DNA from: an uncultured Methanosarcinales archaeon
GTDB taxonomy: Archaea; Nanobdellota; Nanobdellia; Woesearchaeales; CAYMBN01
Direction: 5' to 3'
Assembly (NCBI GenBank): GCA_964388715.1
Contig: CAYMBN010000001.1
Location: 76,962 to 140,961 of the forward strand
Length of the DNA stretch: 64,000 bases
In this document: piece after piece, positions 1 to 64,000 of the stretch
How positions within the stretch are numbered: the first letter of the stretch is position 1
How the letters are laid out: each line of letters begins with the position of its first letter
Position numbers and translations under genes: made by a program
The notes under the pieces: generated by a model
The model's input: the letters and a program-made list of their open reading frames with translations, nothing else
Told to the model about the DNA's origin: nothing
Database searches by the model: none

Positions 1-14
1 TTGTAATGCTTGTT

Positions 15-560
15 TTAATTGCAACACTCACACCCTTCTCCAAAACATAAGCACTCTGGTTCATAATATTCTTTCGCATGTTTGCAAGAAGGACATTTTT
101 CAGGTGGTTCCTCTCCTTCATGAATGTAACCACATTTTGAGCATTTCCATTTAATTGGTTTGTCTCTTTTGAAAAGTTTTCCTTCTTCTAGTAACTTGAG
201 TAGTTTTTTGAAACGTTCCTCATGATGTTTTTCAACTTCAGAAACTTCCTTAAATAATTTTGCAGCTTCTTTATTACCTTCTTCTTCGGCGATCTTCTGC
301 ATTTTTGGATACATATCTGTATTTTCATAATGTTCACCATCAATTGCAGCTTGAAGATTAGCTTTTGTATCTCCAATACCTTTCAGAAGTTTGAACTCAT
401 CTTTTGCATGTTGCATTTCATTCATTGCTGTCTCCTCAAATATCTTTGCGATATAGTGGAAACCTTGTTTTCTTGCAACCTTTGCAAAATAAGTGTATTT
501 GTTTCTTGCTTGGCTTTCACCAGCAAAAGCATCTTTAAGATTCTCCTCTGTTTTTGTCAT
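15..560 (-). CDS. rbr: Rubrerythrin
   Basis: [12 protein letters not shown], ExxH di-iron motifs (EMQH, EKHH) and C-terminal rubredoxin-like CxxCG..CPxC; start moved to ATG 560. Confidence 0.95.
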
Positions 561-613
561 GATTATCCCCTCCAATAACTAGTTGTAAATATTGGTATTT
601 ATAAATATTTTTA

Positions 614-1624
614 TTAAAGAGCAAAACAAGAGATTGTAATGAAGAGAATATATACGATCAGAAAGATTACTCCTTCAATGCGTCTTATCTCCCAATTGCT
701 TTTTAGAAATATTAATAGATAAATACTTGACAATATCATAAAAGGTATTATTAATATAAGTGTTGTTTTTACTATTGTTATTGGGATTATTAAGCCTGAA
801 ACACCTAGAATTAGTAGAATGTTTGTGATGTTTGAGCCAATTATGTTACCAATTACAATGTTGCCATAACCTTTGATTGCAGCTGAAACTGAAACAGCTA
901 GTTCTGGCAGTGATGTTCCAATTGCAACAAGACTAATACCAATTAGTGTATCAGAAACATTGAAAAGTTTTGCAAAAAAGATTGCACTTTCTATGAAAAA
1001 TTTAGCACCATAAATAACAGCTGCTCCTGAAATTATTATGATTAAGAAATCTTTGAAAAGAGCTGGTCTTTTTTGTTTCCTTTTGTTTTTGTTGTTGAAC
1101 ATGTTTCTTATTGTTATAAGATACCTAAGTGTAAAAAAATATCTGATAAATTCATCCCAATGATATTTCTTTTTGGTTTTTGGATTAATATCAAACAAGA
1201 ATGTTGTGTAAGCAATGTATAATAGTAAAAAAATTATTGATTCAATCCAGGTTATTGTCATGTTAAGAGCAAATATGAGTACCAAAAATGAAACAATTAA
1301 CATAATATATCCATCTCTTTTTAACATTTTTTCATTTGTTTTGATGTTGGCAATGATAGCAGCAATTCCACCAATAAGACAAACATTGGCAATATTAGAA
1401 CCAACAACATTGCCTATAACTAATCCTGGACTGTTTTTTAAAGATGCAACTACTGAAGAAGCTAGTTCTGGGATTGATGTACCTAATGCTACTAATGTAA
1501 GGCCAATAACTAAATGTGAAATGCCTAATTTTTTTGCAATTGTTGCAGCTGCTTTGACAAAAAAGTCTGCTCCTTTAACTAAAAGGATAAGTCCAAGAAT
1601 TAAGAGTAGTATTTCAGTGATCAT
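614..1624 (-). CDS. Calcium/sodium antiporter (CaCA/YrbG family)
   Basis: Two alpha-repeats GTSIPEL/GTSLPEL and GNxxGSNIxN; about 10 TM helices; ATG 1624 overlaps the upstream gene's stop. Confidence 0.93.
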   Translation of the reverse strand: MITEILLLILGLILLVKGADFFVKAAATIAKKLGISHLVIGLTLVALGTSIPELASSVVASLKNSPGLVIGNVVGSNIANVCLIGGIAAIIANIKTNEKMLKRDGYIMLIVSFLVLIFALNMTITWIESIIFLLLYIAYTTFLFDINPKTKKKYHWDEFIRYFFTLRYLITIRNMFNNKNKRKQKRPALFKDFLIIIISGAAVIYGAKFFIESAIFFAKLFNVSDTLIGISLVAIGTSLPELAVSVSAAIKGYGNIVIGNIIGSNITNILLILGVSGLIIPITIVKTTLILIIPFMILSSIYLLIFLKSNWEIRRIEGVIFLIVYILFITISCFAL

Positions 1625-1971
1625 TTTAGTATGATGATTGCTCTTTTGATTGCAACAAATGCATATGCCCATAAAAATGGTAACCATAATGGCATTATGT
1701 TAAACAAAGTTGTTCTTTGGAATGTTTCAACACCAGTGCTTATGAAAAAGGATTCTGCCAGAATCATGATGAAAAAACCGAATAAGAAAAAAACGTATTC
1801 TTTTTTTTCATATTTTATGAAAAAGGAAATAGCAATGATTAAGATGTAGATTGCTGCTAAAATATAATCGTTTTTTATGAAAGGGATTAGAGCAATCATT
1901 AATAGGATTGGGATTGCGTTTAAGGATATGTTTAATGCCTCTTTTTTCATTCTAGAAGTAAATTGATTCAT
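1621..1971 (-). CDS. Small membrane protein, unknown function
   Basis: About 4 hydrophobic segments, PLWLPFLW motif; in operon context. Confidence 0.7.
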   Translation of the reverse strand: MNQFTSRMKKEALNISLNAIPILLMIALIPFIKNDYILAAIYILIIAISFFIKYEKKEYVFFLFGFFIMILAESFFISTGVETFQRTTLFNIMPLWLPFLWAYAFVAIKRAIIILK

Positions 1972-1984
1972 TTATATATAAATC

Positions 1985-2245
1985 TTACTTAAAACTAATT
2001 ACTTGGAAACCGTGTTTTTCAATGTCTTCCTTGGTAAAAAAGTTCATGTTTTTTGTTTTGCCCACGTAAGTTACTTGTTTTTCTATTGTTCTTCCTGTGT
2101 ACTGTTGTGTTTCTGGGTCGAACTCTTTTAAGATGAGGATGTCGCCTTCTTTACATTCCCAGTCTGCTAATCTCAATTCGTATGTTTTTTTGCCTTCGAG
2201 AATCTTTTGAAAATACTCTGGCCAGACTTTTTTTTCGATTTTCAT
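1985..2245 (-). CDS. ASCH/DUF3850 (PUA-like) domain protein
   Basis: KKVWPEYFQKILEGKKTYELR..GDILILKEF signature. Confidence 0.85.
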   Translation of the reverse strand: MKIEKKVWPEYFQKILEGKKTYELRLADWECKEGDILILKEFDPETQQYTGRTIEKQVTYVGKTKNMNFFTKEDIEKHGFQVISFK

Positions 2246-2246
2246 T

Positions 2247-2795
2247 TTATTTTCCAAACTTTTTTATCCATTCATCAAAGATTTCCATTCTTTCTGCACC
2301 AAATTTCTTCATTCTTTTTTTTATAATAGTAATACTTTTTTCTTTTCTAAGATATTTTTCATATTTAGAATAAAATTTGTCTGCGTAACAGACAATTTCT
2401 TCTTCAATTGTTTTTGGGTACATGTCTCTTTTTGGTAAAGGAAGTTTGTTTTTGATTATATATTGTTTTGTTACGCCAACCCATAAGTTAACTCTTTCAC
2501 ATGACAATGCATGTTTTGGATAACCTTCTTTTCTTAGAATTCTTCCACCTGTTACTCCGTGCATGATGTAATGATACTTTCCAAAACATTCTATGCCTGG
2601 CGCATGTATTTTTAGCATACCAATATCATGAACCATGCCAAGTTCTCTGATGTATTTAATTTGTGATTTTGTAAGTTTAAGTTTTTTTGCTATCTTAACT
2701 GCTTTTTGGGTGACTTTTTTAGAATGATTTACAACAAAATAATAACTCTTTGTTCCTGGTTTGTAATATTTTTTGATTAGTTTGAGCGGGTTCAT
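2247..2795 (-). CDS. HD-domain phosphohydrolase (HDIG type)
   Basis: HS..V, HDIG, HGVTG, YADKF motifs. Confidence 0.88.
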   Translation of the reverse strand: MNPLKLIKKYYKPGTKSYYFVVNHSKKVTQKAVKIAKKLKLTKSQIKYIRELGMVHDIGMLKIHAPGIECFGKYHYIMHGVTGGRILRKEGYPKHALSCERVNLWVGVTKQYIIKNKLPLPKRDMYPKTIEEEIVCYADKFYSKYEKYLRKEKSITIIKKRMKKFGAERMEIFDEWIKKFGK

Positions 2796-2820
2796 GTGAA
2801 AGAATGAGAGTTTGGTTTAT

Positions 2821-3327
2821 TTAAGAGTTTTGTTTTCTTATGTATGTTAAAAACGTAAACTTAATGATTTCTTTGGATTTTAAATCAATATCTTCATGTT
2901 CTTCTTGGTTGATTAAACTCCATTTTAGGAAATCAATCTCAGGAAAGTATGTGTCTCCTTCGTATGGTTTGTGTATTCTTGTGAGTTCGATTGTGTCTGC
3001 GACTTCTAATCCTAGTTTGTATATTGCTGAACCGCCTATTATGAAGATTTTTTCGAATTTTTTACAGTATTCAATTGCCTGATTAAAGTTGTTGAAGGTG
3101 GTTACTCCTTCATGAGTAAAGTTGCTTCTTGTGAGAACAATGTTTTCTCGGTTAGGGAGTGGTTTAACTGGGAGAGATTCAAATGTTTTTCTGCCCATGA
3201 TACAGGGAAAACCTTTTGTTTTATTTTTGAAATGTTGAAAGTCTTCTTTTATGTGCCATGGAATATCATTATCTTTCCCTATTACATTGTTTTCTGCAGC
3301 AGCAGCTATAATAATTATTTGTGTCAT
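2821..3327 (-). CDS. folA: Dihydrofolate reductase
   Basis: VIGKDNDIPWHIKED, IMGRKTFES, PLPNRENIVL, IIGGS, GDTYFP. Confidence 0.96.
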   Translation of the reverse strand: MTQIIIIAAAAENNVIGKDNDIPWHIKEDFQHFKNKTKGFPCIMGRKTFESLPVKPLPNRENIVLTRSNFTHEGVTTFNNFNQAIEYCKKFEKIFIIGGSAIYKLGLEVADTIELTRIHKPYEGDTYFPEIDFLKWSLINQEEHEDIDLKSKEIIKFTFLTYIRKQNS

Positions 3328-3328
3328 T

Positions 3329-4195
3329 TTAAACAGCAATGTCAAACTTTATTCTTGGATGTTTTTCATAGTTTTCTACTTTAGTATCTGTATGTTTCCA
3401 ATCAAATATTGAAGTAAAAGGTTCTGTTTTTATGATTGGTAATGGAAATGGTTTTCTGGCTAATTGTTCTTTTAAACCATTTACATGGTTAACATAGATG
3501 TGAGTGTCTCCGAGAAAGCCGATTAATTTACCTTCTTTCAAACCAGATTCTTTTGCAAGTAAATGAAGAAGTAATCCATAGCTTGCAATGTTGAATGGTA
3601 ATCCTAATGCTGTATCAACTGATCTTTGACTCCATATAAGATTTAATTTACCATCTAAAACAGTTACCTGAAAACCATAATGACAAAAAGGAGGTATAAC
3701 TTTGTCTCTATCAACAGGATTCCAAGCTAAAACTAACATCTGTCTTGAATGAGGTTTTGTTTTTAAGTCATTAACTAATCTTTTTATTTGATCAACCCCT
3801 TTTCCTTGATAATCTTTATCATACCCTTCATATTTTGCTCCAAAATGTCTCCATTGCCAACCATATATTGGTCCTAAATCTCTCTCAGCCATCATCTTTT
3901 TCTTAGTTTCTTCATCATGTGCATAAGGTATTATTTCAGGACTACACCATTCATCCCAAATATGATTATTCCTATCAATAAGCCACTTTTTGTCAGATAT
4001 TCCTCTTAGAAAAAATTCTAGTTCAGAAGCAACTAACCTTAAAGGAACAGATTTAGTAGTTAACAAAGGAAACCCTTTAGACATATCATGCTCAAACATT
4101 GCACCAGAAATAGCTATTGTACCAGTACCTGTTCTATCTTCCTTCTTAACACCTGTGTCAAGGATCTTTTTTACAATATCAAGATAAGCTTTCAT
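3329..4195 (-). CDS. thyA: Thymidylate synthase (ThyA, bacterial-like)
   Basis: DRTGTGT, FPLLTTK, LGPIYGWQWR, catalytic PFCH, QRSVD..LGLPFN, DTHIY. Confidence 0.97.
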   Translation of the reverse strand: MKAYLDIVKKILDTGVKKEDRTGTGTIAISGAMFEHDMSKGFPLLTTKSVPLRLVASELEFFLRGISDKKWLIDRNNHIWDEWCSPEIIPYAHDEETKKKMMAERDLGPIYGWQWRHFGAKYEGYDKDYQGKGVDQIKRLVNDLKTKPHSRQMLVLAWNPVDRDKVIPPFCHYGFQVTVLDGKLNLIWSQRSVDTALGLPFNIASYGLLLHLLAKESGLKEGKLIGFLGDTHIYVNHVNGLKEQLARKPFPLPIIKTEPFTSIFDWKHTDTKVENYEKHPRIKFDIAV

Positions 4196-4223
4196 AATAA
4201 AACACCCCGGAGATAGGTAGAAA

Positions 4224-4841
4224 TTAGTTGTTTAAATATTTTTCCAACTGGGTTAATGCTATTATAGACCAACCTTCAACATCTTGCTCTGCGCAGATTT
4301 GTTTTAGTTCCTGTATAGTTCTGAAATTACCATGTTTTATTTCACCGTCATTAGGTGTAATGTGTTCAGAGTCTGTTTCTATTATATATAGTATACCAAA
4401 GTGAACCTGACCAACAAGATTTTCATCATTATTTATGTATCCTAGGATTTTTGGGTTGATTGTACCATTAATGTTAATTTCTTCGTTTAATTCTCTTAAC
4501 ATGCTTGCATGCAAAGGGTTATCATGTTCTGTGTCACATTTATCAACATGGCCACCAACACCCCAGGACCACTTTCCTTTCAGGCGTGTTTCTTTGTAAT
4601 TTTCATCTGATGCTCTTTGGTATGCGTATACTTTTTTTGTTTTTGGATTAACAATGACAGAGTATATTATTGGTTGTTTAAAAGAAGGATCTGTTTCTGC
4701 AAGACCTCTTTGCATCCAAGTGAAGTTTTTGAGAATGATTGATTGGTGATCGATTTCGTTAGAATGTCTGAAACCTTGAAAGAGTTGATTCTGGAACAGT
4801 GTTTTTGTTGGTATTACCATGATTTGTTTTTTGAGTTTCAT
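4224..4841 (-). CDS. NUDIX-family phosphoesterase
   Basis: AETDPSFKQPI, E.RL.GKWSWGVGGH, RELNEE, VGQVHFG. Confidence 0.85.
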   Translation of the reverse strand: MKLKKQIMVIPTKTLFQNQLFQGFRHSNEIDHQSIILKNFTWMQRGLAETDPSFKQPIIYSVIVNPKTKKVYAYQRASDENYKETRLKGKWSWGVGGHVDKCDTEHDNPLHASMLRELNEEININGTINPKILGYINNDENLVGQVHFGILYIIETDSEHITPNDGEIKHGNFRTIQELKQICAEQDVEGWSIIALTQLEKYLNN

Positions 4842-4903
4842 AATTGGAATGAGAAAGTCTTTATTTAAAAAAGTTTTTAAATTCAACAGGGTTTTTGTTT
4901 ATT

Positions 4904-5584
4904 ATGCACAGAGTTCAAAAATTGTTAAGTAATTATGGATATTGTTCTAGAAGGAAAGCTGAAAAGTTGATTAAAGAAGGTAGAGTTAAGGTTAATGATA
5001 AAGTGATTACTATTGGTGATAAGGCTTCTGAAGAGGATAAGATTTATGTGGATGATAAGTTGGTTTCTGTGGAAAAAAAGGTTTATCTTATGTTCAACAA
5101 ACCACTTGGTTGCGTTACTGCTCTTGAGGATAAGCATTGTAAGACAATTATGGAATATATTAAGATTAAAGAAAGGGTTTTTCCGATTGGTAGGCTTGAT
5201 TTGGATACAACTGGTTTATTATTGTTAACAAATGATGGTGATTTTGCAAATAAGATTATGCATCCAAGGTATGAAGTGAAGAAAACATATTTGGTTGAAG
5301 TAAATAAAAAGGTTTCTGATGATTCTATTAGGAAAATTAAAGAAGGAGTGTTGTTGGAGGATGGTAAGACTTCTAAGGCAAATGTTAAGAGAGTGAAAGA
5401 GAGAGTTATTGAAATAACTATTCATGAAGGGAAGAATAGGATTGTTAGAAGGATTATGGAACAGTTAGGTTATGAAGTTGTTTCTTTGGAACGGGTTAGG
5501 ATTGGAACACTGGAATTAGAAACATTAAAACCAGGAAAATACAGAACATTAACAAAAGAAGATAAAGAGAAGATTTTTAAATGA
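4904..5584 (+). CDS. RsuA/RluB-family rRNA pseudouridine synthase with S4 domain
   Basis: S4 motif SRRKAEKLIKEGRV; catalytic GRLDLDTTGLLLLTNDG; EGKNRIVRR. Confidence 0.93.
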   Translation: MHRVQKLLSNYGYCSRRKAEKLIKEGRVKVNDKVITIGDKASEEDKIYVDDKLVSVEKKVYLMFNKPLGCVTALEDKHCKTIMEYIKIKERVFPIGRLDLDTTGLLLLTNDGDFANKIMHPRYEVKKTYLVEVNKKVSDDSIRKIKEGVLLEDGKTSKANVKRVKERVIEITIHEGKNRIVRRIMEQLGYEVVSLERVRIGTLELETLKPGKYRTLTKEDKEKIFK

Positions 5585-5608
5585 TGCTGAAATTCTGAGT
5601 AAAATAAA

Positions 5609-6070
5609 TTATTTCTTTAAAGCTTCTTGTAGAGTGTTACTTCCTTCTATTCCATTGTACATTAAACAATGACGTTGGAAATCTTTTTCTTTTCTTTTTT
5701 GAGCTTCATCCTTTCCTTTTTTAGATGAATAGCCACATATGACTAAAGAAAATCCATCAAACATATTTTTAATAGTTTCAGCATATTCACCACAGGTTCT
5801 GTTTAATACCATTAATAGTCCCCAAAAACCTACATTCTGAAGAACAGATCCAGGTACTGGAAATTTTGAACCGTATAACTTTTTGAAATCCTTGAATACT
5901 TTTTCAAATGCTTGTTTGCTTAAACAACTAAAGTATACTGTTTTAGGATTAAACCTAGAGTTCATTATAACACTATAAACACCTGTACCTCTAGCATAAG
6001 CGGTACAATTATCTTGATTTTTAATTAATTGATATCCACTTTCTTTCATTAAATCATCTATAAATGCCAT
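5609..6070 (-). CDS. Hypothetical protein
   Basis: 153-aa ORF abutting the upstream gene; no motif recognised. Confidence 0.6.
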   Translation of the reverse strand: MAFIDDLMKESGYQLIKNQDNCTAYARGTGVYSVIMNSRFNPKTVYFSCLSKQAFEKVFKDFKKLYGSKFPVPGSVLQNVGFWGLLMVLNRTCGEYAETIKNMFDGFSLVICGYSSKKGKDEAQKRKEKDFQRHCLMYNGIEGSNTLQEALKK

Positions 6071-6071
6071 T

Positions 6072-7523
6072 TTAAATCAACTCAGCTTTCTTAATTAAAT
6101 ATTTGCCTGTGCAATTGTTTTCCATTATCTTTTCTGCTTCGAGGATGTTTATTCTTTTCTTGAAAAAAGGTGCGTTTAGAACTAAAGATTCAAACTCTCC
6201 TCCTTCACCAGCAATGTTTATCTTGTTTTTCTTGTTGAGTTTGACCATTTTGTTTATGAAATCGTGATTTATGGTTGTTCCGACGTCGTTTTCATCTAAT
6301 CCTTCTGCTGCGATTGAAGAAATGATAACTTCAAAACCTTTGTCAACGATTTCTCGCATTTCTGTTTCTTGATTCATGTGCCAGAGTGGTGAGAATACTT
6401 TTAGGTTTAGTGATTCGCAGACTTTTTCAATTCTTTCACGCTGGTAATTTGAGTAGAGTGCGCCGGTAATAACACCTTGAATATTGAATTGTTTTTTTGC
6501 TTTTTCAAGTGCTTTTTTTAGGTCGTCAAGTTCTTTCTCCTTCTCACCTTTTGTATCTTGTTCCAATAGTGGAATACCTATTGCTTGTGCTTGAAGTTGA
6601 ACAAGGTTAATGTTAGGAGTATGATACATGTATGAGTCTGGATTTTTACTTTTTATGCTGATCAAACATACAACTTGGTTGATCATTTTAGACATTGCAT
6701 AGATTGAATCTTTGCCAGAGCTGATCAGAGCAGCAAGTTTTAGATTAAGTTGTTCAAGATAATCTTTTTTGAATTTGAAGCCATTTTGTTTAGCAAGTTT
6801 TTCAATTGCTTTGTCAAACCTGCTTCCATACTGAGCAGCCCTTTTTTTTCTGAATGCAATATCTTTTGGAATACCAATGTTTAGTGCAACTTGTCTAAGA
6901 ATATATTTTTTTATGTTGTCTTTTATTTTTTCTTTGCCAGGGATTGTTAAAGCAAAGTCAACGAGTTCTTTGTCGAGGAAAGGTGTGAGAAAGGTAAGTT
7001 TTTCGTGTTTTGCAATAAGATTGTCTCTTTTTAGGTCACCTTGTTGCATAAGTTCTAGTCCTTTTTTACATTCTTGGTTAATATCTTTTGAGAGTTCATG
7101 TCTTTGATAGCCTGCAAAGATTTCTTCACTTCCTAGACCAGAGAAAAGATATTTTACATTATCTTTTTTAGCTTGTTGTGTAACTGTTAACATGACACTG
7201 CCAACACCGACGTGGACAACAGGTCTTTCTATTTCTCCTAGTATTTGTGCTGTTTTTTTTATTATTTTTTCTGCTTGATCAAGATTGATGTTGCATATTT
7301 TTAATTTAAATCCAAGTTCTTTTGCAACCTTTTTACTCCACATAAGATCTTCTGCATCTAAGTCAACAGCAGCAGTGTAACATGTGAAGTTGATATTGAG
7401 TTTTTTTAGAATGAATGCAATGATTGTTGAATCAATACCTCCTGAGAATAGAACACCTATTTTTTCATTCTTAATTCTATCTTTAACAGCTTTCTCAAGT
7501 AATTGGTATAGTTTTTCTTGCAT
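6072..7523 (-). CDS. Asparagine-synthase-like domain fused to diphthine--ammonia ligase (Dph6) domain
   Basis: N-half LFSGGIDS, SGLGSEEIFAGY, PFLD, RKKRAAQYGS; C-half ISSGKDS, SYMYH, GALYSNYQ, GEGGEFESLV. Confidence 0.88.
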   Translation of the reverse strand: MQEKLYQLLEKAVKDRIKNEKIGVLFSGGIDSTIIAFILKKLNINFTCYTAAVDLDAEDLMWSKKVAKELGFKLKICNINLDQAEKIIKKTAQILGEIERPVVHVGVGSVMLTVTQQAKKDNVKYLFSGLGSEEIFAGYQRHELSKDINQECKKGLELMQQGDLKRDNLIAKHEKLTFLTPFLDKELVDFALTIPGKEKIKDNIKKYILRQVALNIGIPKDIAFRKKRAAQYGSRFDKAIEKLAKQNGFKFKKDYLEQLNLKLAALISSGKDSIYAMSKMINQVVCLISIKSKNPDSYMYHTPNINLVQLQAQAIGIPLLEQDTKGEKEKELDDLKKALEKAKKQFNIQGVITGALYSNYQRERIEKVCESLNLKVFSPLWHMNQETEMREIVDKGFEVIISSIAAEGLDENDVGTTINHDFINKMVKLNKKNKINIAGEGGEFESLVLNAPFFKKRINILEAEKIMENNCTGKYLIKKAELI

Positions 7524-7614
7524 AATTGACTAGAAAGTATGGTTTTAGTTATAAGGTTTTCGACAATTGTATCATTTATTACTTTGGGTCTTTTTTCTTA
7601 ATAAAACAATAACA

Positions 7615-7622
7615 TTTATAAA
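7615..7622 (+). promoter_or_regulatory. TATA box of tRNA-Tyr
   Basis: TTTATAAA preceded by an A-rich BRE-like stretch, about 25 nt upstream of the tRNA 5' end. Confidence 0.7.
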
Positions 7623-7646
7623 CAAAATAAAATAAATTACTATTAT

Positions 7647-7807
7647 CCCTACCTAGCTCAATGGCTAGAGCGTTCGGCTGTACTGTTTCATACGGGGTCA
7701 AAGATGCGCTTTAGGACCTTATGCACAAAGCAAGGGATGATAAAGAGCCAGCCAACACCGAAAGAGAAATCCGGTAGAGGTTCCTGGTTCGAGTCCGGGG
7801 GTGGGGA
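7647..7807 (+). tRNA. tRNA-Tyr(GTA) with an anticodon-loop insertion (7683-7756) and a 15-nt intron at 43/44 (7763-7777)
   Basis: Acceptor CCCTACC/GGTGGGG with C1-G72 and A73 (archaeal Tyr identity); D arm GCTC/GAGC; anticodon stem TTCGG/CCGAA; T arm CCTGG-TTCGAGT-CCGGG. Confidence 0.9.
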
Positions 7808-8542
7808 TTAAGGAGTAGGGAAATTTTTTCCTACTTCTTTTATTATTCTTTTTCTTTGAGAATAAGTTGTGTTTGGTGGACAATATCCTAATTTTTGCCA
7901 AACTTTTATTTTTGTTATATGTTTAGGGTTTGAAAAACCTATTTGATTTAACCATTTTTTTAAGTTTCTTTTACCATTAATTTCCAGACGGTATAGAGTA
8001 AAAATACCAAAATTATTACTCTTTTTAACTTTTTGTTTATAATAAGTAATACTTACTCTATCAAGTATTTTTTGAATATCCTTAATTATTCTTTCTGAGG
8101 AAAACTCAGCTACAATTCGAGGATATGAGTGTGTTTTTCTATCTCCTTTTTTAAAACTCATACTGAAATCAGTATCTGCAAGCCCTTTAAGAAATCTTAA
8201 TGATAATAATTGATTATTAATTATATTACTTGGTATAAATGCCTTGTCTGATTTCTTACCAACTATCACACCAATATTTTCAAAGAATTCCAATAGTTTT
8301 TTAGAATGAGTGTATAATCTTGCATATTCTTCTTCGTGTTTTAGAGTAAGATTGTGATTAAAACATTTATAAAATAACGAAGTAATATACTTGAAATAAT
8401 CAACTTCTTCTATTTTATCCCCAACAATTTCAATTCTATAACTGGTTCTTTTAGATGATATATACCTACTTAAATGACCATCTCCAGTAATTATCCCACA
8501 AATTTCAGCGACTTCTGGTGTTATATTTAAATTCTTAAACAT
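7808..8542 (-). CDS. Free-standing double-motif LAGLIDADG homing-endonuclease-family protein
   Basis: Motif 1 AEICGIITGDGHL, motif 2 FLKGLADTDFS, GKKS, IGFSNPKH; no intein termini or flanking exteins. Confidence 0.88.
   Translation of the reverse strand: MFKNLNITPEVAEICGIITGDGHLSRYISSKRTSYRIEIVGDKIEEVDYFKYITSLFYKCFNHNLTLKHEEEYARLYTHSKKLLEFFENIGVIVGKKSDKAFIPSNIINNQLLSLRFLKGLADTDFSMSFKKGDRKTHSYPRIVAEFSSERIIKDIQKILDRVSITYYKQKVKKSNNFGIFTLYRLEINGKRNLKKWLNQIGFSNPKHITKIKVWQKLGYCPPNTTYSQRKRIIKEVGKNFPTP
7811..7844 (+). terminator. Hairpin plus T-tract downstream of tRNA-Tyr, embedded in the 3' end of the LAGLIDADG gene
   Basis: AGGAGTAGGGAA pairs with TTTCCTACTTCT, followed by a T-rich run. Confidence 0.5.
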
Positions 8543-8847
8543 TTTTAATCATCCTATCTGATCTTGCTGAAAATGTTTAAGCTCTTTATGTTTAAATATA
8601 TTGCCCGTACTTGTCCAGTGGGGAGTGAGGCATCTTTCTAAGCAGGGATATTTTATTTTTCTCCTCTAAAAGTGGTGAAAATCTATTGATGTCAATAATA
8701 CGCTTTAAAAGCACAACCTTTATAAATAGAGGCAATTTCCTTGCAGTAATGGTAAAAAACGACCATCTTTCTAGGCTTAAATGACTAAATTAACTATAGT
8801 CTATGCTCTTGAAAGAGAATGTTTTTTCCAGAAAATATCAGGATGAA

Positions 8848-8962
8848 GCCCTGGTAGTGTAGTGGTTATCATGAAGCCCTGTCGAGACATAGTATGTCGC
8901 AAAAAGGCTTCGACTCGGGTTCAACTAAGTCAAAAAAAACTTTGAAAGTCCCGGCCAGGGCG
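8848..8962 (+). tRNA. tRNA-Asp(GTC) with introns at 37/38 (8885-8904) and 59/60 (8926-8948)
   Basis: GCCCTGG/CCAGGGC with G73; AAGCC-CT-GTC..GGCTT anticodon arm; T-loop intron forms a complete BHB (TTCA/TGAA central helix, AC|T and AG|T bulges). Confidence 0.95.
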
Positions 8963-9011
8963 TTTCATGCTCATGACTAGGACGTTTACGTTCATGACTT
9001 GGGCGTTTCAA
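8949..9011 (+). repeat. Three degenerate ~21-nt tandem units; the first overlaps the tRNA-Asp 3' end
   Basis: tcccggccagggcgtttcatgc / tcatgactaggacgtttacgt / tcatgacttgggcgtttcaa. Confidence 0.6.
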
Positions 9012-9131
9012 GGGCCGGTAGCTCAGCCTGGTGTGGTTTGCTTTGCGCAAACTGTGGGCAACTAGAGCACATGACTTTTATGTTAACGCAAGGTTATCAT
9101 GGGGTCGAGGGTTCGAATCCCTTCCGGCCCG
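9012..9131 (+). tRNA. tRNA-Lys(TTT) with introns at 19/20 (9032-9061) and 37/38 (9081-9095)
   Basis: GGGCCGG/CCGGCCC with G73; CATGA-CT-TTT-A..TCATG; both introns fold into BHB motifs (GCCT/GGGC and CTTT/AAGG central helices). Confidence 0.95.
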
Positions 9132-9169
9132 TTCATGTTCAAAAAAACACAACACCATAACCAAAAAAA

Positions 9170-9409
9170 ATGACAAAAATAGACATTACAAAACACTCAC
9201 TTGTACCTAAGCATAGTATTGTAAGTGAAAAAGAAAAAAAAGCTCTTCTTGAAAAATATAATATTACAGCTAAAGAACTTCCTAGGATTACAAAAACTGA
9301 TTCTGCAATCTTATCTTTAAAACCTAAGATAGGAGATGTTGTTAAAGTCGTAAGAAAAAGTGCAACTGCAGGGGAAAGTGTTTTTTATAGGGTGGTTACT
9401 AATGTCTGA
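9170..9409 (+). CDS. rpoH: RNA polymerase subunit Rpo5 (H)
   Basis: HSLVPKH, LPRI...D, GDVVKVVRKSATAG..FYRVV. Confidence 0.97.
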   Translation: MTKIDITKHSLVPKHSIVSEKEKKALLEKYNITAKELPRITKTDSAILSLKPKIGDVVKVVRKSATAGESVFYRVVTNV

Positions 9410-10889
9410 TAAGGGTAAAACTCTGATTAAAAAGTATTTTGAAGAACAGGTTTTTGTAGATTCTGACATTGGAAGTTTTAATAATTTTATTGAAAAAGAA
9501 TTGCAAAAAATTATTGAAGAAAATAAAGAAATTGTTCCTACAATCATCCCACATGATATTGATGAGTTTAAAATTAAGTTTGATAGAATTTGGGTTGAAA
9601 AACCAGTGATTACCGAGGCTGATGGTTCTAAGCGTGCTATTTATCCAACAGAAGCGCGGCTTAGAAAAATCTCTTATTCTGCTCCAATTTTCTTGGAGGT
9701 TTCTGCTCACATTAATGGTGTTCAACGTGAAAGTTTTACAACACAAATAGGTAATCTTCCAATCATGCTCAAAAGTAAATTTTGTCATTTACATAAATTA
9801 AGTAGAGAAGAGTTAATTGAAAAAGGTGAAGACCCTGATGATCCGGGTGGATATTTTATTATTAATGGTACTGAAAAAGTTCTTATTAATATAGAAGATC
9901 TTACCCCAAACAAATTGTTAGTAAGTAAAACAAAGACAGGAGTTAGTAAACATGAAGGGAGACTTTTCTCTGAGTTTGGTTCATTTAAAATTCCACATTT
10001 AATTGAAAAAATGAAGGATGGAATTTTTTATATTTCTTTTACAAGGGTAAAAAGGATTCCAATAATTGTTCTTATTAAAGCATTAGGTTTGTTAAGTGAT
10101 GAAGAGATCATGAAATTTGTAAGTGAGAAAAGGCAGTATGATGAGGTTTTTGTTAACCTGTTTGAATTTGTTGACATTAAGACACATGAAGATGCTTTGG
10201 ATTATGTTGCAAAAAAGATTGGAATAACACAGTCAAAAGAGATTAGAATTGAAAGAATGAAAGAGATTCTTGACAAATATCTTTTACCGCACTTAGGAAT
10301 TAAACCTGAGGATAGAATCTATAAAGTACATAATTTATGTAAAATGATGAAGAAGTTTATGGTTGTTTCAAATGGGGAATTACCTTTAGATGATAAAGAC
10401 CATTATATGAATAAAAAAGTTAAATTAAGTGGTGATCTTCTTACTGATTTAATAAGAGTTAACTTAAGAGTTTTGATTGGGGATATACTTTATAATTTCC
10501 AGAGGATTGTTAAAAGAGGTAAGTTCCCAAGTATAAGAGTAATTATTAGAGAAAAATTGCTTACCTCAAGGATATACAGTTCAATGGCAACTGGTAATTG
10601 GGTTGGTGGAAGAAAAGGTATTTCACAGAGAATACAAAGGCTTAATTTTCTACAAACATTATCACATTTACAAAGAGTTGTAAGTCCTTTATCAGCTTCA
10701 CAAGAAAATTTTGCTGCAAGAGAATTACATCCTACTCATTTTGGTAGGTTATGTCCAATTGAAACACCAGAAGGTACTAATATTGGACTGAGAAAAAATT
10801 TATCTTTATTATGTAGTGTGTCACAAGAATCTAATGAAGCTGAGGTAATCAAAGCATTGAAAGGTTTTGGATTAAAATCTGTAAGGTGA
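9402..10889 (+). CDS. rpoB2: RNA polymerase subunit B'' (Rpo2N)
   Basis: YPTEARLR, GGYFIINGTEKV, LSHLQRV, GRLCPIETPEG; ATG at 9402. Confidence 0.97.
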   Translation: MSDKGKTLIKKYFEEQVFVDSDIGSFNNFIEKELQKIIEENKEIVPTIIPHDIDEFKIKFDRIWVEKPVITEADGSKRAIYPTEARLRKISYSAPIFLEVSAHINGVQRESFTTQIGNLPIMLKSKFCHLHKLSREELIEKGEDPDDPGGYFIINGTEKVLINIEDLTPNKLLVSKTKTGVSKHEGRLFSEFGSFKIPHLIEKMKDGIFYISFTRVKRIPIIVLIKALGLLSDEEIMKFVSEKRQYDEVFVNLFEFVDIKTHEDALDYVAKKIGITQSKEIRIERMKEILDKYLLPHLGIKPEDRIYKVHNLCKMMKKFMVVSNGELPLDDKDHYMNKKVKLSGDLLTDLIRVNLRVLIGDILYNFQRIVKRGKFPSIRVIIREKLLTSRIYSSMATGNWVGGRKGISQRIQRLNFLQTLSHLQRVVSPLSASQENFAARELHPTHFGRLCPIETPEGTNIGLRKNLSLLCSVSQESNEAEVIKALKGFGLKSVR

Positions 10890-10893
10890 ATAT

Positions 10894-12696
10894 ATGACTG
10901 AAATTTATTTAAATCAAAAATTTGTTGGAGATGTAGATAATTCAAAAGATTTCATTAGTCAGATAATTGCTGCAAGAAGAAGATCTGATTTAACTAATAA
11001 TATTAATGTTTATCATAATGAAAAAGCTGATGAGATACATATTCTTTCTTCAAAAGGTAGAGCAAGAAGACCAGTGATTGTTGTTAAAGGCGGACAGCCA
11101 ATGTTAACAGAAAATCATATTAAACAACTTGAAAAGAATGAGATTACCTGGAGTGATTTAGTAAAGCAAGGAATTATTGAATTTCTTGATGCTAGTGAAG
11201 AAGAAAATTGTTACATTGCATTATCTCAAGAAGAACTTACACAAGAGCATACGCACATGGAAATTACACCGTTGGCAATGTTAGGATTAATTACTTCACT
11301 TGTTCCTTATGGAAACTTTAATCAGTCAACAAGGTTGAATGCTGGTTCTAAGAATCAGAAACAAGCTCTTGGTTTTTATGTTGCTAATTTTCCTTTAAGA
11401 ATGGATATGGATGTAAATTTGTTACACACTCCACAAGTTCCAATTGTAAACACTCTTATGTATGATATTGTAAATTATAATAAACATCCTTCTGGTCAAA
11501 ATATTGTTGTTGCTATTATGAGTTATGATGGATACAATATGGAAGACGCAATCATAATAAACAAAGGTTCTATTGAACGTGGTTTGGCAAGAAGTACTTA
11601 TTATAGACCAAGTATTGCAGAAGAACTTAGGTATGCTGGTGGTCTTATTGATGATATTTCAATTCCTGATAAAGAAGTAAAAGGTTACAAGAGTGAACAT
11701 GATTATAGATTGATTGAAGATGATGGTATTATATTTCCTGAAGCAAAAGTGGCTGAAGGTGATGTTGTTATTGGTAAAACTTCTCCACCAAGATTTTTAA
11801 GTAGTCTTGATGAATATAATTTAGCATCTTCAACAAGACGTGAAAGTTCTGTTTCAATGGTACACGGTGAGAAAGGTGTTGTTGATTTTGTTTTACTTAC
11901 TGAAAATGAAGAAGGTAACAGATTAGTACAAGTAAGAGTTCGTGATCAAAGAGTTCCTGAGATTGGTGACAAGTTTACAAGTAGACACGGGCAAAAAGGT
12001 GTTGTTGGAATGATTGTTCCTGCAAGTGATATGCCATTTAGTGCAAATGGAATTGTGCCTGATATTTTATTTTCACCACATGGTATACCATCAAGAATGA
12101 CAATATCACATTTAATTGAGTTAGTAGGTGGTAAAGTAGGTGCTTTATCTGGAAAGTATATTGATGGCACTATTTTTAATGCTGAGCCTGAGAAAAAATT
12201 AAGAGAAGAATTAACTAAATTAGGTTTTAGAGAAGATGGTGTTGAAACATTGTATGATGGTAGAACAGGAAGACAATTTAAAGTGAGAATTTATATTGGT
12301 AATATGTATTATCTGAAACTTAAACATATGGTTGCGAACAAGTTACATGCACGTGCACGTGGACCAATCCAACTTTTAACAAGACAACCTACTGAAGGAA
12401 GAGCTAAAGAAGGTGGATTAAGGTTAGGAGAAATGGAAAAAGATACTTTTGTTGCACATGGTGCTTCTCTATTACTTAAAGAAAGGTTTGATGCTGATAA
12501 AACAAAAGTACCTATATGTGAAAATTGTGGTATTATTGCTATTCATGATGAATTTAAAAATAAATCTTATTGCCCAATATGTGGTGATAATGTTGATATT
12601 AACAATGTTGAAATAAGTTATGCTTTCAAATTAATACTTGATGAGTTTAAAAGTTTAGGAATTTATCCTAAGCTGGAACTTCAAAATAAATATTAG
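10894..12696 (+). CDS. rpoB1: RNA polymerase subunit B' (Rpo2C)
   Basis: GYNMEDA, GDKFTSRHGQKG, LKHMV, GGLRLGEME, C-terminal zinc finger. Confidence 0.97.
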   Translation: MTEIYLNQKFVGDVDNSKDFISQIIAARRRSDLTNNINVYHNEKADEIHILSSKGRARRPVIVVKGGQPMLTENHIKQLEKNEITWSDLVKQGIIEFLDASEEENCYIALSQEELTQEHTHMEITPLAMLGLITSLVPYGNFNQSTRLNAGSKNQKQALGFYVANFPLRMDMDVNLLHTPQVPIVNTLMYDIVNYNKHPSGQNIVVAIMSYDGYNMEDAIIINKGSIERGLARSTYYRPSIAEELRYAGGLIDDISIPDKEVKGYKSEHDYRLIEDDGIIFPEAKVAEGDVVIGKTSPPRFLSSLDEYNLASSTRRESSVSMVHGEKGVVDFVLLTENEEGNRLVQVRVRDQRVPEIGDKFTSRHGQKGVVGMIVPASDMPFSANGIVPDILFSPHGIPSRMTISHLIELVGGKVGALSGKYIDGTIFNAEPEKKLREELTKLGFREDGVETLYDGRTGRQFKVRIYIGNMYYLKLKHMVANKLHARARGPIQLLTRQPTEGRAKEGGLRLGEMEKDTFVAHGASLLLKERFDADKTKVPICENCGIIAIHDEFKNKSYCPICGDNVDINNVEISYAFKLILDEFKSLGIYPKLELQNKY

Positions 12697-12707
12697 GTGA
12701 AAAAATA

Positions 12708-15299
12708 ATGGATGAATACCAAGATTATGTGTTTAAGAAGGTGAAATCAATAGTGTTTGGAATATTTTCACCAAAAATAGTTAAACAAATGGCTTCAGCT
12801 AAAATTGTTACACCTGAACTTTATGATAAAGAAGGTTATCCTGTTGACGGCGGGTTAATGGATATTAGGTTAGGAGTGATTGACCCTGGTCTTAAATGTA
12901 GAACCTGTGGTTCAAAATTAAAAGAATGTGTTGGTCATTTTGGTTATATTGAACTTGCAAGGCCAATTATTCATGTTAAATTTATTACTCTTGTATTTAA
13001 TCTTTTAAAGTGCACATGCAGAGAATGTGCTAGAATCCTTATACCTAAAAATAAGATTGACCATTATAGTAAAATTCTTGATCAATATGAAAAAGAGCTT
13101 GGAATTGATAATAGAAGAAAAAAAGTAAGAGAAGTAATATCTAGTCTAAAAACAATTAATAAATGTCCTTACTGTAATGCAAAACAACAAAAGTTTACTT
13201 TAGAAAAACCAACTACAATTTTAGAAAATGATAAACGTATCAGTCCAATTGAAATAAGAACAAGATTGGAAAAAATAAGTGATGAAGATTTAATGATATT
13301 AGGTATGAATCCTAAATTTGTTAGACCTGAATGGATGGTTCTTACTGTTTTACCAATCCCACCAGTAACAATGAGGCCAAGTATTACACTTGAATCCGGA
13401 GAAAGAAGTGAGGATGATCTTACACATAAACTTGGTGATATTGTAAGGATTAATCAAAGGTTATTTGAAAATATTAATGCAGGTGCTCCTGAAATTATTA
13501 TTGAAGATTTATGGGACTTGTTGCAATATCACGTGACAACATTCTTTGACAATAATATTGCACAGTTACCGCCTGCAAGGCATAGAAGTGGTCAACCGCT
13601 TAAGACAATAACTGACAGAATTAAAAGTAAGGAAGGTAGAATAAGGCATAATCTTGCTGGTAAAAGAACTAACTTTTCAAGCAGAACTGTTATTAGTCCT
13701 GATCCTATGATTCAGTTAAATGAAGTAGGTATTCCATTAATTGTTGCAATGAAACTTACCATGCCTGAGCGTGTAACAGAATGGAATATGGAATATTTGA
13801 AAAAGTTTATTGAGCGTGGTCCTAAAGTATATCCTGGTGCTAATTATTTAATAAGATTAGATGGTAAAAAGAAAAAGATTACTGATGAAACAAGAGAACC
13901 ATTATTAGAAGAACTTCAACCTGGTTATATTGTTGAAAGGCATGTGATGGATGGTGATATTGCTTTATTTAACAGACAACCTTCACTGCACAGAATGAGT
14001 ATGATGTGTCATCGTGTTAGGGTGTTACCTGGGAAAACTTTTAGATTAAATCCTGCTGTTTGTCATCCATATAACGCTGACTTTGATGGTGACGAGATGA
14101 ACCTACACATTCCACAAACAGAAGAAGCAAGGTCTGAAGCAGAGATTTTAATGATGGTACAAACACAACTTATCAGTCCGCGTTATGGGTTAAGTGTTAT
14201 TGGTTGTGTACAAGATGCTATATCTGGAAATTATATTCTTACAAAATCACAAGAGTTTACAAGAGAAGAAGCAGCTGATCTTCTTGCTGAAATAGGGATT
14301 AAAGATTTATCAAGATTACCTAGAAAAAGTAAGATAAGTGGAAATGAAGTATTTAGTTGTTTGATTCCAGAAGATTTTAATTTTACTGGAACAGCCAGAG
14401 ATGGTACTAAAGTTGTGATCAAGGATGGAAAAATTGTTGAAGGTTTTATGGATAAAGCTAATTTAGGAGAAGAAAGTGGTTTAATGTTGAGAAATATACG
14501 GCAAAAGTATGGTGAAGAGAAAACTATTAACATACTTGGAAATATATTCAGACTTGGAATTAAAACTTTACTCAGAACTGGTCTAACAACTTCTATATCT
14601 GATACTGACCTTCCAGAAACTGCTGTTGTTAAGATTAAAGAAATCATATCAAATGCTGAAAAAGAAGTGCAGAATATTATTCAGCAATACAAAGAGAAAA
14701 AACTTGAAGCACTTCCTGGAAGGACAGAAAGTGAAACACTTGAGTTAAGAATATTAGAAATTCTTAACAGAGCAAGAAATGAAAGTGGTGGAGTTGTAGC
14801 TGAGTATTCAAAACATGAAGATTTAGAATTACTTAATTATTCTGGTACGTTAATAATGGCACAGTCAGGTGCAAGAGGAAATCCGCTTAACCTAGCTCAG
14901 ATGGCTGCATGTGTAGGTCAACAAGCTATGCGTGGTAAAAGAATTGAAAGAGGTTATCTTGGAAGAACATTAGCATGTTTCAAGAAAGGTGACCTTGGAC
15001 CAGAAGCGCATGGGTTTATTAAACATGGTTTTAAAGCTGGGCTTAATCCGCATGAATTTTTCTTCATGGCAATGACTGGTCGTGATTCATTAATGGATAC
15101 TGCATTAAGAACTCCAAAGAGTGGTTATTTATATAGAAGATTAGCTAATGCAATGCAAGATCTAAAAGTAGAGTATGATAATACTGTAAGAGATTCAGGT
15201 AGAAAAATTATACAATTTAAGTATGGTGAAGATGGAATAGATGTTTCAAAGTCAGAAAATGGAATTATTAATGTTCAAAAAATAATTGATTCGTGTTAA
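12708..15299 (+). CDS. rpoA1: RNA polymerase subunit A' (Rpo1N)
   Basis: Catalytic [33 protein letters not shown]. Confidence 0.98.
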
Positions 15300-15301
15300 A
15301 A

Positions 15302-16420
15302 ATGGCAGATGAATTTAAAGAATATAAAGGAAGACTTCCAAAAAAGATTTTGGATGAAATAAAAGAGAAATGTCCAAAAAGTAAACTGAAAAAAGTACTT
15401 AAGAAAACATATGAACAGTATATGGATGCTATGGCACAACCTGGTGAATGTGTTGGTTTAGTAGGTGCAGAATCAATTGGTGAACCAGGTACACAGATGA
15501 CATTGAACACATTCCACTTTGCAGGTGTTGCAGAGATGAACGTTACAGTTGGTTTACCTAGAATTATTGAAATTTTAGATGGAAGGAAAACTATATCAAC
15601 ACCAATGATGGAAATTTATCTTAAAAGTCCGTTTAATAAAGGAAAAGATATTAGAAAACTTGCAATGGCTGTAAAAGAAACAACTTTAAAAGAGTTTATT
15701 AAAGAAATATTAATTAATATTGCTGATTTGACTATTGAAGTAAAACTTGATGATGAAAAAATGAAGTCTATGGGAGTAAAATCTTCTTTTTTAGTTAGTT
15801 CTGTTTCTAAAAGTACAAAAGGAATAAGTGTTAAAGAAAAAGAAGGTAATCTAATTGTTAAATTAAGGTCAAAAGAACAAAATCTTAATGATATATACAA
15901 ATTAAAAGAAAAGATTAAGGATGTTTACATTAAAGGTGTGAAAGGAGTTAAACAAGTATTACCTGTTAAAAGAGGAGAAGAATACATAATTGTTACATCT
16001 GGTACTAATCTTAAAGAAGTGTTATCTATGAAAGAGGTTGATGAAACAAGAACTACAAGCAATAACATTTATGAAATGGCAGAAGTGTTAGGTATTGAGG
16101 CTGCAAGACAATCTATCATCAATGAAGTGTTTAAAGTTATTGAAACACAAGGTCTTAATGTTGATATAAGACATATTATGCTTGTTGCTGATACAATGTG
16201 TATCACTGGTCAAATCAAGGGTATTACTCGTTATGGAATTGTAGGTGAAAAAGCAAGTGTTCTTGCAAGAGCTTCATTTGAAACACCTATTAAACATATT
16301 ATTAATGCAGCATTAATCGGGGAAGTTGATAAACTTGATTCTGTTGTTGAAAATGTTATGCTTAATCAGCCTGTACCTGTAGGTACTGGTCTTCCAGGAT
16401 TGATTACAAAGTTTAAATGA
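15302..16420 (+). CDS. rpoA2: RNA polymerase subunit A'' (Rpo1C)
   Basis: [30 protein letters not shown]. Confidence 0.97.
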
Positions 16421-16427
16421 GGTTAAA

Positions 16428-16715
16428 ATGGTAAAAAAACAAGTCATTAGCAAAGATGTAAAAGAGATAAAAGATGCTATTAAAAGTAAGAAATTAGTGA
16501 TTGGTACTGGTAGAACAATTAAATTACTTAAAAATAATAAACTAGCTAAAGTTTACTTATCTGCTAATTGTCCTGCTAGTGTTAAAGAAGATATTGAAAA
16601 TTATTGTAAAATGAATAAAGTAAATGTTGTTAAATTAAAACAAAAGAATAGTGAATTAGGAACTTTGTGTAAAAAACCTTTTTTTATTTCTGTGTTAGGT
16701 GTTTTAATTGACTAA
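16428..16715 (+). CDS. rpl30e: Ribosomal protein L30e
   Basis: LVIG...TIK, SANCP, ELGTLCKKPF; canonical position after rpoA''. Confidence 0.92.
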   Translation: MVKKQVISKDVKEIKDAIKSKKLVIGTGRTIKLLKNNKLAKVYLSANCPASVKEDIENYCKMNKVNVVKLKQKNSELGTLCKKPFFISVLGVLID

Positions 16716-17124
16716 GATTAAGTACGATATAACTCTAATGAAATTTATAGCCTTATTTGAAAATATAACTAGAGCTAAGGTTAAAGATTGTTTTGTAAAC
16801 GGAGAAAGGCTTGTATTTGTTGTCAGTCCTGGGTTTATTAGCAAAGCAATAGGTAAGAATGGTTCTAACATAAAAAGGCTTGAATCAATGTTAAAGAAAA
16901 AGATTAAAATTGTTGAATATAGTGAAGATAAGCTTAGGTTTATAAAAAATTGGTTAATGCCTCTTAAGGTTACTGATATTAAAGAAGAAGATGGAATTGT
17001 AACAGTGACTGCTCCTGACACACAAACACGTGGATTGATGATTGGTAGAAGTGCGCAGAATCTTCGTGGAACAGAAGAGGTGGTTAGGAGATATTTTGAA
17101 GTCAAGGAGATAAAGATTGTTTAA
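16708..17124 (+). CDS. nusA: Archaeal NusA (KH domains)
   Basis: AIGKNGSNIK and IGRSAQN KH motifs; conserved operon position; TTG start. Confidence 0.93.
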   Translation: MTKIKYDITLMKFIALFENITRAKVKDCFVNGERLVFVVSPGFISKAIGKNGSNIKRLESMLKKKIKIVEYSEDKLRFIKNWLMPLKVTDIKEEDGIVTVTAPDTQTRGLMIGRSAQNLRGTEEVVRRYFEVKEIKIV

Positions 17125-17131
17125 ATCAATC

Positions 17132-17147
17132 GAAAGCTTTTTAAATA
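17132..17147 (+). promoter_or_regulatory. BRE/TATA promoter of a probably leaderless rps12 transcript
   Basis: GAAAGC-TTTTTAAATA about 22 nt upstream of ATG 17169. Confidence 0.55.
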
Positions 17148-17168
17148 ATATCCTAGTTTTATAACAAA

Positions 17169-17606
17169 ATGGGTAAAAAATCAAAAGGATTGAATGCAGG
17201 GAAAAAGCTTAAGAAAAGGAGAGCTAAAGCTAGATGGCATGATCAATGGTATTCTAAAAGGGCTCTGGGTTTGAAGGTTAAATCTGATCCATTAGAAGGT
17301 GCCTCACAAGCAAAAGGTATTGTACTTGAAAAAGTTCAGCTTGAAGCTAAACAACCTAACTCTGCTATGAGAAAGTGCTGCAGAGTACAGCTTGTTAAGA
17401 ATGGTAGGCAAATTACTGCATTCATGCCTGGTGATGGTGCTCAAAAGTTGATTGATGAACACGATGAAGTGATGGTTGAATGTATTGGCGGTACTAAAGG
17501 TAGAGCTAAAGGTGATATTCCTGGTGTTAGATGGCAGGTTTTAAAAGTTAATGATCAAAGTTTAGATGCACTTAGAAAAGGTAAGATTGAAAAAGCTAGA
17601 AAATGA
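17169..17606 (+). CDS. rps12: Ribosomal protein S12 (uS12)
   Basis: [20 protein letters not shown]. Confidence 0.97.
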
Positions 17607-18196
17607 TTAAAGCGTTTAATAAGTGGAGTGTTGAAGATATTAAAGTGTTAGATCCTGGTTTGATAAGGTACATTTGTTTAGAACCAAGGATAGTACCTAA
17701 AACAAGTGCACGTTATGCTGGTAATAGGTTTCACAAATCAAATGTTTTTATTGTGGAAAGGTTGATTAACAAATTAATGGTTCCTGGACATAAAGCAAAA
17801 AAACATTTTAAGTCAAGTCATCATATTACTGGAAAAGGACATACTAATTATGATACTGTAGAAAAAACTTTTAAAATAATTGAATCAAGGACAAAGGAAA
17901 ATCCTATAAAAGTTTTTGTTAAAGCACTTGAGAATGCTGCACCAAGGGAAGAGATTCTTACAATTGAATATGGTGGTGCGCGTTATCCTAAAGCTGTTGA
18001 ATGTGGGCCACAAAGAAGAATTGATATTGCACTCAAATTAATGGTACAAGGTTCTTATCAAAAATCATTTAATTCCAAAAAATCAATTGAAGCTGCACTT
18101 GCAGATGAGATAATCAATGCTTACAATCTAAGTCAAAGTTCATTAGCAGTAAGCAAGAAGTTGGAAATGGAAAGACAAGCTGATTCTAGTAGGTAA
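17603..18196 (+). CDS. rps7: Ribosomal protein S7 (uS7)
   Basis: [37 protein letters not shown]. Confidence 0.97.
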
Positions 18197-18249
18197 TTGT
18201 ATTCTCTACCAAATAAATATTTATAAATGATTTTGAGTGTTATGTTATT

Positions 18250-19050
18250 ATGGAAGGAAAATTAGAACAATATATTAGGAATTCTGAATTGACCAGTTTT
18301 GAAGAATATGGAGATGGTTGTTTCAAGATGAAACGCATGATGACTAATGGTGATTCTTTTACTTATGGAAGACGTTTTACATGGATGGCAGGTTATGTGG
18401 ATTTATTTCATATGATAATTGACCAGGAAAAAGCTATTAGGGTAATTAAGGATGAAAACAAATTAAAAATCACTCTTATTGATGCTGATGATGAAGAATT
18501 TCAATATGATGAGCCAGAAGCAGTAGAAAAAGCAGAAAGTTTGATGTTAGCAGCCAGATCAAAAATTGAAGACTCATATTTGACAGGTAAAAAAAATTAT
18601 GACATATTATCACAAGTACCTGAGGATATTGGAGAAGTTGTTGATTATTCTCCAAGCATTGTAACTTTTCAAAGCGATGACTGGAAGATCTATTACCACA
18701 AATGTGGACATAGTTATTTAGAAGTTTCCACTACCATAAAGAATAAGGATTTTACTATTAGACTAAATGAAACAATAGAGGGAGAAAAAGAAGGCATGTA
18801 TGAACTTACATTTGCCTGGGAAAAATTAGGATATCATTGTGGTAAATGGACTTACCCACTAGATTATTACACTCCAGAAGAAATAGAAAAAGTATTTTGT
18901 AATTTTTGGGCTTTACTTGGTCAAGCAGAAAAAGTTTTTAAGGGATTTGAACAAGAAAGAGCACATGATAAAGAAATTCTAAGAGAAAGAGAAAGAAAGC
19001 AAAGAGAACCTGATAGAAGAAAATTATTAGAAGAATTCTTAGCTCTTTAA
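18250..19050 (+). CDS. Hypothetical acidic protein
   Basis: 266-aa ORF with its own TATA box (TTTATAAA near 18221). Confidence 0.65.
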   Translation: MEGKLEQYIRNSELTSFEEYGDGCFKMKRMMTNGDSFTYGRRFTWMAGYVDLFHMIIDQEKAIRVIKDENKLKITLIDADDEEFQYDEPEAVEKAESLMLAARSKIEDSYLTGKKNYDILSQVPEDIGEVVDYSPSIVTFQSDDWKIYYHKCGHSYLEVSTTIKNKDFTIRLNETIEGEKEGMYELTFAWEKLGYHCGKWTYPLDYYTPEEIEKVFCNFWALLGQAEKVFKGFEQERAHDKEILRERERKQREPDRRKLLEEFLAL

Positions 19051-20951
19051 ATCACAGGAACATCTGGGTTGTATTTTAATCCGTAGATGAAGATGTGTTG
19101 CCAGAATAGATATCTTTTTCTTATGACACGTACTGCAAAGCCTGCTTCCTTGAAGAACTTCTTGATTGTTTCATCATCGTGGATCCATTCTATATTAGGA
19201 AGGATTCCAAAGAATTTGTCGTATTCAACAAAACAGATTCTGCCTGCTTCTGGAAGGATCTTGCTCATCTGTGACAGAACCTTTTTCATGTCTTGAATGT
19301 TGCTGATTGAACCTATTGAAACAATTGCGTCAACATTTTTTATTACTGGGTGTGTTCTTTCAAAATGTTTATCATCATGTAAGAATCTTACATTTGTATG
19401 GCCTTTTTTGTCTATTCTTTTTTTAGTAACTTTTAAGTTTTTTAATGAGATGTCTGTTGCATATACTTTTCCCTCATTTCCTACTTTAGCTGCTAAATCT
19501 TTTGTTAGTGTACCTACATTGCAGCCAAATTCATAGACTTTTTTATCTTTGATACTACCAAGTAAAGATATTATTTCTTTTCTTATTGAAGGAGGTGTTG
19601 TTAAGAAGTCGCCAATTACCATGAAAGGTGTCATCATGTCTTTAATGAATTGTGTGACTTTTGGATTATAATATACATTGACAAGTAAGTAGACTGGCGC
19701 GCCAACAATTATGAATGATAAACCAAGATTGAACAAAGCAAGAGCGCCTTTTTCATATATGATCCACATTACAATTAAACTTATGTTGAATAATATAATT
19801 ATTATTGGACCAATTTTGCCAAGAGGTGCTTTGTATGGTCTTATTATGTGTGGTTTTTTGTAACGTAGTACAACTAAAGCTAACATTACAACTGAATACA
19901 TGAAAAGTGCCATTGGAAGTAGTAATGAAAGTAGTGTTTGGTATGAACCAAAACCTACTATGATAAGGATTGAACTGATTATTGTCTGGAAAACAATTGC
20001 TTTATGAGGTGTTCCATGTTTAGGGTGGATAACTGACATGTGTGCAGGAAATAGTTTGTCTTTTGCTAATGCTAGGATTAATCTTGGAGCAGCTACTATC
20101 CAGCCTGCAACAGAGCCTATAATTGAAAGGTAAACAAGGATTGTAAATATGTCTGTGAATTTGGTGCCGTAGATAACTTTTGCAAGGTCTGACAATGGTG
20201 CAATTGAACCACCAAAAACACTCCATTTTATTGTTGATAATGATGCTAATACAAATATAAGGGAAATAATTGCAATTATTATTGTTCCAAGGATAAGTGC
20301 TTTTGGTACGTTTCTTTCTGGGTCATTTGTTTCTTCTGCTAAAAAGGATGTTGTTTCCCATCCAAAGAATGTTTCTGCAATGTAAAACAAAGCTACAAAA
20401 ATCATTGGGAATGCAAATGGAAAGAATGGTGAAAAGTTTGAAGGAGAGAATTGAAATAAACCTGGGACAAAGATAAGTCCAAGTGTGATCATAGTTATTA
20501 TACCAAATGCAACCAACATTGTTGCACTTGTTTTCATGCCACGATATGCCATGTAATTGAAAATCAGGATAAAGAAAAGGCATATTCCAATCTTAATAAT
20601 GTTTGCTGGGAATGGAAGTAGATATTGGATTGCACCTACAATTAACATTGCGATTGTTATGTTTCCTGCTAAAAGAGTTGTCCAACCAAGTATAAATGAA
20701 AATGCTCTTCCAAATGCTTGTTTTGTATATTCGTAAACACCTCCTGAGTATGGAAACATAGAAGCAAGTTCTGCAAAACACATTGAAATATAAATTCCTA
20801 TAACAGAAAGTATTGCCCATGATACCAATGAAGCAGGACCTGCATATTTTGCACCTATTGCTGGCAGAAAAAAGATGCCTGTTCCAAGAATAGAATTTAC
20901 TGTGATTAAAAGTAAGACAGGAAAACTCAACACTCTTTTTAATTGTGGCAT
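19047..20951 (-). CDS. APC-family amino acid permease fused to a C-terminal class I SAM-dependent methyltransferase domain
   Basis: LGTGIFFLP, AELASMFPYSGG, AEETNDP, about 12 TMs; then VYEFGCNVG, VYATDIS, LPEAGRICFVE. Confidence 0.88.
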   Translation of the reverse strand: MPQLKRVLSFPVLLLITVNSILGTGIFFLPAIGAKYAGPASLVSWAILSVIGIYISMCFAELASMFPYSGGVYEYTKQAFGRAFSFILGWTTLLAGNITIAMLIVGAIQYLLPFPANIIKIGICLFFILIFNYMAYRGMKTSATMLVAFGIITMITLGLIFVPGLFQFSPSNFSPFFPFAFPMIFVALFYIAETFFGWETTSFLAEETNDPERNVPKALILGTIIIAIISLIFVLASLSTIKWSVFGGSIAPLSDLAKVIYGTKFTDIFTILVYLSIIGSVAGWIVAAPRLILALAKDKLFPAHMSVIHPKHGTPHKAIVFQTIISSILIIVGFGSYQTLLSLLLPMALFMYSVVMLALVVLRYKKPHIIRPYKAPLGKIGPIIIILFNISLIVMWIIYEKGALALFNLGLSFIIVGAPVYLLVNVYYNPKVTQFIKDMMTPFMVIGDFLTTPPSIRKEIISLLGSIKDKKVYEFGCNVGTLTKDLAAKVGNEGKVYATDISLKNLKVTKKRIDKKGHTNVRFLHDDKHFERTHPVIKNVDAIVSIGSISNIQDMKKVLSQMSKILPEAGRICFVEYDKFFGILPNIEWIHDDETIKKFFKEAGFAVRVIRKRYLFWQHIFIYGLKYNPDVPVI

Positions 20952-20993
20952 ATAGAGAATATATTATTTGTTATTTATAAGATTTGCTAAATT

Positions 20994-21392
20994 TTATGCA
21001 TCGATTCTTGTGTTAATTGAAACATAACCTGCTTTTTTTGCATCCTTATAGATTGAAACATCAATTGTGCCTGTGTTAGATCCATTTGGTTTTAGTTTGA
21101 ATTGCATTGGTTCTTGTTCCATATGTTTAACACCTGAACCTTGTTCTGTAAAATGAAAGTTTTGGTAATAATCTGTTCCAGGACAAACAAATCTGAGTCC
21201 ACCATTAACTTCAACAAAAACATCATAAACCCCAACCATTGCATCTCTATCCATTTTTTCTGTTACAATTATCACTGTACTTTTAGGTTGTGGTTTTACT
21301 TCAAGAATAAGTTTTCCATCTTTTACTGTTAAATCTGTACGAATGTTAAGATAATCTTGTTGAATTTCTTTTATTTCTGTTTCAATGTTCAT
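20994..21392 (-). CDS. Hypothetical beta-rich protein (probable paralogue of the next gene)
   Basis: 132 aa; ATGA-coupled to its neighbour; shared C-terminal pattern. Confidence 0.6.
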   Translation of the reverse strand: MNIETEIKEIQQDYLNIRTDLTVKDGKLILEVKPQPKSTVIIVTEKMDRDAMVGVYDVFVEVNGGLRFVCPGTDYYQNFHFTEQGSGVKHMEQEPMQFKLKPNGSNTGTIDVSIYKDAKKAGYVSINTRIDA

Positions 21393-21712
21393 TGATTGAT
21401 CAGCTCTGTTTCAATTGAGGCTGTGTAATGGCCAACTTCTTGATAATCTTCTAATATTACTAATTCACATAAAGCTGTTTCTTTATTTGGAGATTGTAAA
21501 TGTAATTTATATTTTAATGGTGAACCATTGATGACCTTGGTGTGTTTTTGAAAATTACTTAATTTAACAGAAGCATAAGCACTAACCCTTATTGCATGAC
21601 CTACTTCAGAACTTACTACAAAATGAATACCTCCATTTTCTCTTGAAAAATAACATTTAGGTTCTACTCTGCATGCAAGTCTTCCTGGTTTTGGTTCAAC
21701 TTTAATTTTCAT
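21389..21712 (-). CDS. Hypothetical beta-rich protein
   Basis: Overlapping start/stop with the downstream gene. Confidence 0.6.
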   Translation of the reverse strand: MKIKVEPKPGRLACRVEPKCYFSRENGGIHFVVSSEVGHAIRVSAYASVKLSNFQKHTKVINGSPLKYKLHLQSPNKETALCELVILEDYQEVGHYTASIETELINQ

Positions 21713-21770
21713 ACTGCAACAGCGATAAGTTAGCATTTATATAGTTAACTGTTTTGGAAAAAAAATGTTA

Positions 21771-22445
21771 TCAGTTTTGTTGTTCATAATGTTCTTTTAT
21801 GAATGAAATAATTGTATCAGGAGTAATAACTCCTCCTACTTCTACATGTGGGAAATCAAAATTAAGTTTATACAAGGCTCTTTTACCTCCCCATCCACCT
21901 AAAATTAAAACTGGTTGTTTAACAAACCTTCCTACAATCTGTTGTAGTTTTCTATCTTTAATTTCTGAATTTGATAAATGCATAATAATCAAATCATACT
22001 TTTTATAAAACGTTGTGAAATGAGAAGACCCACAGTAATCAATATCATAACCACTTTGTTTAATAGGTTTAACAACTTCTTCTCTCATTTTTTCACTGTG
22101 ATCTTCGTCAATTAAATGATCAAAAAATCCAACCCTAAATCTTCTCTGATGATCTTCAAAATTACCAACTAATCTACATTCTGAATATAGTTCTGCGTTC
22201 CTCGCACATAAATCATCATATTCTCCTTGATTTTGAGAAACATGTTCATCAAACTTTTCTCTAGAAACCCACATGTCTAGTGTAACATATTTTCCTGGTT
22301 GTTCTTCATCTTTCAAAAGTTGGGTATCAATAAAAAAATCACTTTTCTTGAAAAACTTTTCCCAATCACCTTTAGGACCATTTAATATATTAAAAAGTCT
22401 GTCGTTATCTGGTTCAACATAATATTGAAAGATTCTTCTTAACAT
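21771..22445 (-). CDS. ABM (dimeric alpha-beta barrel)-like domain plus receiver-like domain
   Basis: GPKGDW.KFF..TQLLKD..YVTLDMW.S in the N-half; YDLIIMH and PVLILGG in the C-half. Confidence 0.6.
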   Translation of the reverse strand: MLRRIFQYYVEPDNDRLFNILNGPKGDWEKFFKKSDFFIDTQLLKDEEQPGKYVTLDMWVSREKFDEHVSQNQGEYDDLCARNAELYSECRLVGNFEDHQRRFRVGFFDHLIDEDHSEKMREEVVKPIKQSGYDIDYCGSSHFTTFYKKYDLIIMHLSNSEIKDRKLQQIVGRFVKQPVLILGGWGGKRALYKLNFDFPHVEVGGVITPDTIISFIKEHYEQQN

Positions 22446-22546
22446 TGTTTTACTTAACACTTACCACTATTTATAAATTTTTCCTTTTGTTACTACTCTT
22501 TGAAAGCAAAAGATTTAAAAAGAACCCCAGAAGAATATAGTTTAAA

Positions 22547-23326
22547 ATGGTATTTAATATTGAGAAATTGATTGAAAGATTTGAACTTCAAAGAGATGTC
22601 ATGAGAGATGATTTTCATTGTCTTACTGGTGCATTGTATCTTTTAGGTTTAGATGAAGAAGAAACACCTCATGACATTGAGGATTTTGAGGATTACAAAG
22701 GATTTTTTGATGAAGTTGAATCTAGAGAGGAAGCTGATTTAATTCATGTCTATTATCCAGTACAACATTTTATTGTTATTAATCCTGAAGATAAGGATGA
22801 GATTTTCTATAGAGAAACAGGTGGAGTAAAAATTATTAGAGAACTATTTGGTAGACTTGAAGGAAGATGTGTTATGGCATGTATGGATTTTGAGGATTAT
22901 GGTTTTACATATTATAAATTAAAGTCAGACATTGATCAAGCTATTGAAAAGGTTAGAAGGGATATGGAAAAAGCTGGAATGAGTGGAGATTATATTGCTA
23001 AAAACTTAATAGTACCTTTATTAAATTTAAGGAATGCTGGAGAGTGTGAAACTAATGAATTAAAAGGATATAAAGAAGCTGCTTCTCATTGCCATGTTTT
23101 AGCAAGTTCAAGACCACCTGTAATTGATGAGTTTACTGATTTTAATAGAGTACTAAATAAATTTAGTTCTTATAAATCTTGGAGATTATTAGAAGAAGAT
23201 GTTAAAATGGACAATCCAGAATATGTAATGGAAAGATATGATCAATTAAAAGGTGCGCAGAAGTTTATTATTGATTATTATTTTGGACAGGAAGTTAAAG
23301 AAGTTATGTCTCAAATTCCAAAATAA
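22547..23326 (+). CDS. Hypothetical protein
   Basis: 259-aa ORF with upstream TATA-like element. Confidence 0.65.
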   Translation: MVFNIEKLIERFELQRDVMRDDFHCLTGALYLLGLDEEETPHDIEDFEDYKGFFDEVESREEADLIHVYYPVQHFIVINPEDKDEIFYRETGGVKIIRELFGRLEGRCVMACMDFEDYGFTYYKLKSDIDQAIEKVRRDMEKAGMSGDYIAKNLIVPLLNLRNAGECETNELKGYKEAASHCHVLASSRPPVIDEFTDFNRVLNKFSSYKSWRLLEEDVKMDNPEYVMERYDQLKGAQKFIIDYYFGQEVKEVMSQIPK

Positions 23327-23355
23327 TATAAACAAAATTAGTTTTTTAGCTTACA

Positions 23356-24789
23356 ATGAAAGATATTAACTCAGTGGAATGGTTACCTCTTGTAACGAGA
23401 AATATTTCTCTTTTACAAAATTACTTTATTTGCCTAAGTAAACAAGAGTATTATAAACTGTATGGGTTAAATACAAGCATTAATGTGTTGTACATTAGCA
23501 TAGGGACCCATGTTAGTATGTTTAAAGATAAAGTAACTTGTCAAATTTTTGATGACACTATAAGGAAAAAAGTTAAAAATCCTAATTTTTCAAGAAATAT
23601 AAAGAAACTTTATTTTTCCCTTGGTAAAAATCTGATTAAGAAAGCAATTATCTGTGGAAAAGATGATTTAAAAAATAAAACGCAAACTGTTAATAACTTT
23701 AAAAAGTTTTGTGATGCAAATAGTAAATTAAGTTTTGGTTTAGCATATACTTCTTACATTGGTAATACTTTACAAGATCTTACTCAAGAAAGGTTTAAAG
23801 ATGAGAAACTAATCTCAATTCTTTCAATGCCAAACAAATTAGTGCCGTTTATGGAGCAAAAGTATGATTTATTGAGAATAGGTGCTAAGATCCAGAAAAG
23901 AAAGAAAAGTAAAAAATGGGTTCAAAAAGAATTAGCTAAACATAATAGGAAGTTTAGAGCAATTCCTGTTAATTTTATAGATCAACCATGGGATATTAAG
24001 TTTTTTAAAGAACAGTTGAATGAATTGTTAAAACAAGATTGTGATAAGAAATTAAAAAAATTAAAGGTAAATCATAGGAAAATAAGAAAAAAACAAGATA
24101 AAATTACAAAAAAACTAAGTAAAAAGGATAAACTTCTTGTTGAGGCTGCACAAACTGCAACATATCTTAATGAATACAGGAAATTTATTTTTTGTAATAC
24201 TAATTTAATCATTAGACCTTTTTTACAGAGAATTGCAAAGAAGTATGGTTTAAAAGATTGGCTTGAAGTAACTTTTTTAACACCATACGAAATAATTGAT
24301 TTATTAAAATATGGGAAAGTGGATAAAAACATAATAAAACAAAGAAAAAAAGGTTATTGTTTACTTATATTAAATAAAAAAATCCGTCTCCTAAATAAAA
24401 AAGAACAAAAATATGTTCTTAAAAATTTCCAAGTGAAAGCTCCTAGAAAGCATAAAGTTACAAAAAAGATTAAACAAGTAAAAGGAATAATTGCTTCTAC
24501 AGGAAAAACAACTGGAATAGCTAAAGTGATCTATTCTTCAAAAGATTTCCATAGGTTTAAACAAGGAGAGATATTGGTTGCAAAGATGACTTCTGTTGAT
24601 TTTATGCCAATCATATCAAAAGCTTCTGCAATTGTAACAGATGAAGGAGGAATAACTTGTCATGCTGCAATTGTTTCTAGAGAGATGGGTATTCCGTGTG
24701 TGATTGGAACTAAGATTGCTACTAAAGTAATTAAAGATGGTGATCTTGTAGAAGTTGATGCTGATAATGGTGTTGTTAAGAAATTATGA
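23356..24789 (+). CDS. PEP-utilising enzyme mobile (phospho-His swivel) domain protein
   Basis: C-terminal GEILVAKMT, TDEGGITCHAAIVSREMGIPCVIG, VEVDADNG; no ATP-grasp domain recognised. Confidence 0.88.
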   Translation: MKDINSVEWLPLVTRNISLLQNYFICLSKQEYYKLYGLNTSINVLYISIGTHVSMFKDKVTCQIFDDTIRKKVKNPNFSRNIKKLYFSLGKNLIKKAIICGKDDLKNKTQTVNNFKKFCDANSKLSFGLAYTSYIGNTLQDLTQERFKDEKLISILSMPNKLVPFMEQKYDLLRIGAKIQKRKKSKKWVQKELAKHNRKFRAIPVNFIDQPWDIKFFKEQLNELLKQDCDKKLKKLKVNHRKIRKKQDKITKKLSKKDKLLVEAAQTATYLNEYRKFIFCNTNLIIRPFLQRIAKKYGLKDWLEVTFLTPYEIIDLLKYGKVDKNIIKQRKKGYCLLILNKKIRLLNKKEQKYVLKNFQVKAPRKHKVTKKIKQVKGIIASTGKTTGIAKVIYSSKDFHRFKQGEILVAKMTSVDFMPIISKASAIVTDEGGITCHAAIVSREMGIPCVIGTKIATKVIKDGDLVEVDADNGVVKKL

Positions 24790-25509
24790 GTTTAATAATT
24801 CTTCTTCCATGAAATGAAGTTTGCCTGGGATGATTAAGCATTGAGGGAATTTATTGGTTTCTATTTCGCTTAGGTTTTCTAAAGTATCGTATTTGATGAA
24901 TGGTTCATCTGTGCCTAGTGCTGCGCATGCGATTGCTTTTGCATCTTTTCCTAAACCTTGTTTTGTTAGATATTTAATTGCTTGTTTAAAATCCATGTAT
25001 TTATTGTTTTTTGGGTCTAAGTCAAATAAGAAAAGAGTGTGTAAACCAAGTTTTAGGTTGTCTTTGAGAACAAGAATTGGTGATTTAACATCTTTGTTAT
25101 TGAAAGGAATTGATGTGACTTTGCCATATTTGTAAAGTTCAAGTCCAACAATGCCTATTGCTGTTAAGACAGATGCGTTGTGTACAACTCTTACTTTGAT
25201 TTCTGCTTCTTTTGCTCTTTGCATAATATCAACATGTGTTGTTGCTGAGAAAATATCACCGATAACTAGGAATGCAACTTCATGGTCTTTTGCATTGTTA
25301 AGTATTTCTTCTGCTTTTTTTTCAACAAGAGGTCTGTCTGCTAGGATGATTTTTTTTCCATAGAAAGTTTCTAGGTTTTGTATTGAGCATTGTAGTTTTG
25401 ATGTGTAGGATTCTAAGTAGATGAAATCGCATTTTTTAACAAGTTCAAGACCTTTCACACTAATATCTTTTTCATCTGCAAGGCCGATTCCTATCATGTT
25501 GAGTGTCAT
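24784..25509 (-). CDS. dph5: Diphthine synthase
   Basis: IGIGL.DEKDISVKGLE, ESYTS, GDIFSATTH, GLELYKYGK, GLHTL. Confidence 0.96.
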   Translation of the reverse strand: MTLNMIGIGLADEKDISVKGLELVKKCDFIYLESYTSKLQCSIQNLETFYGKKIILADRPLVEKKAEEILNNAKDHEVAFLVIGDIFSATTHVDIMQRAKEAEIKVRVVHNASVLTAIGIVGLELYKYGKVTSIPFNNKDVKSPILVLKDNLKLGLHTLFLFDLDPKNNKYMDFKQAIKYLTKQGLGKDAKAIACAALGTDEPFIKYDTLENLSEIETNKFPQCLIIPGKLHFMEEELLNS

Positions 25510-25551
25510 ATTTAGTGGAAAGTGCTGGTTTATTTAAAAAGATTACTAAAA

Positions 25552-26844
25552 TTAAATCAAAACCAGTGCAATCACTCCAAGCAGGATTAAGAATCCTAGT
25601 CCACCCATTATAATAATAGGAGATATGTCTTTTTTATTTTCTGGTGTGATTTCTTGAATCGCTTTTGTTGTTATTTTGTTTGTTGTTGTTGGTTCTTGTG
25701 TTGTGCTTGTTGTTGCTGCGCATTCCACTTTTGAAACAGTTAATGTTTCTTCAATTTCATCATTACCGTATATAACTTTGACTGTTAAAGGATATTTTCC
25801 TAGTTCAACTGTTTCAAGATTGAAATAATATTTTTTACTTAATTTGTTGTTTTCTTTAATAGTTAGTTTAAGTTGTTTATTGATTCCTAGTTTGTCGCTG
25901 ATTATGTTTAGTGTAACATCTTCATCTTCCTGACCTGTGTTAAGTAGTTCTATGTCAAGAGCAAGTGTGTTTTTGCAAGAAAGTTGGGAAACTTCTGCAC
26001 TTGTAATTAAGATATCGTGTTTTTCTTTGTCAACTTCTAAAGTGTATTTTGATTCAAGTTTATGCTTTAAACCATAACCATCTTTTGCATAGAATTTTAG
26101 TTCAAGGTCATAGTCATCTGAATCAAGTTCAAGTGGAAGGTTAATAGTTACTTTTAGTTTTTTATCGTCGGCAGCTGAAATATCTCTTTCATCTGATTCA
26201 AGTTCAATGTCAAGGTCGTCTATGATTGCTTCAAAATAAACATCTTCTAAGTCAATGTCTTCTGTGTTTGTGTAAAGGTTTTCAAGTTCTGCTTCAATTT
26301 CAAGTTTTGATCCTGGCTTGATATCAACTATGCCTGATTCTCTTTTACCATTAACTTCAAATTCAACATCTTTGATCTTAAGTTTTTCGCATAGAGATTC
26401 ATAACTAACAAAACCAGGTTTTTCCGCAGATTCCAATAAGTTCCAACTGGAATCATATCTTTCATAAGCAAAGTTAGTTGCAATAATCTCATTACTTTGA
26501 CTAATTTTATAATCACCTAAACCAGCATAATTAGGTGGAACATCAAATTGATTATCTCCTTTAATCCAAAAAAACCAGCCATAAAATTTATCTCCTACTG
26601 TTTTAGCTCCAACCCCATTCACAGACGCAAGATAAGGCATCCTAGTTACAACACCATTAATAGTCATCTCCACATCTACATTTTGATCATCGAATTTGTT
26701 TAAAACATCATAAGCAGAATCTCCTTTGCTTATGTCAACACATCCTTTGTAAACATCTCCTTGTACGTCAACTATAACACCTGTTTTTAGTGCAAAAGCA
26801 CATGGAATTAAAACCAACATTAATAAAATAATATATCTCTTCAT
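25552..26844 (-). CDS. Surface-anchored protein: DUF4430-like domain, Ig-like domains, Thr-rich linker, C-terminal TM
   Basis: Signal peptide; SAYDVL..LASVNGV..YGWFFW; LLNTGQEDEDV CARDB-like segment; TTSTTQEPTTT; hydrophobic C-tail. Confidence 0.7.
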   Translation of the reverse strand: MKRYIILLMLVLIPCAFALKTGVIVDVQGDVYKGCVDISKGDSAYDVLNKFDDQNVDVEMTINGVVTRMPYLASVNGVGAKTVGDKFYGWFFWIKGDNQFDVPPNYAGLGDYKISQSNEIIATNFAYERYDSSWNLLESAEKPGFVSYESLCEKLKIKDVEFEVNGKRESGIVDIKPGSKLEIEAELENLYTNTEDIDLEDVYFEAIIDDLDIELESDERDISAADDKKLKVTINLPLELDSDDYDLELKFYAKDGYGLKHKLESKYTLEVDKEKHDILITSAEVSQLSCKNTLALDIELLNTGQEDEDVTLNIISDKLGINKQLKLTIKENNKLSKKYYFNLETVELGKYPLTVKVIYGNDEIEETLTVSKVECAATTSTTQEPTTTNKITTKAIQEITPENKKDISPIIIMGGLGFLILLGVIALVLI

Positions 26845-27203
26845 TCTTCTTCACCATATTCAAATTTTATTATGTCCCCATCCTGAGGATAATATCTATC
26901 AACTGATTTGAGTATAAGTTGATCATTAACTTTAAATTGCCACCAGAAATTGTTTTTTATGCAAACTTCATCAATGCATTTAAGCATTTGATTGAACATC
27001 TTAATATTATGATTTAGTTTAAGAAGTTCAAGTACACTTTGACCATTAATATTCAATTCTTGTTGTGTAGTATTCCCAATTGTTTTAATAATCAATACTG
27101 TCTTTCCTTGGTTGTTGTGTTTTTCTTCTAAACTTTTTAAACCAATTAAACTTAGTATTAATATTATACTTATTAAGAATATTAACACATATCTCTTTTT
27201 CAT
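26841..27203 (-). CDS. DUF4430 (transcobalamin beta-domain-like) membrane-anchored protein
   Basis: N-terminal TM; SVLELL..CIDEV..FWWQFKVNDQ..SVDRYYPQDGDIIKFEY. Confidence 0.8.
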   Translation of the reverse strand: MKKRYVLIFLISIILILSLIGLKSLEEKHNNQGKTVLIIKTIGNTTQQELNINGQSVLELLKLNHNIKMFNQMLKCIDEVCIKNNFWWQFKVNDQLILKSVDRYYPQDGDIIKFEYGEEE

Positions 27204-27786
27204 TAAATCCCCCCTTGTCTTCTACAAATTTCTTTGTAAAAGGTAATGCTAATGCAAATATGATATTAGAAATGACATGGATAAGTGTGAAAGGTAGTGC
27301 TAGTGCAAATGCAACAAATATTGATGAGCCAATCATTAATGGAGTAAAGCCATTCATTATGATTTCGAATGTTAAAGTTGCTAGTGTAGTAATTCCAATG
27401 ACTTCTAGATAGGAAGCTTTTTTTCTTAGTAAACCACCAAGCCAACCTGCTGCTCCAAAACCAATTGCTTGGAATATTGTCCATGGGCCTTGACCGCCAA
27501 ACATGAAAAAGTTTGATATATATAACGAAGATGCTCCTACTAAAAGTCCTCTTGATGAACCAAATAACCAACCTGCTAGGATTGCGAAAAATGTTAAAGG
27601 TTCTGCAGAAGGTATTGCTTGCATTGGTATTCTAATTAACGCAGCGCCGACTGTGAAGCCAATTAACATAAGAGCTTCAAGTAATTTAAGGACTTGTAGT
27701 TGTTTTTGGACTGCTTTGAGAGCTATTTTTTGCTCTGAACTGGTTTTTTCCTTTTGTTTTAACTTGGTTTTTTGTTTGTTGGACAT
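27085..27786 (-). CDS. ECF transporter S component (CbrT-like)
   Basis: About 6 TMs; PSAEPLTF, SNFFMFGGQGPWTIFQ, ALPFTLIHVISN. Confidence 0.85.
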   Translation of the reverse strand: MSNKQKTKLKQKEKTSSEQKIALKAVQKQLQVLKLLEALMLIGFTVGAALIRIPMQAIPSAEPLTFFAILAGWLFGSSRGLLVGASSLYISNFFMFGGQGPWTIFQAIGFGAAGWLGGLLRKKASYLEVIGITTLATLTFEIIMNGFTPLMIGSSIFVAFALALPFTLIHVISNIIFALALPFTKKFVEDKGGFNEKEICVNILNKYNINTKFNWFKKFRRKTQQPRKDSIDY

Positions 27787-27833
27787 TATATCCAATAGAA
27801 AGTATTAAATAGTTTAAATATTTTTTGTTTAGT

Positions 27834-28412
27834 ATGGTAGGAAACATAAGTAATTATGAAGATATTGATGTATTGCGTGTTTTTCTTAGAGTTAATGGTA
27901 AAACACCTAGGAAAGAGTTAAGTGAAGAGCTTTGTTTAGGTGAAGGTTCTGTGAAATCTATACTTAATTTGTTGAAGAAGCAGAGATTATTGAAGTCAAC
28001 TAAGAAAGGGCATTTTTTAGGTAGGAAAGGGGTTAATTTGAAGGAGGATATTGATAAACAGATTTCTAAAATTAAAAAAGTAAAGATAGATTTTTTCAAA
28101 GGATTAAAAGGAGGAGCAATTTTAGTTAGGAATTCTAGGAAAGAAGTTAATTATAAGATAAGAGATATTGCTATTCGAAATGGTGCAGAAGCTGCGCTTT
28201 TGTTTGAGTTTAAAGAGAAATTGTTTATGCCACAGTGTGAACAGGATTTGTTTGATGTTTCACAATTAGAAGGATTATTTGATTATTCTAATGGAGATGT
28301 TTTAGTGATTGTCTTTGCAAAAGAGATTATGGTTGTTGAGAGAGCATTATTGAATGTTTCGTTAGGATTGAGTAAGAAGTTAGATAGGATTTTTAATGAA
28401 TTATTCAATTAA
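27834..28412 (+). CDS. Archaeal wHTH transcriptional regulator (DUF4443/DUF2111-like)
   Basis: RKELSEELCLGEGSVKSIL..LK HTH; KGH.L..KG wing; RDIAIRNGAEAA C-domain; divergent from the ECF gene. Confidence 0.78.
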   Translation: MVGNISNYEDIDVLRVFLRVNGKTPRKELSEELCLGEGSVKSILNLLKKQRLLKSTKKGHFLGRKGVNLKEDIDKQISKIKKVKIDFFKGLKGGAILVRNSRKEVNYKIRDIAIRNGAEAALLFEFKEKLFMPQCEQDLFDVSQLEGLFDYSNGDVLVIVFAKEIMVVERALLNVSLGLSKKLDRIFNELFN

Positions 28413-29090
28413 TCCTCTAGATCCAACTAAATGGTAGAGTTGGGCAATATTATTTTTATAGTCTCCATTTTTCAATGCTTGGTGTGCTTGTGTTAAAGTT
28501 TTACTTTTCTTAGAAGTTTTTGGATTATATAGTAATGCTTCATGAACAACTCCACTGAATTCCTTTTTTCCTTGTAAAGTTTCTATTAAAATGCCTGTAA
28601 TAACTGCGTTTAGATTAAGTTTGTATAAGAGATTGTTTTTTGATCTTAATGTTACCAAATATTTTAATATTTTTCCTGCTAGATTTTTTTGTTTTAGTTC
28701 AGAAAAATATTTTACTACAGGTTTTTCTACAATGTAATCATATAAAGATCCTTTATAATCTAAACACATTGCAGCAAAATCATTTGTAACTACTCGAATA
28801 CTATTATCTATTAGATCTAATTTATCAGTAATTGTCTTAGTAAGATCATCTCCTTCTTGTTTTGATATAGAACCAAGTGAAGAACTTGTAGGAGTAAGTT
28901 TTTGTTGGGTTTCATCTTCAGCTTGTTTTTTTTCTTGTGTTTCTACTTGTTTTCTTTCTTGTTGACTCTGTTTTCCAGCATTCAAAAGCTCCTGTAGATT
29001 ATATGCTGGTTTATCTTGATCATCATCTTTATTATCTCCAAAAAGATCTGCTAATTGATCCTGAGTTACATAATCTTTATCTCTAGGCAT
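28401..29090 (-). CDS. Hypothetical protein with disordered acidic/Gln-rich N-terminus
   Basis: 229-aa ORF overlapping the upstream RHH gene. Confidence 0.65.
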   Translation of the reverse strand: MPRDKDYVTQDQLADLFGDNKDDDQDKPAYNLQELLNAGKQSQQERKQVETQEKKQAEDETQQKLTPTSSSLGSISKQEGDDLTKTITDKLDLIDNSIRVVTNDFAAMCLDYKGSLYDYIVEKPVVKYFSELKQKNLAGKILKYLVTLRSKNNLLYKLNLNAVITGILIETLQGKKEFSGVVHEALLYNPKTSKKSKTLTQAHQALKNGDYKNNIAQLYHLVGSRGLIE

Positions 29091-29232
29091 CTTTCAGCAC
29101 CTCTTCAAGATATTTGTCAACTGCTAGTTCAATAAGATGAGATTTGTTTCTAAAAGAATTATTAATATCTACGAGTTCTTTAATTCTCAATAAGGTATCT
29201 TGACTTATTGATATTGAGACTTTTTGCTTCAT
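29083..29232 (-). CDS. Ribbon-helix-helix (CopG/Arc/MetJ) protein, 49 aa, absent from the ORF track
   Basis: Hand translation MKQKVSISISQDTLLRIKELVDINNSFRNKSHLIELAVDKYLEEVLKDA; alternating beta strand plus FRNKSHLIE; TATA about 25 nt upstream. Confidence 0.85.
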   Translation of the reverse strand: MKQKVSISISQDTLLRIKELVDINNSFRNKSHLIELAVDKYLEEVLKDA

Positions 29233-29281
29233 CGCAAAAAGTAGGAAAAATTACTACTATATAAAGCTTTTGGTTTTGTTA

Positions 29282-30646
29282 TCACTTAGAAGTAGTGTAC
29301 AATGTTTTTTCTCTAAAATCCTTTAAAATCTTGAAAATAGTGTTTTCTGTCTCTTTGTTTGTCATGTGTTGATTTTTGAAGAAGTAGTATTGTGGAGTGA
29401 GTTCTGGTTGCATGTGTTTTTTTGTGAAGAGTTGTAAGGAAGCATAGCCTTGGATGAATTCTTTGTTCTTGATTTGGAATATTTTGTCTTTGTGTGAGAA
29501 CCATAATGGAGAATTGAGTTCTAAGCTTAGTAGAGATAGTTCAAATTGATTGTTTTCTGTTTTTAGTTTTTGCATTAGGCTGAGGTTGTTTAGCATTTGT
29601 TGTTTGTTTTCAGTTGGTGCGCCGATTATGTATGAGAGAATTGAGTGGATATTATGTTTTTTTGTTAGTTTTAATGTTTTTTTTGCGTTTTTGAGGTAAA
29701 GAGATGGATTAGTTGTTTTGTTATAAAACAATAATGTTTCTGGATTGAGTGATTCTAAGCCAAAAAACATCCAGTTAAAGCCTGCTTTGTTTAGTTTTTT
29801 TGTGATTTGTTTGTTTAGTGTATCAATTCTTGAATATGTTGAGAAACTTCCTTTGATATTTTTGAGAAGTTTTTTACCGAACACGTGATTATTGGTTATA
29901 TGTGAATCCCAAAAACTGATGTGGATGTTGCCGAATCTCTTTTGGAGTAGTTTGATTTGTTTTGTCATGTATTTTGGCGTGTAAGATCTTCTTCTATACC
30001 AAAAACCGTTTTCACTGCAGAATTTGCATTGGAAAGGACAGCCAAAAGAGTTCATTAAGTAAAATTCGTGTTGGTTTTTTAGATTGAAGTATGAGAAATC
30101 AAGTAATGGAAGTTTGTCTAAGTTAAGTAGTCTTCTGGAAGGAGTGTTTATGATTTTTTTGTTTTTTTTGAAAGAGAGTCCTGGGATTGTGTTTGGATTT
30201 TTGTCTTGCAATAACTCTAGTAATGTTAGTTGGCCTTCGCCTCTTACTATAAAATCAAGTTCTGGGATTAATTTTAATGTTTGATCTGGTAAAAAGGTTG
30301 CGTTTTGTCCTCCTAAAAGGATTTTTGTGTTTGGGTTGCGTTTTTTGAATTTTTTTATGAGTTCAATTGTGAATGGCATTGCAACTGTCCATGAACTGAT
30401 TACTAAAAAGTCTGGTTGTGTTTTTTCTATTTCTTGGATTGATTTTTTTAGAATGAATTGTTGTAGTTTTTTTATGTTTTTGTCTAGCTTAAACATTGTA
30501 AAATTGTTAGAATCAATACAAGTTACTTGGTAATTGTGTTGTTTAAGAAATTGTGCAAGATAGGCAATGCTAAGTGGAGGAGGAAGTTTTTCAGTGTATT
30601 TTCTGAATAAAAGCGACGGTGAGAAGAATAATGTTATCTGTTTCAT
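29282..30646 (-). CDS. B12-binding domain radical SAM protein
   Basis: PPLSIAYLA, ILLGGQNAT, RGEGQ, CxxxCxxC (GCPFQCKFC), FGLES, IIGAPTE. Confidence 0.92.
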   Translation of the reverse strand: MKQITLFFSPSLLFRKYTEKLPPPLSIAYLAQFLKQHNYQVTCIDSNNFTMFKLDKNIKKLQQFILKKSIQEIEKTQPDFLVISSWTVAMPFTIELIKKFKKRNPNTKILLGGQNATFLPDQTLKLIPELDFIVRGEGQLTLLELLQDKNPNTIPGLSFKKNKKIINTPSRRLLNLDKLPLLDFSYFNLKNQHEFYLMNSFGCPFQCKFCSENGFWYRRRSYTPKYMTKQIKLLQKRFGNIHISFWDSHITNNHVFGKKLLKNIKGSFSTYSRIDTLNKQITKKLNKAGFNWMFFGLESLNPETLLFYNKTTNPSLYLKNAKKTLKLTKKHNIHSILSYIIGAPTENKQQMLNNLSLMQKLKTENNQFELSLLSLELNSPLWFSHKDKIFQIKNKEFIQGYASLQLFTKKHMQPELTPQYYFFKNQHMTNKETENTIFKILKDFREKTLYTTSK

Positions 30647-31737
30647 TTCACAATTGGAATCTTTAGGTTTTTTACTTGTTTGATGAATTTCTTTCTGTTG
30701 TTTTTGTAGTAATTGTAGATTTGTTTTTTATCACTGGTTTGAATCTTATGTTTCAATGATGAAACATATTCTTCAATCAATATTCGTTTCTGGCCACCGA
30801 ATAGATTAAGGAATTTTTCGTAAAAGTGTATTTCATTGTCAGCTGTTACAAGATTGAAACCCATTGCTAGGAATACGTCTAGGAAATAATTAGTAAGGTT
30901 TCTTATGTCTTGTTTTGGGATTAGGTTTAGGCCAAAGTAAAAGTTTAAGTCATCTCTACCTGAGAATAAGAGGATTGTGCCTAGTGCGCGGATGTGTTCT
31001 GTTACAAAATTAACTCTCTTGTATTCATAACCTTTTTTTAAGAGTTGGTAACAGAAATCAAGTTCTTCAAAACCAAAAAAATAATGTTCATCATAGTAAT
31101 GTTTGCCTTTCATTACCAGTGGAGTTGCTTTGAGTCGCATTAGGTTGAAAGGAACATCTAATGTGATTTCTGGTGAGACTGCTTTAACATCTTTTGTTAA
31201 TTCTTTTTTGCAAATATCAAACCAGTTACAATCATAAACAATGCAATCATCATGGAAGATTGCAATGTATTTTCCTTTTGCAGCTTTTATACCTTTGTTA
31301 TATGCTTTGCTGATGTGTGCGAAATCACTTTTGATTGTTTTTACGTGTTTCATTTTTGGAAAAGCTTTTGTTGAGTTGTTTACTACAATTATTTCATAAG
31401 GAATGTTTAATGTTGAGATAATGCTTGGAATAACTCTGTGCTTAACAAAGTGATGGTTGCCTGAGCAAAGGATTATGCAGCTTAGTGTTGGTTTTTTGTA
31501 GGATTTTATTTTTGTTTCAAAGTCATAACCTAGGACATAGTTTGCAAAGTCAAATGCTTGTTGTTCATTCTTTGCTGTAACAAGAAAATGTTCTTTTTTT
31601 GCTTCGAGTTTAACACCAGAGGATTCTGCTGCATTTAATAGAAGTTGTGTGTCATACCATTGATTATCAACAGAAAAAGTAATGTTTTTCTTTTTCTTAA
31701 ATACAATATCCTTGAGATTGTATACTGAATGATGCAT
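30643..31737 (-). CDS. Glycosyltransferase family 2
   Basis: YEIIVVNN, AYNKGIKAAKGKYIAIFHDDC (DxD-like), FEELDFC. Confidence 0.85.
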   Translation of the reverse strand: MHHSVYNLKDIVFKKKKNITFSVDNQWYDTQLLLNAAESSGVKLEAKKEHFLVTAKNEQQAFDFANYVLGYDFETKIKSYKKPTLSCIILCSGNHHFVKHRVIPSIISTLNIPYEIIVVNNSTKAFPKMKHVKTIKSDFAHISKAYNKGIKAAKGKYIAIFHDDCIVYDCNWFDICKKELTKDVKAVSPEITLDVPFNLMRLKATPLVMKGKHYYDEHYFFGFEELDFCYQLLKKGYEYKRVNFVTEHIRALGTILLFSGRDDLNFYFGLNLIPKQDIRNLTNYFLDVFLAMGFNLVTADNEIHFYEKFLNLFGGQKRILIEEYVSSLKHKIQTSDKKQIYNYYKNNRKKFIKQVKNLKIPIVK

Positions 31738-31803
31738 TGTAAATGGTAAGAATTCAGTGTTTATATTGTTTTTTAGAGAAAATGGATGTTTTTATTACTG
31801 AGT

Positions 31804-32340
31804 TTATGTGAATTTTTCTAAATATCTTTTTTCCATGTATTGAGGTAGATCATTATCTGCTATAAGTTTTATTGTTCTTTCCTCAACTGTTGTAATTTCT
31901 TCACTTTGAAAAATTCGATCTATAAATTCATTAGCTATTTCTGTTAAAGGATCATTATGTGGAAAACTGAATAGCTCTCCAGATTGGACCATTTCTCTAA
32001 TTTTTGCAAGGTCATGATCTGACTCTAATTCAAGTACAGATATTGGACTGTAAGTTAATGTTGCTGCTAATGTTTTATGGGTTCCATCTAATAGTAAATA
32101 TTCTGGTTTAGCATTCATTAATTTTCTATAGAATTGTGTTGCTCCAACTGTATCATTGAATTTTCTTGCTAAATAAGTAGGATCAATTTTATCTTTATGA
32201 GTAACTATACATGGCGGTAGAACATTTCCTTGTCCTTGATTAAATACTCTAAAGTAAACTCTTAAAATATCATCATTCCTTATAATATCACCACTATCTG
32301 GAATGATTATTTGGTCAGATGGTAGTGTTAGTTCTTTCAT
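31804..32340 (-). CDS. Hypothetical protein, possible ParB/Srx-like fold
   Basis: LPPCIV..YLLLDGTHKTLAA resembles the ParB/Srx DGxHR motif. Confidence 0.5.
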   Translation of the reverse strand: MKELTLPSDQIIIPDSGDIIRNDDILRVYFRVFNQGQGNVLPPCIVTHKDKIDPTYLARKFNDTVGATQFYRKLMNAKPEYLLLDGTHKTLAATLTYSPISVLELESDHDLAKIREMVQSGELFSFPHNDPLTEIANEFIDRIFQSEEITTVEERTIKLIADNDLPQYMEKRYLEKFT

Positions 32341-32437
32341 ATTTTGATGAAGGTGTGAGTTATTTATAAATGTTTTGTTTCTTATAAGTGGTAACAAAAT
32401 AGAAAGATTTATAAATGGGAGATTCTGATAATGTTAT

Positions 32438-32920
32438 ATGCCTAAAAAACAAATACCTAAATGTAGATCATGTGGAGCTATTGAATTAGATGGCAAACTT
32501 CTTGGTATACATGAATATAACCCTTATTCATTAGCAAGAGAAGGATATCAATTCCAAGATCAAAGTTATTTATCAAGAGATTGTTTAATAGAATTTTTTA
32601 GAAGTGCTCCTAAATTTATTGATAGATTAATAGAAAGTGTTCGATATGAATCCTGTCCAGAAGTACCACCAGAAATAAAAAACTTAGTTAGAACAACTGG
32701 ATGTGTTTTTGAAGGCGCTAAAATGTTTTTAGAAGATGGGGGAAAAGGAGAATTATGGTTTGTATCCCAAATTAAAGGAGAAAGAATTGGGCAGACATAT
32801 TATGTTCCTCCAGAAAGTGCTTTAGATTCTATTGCATTAAATGCTGGAGACAATGATTATTTTAACGCACCTGATTTAACAGTAGAACAAGTTAGACAAC
32901 ATGGCCGAAGATATATGTAA
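32438..32920 (+). CDS. Hypothetical protein with N-terminal CxxC
   Basis: CRSCG; own TATA near 32408. Confidence 0.6.
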   Translation: MPKKQIPKCRSCGAIELDGKLLGIHEYNPYSLAREGYQFQDQSYLSRDCLIEFFRSAPKFIDRLIESVRYESCPEVPPEIKNLVRTTGCVFEGAKMFLEDGGKGELWFVSQIKGERIGQTYYVPPESALDSIALNAGDNDYFNAPDLTVEQVRQHGRRYM

Positions 32921-32935
32921 TTGAAATTAAGCTTT

Positions 32936-33442
32936 TTAATTATCTTCTACACAACAACCCCATCCTGATCTTGTCTTAGGTTTGTCTTCTGTGGAAGGTA
33001 GTTCAGGCATTTTTATTGATCTTTTTTGAAGGTATTCTCTTAGTGTGCTAATTAACTCGGTTTCTTGTTTATATCCTTGCTCAAAGTTTGCAAGAACAGT
33101 AATAGTACCACATAAATCAGATTGAGGTCCTGTACTAACTGGTATAGTACTATTATAAAACATCAAATATAAATCTAATTTTTCTTTATCTGTTAATTTG
33201 TATTTAGCTATAAGACGGCCATCTCTTAGAGTAATTCCATTATGATCTAAGCTTACTTTTTTTTGCTTTCGTGAATCAATTTGTTCATCAGTTGAGGTTA
33301 ATACAATACCTTTTTCTGCTAGAAAACCAGTAATATCATCAATAGAACCTAATTTATCTTGGATTAGATCTAATTCTGATTTAAACCCCTGTTCAATATA
33401 AGGTAATGATGTTACCCAATGTAATCCTTCTAGTCCATACAT
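32936..33442 (-). CDS. Hypothetical protein
   Basis: 168-aa ORF. Confidence 0.6.
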   Translation of the reverse strand: MYGLEGLHWVTSLPYIEQGFKSELDLIQDKLGSIDDITGFLAEKGIVLTSTDEQIDSRKQKKVSLDHNGITLRDGRLIAKYKLTDKEKLDLYLMFYNSTIPVSTGPQSDLCGTITVLANFEQGYKQETELISTLREYLQKRSIKMPELPSTEDKPKTRSGWGCCVEDN

Positions 33443-33457
33443 ATTATCAATCTCAAA

Positions 33458-34297
33458 TTAGTGCTTATTTATAAATTTTTTTAATCCTAAAGTTATCCAA
33501 GTTGCTAGTACGAATGGTGCTGTTAGTGCTGGGATGAATGTTAATCCAAAGAGATAAGTGATTATTACAGAGAGAATGATTGCGATTAGAGCGAAGACTA
33601 AGTTGTTTAGTTTTTTTCCACTCAGAGCAATTGCGCAAAGCACTGCATTGTAACCATAAATTCCATGATGGGTTAATGTTATTGGAAATGCTAGGATCAT
33701 TGCAGTTAACATTCCTGAAACACTGCCAAATAAACTGTATGTTCCAATTGTTAAACCATTTGCCAGAAGACCAATGTAGAAAAGTATTCCTGTGATTAGG
33801 TTTCCTTGTAACATTACTTGTGAAAAACCAAATGTAAGTGCTGTTAGAATGTTTATTGAAGATACTGGTGGAAAAGTTGAGATTATTGTTGGTGTTTTTA
33901 GGAATGTCATTATTGCAATTACAATCCAACCTGAAATTACAAATGGTGCTGTAAGTGGGTTAAGTTTTCTTGTGTGCATAAAGTTCATGATTAGGACAGA
34001 GATTAGAACACCAATTATTAGGATTGATGTGCTTAGTACAGAAACTTTGTATAAAGTAAATACTAAAATTCCAATTAAGGTTGCATTAAAACCATATTGT
34101 CCATCAAGAATGTCTTGTTTTTTGTATTTTAGTAAGTAAGCTGAGATTGTTGCGATAATGACTGCGATTATTGCACCAATACCAACATAAAGAGATGCAA
34201 AGAATAATCCTAACAGAAAAAAGAATCCTGTGAAAGCATTCTTTTGCAACATTATCTGGCCAATACCTCTGAATAATGTTGTTAGTGTTTGTTTCAT
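33458..34297 (-). CDS. Urea transporter (UT family)
   Basis: Duplicated GIGQIMLQ/GFSQVMLQ, GQYGFNA/GIYGYNA and LTAPFV motifs. Confidence 0.92.
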   Translation of the reverse strand: MKQTLTTLFRGIGQIMLQKNAFTGFFFLLGLFFASLYVGIGAIIAVIIATISAYLLKYKKQDILDGQYGFNATLIGILVFTLYKVSVLSTSILIIGVLISVLIMNFMHTRKLNPLTAPFVISGWIVIAIMTFLKTPTIISTFPPVSSINILTALTFGFSQVMLQGNLITGILFYIGLLANGLTIGTYSLFGSVSGMLTAMILAFPITLTHHGIYGYNAVLCAIALSGKKLNNLVFALIAIILSVIITYLFGLTFIPALTAPFVLATWITLGLKKFINKH

Positions 34298-34335
34298 TAA
34301 GGAAGGGATATATGAAGAATTTAAATGTTTTTTGT

Positions 34336-35541
34336 TCATTTCCAAACAACTGTATCTAGAATGTGTCTGCCTGTTTTTCTTATGACTTTGATTCTTAGGC
34401 CTTTTATTTTGACTACTTGACCGTATTCTGGTACTTTATCTAGTTCGTGTAAGATAAATCCGCCGAATGTTTCGAATTTTTGGTGTTTTTTTAGTTTTAT
34501 CTTAAGTTTTTTGTTGACTTGTTTTAAATCAGCTCTTCCAGAAACTTCCCATTTGTTTTTTTTAAGTTGTTTGATAGAAATAATGTCTGTTTCATCTTCA
34601 ATTTCACCAACTATTTCTTCTAGAACGTCTTCTAATGTGACCAAACCAATTACTTCCTTGTCTTCTATGACAATTGCCATGTGTTTGTTTTTTAATTGGA
34701 ATTCCCTGAGCAAGACATCAATTTTTCTTGTTTCAGGAATGAAAAGTACTGGTTTAATTAATGATTTTAATTTAACATTATATTTTTTACTGTGAATTAC
34801 CCTAAGAACGTCTTTCATATGTATGACACCAATAATATTATCTTTTTCTTTCTTATAAACAGGTATTCTTGTGTGTGGTAATTTAATAAAAAATTCAATA
34901 TGGTCCCTTAACCTATCATTTGCATTCAAAATAACCATGTCAAGTCTACGTGTCATGATATCTTCTGCTGTTACATCGTCGAATTTGAAGATTCTGTGAA
35001 TTAATTGTCTTTCTGATTCTTTGATTTGACCATATTTTTTTCCAACTGAAACATATGATTTGATTTCGTCTTCTGTTATGATTGGTTTCTTTTTTTTGTA
35101 TTTTGGACTAAATAGGTCATAGAATTTTATGATTGGGTAAAAAATAATGCTTAGAAAATATAATGGTTTTGATGCAAATATTGAAAATCCAACATTATGT
35201 TTCATTGCAAATGATTTTGGCATTATTTCACCAAATGTTAATATTAAGAATGTCATTGCAAATGTTGTTATACTAACAACATTGTTTTTGAACAGATCCA
35301 TTGCAACTGTTGTTGCAAATGTTGACGCGCCAATGTTAACAATATTGTTGCCAATTAGGATTGTTACTAGTAAATCATGTGGTTTTTTCTTAAGTTTTTG
35401 TACTATTTCGATACCTGGTTTCTTTTTTCTGACAAGATGTTCAATTTTAAGTCTGCTTAAGGATAAAAGTGCTACTTCAGAAGCTGAAAAGAATGCTGAC
35501 AGTACAATTAAGATGATTAATATGAGTATGTCTGTTATCAT
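34336..35541 (-). CDS. CNNM/HlyC-CorC family protein (DUF21, CBS pair, CorC)
   Basis: SAFFSASEVA, ILIGNN, FGEIMPK, TRIPVY, TLEDVLEEIVGEI.DETD. Confidence 0.94.
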   Translation of the reverse strand: MITDILILIILIVLSAFFSASEVALLSLSRLKIEHLVRKKKPGIEIVQKLKKKPHDLLVTILIGNNIVNIGASTFATTVAMDLFKNNVVSITTFAMTFLILTFGEIMPKSFAMKHNVGFSIFASKPLYFLSIIFYPIIKFYDLFSPKYKKKKPIITEDEIKSYVSVGKKYGQIKESERQLIHRIFKFDDVTAEDIMTRRLDMVILNANDRLRDHIEFFIKLPHTRIPVYKKEKDNIIGVIHMKDVLRVIHSKKYNVKLKSLIKPVLFIPETRKIDVLLREFQLKNKHMAIVIEDKEVIGLVTLEDVLEEIVGEIEDETDIISIKQLKKNKWEVSGRADLKQVNKKLKIKLKKHQKFETFGGFILHELDKVPEYGQVVKIKGLRIKVIRKTGRHILDTVVWK

Positions 35542-35628
35542 TTATGCCTCTTTTTACTAAACAAATGTTTGAAGATATTTAAAGGTTATTGATTAAATTT
35601 AAATATAACAGGGTCTTTTTAGTGTAAT

Positions 35629-36624
35629 ATGGAGATTGCAATAATTGGGGCTGGATTATATGGAACATCTATTGCTAAATTACTTTTTGATAAAGGGCAT
35701 AATGTTAAAGTGTGGGCTTTTAATAATGTGAAAAGAGAAGATATGCCTTTACCTGAGCAGATTGTTGTTACTGGTGATATTGATGAAGTAGTTAATTTTT
35801 CAAAAACAATTATTATTGCATTGAACTCGCCGTTTGTTGTTGAAACATTAAAGACATTTCCTAAGAAAGATTACAATGATCATATTTTGATAAGTACAAC
35901 AAAAGGTTTTATTTTAACTGAACATGAATTCATTACACCGTTAGAAGCAATTAGGCAAACACTTGGAATAAGTACATATGCTAACCTTGTTGGAATTTCT
36001 GGGCCTAATATTGGGAAAGAGATTTATGAAGCAAAAGCATGTGCAACAGTGTTAGCTTGTCTTAACAATGAAACACTTGAAAAGGTTAAACCAATATTTG
36101 ATATTCCAGGCAGATTTAGGATATATACAACAACTGATATTACAGGAGTACAGTTTTGTGGTGCTTTGAAAAATGTTTTGGCAATTGGTTATGGTATAAT
36201 TGATGAGTTGGGTTATGGTGAAAATTTTAAAGCAACATTTATGTCAAGGTCAATCATGGAATTGATTAGGTTTGGTAAGATCTATAAAACACATATTTCT
36301 ACGTTTTTTAGTCCTGCTGGGTTTGGTGATTTGATAAGTACTTGTTTGAAAGGTAGGAATGCGTTTGCAGGAAGAATGTTTGCTCAAGGTAAATCAATTG
36401 AAGAAGTGAGTAAAGAGGTTTATCCAATGGTTCTTGAAGGGCCGAGTGCTGTGAAAACTATTTATGAAGTTGCTGAGTTAAGAAATATTGACATGCCAAT
36501 AACAAAGATGGTACATAAAGTAATTTATGAAGATGTTACCACAGAAGATGCTGTCAAAGAATTACTCGGAAGACCATTGGTAGATGTTGAAGAAGAGTTT
36601 AAATCATTCCTCGCAACTTCATAA
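35629..36624 (+). CDS. gpsA: NAD(P)H-dependent glycerol-3-phosphate dehydrogenase
   Basis: IIGAGLYG, STTKG, ISGPN, DITGVQFCGALKNVLAIG, AGFGDLISTC..GRN, EG. Confidence 0.93.
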   Translation: MEIAIIGAGLYGTSIAKLLFDKGHNVKVWAFNNVKREDMPLPEQIVVTGDIDEVVNFSKTIIIALNSPFVVETLKTFPKKDYNDHILISTTKGFILTEHEFITPLEAIRQTLGISTYANLVGISGPNIGKEIYEAKACATVLACLNNETLEKVKPIFDIPGRFRIYTTTDITGVQFCGALKNVLAIGYGIIDELGYGENFKATFMSRSIMELIRFGKIYKTHISTFFSPAGFGDLISTCLKGRNAFAGRMFAQGKSIEEVSKEVYPMVLEGPSAVKTIYEVAELRNIDMPITKMVHKVIYEDVTTEDAVKELLGRPLVDVEEEFKSFLATS

Positions 36625-37825
36625 CTTTAACTATTTCTGAGATTGCGTAGAGGTATGCGCCTGTTCGCATGTCTACTTTATGTTCTTGGGTTTTATTGTA
36701 AACATTGTTAAAGGCTGTTGTTATTTTCTTTTTTAGTTTTTCATTTACTTCATCTTTTTCCCAGTAATAACCATAATTGTTCTGTACCCATTCAAAATAA
36801 CTTACAGTAACTCCGCCAGAATTAGCCAGGACGTCTGGAACAATTGTTGTTCCATTCTTTAAAAGTATTTGGTCTGCTTCTGGAGTTGTTGGACCATTTG
36901 CAAGTTCAACAATAAGTTTTGCTTTTATATTAGCTGCATTGTCTTTTGTTATTACGTTTTCAAGTGCTGCAGGGATTAAGATGTCAACATCTAGTTCTAA
37001 TAATTGTTCATTTGTTATGTCTTTTGCAAAACCTTTTACAGATCTTGTTGATTTTTTGTGTTCAATTGCTTTTGGTATGTCAATGCCATTTTTGTTGTAT
37101 ATAGCTCCTTTTGAGTCGCTGATTGCAACAACTTTGTAACCTAAGTTGCTTAGTATTAGTGCTGCGTTTGAACCTGCATTACCAAAACCTTGTATTGCAA
37201 TTGTTGGATTTTTTAGATTAAGTTTTTTTATTGCTTGTTCTGTTACATAAACACCGCCTTGGGCTGTTGCTTTATCTCTTCCTTTTGAACCACCAAGTTC
37301 TAATGGTTTTCCTGTGATAACTGCTGGTGTGAATTGTCCAACTAGTTTTGAATATTCATCAACCATCCATGCCATAATTTGTGCGTTTGTGTAAACATCT
37401 GGCGCAGGAATATCTTTCCAAGGGCCAATGTGTGGGTGGATTGCTCGAATAAATCCTCTGCTTATCTGTTCAAGTTCTTTTTGTGAAAGTTGTTTTGGGT
37501 TACAGATAACTCCTCCTTTACCACCACCGTATGGAATGTCTGCAATTGTACATTTCCATGTCATCCAGAAGGATAATGCTTTAACTTCGTCTAATGAAAC
37601 ATTAGGATGGTATCTAATACCACCTTTACAAGGTCCTCTTAGGTCATTGAATTGTACTCGATAACCTTGAAATGTTTTTTTTACACCATTGTCCATTGCA
37701 ATTGGGATTTCAAATTCAAGAATACGTTTTGGTGTGAGTATTAGTTCTTGTGTTTTTTCATCTAAATTGAGTATTTGAGCAGCTTTTTTGAATTGTAGGA
37801 CAGCATTTTCAAATGCAGTTGGCAT
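36599..37825 (-). CDS. gdhA: Glutamate dehydrogenase
   Basis: GPCKGGIRY, MTWKC, PYGGGKGG, DIPAPD, QGFGNAG, ELANGP, GGVTVSYFEWVQN; ATG 37825. Confidence 0.96.
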   Translation of the reverse strand: MPTAFENAVLQFKKAAQILNLDEKTQELILTPKRILEFEIPIAMDNGVKKTFQGYRVQFNDLRGPCKGGIRYHPNVSLDEVKALSFWMTWKCTIADIPYGGGKGGVICNPKQLSQKELEQISRGFIRAIHPHIGPWKDIPAPDVYTNAQIMAWMVDEYSKLVGQFTPAVITGKPLELGGSKGRDKATAQGGVYVTEQAIKKLNLKNPTIAIQGFGNAGSNAALILSNLGYKVVAISDSKGAIYNKNGIDIPKAIEHKKSTRSVKGFAKDITNEQLLELDVDILIPAALENVITKDNAANIKAKLIVELANGPTTPEADQILLKNGTTIVPDVLANSGGVTVSYFEWVQNNYGYYWEKDEVNEKLKKKITTAFNNVYNKTQEHKVDMRTGAYLYAISEIVKVMKLRGMI

Positions 37826-37889
37826 GATATCACCTAAGTTATTGGAGAATCTAGTTGTTTTTATGTTTTGTGGTTGAAAAAAGAAAAAA

Positions 37890-38393
37890 TTATTTTTCTG
37901 GTTTTGCGTATTCTCCAGTAAATACTGATAAAAGATTTTCTTGTTCTGAGGCATAATGCCTTAATTGTTGTAGTAATCCTACTGCTACAGGTTTGATCTT
38001 TTCCTGATATAACTCTGCTGCATTTTTACATTTTTTAAGATAACCATTCTGCACAAAAGTATAAATCAATTCCAATTGTTTTATAACGTCAATTATATCA
38101 AGTTCTTCACCAGACTTTATTCCAGAAAAGTTATCCACTTCTTCCTCAAGTTCACTTGGCGTCATTGATTCCCATTCAAGTATCCTATACTTCTGGTCCA
38201 TTCTTGGATTTGGATCCCTTACTTCAAATGATTCTTCTAATACTTCTGCACCACCTTTTGGAAGTGGATCTATTAAAGGTTCACTATTACCATATCCACC
38301 TTTGTAAGTTCCACCTTGTGGAAGATCTACTAATCCTTTTAGATTTTGAAAATGTTCATCAGAACCACCATCTCCACTAACCATAATTATCAC
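37890..38393 (-). CDS. Hypothetical protein
   Basis: 167-aa ORF. Confidence 0.6.
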   Translation of the reverse strand: MIIMVSGDGGSDEHFQNLKGLVDLPQGGTYKGGYGNSEPLIDPLPKGGAEVLEESFEVRDPNPRMDQKYRILEWESMTPSELEEEVDNFSGIKSGEELDIIDVIKQLELIYTFVQNGYLKKCKNAAELYQEKIKPVAVGLLQQLRHYASEQENLLSVFTGEYAKPEK

Positions 38394-38450
38394 CAGAAAT
38401 AAAGAAACTGTTTGTGTTTTATAAATATTGTTGTGATGGAAAATGGTTAT

Positions 38451-39911
38451 TTAAAGTGCGTGCGACTGATTATTTCTTATTGAAACTGGTTCTGGTGGAA
38501 GAAGTAGATTATTCTTAAACTCTCTTCCCTCTCTGTAAAGAGTTAGGTTAACTACTCTGTTAACATAATATTTCAAACTTGAAGCAGGTTTTTTTCTAAT
38601 ATGAAAAAAGTCTTCAATAAAAGCAGGCATTATAGTTATATAAGGAAAAATATGTACTGGTTCAATTGTATAACCTTCGTTTTGAATCTGTTTTAACATA
38701 CCAGCTAGGTAAAGCATTGCTTTTGGTAGATGTTTCCTTGTTCTCTTAGCAAGCTTTGAATACATCTCTACATGTTTTGGAAAGTTTTTCATACAATCCA
38801 ATATGCTCTCTGTACTATGCTTACCAAAAACATCAATAAATTCAATTGCAGCAGGAATATAATCTTTATTCTTAAGCATTTTTCTAAAAAAATCCATAAG
38901 ATTACAATAAGCAGAATAAGCTATGTCAGCATCTGATGTCTGTGATATATATCTACTTAAATGTATCATTGAGTCTCTTAAAGCTGCAAGTATTCTAGTA
39001 AATGGTTCTTGAAGTTTTTCTTCTATAATATAACGTAGAATATGATCCTTTTCATGAATAAAATCATGAGTAAAAGCCAGATGTTTAACAAGCTTAACTG
39101 CAAAAGTATAGTAACTATGAAGTTCTTTTGGTGAAAAGCTTCCTTCATGGACACAAAAAGAACAAAACCTCTTACGATAATGATTAGCTATTGCTTTTTT
39201 TTGTGTATTCCACTTATCTTCACCGTCAAGTAACCTGTCAATGTTATATGTTTGCCTTAACTTTTCATCAACATATTTTCTAACTTTGTCAGATTTATTC
39301 TGTGGGATGTGCTGATTACCTTCTGGCATTATAAAATTAATCATATCTGGCCATTTAAGCACTTTTAAAATATCCATTGCCTCGTCAACCCTCTGTTTCC
39401 AGTTAGTTTCTCCATCATAACCTCTTGGTGTAAAAAAAGTGGCTTCTTTACAACAGAAAGCATCAAGATTGATAGTTATTACAAATCTTTTATCAAAACC
39501 ATATTTTACCTTACTAGGTTCTATGACTTTACCTTCACCCTCAGTTACATTTATTTTTTTTCTTCCCCAGATAGTGTCCCAAGAAATATTGCCATCTTCC
39601 TCTTCAGTACTTAGGTTTTCACCATAATCCATTTCTCCTAAATAACAGTTTGACCCAAAGGATTTTAATCTTTTAGTTTTAGAGTGAGGATTTAACCAAT
39701 ATATAACACCAATTTTACCTTCATGAAAAGGTGAACATAAAAAGTTTGTAATATCAACACTTTCACCAGAAACATATTCTCCCATACTATGATGTCTACC
39801 AATATTAAGCAAAGTAGCTCTTTCAAGGTTCTCCCAAGACTTAATTACATCATCAATAGTTTTATTTACAGAAACAAAGATATTGTCGATAAAAAAATCT
39901 TCAGATTGCAT
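38451..39911 (-). CDS. Hypothetical protein; N-half resembles a degenerate arginase/UPF0489-type fold
   Basis: LLNIGRHH, ITNFL, VITINLDAF. Confidence 0.5.
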   Translation of the reverse strand: MQSEDFFIDNIFVSVNKTIDDVIKSWENLERATLLNIGRHHSMGEYVSGESVDITNFLCSPFHEGKIGVIYWLNPHSKTKRLKSFGSNCYLGEMDYGENLSTEEEDGNISWDTIWGRKKINVTEGEGKVIEPSKVKYGFDKRFVITINLDAFCCKEATFFTPRGYDGETNWKQRVDEAMDILKVLKWPDMINFIMPEGNQHIPQNKSDKVRKYVDEKLRQTYNIDRLLDGEDKWNTQKKAIANHYRKRFCSFCVHEGSFSPKELHSYYTFAVKLVKHLAFTHDFIHEKDHILRYIIEEKLQEPFTRILAALRDSMIHLSRYISQTSDADIAYSAYCNLMDFFRKMLKNKDYIPAAIEFIDVFGKHSTESILDCMKNFPKHVEMYSKLAKRTRKHLPKAMLYLAGMLKQIQNEGYTIEPVHIFPYITIMPAFIEDFFHIRKKPASSLKYYVNRVVNLTLYREGREFKNNLLLPPEPVSIRNNQSHAL

Positions 39912-39915
39912 TTTC

Positions 39916-40383
39916 TTAAGAATTTAGTTTGATGTAAACATGGAATTTATCATAATAATTACTTGCAGATTTTTCACTTTCCACAGACAAATTACTTTTT
40001 GAATCTTGTGCTAAATCTTCAACTTTTTTACATAATATTTGAAACCTATCAAAATCTTCTTTTGCATGCCACCCATCCATATCTTCTTTAGAAACCGGAG
40101 AAGTATAAGGATAAAACATGTATAAATTAAGACCAATCATCTGTATACCATCTTGTTTTTTCCATTTAATAGTATCTTTTAGGGGAGGTGAATCAAATGT
40201 TTTTTTGTTATTTTTATAATATTCTTCTACATCTGGATTTTCAGTTAAACAAGCGTATGTTCTTTCATAATTATCTTTTAGAACTCCCAAAGCTCTTGTT
40301 ACTCCATTAACATCTACGTTTCTTAAAGCACTTTCAAGTCCATTTTGAATTGTATTTACTTGTTTTGATTTCATCTTACTCAA
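39916..40383 (-). CDS. Hypothetical protein
   Basis: 155-aa ORF in an apparent 3-gene operon. Confidence 0.6.
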   Translation of the reverse strand: MSKMKSKQVNTIQNGLESALRNVDVNGVTRALGVLKDNYERTYACLTENPDVEEYYKNNKKTFDSPPLKDTIKWKKQDGIQMIGLNLYMFYPYTSPVSKEDMDGWHAKEDFDRFQILCKKVEDLAQDSKSNLSVESEKSASNYYDKFHVYIKLNS

Positions 40384-40579
40384 TTATCCACTTGACTCCT
40401 GTTTCTTGGTTAGTGTTTCGGAAAACGTCCCATTGCTGCCTAGAAATACCAGTATGCCTTTTAAAATCATTGTAGGAGAATTCTTTTTCTCTGTTAATCA
40501 TAAATTGTAAGAATTCTTTAAATTGTGCTCTTTCAAGCTTATCCATTCTTAAATCATCAATATTGAATCTTTCTACCAT
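40376..40579 (-). CDS. Small hypothetical protein, possibly HTH-like
   Basis: SYNDFKRHTGISRQQW; upstream GGTGA RBS and TATA. Confidence 0.55.
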   Translation of the reverse strand: MVERFNIDDLRMDKLERAQFKEFLQFMINREKEFSYNDFKRHTGISRQQWDVFRNTNQETGVKWIIE

Positions 40580-40687
40580 TATAAATCACCTTAATAATAT
40601 CTAAGAACACCTTCTTTACTAAAATATAGACATCACTCCTTTATAAATCTTTCGGTTTTGTACTACTTCAGAGTGAAGAATTGTATT

Positions 40688-43024
40688 TTACAATAGTGCA
40701 CCTGTTCTCATAAGGACAGCATCATAGTTGCAGCTTAATTTGTCTAAGAAGTTTAGTTTTTTGTAACTGAAAAGTTTTTCTTTTAAGAATTCTTTAATAC
40801 GTTTGTGTTGAATATACTGGTCTGTTTCATCAGAGTCTGCAACCATTCCAAATGTGAAACCAACAAGTCCAGCTATTGAACCTAATGCAAAAGTTAGTGG
40901 GCGTAGAGGTACTTCTGGTAATCCTACTTTGTGACGTGCATAATCTAACAGTGCCATTCCACCTGCATATGAAAGTAATCTACCAATTGTGTACTTGAAA
41001 GTTAATCCATCAAGTTTCTTTAAAAACATTTTTTTTGTGAATTCTTCATTAGTGCCAGAAGTATTTTTAATATACCATTTGCCATGATCATAGATTATTG
41101 CCTTTTTTTCCTCAGGGTTGAACCAGATATCAAAGTTAATTGCGTACTCAAGTTTTTTCTTCCGTAAAGGTATTCTATTTGTTTTTACTTTGTCAATAGC
41201 TTGTTCTGGATCTGTATCAAAACCAACATTGAATAAAACATGATTAAGAAATGCTTGTTTTATTTTTTCTATTTCTACTTTTGCCAAACTTTCAATACTC
41301 AATTCTCTAAATCTGTTATAATTACCTTTTAGTGTTTTATGTGAACTTTTATTATCAACACAACCATCAACTTGTTGAGTTATAGCTTCATTAAAATCAT
41401 TAATTTTTAGGTATGCTTCAACAACTTTGTCAATATCTTCCCAATTTTCAACAAGTGTTTTTGCATGTTCTGGTTTTAGATTAATAGGATGTTCTCTGAT
41501 ATAGTTTTTTACAAAGTCTAATTTTAACCATTCGACAAAGTCATCGGCAGGTAAAAGAACTTTATCACGACCTTTGTCACCAAAAGCAATGTGAATAGCT
41601 GCATCAGCAACATTAAGAAACTCATCTATAAGCATTCTTCTGCAATAAGGGAATTTATTGATTTTTTCAAAACCTGCTAAAATTAAAGGATTAACATATT
41701 CTTCATTGTCAATTTCTTTTTCAAGTTTTTTTCTGCCTTGCTCTTCTTCAACAAAGAATTTAGCGCGTGTATCTATTTTGTTCTTTATTGATTTTTGTAT
41801 TGTTTTGTGAGCATCACCAAAATTAGCATGAAAATTATATACAAGGTTTGCACCAAATGTTGAAATTCCCATTATTGTGGCAATAAAGGCTGATAAAAAG
41901 AGTGGTTCTGATGTATCAGGAGATAATGTTTGTGCAAGAAAAGTTATGATTCCAGAGGAAAGAGCACCATAAAAACCATATCCTGCACTTCTAATTAAAT
42001 CATTATCACAAACTGCCTTTGAGAATGAATCAAAAATAATTTCATCTCTAAAGTTTTGATAATTTATTAAACTACTTAACTTATGAATACTCCAATCATT
42101 TCCTCTTTTTATAACAACTTCTTGCTTTTCTTCATGGTACCAAATATTAATACTGTTAATCTCTTCATTAATCTTATTAAGATTATATTTGATCTTTTCT
42201 TTTGTTAAAGTATCTGGGTCAATTCTGATGTTTTCAAGTGCTATTTTAATGTTATCAGGGTTAATAACTTCATCCACTATCTTTTCAAGGTATATTGCAA
42301 AAAAATTTTTGAATTCTTGATTTCTTAATGGAATAAAATATTCTCTTGTTAGTTCCATCAGTTCTTTGTATGATTCTTCTCCAACTAACTTTTCAAAGTT
42401 TAGATCATCTCCTTTTTTAATAAGTTCATAGGCTTTTAATAGGTAAGCTGGTTCTTGATCACCATATGATTCTCTAACTTGTTCAGGAGTAGTATTTGTA
42501 TCAAAGATTCTGATATAATCACTACCAAGTGTGCTACTTAATAGTCTATCTAAATTTAATAATTCAAATTCTTTCATGTATCCAAGTAATCTTACTGTAT
42601 CATTAGACTCAAACACTTTTTTTCTTTCTTGGGTGCTTAATGTCCAATAAAGATCTTTTACAGAAAGATCACCACATCGATAATCCAATGTTGGACCAGT
42701 AAGAGATATAATGTTTTTTGAAACAGGTATCATCCTTGGAGCTGTTATCTTAAAAGCAGATTCAGGATTTCTGCGATTGTATTCCCCACCAGCTTTACGT
42801 TTTATTTTTTTAATGAATTCTTTATCAACTTCAGTTAATTCATCTGGCAGTTTGTCTTTTACTGGTTCTAATGCAGAAGTAGAGATTTCATTGCCCAACA
42901 TGGTTTGTTTAAGAAATTCAATAATAGGATCTTTTTCAAAACCTACTTTTTGGAGTAAGTAGTCATATTCCCCAATATCAAATTTCTTACTTCCATCAAG
43001 TGTTAAATCAAATGGAGATCTCAT
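40688..43024 (-). CDS. Large hypothetical membrane protein with internal duplication
   Basis: Two modules (NIWYHEEKQEVVI..W / DIWFNPEEKKAII..W), each followed by a TM hairpin. Confidence 0.7.
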   Translation of the reverse strand: MRSPFDLTLDGSKKFDIGEYDYLLQKVGFEKDPIIEFLKQTMLGNEISTSALEPVKDKLPDELTEVDKEFIKKIKRKAGGEYNRRNPESAFKITAPRMIPVSKNIISLTGPTLDYRCGDLSVKDLYWTLSTQERKKVFESNDTVRLLGYMKEFELLNLDRLLSSTLGSDYIRIFDTNTTPEQVRESYGDQEPAYLLKAYELIKKGDDLNFEKLVGEESYKELMELTREYFIPLRNQEFKNFFAIYLEKIVDEVINPDNIKIALENIRIDPDTLTKEKIKYNLNKINEEINSINIWYHEEKQEVVIKRGNDWSIHKLSSLINYQNFRDEIIFDSFSKAVCDNDLIRSAGYGFYGALSSGIITFLAQTLSPDTSEPLFLSAFIATIMGISTFGANLVYNFHANFGDAHKTIQKSIKNKIDTRAKFFVEEEQGRKKLEKEIDNEEYVNPLILAGFEKINKFPYCRRMLIDEFLNVADAAIHIAFGDKGRDKVLLPADDFVEWLKLDFVKNYIREHPINLKPEHAKTLVENWEDIDKVVEAYLKINDFNEAITQQVDGCVDNKSSHKTLKGNYNRFRELSIESLAKVEIEKIKQAFLNHVLFNVGFDTDPEQAIDKVKTNRIPLRKKKLEYAINFDIWFNPEEKKAIIYDHGKWYIKNTSGTNEEFTKKMFLKKLDGLTFKYTIGRLLSYAGGMALLDYARHKVGLPEVPLRPLTFALGSIAGLVGFTFGMVADSDETDQYIQHKRIKEFLKEKLFSYKKLNFLDKLSCNYDAVLMRTGALL

Positions 43025-43073
43025 AAAAAGCGTGAATAGAGTGTGATTTTTAAATATTATTATGCTTCAGTAT

Positions 43074-43643
43074 TCACTTTCTCTTTTTAGAGCCTTTCTT
43101 GATTTTAGGGAGCTTGGCTTGCTTACTTGGTTTCTTATCTCTGCCCCTCATAAGATATTTCTCATGTTCTTTGCCTAAATCAAGGAACATGTCTGCTTCT
43201 TTCTTTAACAGAGAAGAAGTTGTTTTTCCAAATGCAATTACTTCAACACGATTTCCATGTGATTGAAGGTAATTAACAAGATCTTTAAAATCACCGTCTC
43301 CTGAAACTAAGACAACTGTGTCAACCTTTGGACTTAAACGTACTGCGTCCATTGCAATGCCAATGTCCCAGTCACCTTTTTTAGCGCCGCCAAAAAAGAT
43401 TTGTAGTTCTTTTGACTTAATCTCAATGCCCATGTTGACTAAAGCATCATGAAACGTGCCTTCATCTTTAACATCTGCTTTAATTACATACGCAATTGCT
43501 CTAACTAATTTTCTGCTTGCAACTGCATCTTTAAGTATTGAATTAAAATTAACTTTTCTGTGATATAATTGTTTTGCACTATAATACATATTTTGTACGT
43601 CAAAAAGTACAAGAACTCTTTGTTCTTTATGTTGTATATTCAT
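43074..43643 (-). CDS. NYN domain protein (LabA/DUF88, PIN-like)
   Basis: FDVQNMY, KGDWDIGIAMD, LVSGDGDF, EADMFLDL. Confidence 0.93.
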   Translation of the reverse strand: MNIQHKEQRVLVLFDVQNMYYSAKQLYHRKVNFNSILKDAVASRKLVRAIAYVIKADVKDEGTFHDALVNMGIEIKSKELQIFFGGAKKGDWDIGIAMDAVRLSPKVDTVVLVSGDGDFKDLVNYLQSHGNRVEVIAFGKTTSSLLKKEADMFLDLGKEHEKYLMRGRDKKPSKQAKLPKIKKGSKKRK

Positions 43644-43648
43644 TTTGT

Positions 43649-43855
43649 TTACCTCTTAATACTGTTTAATTCTTTTATTACTAATATCATAAATAATAAT
43701 GAGAAAGCCATTATTATAAAGTTTTCTACACAGTATGGAATTCCAATGTATAGAAATGGTCTTTTATTGATATAACCAATTAATCCTATGAAGAAAGCTA
43801 TTGCAAACATTAATAATAATGAAAGCAGATAGTAAACTGGTTTTTTATAATCCAT
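43649..43855 (-). CDS. Small 2-TM membrane protein
   Basis: 68 aa, two hydrophobic segments, operonic. Confidence 0.6.
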   Translation of the reverse strand: MDYKKPVYYLLSLLLMFAIAFFIGLIGYINKRPFLYIGIPYCVENFIIMAFSLLFMILVIKELNSIKR

Positions 43856-44249
43856 TCTTAATCATCTCCACAAACTCTTTTGTTCCTATAATACATTCAT
43901 CATATTTAATGTTATCGATGTCAAACCAGTGTGCTTGACCATTGTTCTGGCCTCCTACTAAGTCTGCTTCATAACACATTAAGATAACATGTCTTTGTTT
44001 ATCAGGATGTTGCCAAACATTATTCCAAACATGTGGTAATAAACGTTTTACTTTAACAATATAACCTGTCTCTTCTAACACTTCACGTTCAGCAGCTTTC
44101 TCTGGGTCTTCACCAAAATCAATTTTGCCACCTGGAAATTCCCATTTATCATGCGCGTTTTCAATTTCAGGCATATCTCTCTTTACAAAAAGAACTTTAT
44201 TATCTTTTTTTACTAAAGTCATTACGATTGGGAGTTGTTCTCTGTTCAT
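43845..44249 (-). CDS. NUDIX hydrolase (MutT-like)
   Basis: WEFPGGKIDFGEDPEKAAEREVLEETG Nudix box. Confidence 0.93.
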   Translation of the reverse strand: MNREQLPIVMTLVKKDNKVLFVKRDMPEIENAHDKWEFPGGKIDFGEDPEKAAEREVLEETGYIVKVKRLLPHVWNNVWQHPDKQRHVILMCYEADLVGGQNNGQAHWFDIDNIKYDECIIGTKEFVEMIKNGL

Positions 44250-44392
44250 TTCATTACACCTTGTTCAAATCCGCACTTTTTACAGATTAGTTTGTTGTTT
44301 TCGAAGACTAATGAAAGGGAATTGCATTTAGGACATTGTTTAACTTGTTTTATATCTAGTTTCTTTTTTAATTCTTCAAGTGGATTTTTCAT
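44246..44392 (-). CDS. Small zinc-ribbon protein, 48 aa, absent from the ORF track
   Basis: Hand translation MKNPLEELKKKLDIKQVKQCPKCNSLSLVFENNKLICKKCGFEQGVMK; ATGA overlaps with both neighbours. Confidence 0.85.
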   Translation of the reverse strand: MKNPLEELKKKLDIKQVKQCPKCNSLSLVFENNKLICKKCGFEQGVMK

Positions 44393-45288
44393 TTTTTACA
44401 GAAAACATAAACACTGTTTGCAGCAATTGCTCCTTCTGCGCCTGCTGCGAGAACTTGTCTGAAATAATTACTGCCTGTTGTGATGTCACCTGCAGCGTAA
44501 ACTCCTTTTACATTTGTTTCTTGCTTTGCGTTTACAATTATGTAACCTTTGTCATCTGTTTTTATTTTAAGATCTTGTGTTAATGCTTTTGTTGGGACAG
44601 AACCTATTTCAATAAATAAACCATCTAGTTTTAGTTCGTCTTTGTTTTTGTATGGTTTGTCAAGCTTAATCTTTTCAAGGAATTTGGTTCCAGAAACTTC
44701 TTTTACATTTGTGTTGTTTATGATTGTGATCTTTTTGTTTTTGTTGATTAGATCAACCCAGTAAGGTTCTGCACGGATCTTTTCTTTTCTATAGATAATG
44801 TAAACTTTTTTTGCATATTCACTTGCTAAAAGAGCTGCCATTGCAGCTGCGTCATTGCCTCCGATAACTCCAACTGTTTTATCTTTGAAAAATGGTGCAT
44901 CGCATGTTGCGCAATAACTTACACCTTTACCAATAAATTTTTCTTCACCTTTAACATTAAGTTTTCTTCTTTTCAAGCCAATGCCAAGCAAAATTGTTTT
45001 TCCTTGGTAAGTTCCTTTGTCTGTGTAAACTTTAAAACCTTTTTCAATGTTTTCAACTTCTTCTTCTTTGATCTCAACATTAAAATATTTAACATGCTCT
45101 CTGAATTTTTTCATCAAGTCCATGCCACTGATCTTTGTGTAACCAGGATAGTTTTCTACAATATGTGCATCAACAATCATACCACCGATTTCTTTAGAAA
45201 TAACAAGAGTCTTAAGTTTATACCGCGCAGCATAAATTGCTGCTGACAAACCAGCAGGCCCTCCTCCAATAATGATTAGATCGTACAT
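44389..45288 (-). CDS. trxB: Thioredoxin reductase
   Basis: IIGGGPAGLSAA, VENYPG, GVSYCATCD, VYAAGD. Confidence 0.94.
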   Translation of the reverse strand: MYDLIIIGGGPAGLSAAIYAARYKLKTLVISKEIGGMIVDAHIVENYPGYTKISGMDLMKKFREHVKYFNVEIKEEEVENIEKGFKVYTDKGTYQGKTILLGIGLKRRKLNVKGEEKFIGKGVSYCATCDAPFFKDKTVGVIGGNDAAAMAALLASEYAKKVYIIYRKEKIRAEPYWVDLINKNKKITIINNTNVKEVSGTKFLEKIKLDKPYKNKDELKLDGLFIEIGSVPTKALTQDLKIKTDDKGYIIVNAKQETNVKGVYAAGDITTGSNYFRQVLAAGAEGAIAANSVYVFCKK

Positions 45289-45323
45289 AATGTTTAGTAG
45301 AAAGTTAGTGTTTTTAAATGTAT

Positions 45324-45854
45324 CTATGAGTTGTTGTTATTATTCACACGGCTTACCATAAGATGTTTAATTGCTAATTTTTCGATTAAATCATTTACAG
45401 TCTCAGTATCTTTATTTTTTCTTTTTTTGCTAGAATTACTCTTTTTCTTAAGTTTTCTTTTGTCAGGGGTAGAAAAATTTGCCCTATAAAAACGCATTAA
45501 AGCAGACAAAATATAATCCTTTCTTTCTTGATCTATTTTTTTATCTGTTTCAATAATGAATTCTCCTATATAATCTCCTTTTCCAGTAAAATGATTTAGA
45601 ATAACTGTTAATCCATCTTCAATTTCTAATGAATAAGTTCTAAGTGGAACTTTACCTTTGTATTGACTTGTGATGCGAAAGTTTTCTTCACTTGCCATAT
45701 TATCTTTGATATTTGTAACAGAAATATTGTTTGCTTTAAGAACTTCAGTTAAAACATCAAGGTACTTAGGATGAAGAATTCTCCAATAATCTATTCCTTC
45801 TCCATTTTGTTGTATTATTGTTGCGCTGTTTTCACTTAAACTATGTTTATACAT
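45324..45854 (-). CDS. Hypothetical protein
   Basis: 176-aa ORF, basic C-terminus. Confidence 0.55.
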   Translation of the reverse strand: MYKHSLSENSATIIQQNGEGIDYWRILHPKYLDVLTEVLKANNISVTNIKDNMASEENFRITSQYKGKVPLRTYSLEIEDGLTVILNHFTGKGDYIGEFIIETDKKIDQERKDYILSALMRFYRANFSTPDKRKLKKKSNSSKKRKNKDTETVNDLIEKLAIKHLMVSRVNNNNNS

Positions 45855-45940
45855 AACAAAACAGTAAAAATCAGTTATTTATATTTTTTTAGGTGATTTA
45901 TACTAAATATTTAAAAAACAAAGCGGATTTCTGGATTGTA

Positions 45941-46990
45941 ATGAGGGAATTTAAGAGAATAGCTATCATAAATAAGGATAATGGATTAGGAGATTTTGTA
46001 ATGTCTATGCCTACTTTGAAATCTATTAAACAAGGAATTCCTGATTCAGAGATAATATTTATTGCTTCCAAGAATTTCAAGGATATTAAATCATTGTTTT
46101 GGGATGGACCTGTTGATTATTTTATTGAGAACGATATTACTGGGTATATTGGAGCTCTTAAATTAATGTGGAATTTAAGAAAACATAAAGTGGATCTTTT
46201 AATAAACATGCCTGGTTGTAAAAGAGGTGTGATTGTAAAACCATTTACACCTACATTAGTACCACATCCTGATTATTGTAAGGCTAATTTAGCTGCTCGG
46301 TTGAGTGAATATCATCTTAAAGAACAAAAAAAATATTATGTTGATCAACATTTACAATATGCAGAATGGTTAGGTGTTAAACCTATAGTTAATTTTGATT
46401 TTAATATTCATCCTGAAGCAATTCAGGAAGCAGAAAGGATAATCAAAAAAAATGAATTAGAAGGAAAAGTTATTGCATTACTTCTTGAAACAAATCATCC
46501 TTATAAAGATATCCCAAAAGGTTTATTACGAGATATTGCTGATTCACTGGTTTATGATTTTAATGCTAAAGTTTTAGCAGTTGGATATAATAATGGAAAT
46601 GTCCTTCAGGAGAATAAAAACATTGTTTATCTAGGAAAAGATGTAAGTTTACCTGCAAAAAATCAAATATTAAGATATTCAGGTGTTCCTATTTTAACAA
46701 TTGGTGGAGATACTGGACTAGCTCATGTGGTTGGTTCAGTAAATCAAGATGGAAGCAGGGAAGGTAACTATACTCTCATATTATTTGGACCAAGTAACCC
46801 AGAAACATATAGACCTTATGATCCTTCTGGACATTATTGTTTGGCAATAACTCCAAGAGGAGTTAACCATAAGAGATTATTAAAAGATAAATCTGAATTT
46901 GGTATGTTAGAAAAAAGAAATATTATGTATCGTTTTAAAGTAGGACAAGTGTTGGAAGGAATTGAAATGCAGTTAAATAAAATTCAATAA
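45941..46990 (+). CDS. Glycosyltransferase family 9 (heptosyltransferase-like)
   Basis: GLGDFVMSMPTLKSIK..P, IGGDTGLAHV, LILFGPSNP. Confidence 0.85.
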   Translation: MREFKRIAIINKDNGLGDFVMSMPTLKSIKQGIPDSEIIFIASKNFKDIKSLFWDGPVDYFIENDITGYIGALKLMWNLRKHKVDLLINMPGCKRGVIVKPFTPTLVPHPDYCKANLAARLSEYHLKEQKKYYVDQHLQYAEWLGVKPIVNFDFNIHPEAIQEAERIIKKNELEGKVIALLLETNHPYKDIPKGLLRDIADSLVYDFNAKVLAVGYNNGNVLQENKNIVYLGKDVSLPAKNQILRYSGVPILTIGGDTGLAHVVGSVNQDGSREGNYTLILFGPSNPETYRPYDPSGHYCLAITPRGVNHKRLLKDKSEFGMLEKRNIMYRFKVGQVLEGIEMQLNKIQ

Positions 46991-47033
46991 TTTTTCACAA
47001 CATTTAAATAAATAATAACAAACTTATTCTATT

Positions 47034-47753
47034 ATGCAACAACAAATGTCACCTGAGCAGGTTCAGCAGCTTCAGGAGAAGCTTAAGAATATGTCTCCTG
47101 AAGAGTTGAAAGCTTATCAGAAACAGAATTGTATCTTTTGTCAGATTATTGATGGTAAAGTGCAGTCTAAAAAGATATATGAAGATAAGATTGTGATAGG
47201 TATTCTTGATATTAATCCTGCTAATCCTGGTCATGTTTTATTATTACCTAAAGAACATTATGCTATTCTTCCGCAAGTGCCTGAGAATGAAATTTCACAT
47301 ATATTTATGGTTGCAAAAGCTATCTCAAATGTGATGTTAAGGTCACTTAAGTCAGAAGGTACAACTATTTTTGTTGCAAATGGTGTTGCTGCAGGACAAA
47401 AAGCACAACATTTTATGTTACACATTATTCCAAGGAAAGATAAAGATGGTGTTGGATTACAAATACCACAAAAAAGGATTAATGAAAATGATCTTGTGCA
47501 ACTTCAGAAAAAACTTGTTCCTGTTGTGAATAAGGTATGTGGTACTGATATGAAGATTGAAGAATCTCAGCCTAAGCAAGAAGATGTTGTTGAAGCTGAG
47601 TTTAAAGAGGAATCTAAACCTAAGGAAGAAGATGTGAAAAAAGAGGTTGAGGAAGAATTAGGTAAAAAGGAAGAGCCTGAAGAAACAGAACAAACTCCAG
47701 ACGATGATGATGGAGTTGATCTTGATGATATTGCTAAGGTGTTAAATGTATGA
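47034..47753 (+). CDS. HIT-family protein with degenerate triad and acidic tail
   Basis: CIFCQI, LDINPANPGHVLLLPKEH, NG.AAGQ..QHFMLHIIPR. Confidence 0.88.
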   Translation: MQQQMSPEQVQQLQEKLKNMSPEELKAYQKQNCIFCQIIDGKVQSKKIYEDKIVIGILDINPANPGHVLLLPKEHYAILPQVPENEISHIFMVAKAISNVMLRSLKSEGTTIFVANGVAAGQKAQHFMLHIIPRKDKDGVGLQIPQKRINENDLVQLQKKLVPVVNKVCGTDMKIEESQPKQEDVVEAEFKEESKPKEEDVKKEVEEELGKKEEPEETEQTPDDDDGVDLDDIAKVLNV

Positions 47754-48283
47754 AAGAAGGAGAATGTATATTTTGTGAATTTGCAAAAGGCAAGATGCCT
47801 TGTAAAAAGCTTTACGAAGATAAAGATATCTTGGCTGTATTACATCCAACTCCTGCAAATTTAGGACATATTCTTGTTTTTCCAAAAAAACATTATACAA
47901 TTCTTGAGCAAGTACCTGATTTTAAGATTGGTAAACTGTTTGATGTTGCAAGTAAGTTGTCAACAGCAACTTTTGAGTCTCTTAATATAGGTGGAACAAA
48001 TATTATTGTTGAGAATGGTACAGCAGCAGGACAAGTTATACCTCACTTTGTTATACATGTTATCCCTAGAATGGATAATGATGGACTTAATTTAATGTGG
48101 CAGCCTAAACAACTTGACCAGGAAGAATTGTCAACTGTTGAATTAACATTAAAAGAAGGTTGTCAGAACATTGGTGATTTTCAAACAAAAGAAAAAAAGC
48201 CAATTCAAATGGGTAAGAAAAAAACAAAAATTATCAAAGACGAAGATAATTATTTGATTAGGTCGTTAACGAGGATACCTTAA
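47750..48283 (+). CDS. HIT-family protein with degenerate triad
   Basis: CIFCEF, PANLGHILVFPKKH, NG.AAGQ..PHFVIHVIPR. Confidence 0.88.
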   Translation: MKEGECIFCEFAKGKMPCKKLYEDKDILAVLHPTPANLGHILVFPKKHYTILEQVPDFKIGKLFDVASKLSTATFESLNIGGTNIIVENGTAAGQVIPHFVIHVIPRMDNDGLNLMWQPKQLDQEELSTVELTLKEGCQNIGDFQTKEKKPIQMGKKKTKIIKDEDNYLIRSLTRIP

Positions 48284-49128
48284 ATCAGGAACCATGCACC
48301 GTACATGACAGAGATGATGTAGCCAAGTAAGAAGCTTGGGACAAATGGAATGCCTTCTTTGATCTTGATTTTTTTTATCTTGCCTTTTCTTTTGAGTTGG
48401 ATTAATTTTTTTATTTGTTTTTTTTCTATGCCAAGATCTTTTGGACCGCAAATATATTTGCCGTCAATTGTGTATTTCTTTGCAATCCAGTCACCTTCTG
48501 TAAGTTTTTCAGGAGATACAAATTTATACATGCATGCTTGTTCAATACTTTTTGTGAAAGCCCATAAATAAAAGAACAAAATACTGAAAAACATTGTAAC
48601 AAAAAGGAGTAATCTTATGTAAAAGTCGTTGATGATTATGATTCCAACTAAAAGTGCTACTGCAATTATCCAAGAACCATATTTATGTTTTTTATATTTA
48701 TGAATATGTTGTTTTAATTTTGAAGTAAATTGTTTCCAGTTTCTGATTGCAAGGATAAAAGAGTAGATTAATCCATAAAGAGCGCCTGCTATTAGTACAT
48801 TGGCAAGGAATATTAAAAGAAATGAGTTAAGTTTGAGTTCAAATCCAATTAATGCGCCTATACCCATCAATAATTTGGTATCGCCACCACCCCATTGGCC
48901 TGTGTAAAACATTAAGAATCCAAATAATAGGAAGAGGGTAAAACCATAAATACCATATAAGAGATAGTTCCAGTTAGAAGTGGTAGCACTAAATAATAAT
49001 CTTAAGCCTAGACCAACAAAAATAACAGAATAATTAACCCAATCAGGGACTTCCCTTGTTCTAATGTCTGTATAAGAGCCAATAATCAAAGAAATCACTA
49101 TAATTACAGATAATATTGTTTCTATCAT
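48280..49128 (-). CDS. Type IV prepilin peptidase (A24, PibD/FlaK-like)
   Basis: SYTDIRTREVPD, WGGGDTKLL (GxGD), LTEGDWI, GIPFVP. Confidence 0.93.
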   Translation of the reverse strand: MIETILSVIIVISLIIGSYTDIRTREVPDWVNYSVIFVGLGLRLLFSATTSNWNYLLYGIYGFTLFLLFGFLMFYTGQWGGGDTKLLMGIGALIGFELKLNSFLLIFLANVLIAGALYGLIYSFILAIRNWKQFTSKLKQHIHKYKKHKYGSWIIAVALLVGIIIINDFYIRLLLFVTMFFSILFFYLWAFTKSIEQACMYKFVSPEKLTEGDWIAKKYTIDGKYICGPKDLGIEKKQIKKLIQLKRKGKIKKIKIKEGIPFVPSFLLGYIISVMYGAWFLI

Positions 49129-49183
49129 CAGAAATAATATAAGCAGTAAAGTTTATAAATATTGTTATTATTATTGTATAGTA

Positions 49184-49939
49184 ATGCTACAAAGATTAAA
49201 GGATTTTATAAAAAAGCGTAAAGGTCAGGTTGTTGATGGAGAAAGGCGTATTCCGCTGCATATTGCCTTAACTACCAGTGAAGTTATTAAATGGAGCAAT
49301 GAAAACAAAAAGACTTTTAGAGAAGCTTATGAAAGAAGTTTTAAGATTATAAAGAATATTTTCAGTGAACAAATCAAGTATAATATTCCTATTCTTACAA
49401 TATATATCTCACATGAATCTGAGAAACAGATTGAATCTTTTAATGATATGATACAGTCACTTACAATGTTTCTTGGTAGCTTGATTAAAGATTCAAGTAT
49501 ACATAATAATCAGGTTAAAGTTTCTGTTTTAGGAAAATGGTATGATTTGCCACCTGAAATTGTTGAGATTATCAAGTGTTTAACAGCTGAAACAAAGGAT
49601 TATGATAGGTTTTTCCTTAATTTCTGTATTAATTATGATGGAAGGTCTGAGATTGTTGATGGTTGTAGATTGATTGCAAGGAAGGTTCAGGTAGGTAAGA
49701 TTGAGCCTGATATGATTACAAAGGATATTATAAAGGAAAATCTTTATTCATCTTATTTTGTTCCGCCTGATCTTTTGATAAAGAGTGGAATAAACAGGAA
49801 GGCAACAGGACTTTTATTATGGGATAGTGTGTTTTCATATTTGTATTTCTCAAAGAAATCGTTTCCTGATTTTGATGTTTCTGACTTGCATAAAGCAATT
49901 GATGCATGGAGCAAAGGTAAAGGGTATAAAGAAGAGTAA
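49184..49939 (+). CDS. UppS-like cis-prenyltransferase homologue lacking the N-terminal catalytic motif
   Basis: IPLHIALTT in place of HIAIIMDGNRR; retains LNFCINYDGRSEIV, PPDLLIKSG, GLLLWDS.FS.LYF..FPDF. Confidence 0.85.
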   Translation: MLQRLKDFIKKRKGQVVDGERRIPLHIALTTSEVIKWSNENKKTFREAYERSFKIIKNIFSEQIKYNIPILTIYISHESEKQIESFNDMIQSLTMFLGSLIKDSSIHNNQVKVSVLGKWYDLPPEIVEIIKCLTAETKDYDRFFLNFCINYDGRSEIVDGCRLIARKVQVGKIEPDMITKDIIKENLYSSYFVPPDLLIKSGINRKATGLLLWDSVFSYLYFSKKSFPDFDVSDLHKAIDAWSKGKGYKEE

Positions 49940-49993
49940 GTTGTTTTTTCTTTTTCGCAAAATTTATATAATAACTGCAAATTATCCTAAAAT

Positions 49994-50320
49994 ATGAAGA
50001 ACGTATATAATATATATGCTGCAAAACCACATGGTTCAAAAGAGAATTCATTGTATTTCGCAGAACTTTTTGGAACTGTTCTAGCTTGTACAGATGATTT
50101 TAGTGGTGGTGTTGGTTTTGATTCTGCTCTTGAGGAACTTGCAGAAAAGGTTTCTCAGATTGTGATTAATGGACGTGTCATATCTCGGGGAAGTGTTGAT
50201 GTTATTCAAACTGAAAGTGCTTGTGATTCTATTAATCAGTATCCTATTGATTTAGTATTTGTAGCAAAATTTGTTGAGTTTTATAAAAAAGCACGTGCAG
50301 ATGTTCAAGGAAAAGAATGA
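49994..50320 (+). CDS. Hypothetical protein
   Basis: 108-aa ORF with TATA near 49963. Confidence 0.55.
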   Translation: MKNVYNIYAAKPHGSKENSLYFAELFGTVLACTDDFSGGVGFDSALEELAEKVSQIVINGRVISRGSVDVIQTESACDSINQYPIDLVFVAKFVEFYKKARADVQGKE

Positions 50321-50371
50321 TTCTTATCTTACCGTAACATTTATAAAGTTAAAAACAGTCTTTCTTATAAA

Positions 50372-52438
50372 ATGGTGGAAAAAAGAGGGGTTATAGAGAC
50401 AGATGTAGATAAATTAATCTCTTTATTGGCTGATGTGAAGGAAATTACAGTTCCTAAGGCTGCTAAAAAGTTAAATGTTTCTGCTAAAATTGTTGAAGAA
50501 TGGGCTAATTTTCTGGAAGAAGAAGGTTTACTTGAGATAAAGTATAAACTTACAACACCTATTTTAATATACAAAACAGAAGAAGTGTCAAAACCAATTA
50601 AAAAAGTGCCTGAAATTCTAAAAAAGCCTAAAGTTGAACTAACTCATGAGGTTAAAGATAGGGAAGGACATGAAAAAACTGTTGAAATTAAAGCAAAAAA
50701 GTATCCTGAGGATTATCAACATTTACTTTCTTTAGCAGAAAGTGCTGTAAAAAGAGGAGATGTTAACGAAGCAAAGTTATTATATAAAAAGCTTGAAGAA
50801 AAAAGTGATTTGTTTACAAGTAAGTTTGTTGATCAGAAAAAGAAGTATGAACAAGATCTTATCAGATTGAATAAAGAGATTACAGAAGAACAAGAAACTT
50901 TTTCATTAGCTGACATGGAAGGAAAAACAAAAAAAGTTAATCTTTTGATTGAAAAAATTGATGTATTGATTAAACAGAGTAAGATTGCTGAGGCAATTGA
51001 TGCTTATAATAAACTGAATGAAACTCATTTTCCGCAAGGGTTTATTGATAGAGAAACAGAGTTACAAGATAGGATTATCCGGGCCTATAAAAGGTTATTA
51101 GATGCGAAAAATATTACTGAACAACATGAAATAACAGAAAAAGCTAAGAAAATAGTTGATATGTTGAATCAGTTGCAAACTGCGCTAAACCAAAAAAATA
51201 TTCCAAGATCAACTGAGATTTATGATAAAACAAAGGAATTGTATGATTCTCTTGCACAAGGTTTTCTTGAAGAAAAGTTTAACTTACAAAACTTAATTTT
51301 GGATAAATATAAACAGTTAATTGCTCTTAAAAAACACTCAAACACATTAATTTTTAGGCAAGTGAAGGAAAATATTGAAGGATTATTATTAAAAATTGAG
51401 TCTGCTATAGAGCAGAATAATCTTAAACAAGCAACAAAGATGTATAATCAAATACAACAATTAATGTTAAAGATACCAGCTGGATTTAGTAAAAGAATGG
51501 TTGAGTTACAGAAAAAAGTGCTTGAAGTGTACAAATTATTAATATTTAGTAAGAAAAAGGTTTCTGACACTACTATGAATAAAGGAGAGGAAAAGATTAA
51601 TTTGTTAATTGAAAAAGCAAATAAAGCAATTGCAAATAAGAAGTATACACTGGTTCCTAGATATTATGTTCAACTTATTCATATGTATAGTTCTTTGCCG
51701 GTTGGTTTTTTACAAAATAAAGCAATGATAAAGAATAAAGTATTTGATATTTACAAAAGAATGATTAGTAATATTGATTTTGTTTTAGTAAGGAATCTTG
51801 CGCCTGAACATCAAACTACATACAATAAGATGTTAGGTTTGTTGGTTCAATCACAAAAAGTTATTGATGATGAACAGTATAATCTGTTAGAAAATTTGTA
51901 TAATGAAATTTATGATAAATACGAATCACTTCCTGTTGGTTTTGTTGAAAAGAATGTAAGATTGAGATCAGAGATAATAAAATTGTTTAATTTGATAAAG
52001 TTGTATAAAAAGTCAAAACAACTTCCAATATTTTACAAATCAAAACAGTATGAAGAATTAAAACAGGCTTTAATGTTTGTGTCTGGATTACATGATACCT
52101 TAATAAAAAAATCGCCTGAAGCAACTAAACTTCTGGAGATGGTTTATAGTGATTATGTTACTTATTTGAATTATTATAATGAAAGATTTGGTCAGCAAGA
52201 GTTGGCTATGGAGGAAGTTCCAAAACCAAAAGTAACGGTAAAAGAAAGGTCTGAGTTAAAACATGAACTTTATGCAGAAAAAGACCAAATAAAAGGAATG
52301 TTGATTAAAGCTAAACTTGATAAAGTGAAAAAATTGATTCAGATGAATGATTCTAGAAAAGCTAAAACAGAGATTAAAGAAATATTTAAGCTTGATCCAG
52401 ATAATGAAGAAGCTAAAAGCTTGGATGTAAAGGTGTAA
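50372..52438 (+). CDS. wHTH plus helical-repeat protein, first gene of the pilus operon
   Basis: N-terminal ETDVDKL..AAKKLNVS..VEEWANFLEEEGLLEIKY; at least 5 repeats centred on (L/F/I)PxGF. Confidence 0.75.
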   Translation: MVEKRGVIETDVDKLISLLADVKEITVPKAAKKLNVSAKIVEEWANFLEEEGLLEIKYKLTTPILIYKTEEVSKPIKKVPEILKKPKVELTHEVKDREGHEKTVEIKAKKYPEDYQHLLSLAESAVKRGDVNEAKLLYKKLEEKSDLFTSKFVDQKKKYEQDLIRLNKEITEEQETFSLADMEGKTKKVNLLIEKIDVLIKQSKIAEAIDAYNKLNETHFPQGFIDRETELQDRIIRAYKRLLDAKNITEQHEITEKAKKIVDMLNQLQTALNQKNIPRSTEIYDKTKELYDSLAQGFLEEKFNLQNLILDKYKQLIALKKHSNTLIFRQVKENIEGLLLKIESAIEQNNLKQATKMYNQIQQLMLKIPAGFSKRMVELQKKVLEVYKLLIFSKKKVSDTTMNKGEEKINLLIEKANKAIANKKYTLVPRYYVQLIHMYSSLPVGFLQNKAMIKNKVFDIYKRMISNIDFVLVRNLAPEHQTTYNKMLGLLVQSQKVIDDEQYNLLENLYNEIYDKYESLPVGFVEKNVRLRSEIIKLFNLIKLYKKSKQLPIFYKSKQYEELKQALMFVSGLHDTLIKKSPEATKLLEMVYSDYVTYLNYYNERFGQQELAMEEVPKPKVTVKERSELKHELYAEKDQIKGMLIKAKLDKVKKLIQMNDSRKAKTEIKEIFKLDPDNEEAKSLDVKV

Positions 52439-52439
52439 G

Positions 52440-53882
52440 ATGAAAGAGATTGAGTCATATAAAATAAATGTGGACAATATCCTGGTAGATGTAATTATAT
52501 ACCTTGATAAAAATGATTTTGTACCAACATATTCAATATCTATCCTGAATATTAGTAAAGGAACTAATATAATACTTGAAAAAATACGGCAGGAGTTTAT
52601 TTCAAAAGTTAATGTTGGTTCGATTGATTTTGCTGGGTATGAAGGAACAGAAATTATGAAAAAGAAGTTTAAAAAAGAAGTGTCTTTCCTTGTTAAAAAG
52701 TATTTTCCAAACACTGATGAAGCAACAAAAGAAATGTTGATAAGTTACATTGTACAACAAGATATTGGGTTAGGTGATATTGAAATTTTGTTAAAGGATG
52801 ATCAACTAGAAGAAATTGTTGTGAATAATTCAGGTGAAACTGTTTGGGTGTTCCATAAAAATCACGGATGGTTAAAAACAAATATTGTCATAAAAAAAGA
52901 GTTAAAAATTAAACATTATTCAACAATGATTGGTAAAGATGTTGGGAAAGAGATTACTGTGCTTAGTCCGTTAATGGATGCACATCTTATAAGTGGAGAT
53001 AGAGTTAATGCAACACTTTATCCAATTTCAACCAGAGGTAATACTATAACTATTAGAAAATTTGCTGTTAAACCTTGGACAATTACGGATTATATTAAAT
53101 CTAATACTATATCATATGAAAGTGCTGCATTATTATGGTTAGCTGTACAGAATGAACTTTCTGTTATTATATCAGGAGGAACAGGTAGTGGTAAGACTTC
53201 TATGCTTAATGTTCTTGCCAACTTTTTTCCACCAAACCAGAGAATAATTAGTATAGAAGATACTAGAGAAATCACACTACCTAACTCCCTCCACTGGGTT
53301 CCAATGGAGACAAGACTAGCTAATCCTGAAGGTAAAGGAGAGATTACAATGCTTGACTTAACAGTTAATGCATTAAGAATGAGGCCTGACAGGATTATTG
53401 TTGGAGAAATAAGAAGAAAAAGGGAAGCAGAAGTGTTGTTTGAAGCAATGCATACTGGTCATTCTGTATATGCTACTTTACATGCAAACAATGCGCATGA
53501 AACAATTATCAGGTTAACAAATCCACCAATTGATCTGCCTAAGTTGTTAATGCCTGCTGTATCATTAATTGTGGTTCAGAATTTGAATAGAAGAACAAAG
53601 AAAAGATATACCTTGCAAGTTGCAGAGATTATGCCTGATGGAAATCCTAATGTGTTAATACAACGTGATGTTCAGAAAAATCAGTTAATAAAGAAGAAAG
53701 ATCCAACTGTAATTATAGATACATTAAAACTTTACACTGGCATGAATAAAGAAGAGATTAATAAAGATCTTAAAGAAAAACAGGAGATTCTTAAGTGGTT
53801 AGTAAAGAATGATATAACTGATATCCATGAGATTGGTTTAATATTTGCAAAGTATTACACAGAAGGAACGTTACCAATGTGA
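52440..53882 (+). CDS. Type IV/Tad pilus assembly ATPase (CpaF/VirB11 family)
   Basis: Walker A SGGTGSGKTS, SIEDTRE, LRMRPDRIIVGEIR, AMHTGH, TLHA. Confidence 0.96.
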   Translation: MKEIESYKINVDNILVDVIIYLDKNDFVPTYSISILNISKGTNIILEKIRQEFISKVNVGSIDFAGYEGTEIMKKKFKKEVSFLVKKYFPNTDEATKEMLISYIVQQDIGLGDIEILLKDDQLEEIVVNNSGETVWVFHKNHGWLKTNIVIKKELKIKHYSTMIGKDVGKEITVLSPLMDAHLISGDRVNATLYPISTRGNTITIRKFAVKPWTITDYIKSNTISYESAALLWLAVQNELSVIISGGTGSGKTSMLNVLANFFPPNQRIISIEDTREITLPNSLHWVPMETRLANPEGKGEITMLDLTVNALRMRPDRIIVGEIRRKREAEVLFEAMHTGHSVYATLHANNAHETIIRLTNPPIDLPKLLMPAVSLIVVQNLNRRTKKRYTLQVAEIMPDGNPNVLIQRDVQKNQLIKKKDPTVIIDTLKLYTGMNKEEINKDLKEKQEILKWLVKNDITDIHEIGLIFAKYYTEGTLPM

Positions 53883-54685
53883 ATAAAATGCTGATAAGAA
53901 ATATCCTCAAATTTTTTCCAGAGCTTAAAGTAAATTTAAAAAAATCGCGGATGAAGCAAAATGCTTCAACATATCTAAAAAGAACTCTTCTCTTAACGTT
54001 GTTGATTGTTGTTGTATGTTTAGGATTTTTTATCTCATTTGTTAATATGAAATTAGGTACAATTATTATTCTGTTTATTGTTTCTTATTTTATTGTGTTT
54101 GTTTATGTTATGAAAATGCCGATTGTTTATGCGAAAAGAAAAGAGCGTGATATTAATCAAAATTTATTATTTCTTACAAGGTATCTTCTCATAAAAGTTG
54201 AGTCAGGTGTACCTTTATACAATGCTCTTGAAAGTGCTTCAAAAAAGTTTAAGTATACTGGTAAAGTGATTCAGGAGATTATACGTGAAATTAATCTTGG
54301 CACGCCAATGGAAAGTGCAATTGAGAGTGCTATTGATTATTGTGCAAGTGAAAATTTTTCAAGATTATTATGGGAAATACTTAATGCATTAAAAACAGGA
54401 GTTGATATAAGTACTGCTCTTAAAGCAACAATAACAGATTTGACAAAGCAACATAGTGTTGAGATCGAAAGATATTCTAAAAAGCTTAATTCATTAACAA
54501 TGTTTTACATGCTTATTGCAATTGTGTTGCCTTCCCTTGGTACAACCATGTTTGTGATTATAACAGGGTTTATGAATCTTGAAATTAATTTGAACTTTTT
54601 AATGATTATTGCATTTTTCCTGGTAGTTATACAGTTTATGTTTATGTCATTGTTTAGAAGCATTAGGCCAATGGTGGAACTATGA
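53879..54685 (+). CDS. TadB/TadC (T2SS-F domain) membrane platform protein
   Basis: ESGVPLYNAL, INLGTPMESAI, LKTGVDI; follows the ATPase. Confidence 0.9.
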   Translation: MNKMLIRNILKFFPELKVNLKKSRMKQNASTYLKRTLLLTLLIVVVCLGFFISFVNMKLGTIIILFIVSYFIVFVYVMKMPIVYAKRKERDINQNLLFLTRYLLIKVESGVPLYNALESASKKFKYTGKVIQEIIREINLGTPMESAIESAIDYCASENFSRLLWEILNALKTGVDISTALKATITDLTKQHSVEIERYSKKLNSLTMFYMLIAIVLPSLGTTMFVIITGFMNLEINLNFLMIIAFFLVVIQFMFMSLFRSIRPMVEL

Positions 54686-55698
54686 AATTATTTTTTATTG
54701 AGGAATTTGGGAAAGCGTTTGTGCCAGAAAGAGTTAAATTATTCCTTAAAAAATATGTGCAAAGGGCTGGGATTTATCAAGTAAATTACAAGTTTTTTGG
54801 TATTTTGTTTTATGTTTCACTATTGTTTACATATTTAATTTATTTTTATAATATATATCCTATTTTATCACGATATCCGTTAGCATACCTTTTGGTATTT
54901 TCGTTTATTTTTTGGATAATAATACAGGGAGTGATAATTTTCTTTTTTGTTACGATTGCATATCTTTACATTGATATTTTAATATATAAAAGGACGAAAC
55001 AGATAGAAAATGTGTTACCTGATTTTCTTGATTTTGTTTCAACAAATCTTAAGGCAGGAATGTCCTTAGATAAAGCTTTGTGGAAAGCTGTTAAACCGCG
55101 TTTTGGTGTATTGTCAAATGAAGTTAAGATTGCTGCAAAGAAGGTTATGACTGGAGTTGAGGTAAGTATTGCATTAAAAGAGTTTTCTAATAAATATAAT
55201 TCACAAATTACAAAAAGGGCGTTTGATCTTATCATAGAGGGTATTGAAAGTGGTTCAAGGATGGCTGAACTTATGGATAGAATTATTGAAGATATTAGAA
55301 ATACAAATAATCTTAAACAACAAATGGCTGCGAGTACTCTTACATATACAATTTTTATATCTTCAATTGTGTTAGTGATAGCACCTTTATTATTTGCTTT
55401 ATCATATAACCTATTAGTGGTCTTGCAAGGGTTTGCTACTAAAGTTGTGAGTGGAGGAACTACATCTTCTTTGTTAATGACACTTTCAGATATAAAGGTT
55501 AATCCTAATGATTTCAAAATATTTTCAAATGCAAGTATTATTATTGTTGGATTTTTTACTTCCTTAATTATTTCAATGATTAAGAAAGGTGATTCAAGTG
55601 AAAGTATAAAGTATATGCCTTTTTTTATTGTTGTCTCATTGTTAGTGTATAATTTGTTTAGATTAATGTTTTTATCGTTGTTTGGAGGATTGGTTTGA
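54682..55698 (+). CDS. TadB/TadC (T2SS-F domain) membrane platform protein
   Basis: LPDFL..VSTNLKAGMSLDKAL, RFGVLS.E, GIESG. Confidence 0.9.
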   Translation: MKLFFIEEFGKAFVPERVKLFLKKYVQRAGIYQVNYKFFGILFYVSLLFTYLIYFYNIYPILSRYPLAYLLVFSFIFWIIIQGVIIFFFVTIAYLYIDILIYKRTKQIENVLPDFLDFVSTNLKAGMSLDKALWKAVKPRFGVLSNEVKIAAKKVMTGVEVSIALKEFSNKYNSQITKRAFDLIIEGIESGSRMAELMDRIIEDIRNTNNLKQQMAASTLTYTIFISSIVLVIAPLLFALSYNLLVVLQGFATKVVSGGTTSSLLMTLSDIKVNPNDFKIFSNASIIIVGFFTSLIISMIKKGDSSESIKYMPFFIVVSLLVYNLFRLMFLSLFGGLV

Positions 55699-57434
55699 TG
55701 AAAAAAGTATTTTTGTTGTTACTTTTGTTGATTGTGCCTAGTGTTTGTGGTAGTGTTGTTTTTGATGACTGGATTTATTCAGCTAACAATCATACAATTG
55801 ATGGGAGGAATGTTTCAGTAATACTTTCATCTGATAATGAGAGGGTTGCAATCAATGATGAATTTGTTTTAAGAAATAATTCTTGTCATGATTCTGGAAA
55901 TTATAGGTATTGCTTAAATGGAATTGAATATGGTGAGTTTGACACTGTTAGAAAGATTGACAAGTATAAGTTTTATCTTGTTGTTGAGAAATTAGGAGCT
56001 GATTTGAAAATAGAAAAGAAAATAAGAGGAGAATTTTTGTTTGATAGTAATGTTTTTGTTGATTTAACTATTGAGAATAGTGGTAAAAGAACTGCTGAAA
56101 ATATTGAACTTGTAGATGAATATCCTTTTGGCGTTGTGTTAACTAATCCAATTGGTGGGATTAGGATAAAAGATAATGATGTTTATTGGGATGGTGAGCT
56201 TACACCTGGAAAGAAAAAAGAGTTTATTTATAAGATTGATATTACTGAAAATGTTGATTATGAATCACAAGCTGTTGCAGAGTTTGACGGTGGGACTGTT
56301 AAGTCTGGAATTGTTGATATTAAGTATGATAATTTTTTAGAAACTAGCTTAGATTTCAAAAAAAGTGTTAATCTTAATGAAAAGGTTAGAGTTACTTTAA
56401 AGATCAAAAATAAGTTTAAGGATCATAAAATTAATGCTAGTGCTGAGGTTAAGTTTAGTGATGGTATAAAGGTTTTGAGTGAAGGGTTTTTTGATGTAGT
56501 TGATAATTTGACTTATACTAAATCTTGTGAACTTGATAAAGAAGAGGAAAAAATATATTATTTTGAGATAAGACCAACTCATATTGGAGCGCATGATATT
56601 GATGTAGTGATTAATTCTAATTATAAAAATTTTCATGAAGAGAAAAAGTTGAATGGGAAAGTGACTGTTCCGTTTAGAAAGCTTGATTTTGATATTAAGT
56701 TTAATCGTACTATTCTTACTTCTGGTGATAAAGGGTTAATTAAGATCAAGATTGACAATCTTAATACCAAAGTTGATCTTAAGAATATTAATATTTATTT
56801 TATAAGTAACCTGTTTGAGATTGATCATATCAGACTTAACCAAATTCTGAGTGGAAAAAGTATTTTTATTGGTAATGAATCTTTGGTTGGATTTGATGTG
56901 CCTCACATTAGTAAAAAAGGTAAGTATGACTTAAGGATAAGAGGTGATTATTCTACTATCTTTGGTGAAAAAAAAGAGTTTGATTTTGGTAGAGTGTTGG
57001 ATGTTATACCATTGGAAGAGGTTTTTGAGATACGGCATGTGAAAAAAGGGGAAAAGGTTGAGGTTTATGTTGATAGTATGATTGATATTGACATTAATAA
57101 TGTAAGTATTTCTGAGAAATATGCTGATAAGAGTAATCTTTTGAATATCAGGTCTAAGGAAAAAAGGTTTGTTTATTCGTTTGAAAACGAGAGTATAGGT
57201 ACTGTGGTAGAGTTTGAGTTAAATGGTAAGAAAGCAGTGATTGAGAAAGAGGAGTTGAGTGAGCCTAAGAAAGAAGTGGTGGTTGTAGAAGAGAAAGTTG
57301 AGCCTGAAGTTGTTGAAGAGAAAGAAGAAGAAGTCAAAATAGAAGAAAAGGTTGAGAAAAAGAATGATGTATCTTTATTTGAAAGGTTTGTTGTGGGATT
57401 TGTTGAGTTTTTTATGAATATTTTTGGTGGATAA
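55698..57434 (+). CDS. Secreted multi-Ig-like (DUF11/BatD-like) surface protein
   Basis: Signal peptide; LTIENSGKRTAENIELVDEYP; Glu/Lys/Val-rich linker; amphipathic C-terminal helix. Confidence 0.7.
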   Translation: MKKVFLLLLLLIVPSVCGSVVFDDWIYSANNHTIDGRNVSVILSSDNERVAINDEFVLRNNSCHDSGNYRYCLNGIEYGEFDTVRKIDKYKFYLVVEKLGADLKIEKKIRGEFLFDSNVFVDLTIENSGKRTAENIELVDEYPFGVVLTNPIGGIRIKDNDVYWDGELTPGKKKEFIYKIDITENVDYESQAVAEFDGGTVKSGIVDIKYDNFLETSLDFKKSVNLNEKVRVTLKIKNKFKDHKINASAEVKFSDGIKVLSEGFFDVVDNLTYTKSCELDKEEEKIYYFEIRPTHIGAHDIDVVINSNYKNFHEEKKLNGKVTVPFRKLDFDIKFNRTILTSGDKGLIKIKIDNLNTKVDLKNINIYFISNLFEIDHIRLNQILSGKSIFIGNESLVGFDVPHISKKGKYDLRIRGDYSTIFGEKKEFDFGRVLDVIPLEEVFEIRHVKKGEKVEVYVDSMIDIDINNVSISEKYADKSNLLNIRSKEKRFVYSFENESIGTVVEFELNGKKAVIEKEELSEPKKEVVVVEEKVEPEVVEEKEEEVKIEEKVEKKNDVSLFERFVVGFVEFFMNIFGG

Positions 57435-57502
57435 AGATAGAAACATTTATATATGAGAAAAATACAATTTTAAATATATAATACTTAAAGGAGGTAATTA
57501 AT

Positions 57503-58009
57503 ATGAAAAAAAGAGGACAAGCTGCTATGGAATTCTTAATGACTTATGGTTGGGCTATTTTAGTTGTTTTGATCATAGTTGGTGCATTAGGATATTTTGG
57601 AGTTTTAAACCCAAGAAGACTTATCCCAAACAGTTGTCAAATGACTGGTAAAGTAAAATGTGATGAAATTGGATGGAATGATGATGCTGTTTCTTTGCAT
57701 TTAACAAATATGGATATGTCTTTGGTAAAAGTTATTGAACTAGCATTTGTTAAAGAAGGTGGTGAAGTTGACACTTGTAGTCAAGTGAATACCACAGCTA
57801 CTGCACTTGCAGATGTAGATAGTAATTCACAAGACCCTGCTGGAGCAACTGTTTCATTCTTATGTGACGGCGGTGGATTTAAAGTAGGAACTGCAGCTGC
57901 TGGATCAGGCGATTTAATCCATGGAAGATTAACAATTAAGTATTTGATTGCTGATAAAGGAGATTTCCCTGGATCATCCACTGGAAACATACATTTACAA
58001 ATACCTTAA
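57503..58009 (+). CDS. Type IV pilin (class III signal peptide)
   Basis: MKKRG/QAAMEFLMTYGWAILVV..GALGYFGV; GGAGGT RBS and own TATA. Confidence 0.93.
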   Translation: MKKRGQAAMEFLMTYGWAILVVLIIVGALGYFGVLNPRRLIPNSCQMTGKVKCDEIGWNDDAVSLHLTNMDMSLVKVIELAFVKEGGEVDTCSQVNTTATALADVDSNSQDPAGATVSFLCDGGGFKVGTAAAGSGDLIHGRLTIKYLIADKGDFPGSSTGNIHLQIP

Positions 58010-58086
58010 TTCTTTTATTTTTTTGTTTATTTTTTTAATTGATATAATTGGTGGACTATTAAATTCCCTGCACAAATTACTAGATC

Positions 58087-58121
58087 GCAATTTTCTTTTT
58101 GTCTGCGGTAAAGAAAATTGC
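58087..58121. terminator. 12-bp perfect inverted repeat between convergent genes
   Basis: GCAATTTTCTTT-N11-AAAGAAAATTGC followed by TTTT. Confidence 0.55.
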
Positions 58122-58188
58122 TTTTGAATGTCTTAGAGAAAACTTATTTATGCAAGAGAGAATAAGAAACCTTCTATAATGCCAGTAA

Positions 58189-58911
58189 TTATTTCATAAT
58201 TTTTTTGAACCAATCAATTGTTAGAGGAATAACTTCATCCATATTATCATTTAAAGGATGATCACCACCTACAATAACCTCTAATTTTGCATCAGGGAGA
58301 TATTTTAAAGAATTTTTGGAAAAGTTTAAAGGAATTATTTCATCTTTATCACCATGTATTATTAAAACCGGACAATTCACATTTTGTAATAATTCTTTAG
58401 TGTTAACTCTTAATATTTCATCTATATATTCTTGTGTCACTTGATGTAATTTACCATCATTAAAATGTTTAATGCAACCTTTTTCTTCTAATTCTTCACG
58501 AAATTTTTTTTCACTTAGAAAACAAGGTTCTTTTGAATCTGTTACAGGAGCATACAACACCATAGCACAAATATCAGCAGAATAAACCTTTAATGCTGTA
58601 AGTCCTCCTAAACTTTCTCCAACTAAACCAATTTTTTTATAACCTTGATTTTTAATATAACCTATAGCTGAATTTAAATCTTGAATCTGATTAGCTACAG
58701 TAATTTCTCTATCTTCACTTTGACCACATCCACCAAAATCATATCTTAATACAGTATAACCAACATTATACAATTCCTCAGACAATCTTATTAACCTAGG
58801 TCTATCTTTTGTTGTAGCAAAACCATGTGATATTATTATAGCAGAATTTGAATTATTTTCATATAATACTCCTGCTAATTTAACATTACTTTCCAAGGTT
58901 ATTTTTTTCAT
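58189..58911 (-). CDS. Alpha/beta hydrolase
   Basis: SHGF, RYDFGGCGQS, GESLGG nucleophile elbow, IIHGDKDEIIP, GGDH. Confidence 0.93.
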   Translation of the reverse strand: MKKITLESNVKLAGVLYENNSNSAIIISHGFATTKDRPRLIRLSEELYNVGYTVLRYDFGGCGQSEDREITVANQIQDLNSAIGYIKNQGYKKIGLVGESLGGLTALKVYSADICAMVLYAPVTDSKEPCFLSEKKFREELEEKGCIKHFNDGKLHQVTQEYIDEILRVNTKELLQNVNCPVLIIHGDKDEIIPLNFSKNSLKYLPDAKLEVIVGGDHPLNDNMDEVIPLTIDWFKKIMK

Positions 58912-59011
58912 AATAAAAATTAATTTTAGTTTATTTATAAATGTTAGTGCGAATTTTACATTCTATATTGAAATTTGTAACTGGTGGAGAAACTAACAGG
59001 AATTTCCAATA

Positions 59012-59563
59012 TTATCCAAGAGAAAATAATATCCCTTCTATAATACCAGCTATGACTAGTAGTGGTAGTATTATGTAGAGGAAGATTAGGAATGCGTCTT
59101 TGTAGGATTGTTTTATGTCCTTGTTCTGAACTGTGTTGATGCCTATTCTAACTCCCATTGTAATTGCAAGTATTATTGCTGGGATTTCAAATATGCCGTG
59201 CGGAAGAAGGTTGAATAGTATTAATGATGAGCCTGCTTTTTCAATTGCCTTTGCAGAGACAGCACCTGCAAAGTAACCATTGAAAACAAGAGTTATTGCT
59301 GGCACTATTGCAAAGAGAAAGCCAAACAAGATTGCTAAAAATGATGAGCGGAGGTTGTTAAAGATGATGAATAATGTGATTTCAAGAGGAGATTTGCCTT
59401 CAACCATGTTGATAATGTATTTTGTTAGTTCTTGTTGGTATTTTGCAAGAAGGTTTGGATAGAGTAAGCCTGCGATAAAGCAGATAATGAAGACTGATAA
59501 TAGTATTAAGAATAGTTTTTTGTTTTGTTTAAGAATTTTTACTATTCTTTTTTTAGAATTCAT
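59012..59563 (-). CDS. SpoIIM/DUF95 family membrane protein
   Basis: IIFNNL, FNGYFAG, LLPHGIFEIPA, LLVIAGIIEG. Confidence 0.9.
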   Translation of the reverse strand: MNSKKRIVKILKQNKKLFLILLSVFIICFIAGLLYPNLLAKYQQELTKYIINMVEGKSPLEITLFIIFNNLRSSFLAILFGFLFAIVPAITLVFNGYFAGAVSAKAIEKAGSSLILFNLLPHGIFEIPAIILAITMGVRIGINTVQNKDIKQSYKDAFLIFLYIILPLLVIAGIIEGILFSLG

Positions 59564-60011
59564 TATCAACACTTTGTAAGTAAACTTTGACTCTGTTAAT
59601 GATTGAGTTAAGGAGGTAATGTTCAACATTTTCCTGGAAAACTTCTTTTAGATTAGAGAATTCTGTTATTCTGTAATTGTTTGCAACCTTTTCAACTAAA
59701 TGAAGGTCTCTTAAACGTTTTAGTTGTCTTCTTATGTTAGATGAAGCAACTCCTAGAATTGGAAGTTTGTATTCTTTTCTTTGTTCAATGACTTTGTTTT
59801 TGATTTCTTCTGAATGTAATTCTTGTTGTTCTTTGCGCGCAATAAGAAGTGTCATGAGAACATCGACAATAACGTCTCGAGAATCTCCTGGTTGTAGTAA
59901 ACCTAGAGAAAGACATAGTTTTTTTACTAAATCTCTTTTTTCTGGGTTCATTGGCCGTTCATATCTTCGCAAAGTGATCTCAGCCAAAGGAGTATCTTTT
60001 GCTTTTTGCAT
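59553..60011 (-). CDS. Winged-helix-like hypothetical protein
   Basis: CLSLGLL.PGDSRD, SNIRRQLKRLRDLHLVEK..NNYRI. Confidence 0.7.
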   Translation of the reverse strand: MQKAKDTPLAEITLRRYERPMNPEKRDLVKKLCLSLGLLQPGDSRDVIVDVLMTLLIARKEQQELHSEEIKNKVIEQRKEYKLPILGVASSNIRRQLKRLRDLHLVEKVANNYRITEFSNLKEVFQENVEHYLLNSIINRVKVYLQSVDNEF

Positions 60012-60147
60012 AAAATGTTTAAGTATTAATTAGTATTTAAACTTTTTGATTAAAGTTGGAAGCCATTTAAATTTTTTTAAAGGTTTTTTATCAAATCACA
60101 AAATTTATAAGCAAGTTGTAGTCTCTATTTGGACCGAGGTGGTATAA

Positions 60148-60420
60148 ATGGGTGAGACTCCCGAATCTGTTTGTGAAGTGGCTGGAAACGAAAGTGCAAA
60201 ACCAGAATATTCTAAGTTAGTAAAAGGAGAGTATCCTTTGATTCAAATGAAAGATGGTTCTGTTCTTGTACAAAGGGGCGAAAAAAGTAATAATTTTTAC
60301 CCGGTTGGGTGTAAGGATTTACTTATTAAAACTGTTAATCTTCTCTTTGGAGAAAAAGTTGCTATATATATTGACACTCCAAGACAACCGTATCAAGTTA
60401 GAGAATTAATTCATGCTTAA
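60148..60420 (+). CDS. Hypothetical protein
   Basis: 90 aa; GAGGTG RBS and upstream TATA. Confidence 0.6.
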   Translation: MGETPESVCEVAGNESAKPEYSKLVKGEYPLIQMKDGSVLVQRGEKSNNFYPVGCKDLLIKTVNLLFGEKVAIYIDTPRQPYQVRELIHA

Positions 60421-60427
60421 ATTTTTT

Positions 60428-60478
60428 TTTAGAAATTCGGAGAATTTCTAAACCTTTAGAATTCTTCGAATTCAAAAG
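60428..60478. repeat. Twin palindromic hairpins between convergent genes
   Basis: TTTAGAAATTC-GGA-GAATTTCTAAA, then CTTT-A-GAATTC-TTC-GAATTC-A-AAAG. Confidence 0.7.
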
Positions 60479-60481
60479 TTT

Positions 60482-61162
60482 TTATTTTTTTCTTACATTT
60501 AGAAGTAGGAATATTAAATAGATGACTAGAGCAAGATATACTATTCCTGCTTTGATAGGTAATCTCTTGAGTGACCAGCTTAGGTTAAAGTATGTGTTGT
60601 CTCTGACTGTTACTGTATCTTTGTTTAGGAAACAGTTGTTGCATTCAACTTTTTTTGGTTCAGAGTCAAATATGATTTTTCCATTGTAATTAATACCTTT
60701 ATAGATTTGTGCTTGTTCTTCATTTGATTCAATAAACAGTGGAATTTCATATCTGTATTCTAAATCCCATAATCCCAGTGCTTCAATAGCATGGTATGTT
60801 TCGTACTTTAACACAAAGCTTGCTTTTGAATTTCCGTTGATGCTCATTGGTTTTGTATATTCTTTAAATGGTGATTCTGAGGTAAGTTCAAGACCAATCT
60901 CTTGGTTGTTTTGGGATAAAAATAGTTTTTCTGGTGTTGATGAAAAACGGAATTTAAGTTTAACATCCATGGAATCTTCTTCTTTATTGGTTATTGTGAT
61001 GTTGTAGACTGCTTTTTCAAGACCGTGGCTAGAAATTGTTGATGCAAAGTAAGCATCTGAGATGATTTCAATAGGTGGATTAATTCTTTCTTGGATTGCA
61101 ACTGGTTTTGGTTGTGCTACAACCATTCCAATTATTAATAAAAATAATATAATTCTCTTCAT
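60482..61162 (-). CDS. Secreted, C-terminally anchored hypothetical protein
   Basis: Signal peptide, beta-rich body, C-terminal TM plus basic tail. Confidence 0.7.
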   Translation of the reverse strand: MKRIILFLLIIGMVVAQPKPVAIQERINPPIEIISDAYFASTISSHGLEKAVYNITITNKEEDSMDVKLKFRFSSTPEKLFLSQNNQEIGLELTSESPFKEYTKPMSINGNSKASFVLKYETYHAIEALGLWDLEYRYEIPLFIESNEEQAQIYKGINYNGKIIFDSEPKKVECNNCFLNKDTVTVRDNTYFNLSWSLKRLPIKAGIVYLALVIYLIFLLLNVRKK

Positions 61163-61734
61163 AATACCACCAGTAATACATATTGTAGGATAATGTTGAT
61201 CACAATTAAGATTAAAGCATACAATGCTCTGTCATACATGTCTTTTTGTATTTTAATCTTTTTTTCTTTAATGAATTGCCAAAGCATTTTACCTATTTCA
61301 ATTCCAATTGAGCCTGCAAGAATAACTGTTATTGCATACGATGCAAAACATATAAGTACTTTTATTGCCATGAGTATTCCTGCGAATTCAAGAACTTCTG
61401 GGATTGATGTTCCTGCGCTAAGTCCTATAAGGAACAAGTATACTATTGTTGGAAATGCGAAAACAGCTCCAATTGCAACAAGTAGGATTACAGAAATAAT
61501 GTTTGTTCGCATTACGTATAATAAATCCACTTCACTCTCTTCTTGAGGCATTTCATAACCTTTTAATTGTTCTTGATGAATAGGATAGATAACTCCTGTG
61601 TCATCAAAGAAAGTTCTTTGTGTGAAGTCAAGAATTCTTATTGTGTAACCTAGGAAAAATCCTGCGATAAATAGAATTAATGCAAGTTTTACATAACGAT
61701 TTTTTAGGAGGTTTTTTATTATTTCAGTAGACAT
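61159..61734 (-). CDS. Divergent SpoIIM-like membrane protein
   Basis: About 5 TMs; LFIAGFFLG, N..S.IL, LAGSIGIEIG pattern parallels 59012-59563. Confidence 0.6.
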   Translation of the reverse strand: MSTEIIKNLLKNRYVKLALILFIAGFFLGYTIRILDFTQRTFFDDTGVIYPIHQEQLKGYEMPQEESEVDLLYVMRTNIISVILLVAIGAVFAFPTIVYLFLIGLSAGTSIPEVLEFAGILMAIKVLICFASYAITVILAGSIGIEIGKMLWQFIKEKKIKIQKDMYDRALYALILIVINIILQYVLLVVL

Positions 61735-62015
61735 TGTTTTGCCTCACAAACTGGTTCTGCTGAACAAGATGGATGATTTGAAATCATTGCAGTACACATC
61801 ATACCTTTGCATTCTTGTTCAAGATTAGTAATATACTCTTGTTTATAACTTTTACTGATTACAATAGCATTTCCACCTGCTGTACATCCACAACAGTCTG
61901 CTTTAACTGTAACGCAATCAGAATCCTGTTCACAAGATAGTTTTGGATTAATATCTTGTGGTTGACAAGCTGTGATTAGAATGATTAGTGTGAATAAGAG
62001 TAATAGTCGTTTCAT
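61719..62015 (-). CDS. Small cysteine-rich lipoprotein
   Basis: LITAC lipobox-like motif; CEQDSDC, CCGC and further Cys. Confidence 0.7.
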   Translation of the reverse strand: MKRLLLLFTLIILITACQPQDINPKLSCEQDSDCVTVKADCCGCTAGGNAIVISKSYKQEYITNLEQECKGMMCTAMISNHPSCSAEPVCEAKQCLLK

Positions 62016-62104
62016 TTTAAGGAATTAATGATTTTATTGTTTAAATAGTTTTCGGGTCATTTAAAATAGTAGAATTTATAAAGTTGTATGACTAAATTAA
62101 TGAT

Positions 62105-62542
62105 ATGATTTACAAACATACTCAAACCGGAAATTTAATGATATACACTATACTTGCTCTTGTTGTATATTTTGGATTTATTTTAACATGGACTGGTTCT
62201 GACCCTGTTCTTATTATTGTTCTGGCGCTTGTTATATTACTTGTTGCTTCTTTTGCTACACTTAATGTAGTAATTGACGAAAAATATTTACGAATTAAGT
62301 TTGGTTATGGTATATATAGGAAACGTTTTGTACTTAAGGAAATAACATCAGTAAGAACTGTAAAAAATCGTTGGTATTATGGATGGGGGATTAGGTTTTG
62401 GTGGAATCCTCGTATGTGGATCTATAATGTTTCTGGTTTTGATGCAGTTGAAATAAAGATGGTAAATGGTAAGATATATAGGATTGGTACTGATGAACCT
62501 GTGAATTTGGAACAGGCAATTAAGCAGGCTGTGAGATTGTAA
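62105..62542 (+). CDS. 2-TM protein with PH-like C-terminal domain
   Basis: YKHTQ.G, two TMs, YGWGIR, YNVSG.DAVEI, RIGTDEP. Confidence 0.7.
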   Translation: MIYKHTQTGNLMIYTILALVVYFGFILTWTGSDPVLIIVLALVILLVASFATLNVVIDEKYLRIKFGYGIYRKRFVLKEITSVRTVKNRWYYGWGIRFWWNPRMWIYNVSGFDAVEIKMVNGKIYRIGTDEPVNLEQAIKQAVRL

Positions 62543-62545
62543 AGA

Positions 62546-62749
62546 ATGGCAAGTAGAATTCCAATAAGGATACATAAGTTTTGGCAAAGGATAGCAGTAG
62601 TAGGTGGAGTTTATTTCTTGTTAGATGGTGTTTTGAGCATAATCTTTTACAGGGAGCAAGCTTTGATTAACCATATCCCAAGAATAATAAGAGCAGGAAT
62701 TGGATTACTTACTATATTTGTGGATTATTGGTTTTTGAAGAATATTTAA
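62546..62749 (+). CDS. Small 2-TM protein
   Basis: 67 aa, operonic with the upstream gene. Confidence 0.55.
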   Translation: MASRIPIRIHKFWQRIAVVGGVYFLLDGVLSIIFYREQALINHIPRIIRAGIGLLTIFVDYWFLKNI

Positions 62750-63606
62750 TTAATCATATATTTAGCATTCTGTTCAATAAAGTGGCATGCTATTGGGTAG
62801 CAGTCCATAATTTTATTTAACATTTGAGAATATCTTTTTTCTAGTTGATCCTCAGGGATTTCTTCTTTTTGTCTTGATTCTAAAAGTTTTATATAATTTC
62901 TTGCTATTTTTCTTAACTTTGTTACATCTGCCATAAGATCATCTGTAACAAAATCTAATCCAGAGTAAATTCTTATTATTTCTTCTTTTGTATCATGAAA
63001 TGCCTCCTTTCCTTCGGGTGCAACTGTTCCAAGTGCATATTGAACAGCAACTCTCATTGCGTGAAAAGGTTTTCCCATAATGTCTTGAAGAAAATCAACA
63101 TATGCTTCCTCTGATGTTGGGAAAGAAGTATAACCATTGTTTAATTTCATTAAATAAATTGCCATGGATTTTTTTAATGATTGTTTAAGAGGAACATTGT
63201 TTTCAGCTAAGATTTCAAGTGGATTTTTTCCTTTATGACTATATTGAGCAACAGTGAGTTCTAAATGTTCTCTAAATGATTTATCTAAACCGTGAAATCC
63301 TGCTTCAGCATGTTCTTGGTTAATTACTCTTGTTTGAATATAAACATTTTTTTCTTTATAAGCTTTTTCAGTAGCATCTCTGATTGTTTTTTTATGTTTT
63401 CCATCTGAAATCACAATAAAATAATCAACATCACTTGCTACATTACAATCATCTCTGTTTACAGAACCATATGCAAAGCTTCCGACAACTTCTTGTCCAA
63501 GAAAAGGAATAATACAATCTTGTTCAAACTGTTCTAAAGCTAGTTTGAAATCTTCTATCTTTGGAATTCTTCCTTCAATGAAATCTCTTGTTGTTATTAT
63601 TCTCAT
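62746..63606 (-). CDS. Pol-beta superfamily nucleotidyltransferase domain protein
   Basis: YGSVNR..SDVDYF (GS..DxD) plus helical C-terminal domain. Confidence 0.8.
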   Translation of the reverse strand: MRIITTRDFIEGRIPKIEDFKLALEQFEQDCIIPFLGQEVVGSFAYGSVNRDDCNVASDVDYFIVISDGKHKKTIRDATEKAYKEKNVYIQTRVINQEHAEAGFHGLDKSFREHLELTVAQYSHKGKNPLEILAENNVPLKQSLKKSMAIYLMKLNNGYTSFPTSEEAYVDFLQDIMGKPFHAMRVAVQYALGTVAPEGKEAFHDTKEEIIRIYSGLDFVTDDLMADVTKLRKIARNYIKLLESRQKEEIPEDQLEKRYSQMLNKIMDCYPIACHFIEQNAKYMIN

Positions 63607-63720
63607 GTTTAGAAAAAATTAGAGTTTATTTTTAAAGTTTGTTATTCTCTCTTATACACTTTGATTCTTATCTAAAATATAGAAACTTTAATAAAGAAAA
63701 ACATCATTTTTTAGTGTGAG

Positions 63721-64000
63721 ATGGATTTTAAGCAGAAGATAGAAAAGGTATTGAAGAAAGAACTTAAATTAAAGACTGTTGTTCTAGAAGTGCCTCCTGA
63801 TAGTAAGTTAGGAGATTATGCTTTTCCGTGTTTTTTTTTGGCTAAAAAACTTAAGAAGAGTCCTGTTGAGATTGCAAAGGATCTTGCTAATAAGATAAAT
63901 GTCAAGGATGTTAAGATTATTAATAATAATGCTTATGTTAATTTTTTTGTTGATAAGGAAAAGGTTGCTGGGGATGTTGTTAATAGGATTTTGAAGGAAA
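63721..64000 (+). CDS. argS: Arginine--tRNA ligase (N-terminal part, truncated by the window edge)
   Basis: Hand translation MDFKQKIEKVL..LEVPPDSKLGDYAFPCFFLAKKLKKSPVEIAKDL..YVNFFV. Confidence 0.9.
   Translation, partial: MDFKQKIEKVLKKELKLKTVVLEVPPDSKLGDYAFPCFFLAKKLKKSPVEIAKDLANKINVKDVKIINNNAYVNFFVDKEKVAGDVVNRILKE

Follow-up and report, generated by a model that had tools for sequence, protein, structure and literature searches.

The window, that is, the whole stretch of 64,000 nucleotides that was analyzed, comes from a tiny marine archaeon and contains between positions 7647 and 9131 three tRNA genes and, set among them in convergent orientation to the first, a homing-endonuclease gene.

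7647..7807, forward strand: tRNA-Tyr(GTA) gene (ARAGORN with introns allowed, script-spliced forms, and relatives; boundaries read by hand)
7682-7701, forward strand: first insert of tRNA-Tyr, 20 nt, splitting the anticodon between GT and A at 35/36
7704-7756, forward strand: second insert of tRNA-Tyr, 53 nt, at the canonical position 37/38
~7763-7779, forward strand: third insert of tRNA-Tyr, ~15 nt, in the variable loop, with ambiguous exact boundaries
7808..8542, reverse strand: free-standing, double-motif LAGLIDADG homing-endonuclease gene, 244 aa, stop codon 7808-7810
~8471-8497, reverse strand: motif 1 of the endonuclease gene (G-I-I-T-G-D-G), read in the ORF
~8162-8194, reverse strand: motif 2 of the endonuclease gene (G-L-A-D-T-D-F), read in the ORF
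residues 191-236 of the protein: C-terminal three-helix extension in the AF2 model
8848..8962, forward strand: tRNA-Asp(GTC) gene (script-spliced forms in ARAGORN; intron-less counterparts in relatives)
~8885-8904 and ~8924-8946, forward strand: inserts of tRNA-Asp, 20 nt in the anticodon loop and 22-24 nt in the T-loop
9012..9131, forward strand: tRNA-Lys(TTT) gene (script-spliced forms in ARAGORN; counterparts in relatives)
9032 to ~9062 and ~9081-9096, forward strand: inserts of tRNA-Lys, 30-32 nt in the D-loop and 15 or 17 nt in the anticodon loop

With introns allowed, ARAGORN places tRNA-Tyr(GTA) at 7646-7808, and the gene freed of its three inserts by script was recognized by the same program without introns in 36 of 36 boundary variants; support for the first insert also comes from relatives, in which another hairpin occupies this site. 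The same procedure recognized tRNA-Asp in 36 of 108 splice variants, which are all those with a 20-nt first insert, and tRNA-Lys in 18 of 27. The tRNA-Tyr gene is single copy, no second one having been found in a search of the source genome. These results agree with the initial annotation, which had credited each of the three neighboring tRNAs with at least two short introns (three are present in tRNA-Tyr, two in tRNA-Asp, and two in tRNA-Lys). The intron-laden cluster is not special to this locus, since multi-intron tRNAs are found genome-wide; ARAGORN reports 8 tRNAs in the genome without introns allowed versus 20 with introns allowed. Nor did a link between the endonuclease and the introns of tRNA-Asp and tRNA-Lys hold up, as relatives without the nuclease at this locus carry similar ones.

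The discriminator base of tRNA-Tyr (7807) directly adjoins the stop codon of the ORF that converges on it, exactly as had been described: a double-motif LAGLIDADG gene, outside any intron, with its stop codon (7808-7810) flush on the tRNA. It is the only copy in the source genome. In Pfam, the 244-aa ORF matches LAGLIDADG_3 over residues 115-202 (E 5e-8, passing the cut-off) and LAGLIDADG_2 over residues 14-108 (E 1.7e-4, failing the cut-off). Its AF2 model (pLDDT 93.5, pTM 0.90) consists of two alpha-beta-beta-alpha-beta-beta-alpha halves, and the top Foldseek matches of this model are the TliVMA intein, I-Tsp061I, PI-PfuI, and I-DmoI (E 1.5e-11 to 4e-9); a profile of the protein run against the PDB matched intein endonucleases and I-DmoI (E 8e-13). 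The protein shares its fold and its two-motif single chain with these four enzymes, but whereas they sit in rRNA introns or inteins, the endonuclease described here stands alone, and unlike them, it has a conserved C-terminal three-helix extension and an F after the second catalytic Asp.

Among 32 aligned homologues, the catalytic residue D125 is invariant and the catalytic D21 is kept in at least 90%. The second motif had been noted for reading DTDF rather than DxDG; the reading is correct, but it is not peculiar to this gene, as DTDF is the family norm (26 of the 32 homologues, the others having DTDG in 5 cases and DTDS in 1, counted from the alignment), with D-T-D invariant. Compared with five relatives, the gene has a dN/dS of 0.09-0.22, at dS values near saturation. 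Sequence and model together show that the ORF is intact and encodes a monomeric endonuclease of two LAGLIDADG domains in which neither catalytic Asp is lost; selection on it is purifying, and cleavage activity is predicted. A maturase role had been offered as an alternative. Maturases of this kind assist the self-splicing group I introns that encode them and often lack catalytic residues; such a role is unlikely here, since the introns belong to the bulge-helix-bulge type that is spliced by proteins and neither catalytic Asp has been lost. The gene is not located within an intron, and the neighboring introns are short inserts of the splicing-endonuclease type at sites common to relatives.

Between the endonuclease gene and tRNA-Asp, four further features were recorded.

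8590..8602, reverse strand: probable TATA box of the endonuclease gene, read from the sequence, with the same spacing in 32 homologue loci
8612..8620, reverse strand: promoter-upstream motif CACTGGACA on the endonuclease-gene strand, conserved, with a second CCACT-like half just upstream
8631..8660, forward strand: probable decayed older tRNA-Tyr 3' end (a weak call), 18 nt followed by a T-run terminator
8719..8726, forward strand: TATA box of the tRNA-Asp/tRNA-Lys unit, present in relatives without the endonuclease (L122, L117, and L106)

The CACTGGACA motif has 44 matches in 22 kb upstream of homologues versus 48 in 449 kb elsewhere, and it also precedes three other genes of the source genome. 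Positions 8603-8640 were considered as a tRNA 5' half and rejected, as their core is this same motif, common to the promoters of homologues at other tRNAs and to unrelated genes. The last 8 nt of the probable leftover (acceptor strand and discriminator) match the working tRNA-Tyr of L003, and its position and length are like those of clear leftovers at other loci (L012, L025, L043, and L001); its local alignment with the window's own tRNA-Tyr is not significant, as 73 of 300 shuffles reach the score. Since the TATA box at 8719..8726 is common to endonuclease-free relatives, it marks the far edge of the inserted DNA. Empty sites are found in G031, G021, and G060, which have tRNA-Tyr and then tRNA-Asp with no endonuclease between; the spacing of the two tRNAs is 310 nt in G031 and 157 nt in G021, versus 1040 nt in the source genome. 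The comparison of syntenic loci lacking the gene, which had been suggested earlier, yielded a tRNA-Tyr/tRNA-Asp/tRNA-Lys/rpoH block that persists gene-free in relatives, and the endonuclease gene is an addition to this older block. No joint skipping the nuclease gene, and hence no nuclease-free allele, was found in contigs from four DNA runs of one study, such contigs dropping rare variants; joints within tRNA-Asp and tRNA-Lys on metagenome contigs proved to involve the tRNAs of other organisms. The sequencing runs listed as containing this DNA include no RNA run.

The endonuclease belongs to a family distributed across DPANN archaea, and each of its clades is tied to the end of a single kind of tRNA gene. 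Order-wide, 37 of 61 genomes match the family (30 of 44 when only good-quality genomes are counted), with 0-10 matches per genome, and free-standing copies with internal stops occur in G001, G005, G007, G043, G045, and G058; the distribution is patchy, several copies per genome are common, and some copies are broken. Enrichment next to tRNA genes across DPANN homologues, an expectation of the initial annotation, was found: ARAGORN places a tRNA within -100 to +40 nt of the stop codon in 39 of 80 homologue loci versus 18 of 367 other ORF ends of the same loci (Fisher p 2e-20). With our own finder added, the count at the stop rises to 51 of 80, and with six hand-read cases to 57 of 80. ARAGORN, our finder, and hand reading detected no tRNA at the stop in the remaining 23 loci, 4 of which lie upstream of rnhB while in another 4 a tRNA instead directly precedes the gene. 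The clades track the identity of the neighboring tRNA (Tyr, iMet, Thr, Cys, Phe, and Asn), with SH-aLRT supports of 100 for Thr(TGT), 99 for Cys(GCA), 98 for Phe, and 97 for Tyr; a nine-member clade with a support of 100 has iMet at the stop in 5 members (hand-read) and rnhB downstream in 4. The arrangement seen in the window recurs in several families (L001, L004, L006, and L084); the NCBI taxonomy assigned to the loci lacks the resolution, and in part the accuracy, for a test of horizontal transfer. The nuclease region is 70.5% identical in nucleotides to that of L006, close to the 66.7% of the neighboring rpoB. Prolonged vertical inheritance would account for this as readily as homing would, and a host function is another possible meaning of strong purifying selection maintained for so long.

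Beyond the gene's own promoter, the remnant of a former tRNA 3' end persists at about 13 loci. These leftovers lie just past the promoter motif and are clear in L012, L025, L043, L019, L050, L063, L066, L001, and L090; others are present in L027 and L052, with a weaker one in L029. An automated search was significant in 2 of 28 loci, the remaining leftovers having been read by eye, and the significant leftover at L013 probably belongs to another tRNA. Most leftovers begin at the T-loop, and such remaining tRNA 3' ends point to a cassette junction at or near the T-loop.

We think it probable, with some reservation, that the 3' end of the genome's only tRNA-Tyr gene is occupied by a homing-endonuclease cassette whose target is the T-arm. 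In this scenario, the enzyme would cut nuclease-free tRNA-Tyr genes in or near the T-arm, a target and cut site suggested by the junctions, and repair of the break would copy the cassette from the carrier. The cassette would consist of a substitute for the 3' part of the tRNA plus the nuclease gene, in antisense orientation, with its promoter, and the neighboring tRNA with its introns would probably be co-converted. The carrier's own tRNA might be spared through a sequence change, an intron near the site, or a split site. The insertion is presumably old in the source lineage, because the leftover is decayed and the same arrangement is found in relatives of other families.

The initial annotation had proposed that the mini-introns protect the host tRNA. 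In such collaborative homing, a mini-intron would interrupt the recognition site and protect its carrier, while the nuclease would spread the intron into uninterrupted genes. The precedent is F-CphI and the psbA group I intron of cyanophage S-PM2, for which collaborative homing was shown by cleavage assays (PMC6083498). As there, a free-standing endonuclease gene here adjoins a gene interrupted by introns, and an intron could prevent self-cleavage and become mobile; unlike there, the arrangement is deduced, applies to some loci only, and concerns enzyme-spliced mini-introns rather than a self-splicing one. We consider this explanation unlikely for the locus, even though several observations agree with it. 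At least ten working neighbors carry an intron exactly at 53/54 (L012, L025, L043, L050, L003, L005, L084, L002, L087, and L090), in line with leftovers that mostly begin at the T-loop, and where this intron is present, the leftover is almost identical to the working end (differences of 0/19 in L012, 2/18 in L025, and 3/22 in L043). Among the tRNA-Tyr genes of the order, an intron in the variable loop or at 53/54 is present in 6 of 7 nuclease-abutting genes versus 5 of 23 without the nuclease (p 0.004), the carriers among the former being close kin that reflect about two independent events.

Within the Tyr group, introns close to the junction are more frequent where the gene abuts the tRNA; over all clades the difference is not significant, a 53/54 intron being found in 7 of 28 abutting versus 3 of 33 non-abutting tRNAs (p 0.16). 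Any T-arm intron is present in 11 of 28 versus 9 of 33, also not significant, as counted in part with our intron-tolerant finder, which misses genes found by ARAGORN and may overcall interrupted T-arms; 17 of the 28 abutting tRNAs have an intact T-arm. Also against general protection of the host tRNA are nuclease-abutting tRNAs without any intron (L013, L018, L021, L022, and L056) and intron-rich genes without the nuclease: in G001, tRNA-Tyr carries this set of three introns and no endonuclease gene abuts it, and G003, G004, and G047 have T-loop introns in tRNA-Tyr and no family member. At the window itself, the T-arm of tRNA-Tyr is uninterrupted and the nearest intron lies ~8 nt from the inferred junction. 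This intact working T-arm is also at odds with the homing reading, its sparing by the enzyme being unexplained.

Two further explanations dispense with present mobility. In one, the protein has been domesticated for a host function, such as DNA binding or regulation at tRNA loci or guarding the integrity of tRNA genes, and is no longer mobile. Strong purifying selection, an arrangement kept across families with a divergence like that of rpoB, a conserved and regulated-looking promoter common to other genes of the genome, and the invariant DTDF in place of DxDG as a family trait would all suit such a role, but the patchy distribution with broken copies, the many complete genomes of the order without a copy, the conserved catalytic Asp residues, and the insertion marks left by clade-specific ties to different tRNA genes and leftover ends make it, in our judgment, improbable. 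The other explanation, a fixed and inactive relic of a past invasion that no longer cuts and is drifting, would account for the decayed leftover, the old shared insertion, and the failure to see a nuclease-free allele in the contigs of the four runs; given the low dN/dS, the intact ORF, and the conserved catalytic residues, we find it very hard to credit.

A broader proposal, which we regard as doubtful, makes free-standing LAGLIDADG cassettes the driving force behind both the gain of introns by tRNA genes and the breakup of those genes in DPANN archaea, and places the cassettes in a CACTGGACA circuit. Each nuclease lineage would cut one tRNA gene in the T-arm, and repair would copy either the nuclease or only a small intron that shields the carrier's site; the nuclease would later decay while the intron stays, so that multi-intron tRNA sets would be the fossil record of repeated invasions. 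Through a shared CACTGGACA promoter element, the cassettes would be joined with an integrase and a second LAGLIDADG gene in one regulated circuit of mobile genes.

The homing cassette that we favor has partial counterparts in known systems. SegB of T4 is a free-standing GIY-YIG homing endonuclease within the T4 tRNA gene cluster; its recognition site holds the conserved tRNA TpsiC stem-loop motif, and it drives the inheritance of its own gene and of surrounding tRNA genes (PMC2330249). The likeness lies in a free-standing nuclease gene among tRNA genes and, on the homing reading, in a T-arm target. SegB differs in being a GIY-YIG enzyme and phage-borne rather than a LAGLIDADG cassette on an archaeal chromosome, and it is not known to have flush convergent abutment to one tRNA, clade-per-tRNA diversification, leftover tRNA ends, or protein-spliced introns, which the present family has. 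In the mORFs of Allomyces and Glomus mitochondria, with the host genes atp6, atp9, cox2, and nad3, an endonuclease ORF enters the host gene together with a substitute 3' end, and the original 3' end stays behind downstream (PMC3630166). The mORFs join a protein-coding host gene in phase, whereas the host here is a tRNA and the ORF is antisense with its own promoter; the corresponding leftover is nearly decayed in the window. A mobile-element model of tRNA gene disruption was put forward for tRNA-Thr(GGU) of Caldiarchaeum subterraneum (PMC3293823). It similarly links element insertion at a tRNA gene with intron gain and a stray tRNA fragment, but the element there encodes a recombinase and leaves a 5' fragment, as opposed to a homing endonuclease and a 3' fragment. 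Our literature search, whose coverage excluded subscription journals and supplements, turned up no account of free-standing LAGLIDADG genes beside archaeal tRNA genes.

How archaeal tRNA genes came by enzyme-spliced introns at odd positions, and how they became fragmented, is a long-standing question for which there are only indirect models. For the intron question, the locus provides a concrete, cloneable candidate pair of enzyme and target, and in the family, alleles occupied by the nuclease gene or empty, and with or without introns, form natural series over at least six tRNA identities. Whether the nuclease selects for or spreads tRNA introns, and what it cuts, thereby become directly testable, and the one-tRNA-per-gene placement in relatives may help to explain the abundance of small introns in the tRNA genes of these archaea. 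The family would also offer LAGLIDADG scaffolds with related but distinct tRNA-gene specificities.

The family furthermore accounts for blanks left by standard tRNA finders and annotators at such loci. Default finders are nearly blank on the present region because introns hide the tRNA genes, with 0 tRNAs in the window from default ARAGORN and one sub-threshold tRNA match from Rfam. Introns likewise caused the miscalls of a "tRNA-His" by ARAGORN at L004 and at L006 and of a "tRNA-Asn" at 9012-9131 in the window, where the gene is tRNA-Lys(TTT).

Our data bear out the observation of the initial annotation that a LAGLIDADG gene lies against intron-bearing genes for tRNA-Tyr, tRNA-Asp, and tRNA-Lys. 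In the source genome, a 1.3-Mb, 96%-complete DPANN (Woesearchaeota-type) archaeon, the three tRNAs and the ORF are bounded by a PP-loop ATPase gene on one side and by rpoH/rpoB on the other, with a spacer of about 305 nt between ORF and tRNA-Asp:

7647-7807, + strand: tRNA-Tyr (ARAGORN, introns allowed)
7808-8542, - strand: 244-aa nuclease ORF
8590-8602: TATA box upstream of the nuclease gene
8612-8620: motif CACTGGACA, about 10 nt beyond the TATA box
8848-8962, + strand: tRNA-Asp (ARAGORN on script-spliced forms)
9012-9131, + strand: tRNA-Lys (ARAGORN on script-spliced forms)

Standard tools reported no tRNAs in the Tyr/Asp/Lys region, and tRNA-Tyr was found by ARAGORN once introns were permitted. 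When candidates were spliced by script according to their coordinates and ARAGORN was run without introns, it recognized the spliced forms of tRNA-Tyr with three inserts removed, of tRNA-Asp with two (one in the T-loop), and of tRNA-Lys with two (one in the D-loop). The first tRNA-Tyr insert, which splits the anticodon, is supported as a real intron because relatives have another hairpin at that position. This shared position and the recognition of all three spliced forms therefore establish the original observation as correct, with the qualification that multi-intron tRNAs are the rule across this genome, where ARAGORN counts 8 tRNAs when introns are disallowed versus 20 when they are allowed. 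In a relative (L133, G001:C14), a tRNA-Tyr with the same three introns as the window has acquired 13 consecutive A in its variable-loop intron. Separately, the tRNA-Asp TATA box is separated from its tRNA by a leader of ~100 nt (8740-8847) that has stretches in common with L106 and L122, both nuclease-free; this stretch is a long pre-tRNA leader or, alternatively, a small RNA.

Both halves of the 244-aa protein match Pfam LAGLIDADG families, and its NCBIfam matches are intein-bearing RFC, helicase, and RtcB models. An AlphaFold model built from 32 homologues (pLDDT 93.5) has as its top Foldseek matches the TliVMA intein endonuclease, I-Tsp061I, PI-PfuI, and I-DmoI, in agreement with a profile search of PDB sequences. 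The form of motif 2, D-T-D-F, had been a cause for concern; it is instead the family norm (26/32 homologues). Across the aligned homologues D125 never varies and at least 90% of sequences keep D21, and dN/dS against five relatives is 0.09 to 0.22, with dS close to saturation. A three-helix C-terminal extension (residues 191 to 236) is conserved, whereas I-DmoI has no counterpart of it.

A word-indexed search yielded 43 clusters of similar length to the nuclease. With each species represented by a single genome, scanning gave 101 coding places; the 80 retained come from bins labelled Woese-, Pace-, Nano-, Aenigm-, Micr-, and Iainarchaeota. ARAGORN placed a tRNA within -100 to +40 nt of the stop codon at 39 of these 80 loci, compared with 18 of 367 other ORF ends at the same loci (p 2e-20); the count rose to 51/80 with our own intron-tolerant finder added and to 57/80 with six more read by hand. 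The neighbouring tRNAs are mostly convergent: the discriminator lies 0 to 7 nt from the stop codon, or the reading frame continues into the tRNA. When 73 of the proteins were placed in a quick maximum-likelihood tree, they clustered by neighbouring tRNA, the Thr(TGT), Cys(GCA), Phe, and Tyr groups having support of 100, 99, 98, and 97, respectively; the tree also holds an Asn group and an Arg/Leu group on the other strand. In a nine-member clade (support 100), an initiator tRNA-Met read by hand lies at the stop codon in five (L033, L037, L040, L042, and L051), and the remaining four lie instead upstream of rnhB. Our literature search found no account of a tRNA-tied free-standing LAGLIDADG family.

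Three side observations concern individual loci. The initiator tRNA-Met in L033 and L051 (also L040 and L042) has at least four inserts, in the D-loop, anticodon loop, variable region, and T-loop. A well-supported subclade (L032, L034, L039, and L053) sits ~100 nt upstream of the RNase HII gene (rnhB) on the same strand, rather than beside a tRNA gene. Locus L043, catalogued as a CPR bacterium (Nomurabacteria bin), contains both a family member and a tRNA-Asn interrupted by an intron at position 53/54, and is probably a mis-binned archaeal contig.

Beyond the promoter motif, nine loci (L012, L025, L043, L019, L050, L063, L066, L001, and L090) retain a clear leftover of an old tRNA 3' end, comprising T-loop, 3' strand of the T-stem, 3' strand of the acceptor, discriminator, and T-run. 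Leftovers are shorter in L027 and L052 and weaker in L029, and in most loci they start at the T-loop. The leftover in the window (8631-8660) is weak: its place and length fit, it has an 8-nt acceptor match to the tRNA-Tyr of L003 and a T-run resembling that of L001, and it is not significant by itself. A nuclease cassette with such leftovers would have the same build as mitochondrial mobile ORFs, in which an endonuclease comes with a replacement gene end and the native end stays behind (PMC3630166). The putative target region matches that of T4 SegB, whose recognition site includes the TpsiC stem-loop motif (PMC2330249).

The initial annotation had further proposed that the mini-introns shield the carrier tRNA from the nuclease, as in collaborative homing. 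At least 10 loci have a working tRNA interrupted by an intron precisely at 53/54, the point at which the leftovers start; the leftover in three of these loci is near-identical to the working end, as would be expected of young insertions. Among same-order tRNA-Tyr genes, a variable-loop or 53/54 intron is present in 6/7 that abut the nuclease versus 5/23 that do not, but this association amounts to about two events because the carriers are kin. The window tRNA-Tyr, however, has an intact T-arm, as do 17 of 28 abutting tRNAs, a contrast to the other tRNAs of the same loci that is not significant, and five abutting tRNAs have no intron whatever. Moreover, there are cases of these introns with no nuclease: G001 carries the three-intron tRNA-Tyr of the window with a plain T-run after it and no abutting gene, on a contig that has only ~125 nt left, and tRNA-Tyr is interrupted by T-loop introns in G003, G004, and G047, genomes with no family member. 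The tRNA-Asp and tRNA-Lys introns are also found in relatives lacking the nuclease gene at the locus. Weighing these points, we therefore keep shielding as a minority reading for the window locus and as a live one for the family.

The nuclease insertion at the window locus is old. Nucleotide identity to L006, where the nuclease copy is broken, is 70.5% in the nuclease region and 66.7% in the neighbouring rpoB, about equal divergence. Either continued homing or a host role may be what preserves the intact gene. A nuclease-free tRNA-Tyr/tRNA-Asp/tRNA-Lys/rpoH block is present in G031, G021, and G060, all of which match the far part of the window spacer, including the tRNA-Asp TATA box; the Tyr-Asp distance is 1040 nt in the window versus 310 nt in G031 and 157 nt in G021. 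Genome G051 has the same arrangement as the window; G027 and L002 each have a family member upstream of tRNA-Tyr and in the same orientation. The window's genome has a single nuclease copy. Family matches occur in 37 of 61 same-order genomes, each from a different family, at 0 to 10 per genome; some sit within inteins (open frames over 800 aa), and several free-standing copies are interrupted by stops.

The motif CACTGGACA, which lies ~13 nt beyond the TATA box in homologue loci, precedes homologues in 32/80 loci (2.0 matches per kb versus 0.11 per kb elsewhere) and is itself often preceded by a second half, CCACT or CACTGG. The element lies at 8590-8622 in the window, at C2:66498, C4:21084, C21:545 and 628, and C1:215768 in the window's own genome (G000), and among loci L001-L080. 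In that genome it also precedes a tyrosine-recombinase (integrase) gene on a 5.7-kb contig, a PC4-like ssDNA-binding gene, and a second, distant LAGLIDADG-like gene that lies outside the window (C2:66578-67732). The element may serve as a binding site for a regulator of mobile or recombination genes. The second LAGLIDADG-like protein (384 aa) has a fused winged-helix-like (helix-turn-helix-like) tail, and its gene ends directly before a YchF/OLA1-type GTPase gene.

Follow-up and report, generated by a model that had tools for sequence, protein, structure and literature searches.

How many introns interrupt the anticodon loop of the tRNA-Tyr(GUA) gene at 7647–7807, where are they cut, and which bases do the cuts leave at positions 36 and 37? 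A sequence-only reading had placed two back-to-back introns around a single-nucleotide exon, G7734 at position 37, with a third intron at 43/44. We retain the three introns but place the micro-exon elsewhere. In the reading we prefer, to which we give a probability of about 0.8, three BHB introns of the EndA/RtcB type would be removed in order around a 2-nt exon, A7702-G7703, leaving the loop CU-GUA-GA.

The tRNA-Tyr gene and its surroundings

Within the window (the whole 64,000-nt stretch of DNA that was analysed), the 161 nt at 7647–7807 form a real archaeal gene, with a cloverleaf, a GUA anticodon, a C1-G72 pair and A73. We take the anticodon, C1-G72 and A73 to be archaeal tRNA-Tyr identity elements. 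Backing for C1 as such an element comes from PMC3491384, in the portion of that paper available to us. The 5′ half of the gene is 88–100% identical in relatives. Two insertions interrupt the tRNA, one of 75 nt in the anticodon loop and one of 15 nt after position 43. The parts of the cloverleaf and the flanking signals are these:

7647–7807 (+): whole tRNA-Tyr(GUA) gene, positions 1–73, CCA unencoded, C1-G72, A73
7647–7653 with 7800–7806 (+): acceptor stem, giving C1-G72, followed by the discriminator A7807
7656–7671 (+): D arm, from the cloverleaf parse
7673–7677 with 7758–7762 (+): anticodon stem, TTCGG with CCGAA, from the cloverleaf parse
7783–7799 (+): T arm, from the cloverleaf parse
7615–7622 (+): TATA-like box TTTATAAA, 25–32 nt upstream of tRNA position 1, read from the sequence
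7815–7834 (+): hairpin GTAGG/CCTAC enclosing a T6 run (7824–7829), with more T-rich sequence after it, read from the sequence

We infer that the TATA-like box is an archaeal promoter element; the hairpin and its T-rich stretch are a possible transcript end.

Standard tools handle this gene poorly. Default ARAGORN, and Rfam at its gathering threshold, reported no tRNA anywhere in the window. With introns allowed, ARAGORN called Tyr GTA at 7647–7807 with one 73-nt intron and C37, and rendered the insertion at 43/44 as a long variable arm. Two studies of marine samples yielded DNA contigs that match 7560–7900 with 0 differences, which rules out an assembly artefact as the source of the structure.

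Exon and intron boundaries

The exons and introns of the preferred reading run as follows:

7647–7681 (+): exon 1, positions 1–35, ending at U35, the second anticodon base, from the cloverleaf parse
7682–7701 (+): intron A, 20 nt, at site 35/36
7702–7703 (+): micro-exon AG, providing A36, the third anticodon base, and G37
7704–7756 (+): intron B, 53 nt, at site 37/38, the canonical one
7757–7762 (+): exon 3, positions 38–43, A38 plus the anticodon-stem 3′ strand CCGAA, from the cloverleaf parse
7763–7777 (+): intron C, 15 nt, at site 43/44
7778–7807 (+): exon 4, positions 44–73, with the variable loop AGGTT, T arm, acceptor 3′ strand and discriminator A, from the cloverleaf parse

Joining 7647–7681, 7702–7703, 7757–7762 and 7778–7807 in silico gives a 73-nt tRNA that ARAGORN calls tRNA-Tyr(GTA), with the 7-nt loop CT-GTA-GA. 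It is identical at 71 of 73 positions to the spliced single-intron gene of G022, and the differences lie only at T-loop positions 57 and 59. The cuts proposed from the sequence alone give an identical 73-nt product, and the mature loop CU-GUA-GA with G37 is predicted under either set of boundaries. The two models yield the same mature RNA because A7682 happens to be A, so that in this organism a distinction between them would have to come from splicing intermediates or from the excised introns.

Two of the boundaries are ambiguous in the sequence. An A follows U35 both here and in G344, which affects intron A, and the first base of intron B (A) together with A38 makes the 37/38 and 38/39 sites equivalent. 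The 2-nt size of the exon accordingly follows from BHB geometry and homology, not from sequence alone. A 36/37 register for intron A is equivalent by sequence, given that A7682 is A, yet it forms no central helix.

Relatives were sought by BLAST, with the gene as query against 61 related genomes and the anticodon arm as query against a sample of 401 genomes of its order. Among the relatives, which are kin rather than independent cases, 33 distinct tRNA-Tyr genes were delimited, one of them added by pattern search. Ten genes among the 401 sampled genomes are of the double-intron form, with an extra insertion directly after CTGT (G000, G001, G009, G027, G049, G061, G133, G143, G171 and G344); by the labels of the tool used, these are ten different families. 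The base after U35 is A in two of them (G000 and G344), T in three and G in five. In the eight orthologues without this A, A36 must therefore come from the downstream AG, and AGAT is invariant in all ten, 17–36 nt downstream. The other relatives read through the site: an uninterrupted CTGTAG was found in 22 of 22, followed by one 37/38 intron or none, and L021 is a 23rd relative with the uninterrupted sequence. The orthologues thus support the general layout of three introns with a micro-exon between two adjoining ones. Alignment with relatives carrying only one of the two introns had been suggested earlier as a check on the micro-exon; the comparison of double-intron and single-intron genes bears out the idea but identifies the exon as 7702–7703, not G7734.

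Intron C is present in five of the ten double-intron genes, its geometry being the same in each. A fourth intron occurs in the D-loop of G027, and a D-loop intron is found also in the single-intron gene of G038. A degenerate pattern search for the double-intron form was discarded: it matched 15 places in 14 of the 401 genomes, six of these places were not tRNA genes, and a reversed-pattern control matched about as often. Of the six, one lies in the unpublished genome G315, on which no result given here depends.

Intron A forms a strict hBHBh′ motif, with two 3-nt bulges, a 4-bp helix and both flanking helices. Its central helix pairs GGCT (7676–7679) with GGTC (7696–7699) at 4/4 positions, between the 3-nt bulges GT↓A and AA↓A. 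Inside is a 4-bp hairpin (7683–7686/7692–7695), and outside a 2-bp helix (C7675-G7703 and T7674-A7704, that is C29-G37 and U28-A) that is invariant in the orthologues. In silico, removal of intron A restores a standard 73-nt tRNA-Tyr. Taken singly, the sequence of this gene holds such motifs at chance level (2 strict candidates, where 500 shuffles gave 3.3 on average), so the case for intron A rests on the relatives. The second of these candidates, 7695–7725, was rejected: it does not exceed chance, and its excision would take the micro-exon with it.

All ten orthologues have a fully paired 4/4 central helix (G30–U33 with the bases 2–5 nt before the 3′ cut), with bulges GU↓N and A(A/U)↓A. The hairpins (2–9 bp) are unrelated in sequence, in introns of 17–36 nt. 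All 69 of 69 alignment cells were paired, against 18.8–52.2% when the partners were slid by 1–3 columns, and the observed pairing or covariation score was reached by 0 of 500 shuffles. Pair 31:b-3 is G-C in five genes, G-U in four and A-U in G049; the first pair of the hairpin is A-U in five, C-G in three and U-A in one.

For the third intron, the placement at 43/44 proposed from the sequence was correct. In intron C (7763–7777), ACCG (7757–7760, A38–G41) pairs with CGGT (7772–7775) in a central helix of 4/4 Watson-Crick pairs, as it does in the five of ten orthologues that have this intron. The bulges are AA↓A and AG↓A, and the inner helix GA/TC has 2 bp and is closed by GAAA. The geometry is that of a BHB, in the relaxed HBh′ form, with an outer helix of only 1 bp. 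Sequence comparison shows where exons and introns meet, and it also shows intron A's BHB and intron C's central helix.

Intron B and the alternative readings

Intron B is homologous to the single 37/38 intron of relatives, with which it shares a GA...hairpin...(G/A)AUGA module and a 12-nt spacing to the 3′ end. Its BHB is weak, as the sequence-only reading had already said of its own 37/38 intron, 7735–7756. Once intron A is taken out, only two of the four central pairs form, G34-C7752 and U35·G7751, beside an inner helix of 2 bp and an outer one of 5 bp. Equivalents of intron B in the 22 relatives have 3/4 or 4/4 central pairs, with a U33 mismatch where there are three, and 3–4 of 4 central pairs are found in 8 of the 10 other canonical intron-bearing genes of this genome that were examined. 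Other registers for intron B were considered and set aside by reasoning: cuts at 36/37, at 38/39 or measured from the competing helix described below would leave a loop of 6 or 8 nt, or a base 37 that varies.

Two further elements lie within the intron:

7706–7748 (+): kink-turn-like module inside intron B, from its sequence pattern
7749–7753 (+): CAGCC, perfectly complementary to G30–G34 (7676–7680), giving an alternative helix in competition with the anticodon stem

The kink-turn-like module consists of a non-canonical stem (7706–7713/7741–7748), tandem G·A pairs (G7715·A7740 and A7716·G7739), a 3-nt bulge (7736–7738) and an apical hairpin (7717–7724/7730–7735) that contains G7734. The sequence pattern makes 7706–7748 a candidate L7Ae site. 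Under a strict kink-turn rule the module was recognised in 16 of 34 sequences, including eight of the ten double-intron genes and several single-intron relatives, although the rule is only moderately specific, matching in 116 of 680 shuffles. G7734 pairs with C7718 in the apical hairpin, which is conserved in relatives and shows compensating changes, to CCTA/TAGG in G049 and CTTT/AAAG in G143.

The complementarity that creates the competing helix is kept across the order, as CAGCY in relatives and GACTG/CAGTC in G049. When introns A and C are removed, the predicted pair probability of the competing helix is 0.89, against 0.01–0.02 for the anticodon stem, and enforcing the canonical pairs costs about 4 kcal/mol relative to enforcing the competing helix.

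These features suggest the alternative that survives best, in which the exons are the same but recognition of intron B does not go through a canonical BHB. Instead, the helix between positions 30–34 and CAGCC, together with the kink-turn and perhaps bound by L7Ae, would be the real substrate or a timing device. The helix persists throughout the order and prevails in the predicted ensemble, the kink-turn module is likewise conserved, and three relatives (L011, L014 and L027) keep CAGCT in addition to a separate and better canonical strand downstream. Against this, cuts measured from the competing helix would place the last intron base at position 37, and this base varies among C, T, A and G, which argues that the helix is not a splice motif. 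We found no precedent for cleavage at such a motif in the accessible parts of the literature. By our reading intron B also departs from the box C/D guide rules, with no D box and no 5′ C box. We consider this alternative unlikely, though less so than the others below.

Two guide-RNA readings of intron B were rejected. Box C/D guides have their C and D boxes at the ends, with a guide pairing to its target five nucleotides upstream of D. A box C/D guide would lack its 5′ C box, and the 3′ element at the D-box place reads CCAA; this element is CUGA in some relatives only, and CCGU or CUGU in others. An H/ACA reading fails since the ACA at 7755–7757 is not conserved in relatives.

The gene might also be decaying or silent, with tyrosine decoded by a tRNA that went undetected because it is split, permuted or unassembled. 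Some room for this is left by the assembly (1.30 Mb in 31 contigs, 30.8% G+C, 95.75% complete) and by the fact that only 14 tRNA matches genome-wide pass the Rfam cut-off, so that many tRNA genes must be hidden from standard tools. Yet ten families preserve the structure and show compensating changes in it, the exons agree at 71 of 73 positions with those of a single-intron relative, and a TATA-like box lies upstream. A second tRNA-Tyr elsewhere in the genome, which together with an untranscribed gene here had been named earlier as fatal to the micro-exon proposal, was found neither by BLAST nor by ARAGORN: BLAST of the gene against its own genome returned the gene itself and one weak intron match, and neither gene half was matched a second time in this 95.75% complete, 31-contig assembly. 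Two other ARAGORN 'Tyr' calls in the genome are spurious, with 'introns' of 430 and 468 nt and poor arms. The gene at 7647–7807 is most probably the functional, and apparently the only, tRNA-Tyr(GUA) gene of the genome, and a silent copy is very improbable.

Still less credible is the layout from which the analysis started, with introns at 7683–7733 (36/37) and 7735–7756 (37/38) and G7734 as a 1-nt exon. Its product is identical to that of the 2-nt-exon model, and the pairings listed for its first intron do exist, with three of four central pairs and a 3-bp TGT/ACA helix. That BHB-like motif has, however, an outer helix of 0 bp and is at chance level: 220 splice-site pairs within the 161 nt equal or exceed its score, where 200 shuffles average 210, and the thermodynamic ensemble gives its helices a pair probability of 0.00. 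For the second intron there would be no inner helix. A cut at 36/37 puts G or T at position 36 in eight of ten orthologues, giving GUG or GUU anticodons, and the proposed exon itself sits in the hairpin stem that relatives keep with compensating changes (G049 and G143). We therefore replace these boundaries with 7682–7701 (35/36) and 7704–7756 (37/38).

Equally hard to credit is a single composite intron of 73–74 nt whose removal leaves a tRNA working with C37 (CT-GTA-CA in both registers, as had been pointed out beforehand). ARAGORN's model of the gene takes this form and the anticodon stem would supply a 5-bp outer helix, but the central helix has at most 2 of 4 pairs and the inner helix is absent in either register (7683/7756 or 7682/7755), the GUA anticodon is destroyed in eight of ten orthologues, and G37 is present in 22 of 22 relatives.

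Probable splicing order, enzymes and known systems

The ordered splicing proposed by the sequence-only reading is likely for the 2-nt-exon layout too, given that the intron B motif needs U35 next to A36. The motifs of introns A (positions 28–33) and C (38–41) do not overlap. Folding of the primary transcript, by a nearest-neighbour method that is unreliable for tRNAs and did not recover the cloverleaf of the mature sequence, gave pair probabilities of 0.94–0.99 for the central helix of intron C, 0.83–0.90 for the hairpin of intron A, 0.66–0.72 for its outer helix, 0.34–0.36 for its central helix, and 0.00 for the anticodon stem. Before any cut is made, the strands of the anticodon stem would be held apart, the 5′ strand in the intron A motif and the 3′ strand in the intron C motif; being engaged separately, they would allow introns A and C to be cut first. 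Ligation of U35 to A36 would then set C32–U35 beside the A36-G37 bulge, and the intron B motif could form on the restored anticodon stem. Intron B would be removed last because its motif needs both this junction and the anticodon stem as its outer helix, and removal of intron A before intron B is probably needed. With such an order the AG would stay joined to a large RNA throughout. On its own the dinucleotide could hardly be ligated, and taking A and C before B would avoid releasing it.

The genome encodes one EndA, of 177 aa with both Pfam domains, and two RtcB genes. EndA aligns end to end, with no insertions, with the strict homotetrameric enzyme of M. jannaschii; an insertion of 6 residues present in the catalytic subunit of N. 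equitans is missing from it. Broad specificity in DPANN has been linked to an extra loop, in the available part of PMC5829648. A tblastn search for a second EndA subunit gave weak matches only, the best of which, on C3, is an unrelated 493-aa acidic protein. The EndA features observed in the sequence offer no explanation for the predicted cleavage of the relaxed motifs of introns B and C.

A bolder version of the preferred reading is doubtful. It would hold that AG 7702–7703 is the shortest exon in any BHB RNA, splitting the anticodon and kept across at least ten families; that recursive, strictly ordered splicing is obligatory; and that the kink-turn and the helix opposing the anticodon stem form a protein-assisted device, which would hold the micro-exon and postpone the final cut until the first ligation has taken place.

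tRNAs with several introns that are spliced in order are not new, and the anticodon-splitting 2-nt exon is an extreme variant of them. Thermoproteales such as Pyrobaculum calidifontis have up to three BHB introns per tRNA gene, at canonical and non-canonical positions, according to the accessible text of PMC8450103, PMC4090602 and PMC4033280. In the same portion of PMC8450103, some archaeal tRNA introns are described as so close that one must go before the second BHB forms. As far as those texts extend, the gene described here has in common with the Thermoproteales cases closely spaced introns, ordered removal (predicted here) and escape from standard finders. It differs in belonging to a DPANN-type genome with a single EndA that resembles the homotetrameric type, and, on the same partial texts, in having its close introns only 2 nt apart, the first of them splitting the anticodon at 35/36.

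A second parallel is ARMAN-2, where one 7-nt T-loop holds two strict BHB introns, at 53/54 and 59/60, around a 6-nt exon (PMC3239211, available in part). From that portion of the paper, the likeness lies in the DPANN affiliation, the two BHB introns in one loop and the very short exon. The exon there, however, is of 6 nt in the T-loop, whereas here it is of 2 nt in the anticodon loop, and the ARMAN-2 enzyme is described as the three-unit epsilon2 type with a specificity loop, unlike the EndA found here.

A third comparison is with intron-borne box C/D RNAs, which occur in archaeal pre-tRNA-Trp and in N. equitans pre-tRNA-Met (accessible parts of PMC4090602 and PMC3491384). Going by those excerpts, intron B resembles them in having a kink-turn-forming GAUGA/GA module beside a complement to its own anticodon region. 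It differs in having one kink-turn, no recognisable terminal C box and no D box (CCAA, against CUGA in some relatives). No tRNA-Tyr case of an intron-borne box C/D RNA was found in the literature as far as it was accessible. Nor, within the same partial coverage, was a 2-nt exon or a 35/36 anticodon intron found in any archaeal tRNA; because position strings cannot be searched and the primary Thermoproteales papers fall outside that coverage, priority for the 2-nt exon cannot be claimed.

The gene shows how far archaeal cut-and-ligate splicing can be pushed. A two-base exon could not survive free, so the gene would work only with ordered removal of its introns, and nature here supplies a clean substrate on which to test ordered splicing by EndA and RtcB. 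The gene also carries a warning for annotation, as standard finders miss it or report an impossible C37 and, in relatives, would report the wrong anticodon.

A neighbouring hidden tRNA at 9012–9131 was also looked at, by brute-force splicing; ARAGORN accepted hundreds of variants, and the exercise was uninformative. A strict T-arm/acceptor scan of the genome gave only 18 candidates. With only 14 confident tRNA matches in this genome, hidden genes of the kind described here probably explain the 'missing' tRNAs of DPANN genomes.

Competing helices at the anticodon stem

Intron B of the tRNA-Tyr(GUA) gene, which would be excised at 37/38, contains a conserved module.

7706-7753, kink-turn-like module with CAGCC in intron B, conserved

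The CAGCC, the complement of G30-G34 in the tRNA itself, comes after the module's 8-bp stem. The helix between the two competes against the anticodon stem and is retained throughout the order; G049 (a relative with the same pair of introns, A and B) keeps it with a compensating change. Box C/D and H/ACA identities were rejected for the module, which follows the rules of neither class.

Three relatives with a single anticodon-loop intron, homologous to B (tRNA-Tyr genes L011, L014 and L027), retain a CAGCT element and have 6–9 additional bases downstream of it, which provide a better canonical central-helix strand (4/4 pairs). These genes split two roles that a single stretch seems to fill in the other genes.

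Reading the sequence only, we noted that G30-U33 (in the 7676-7681 region) also forms 4/4 Watson-Crick pairs with 7750-7753; with GT|A and AA|C on its flanks, this pairing makes a BHB-like half motif (7676-7681/7750-7756). Cutting there would remove 7682-7755, including the 2-nt micro-exon between introns A and B, and leave a 6-nt loop, making the half motif a possible mis-splicing hazard.

Intron number and origin

The tRNA-Tyr genes L003 (from relative G027, with introns A and B) and L020 (from single-intron relative G038) have one more BHB intron, of 22 nt, in the D-loop, in the upstream part of the gene, with central helix GCTC/GAGC. Counting it brings the predicted intron total of the G027 gene to four, one above the maximum of up to three per archaeal tRNA gene that is quoted in passages of PMC8450103, PMC4090602 and PMC4033280.

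Intron A has RGYCAA|A at its 3' end, similar to the AGCCAAY|A of intron B, a likeness that hints at local duplication as the origin of intron A.

Metagenome contigs from the same samples matched the 5' exon as far as 7682 before diverging into other intron sequences, from which it would follow that co-occurring relatives have different introns at this same tRNA-Tyr site.

Hidden tRNA genes

Only 14 tRNA matches passed the Rfam cut-off in the whole of the 96%-complete genome under study; ARAGORN with introns reported 23 tRNA genes, several of them spurious. Introns are present in most of the detectable tRNA genes, and multiple or non-canonical introns must hide many others. Within the window we noted a second candidate for such a hidden gene.

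9012-9131, putative second hidden tRNA gene, from ARAGORN with introns and Rfam below cut-off

ARAGORN with introns called it Asn, and its Rfam score was 19.6 bits, under the cut-off. Of the variants made by brute-force splicing of this stretch, ARAGORN accepted hundreds. Judged by eye, the gene resembles a tRNA-Lys(UUU) with a D-loop insertion of ∼30 nt and a 15-nt intron at 37/38.
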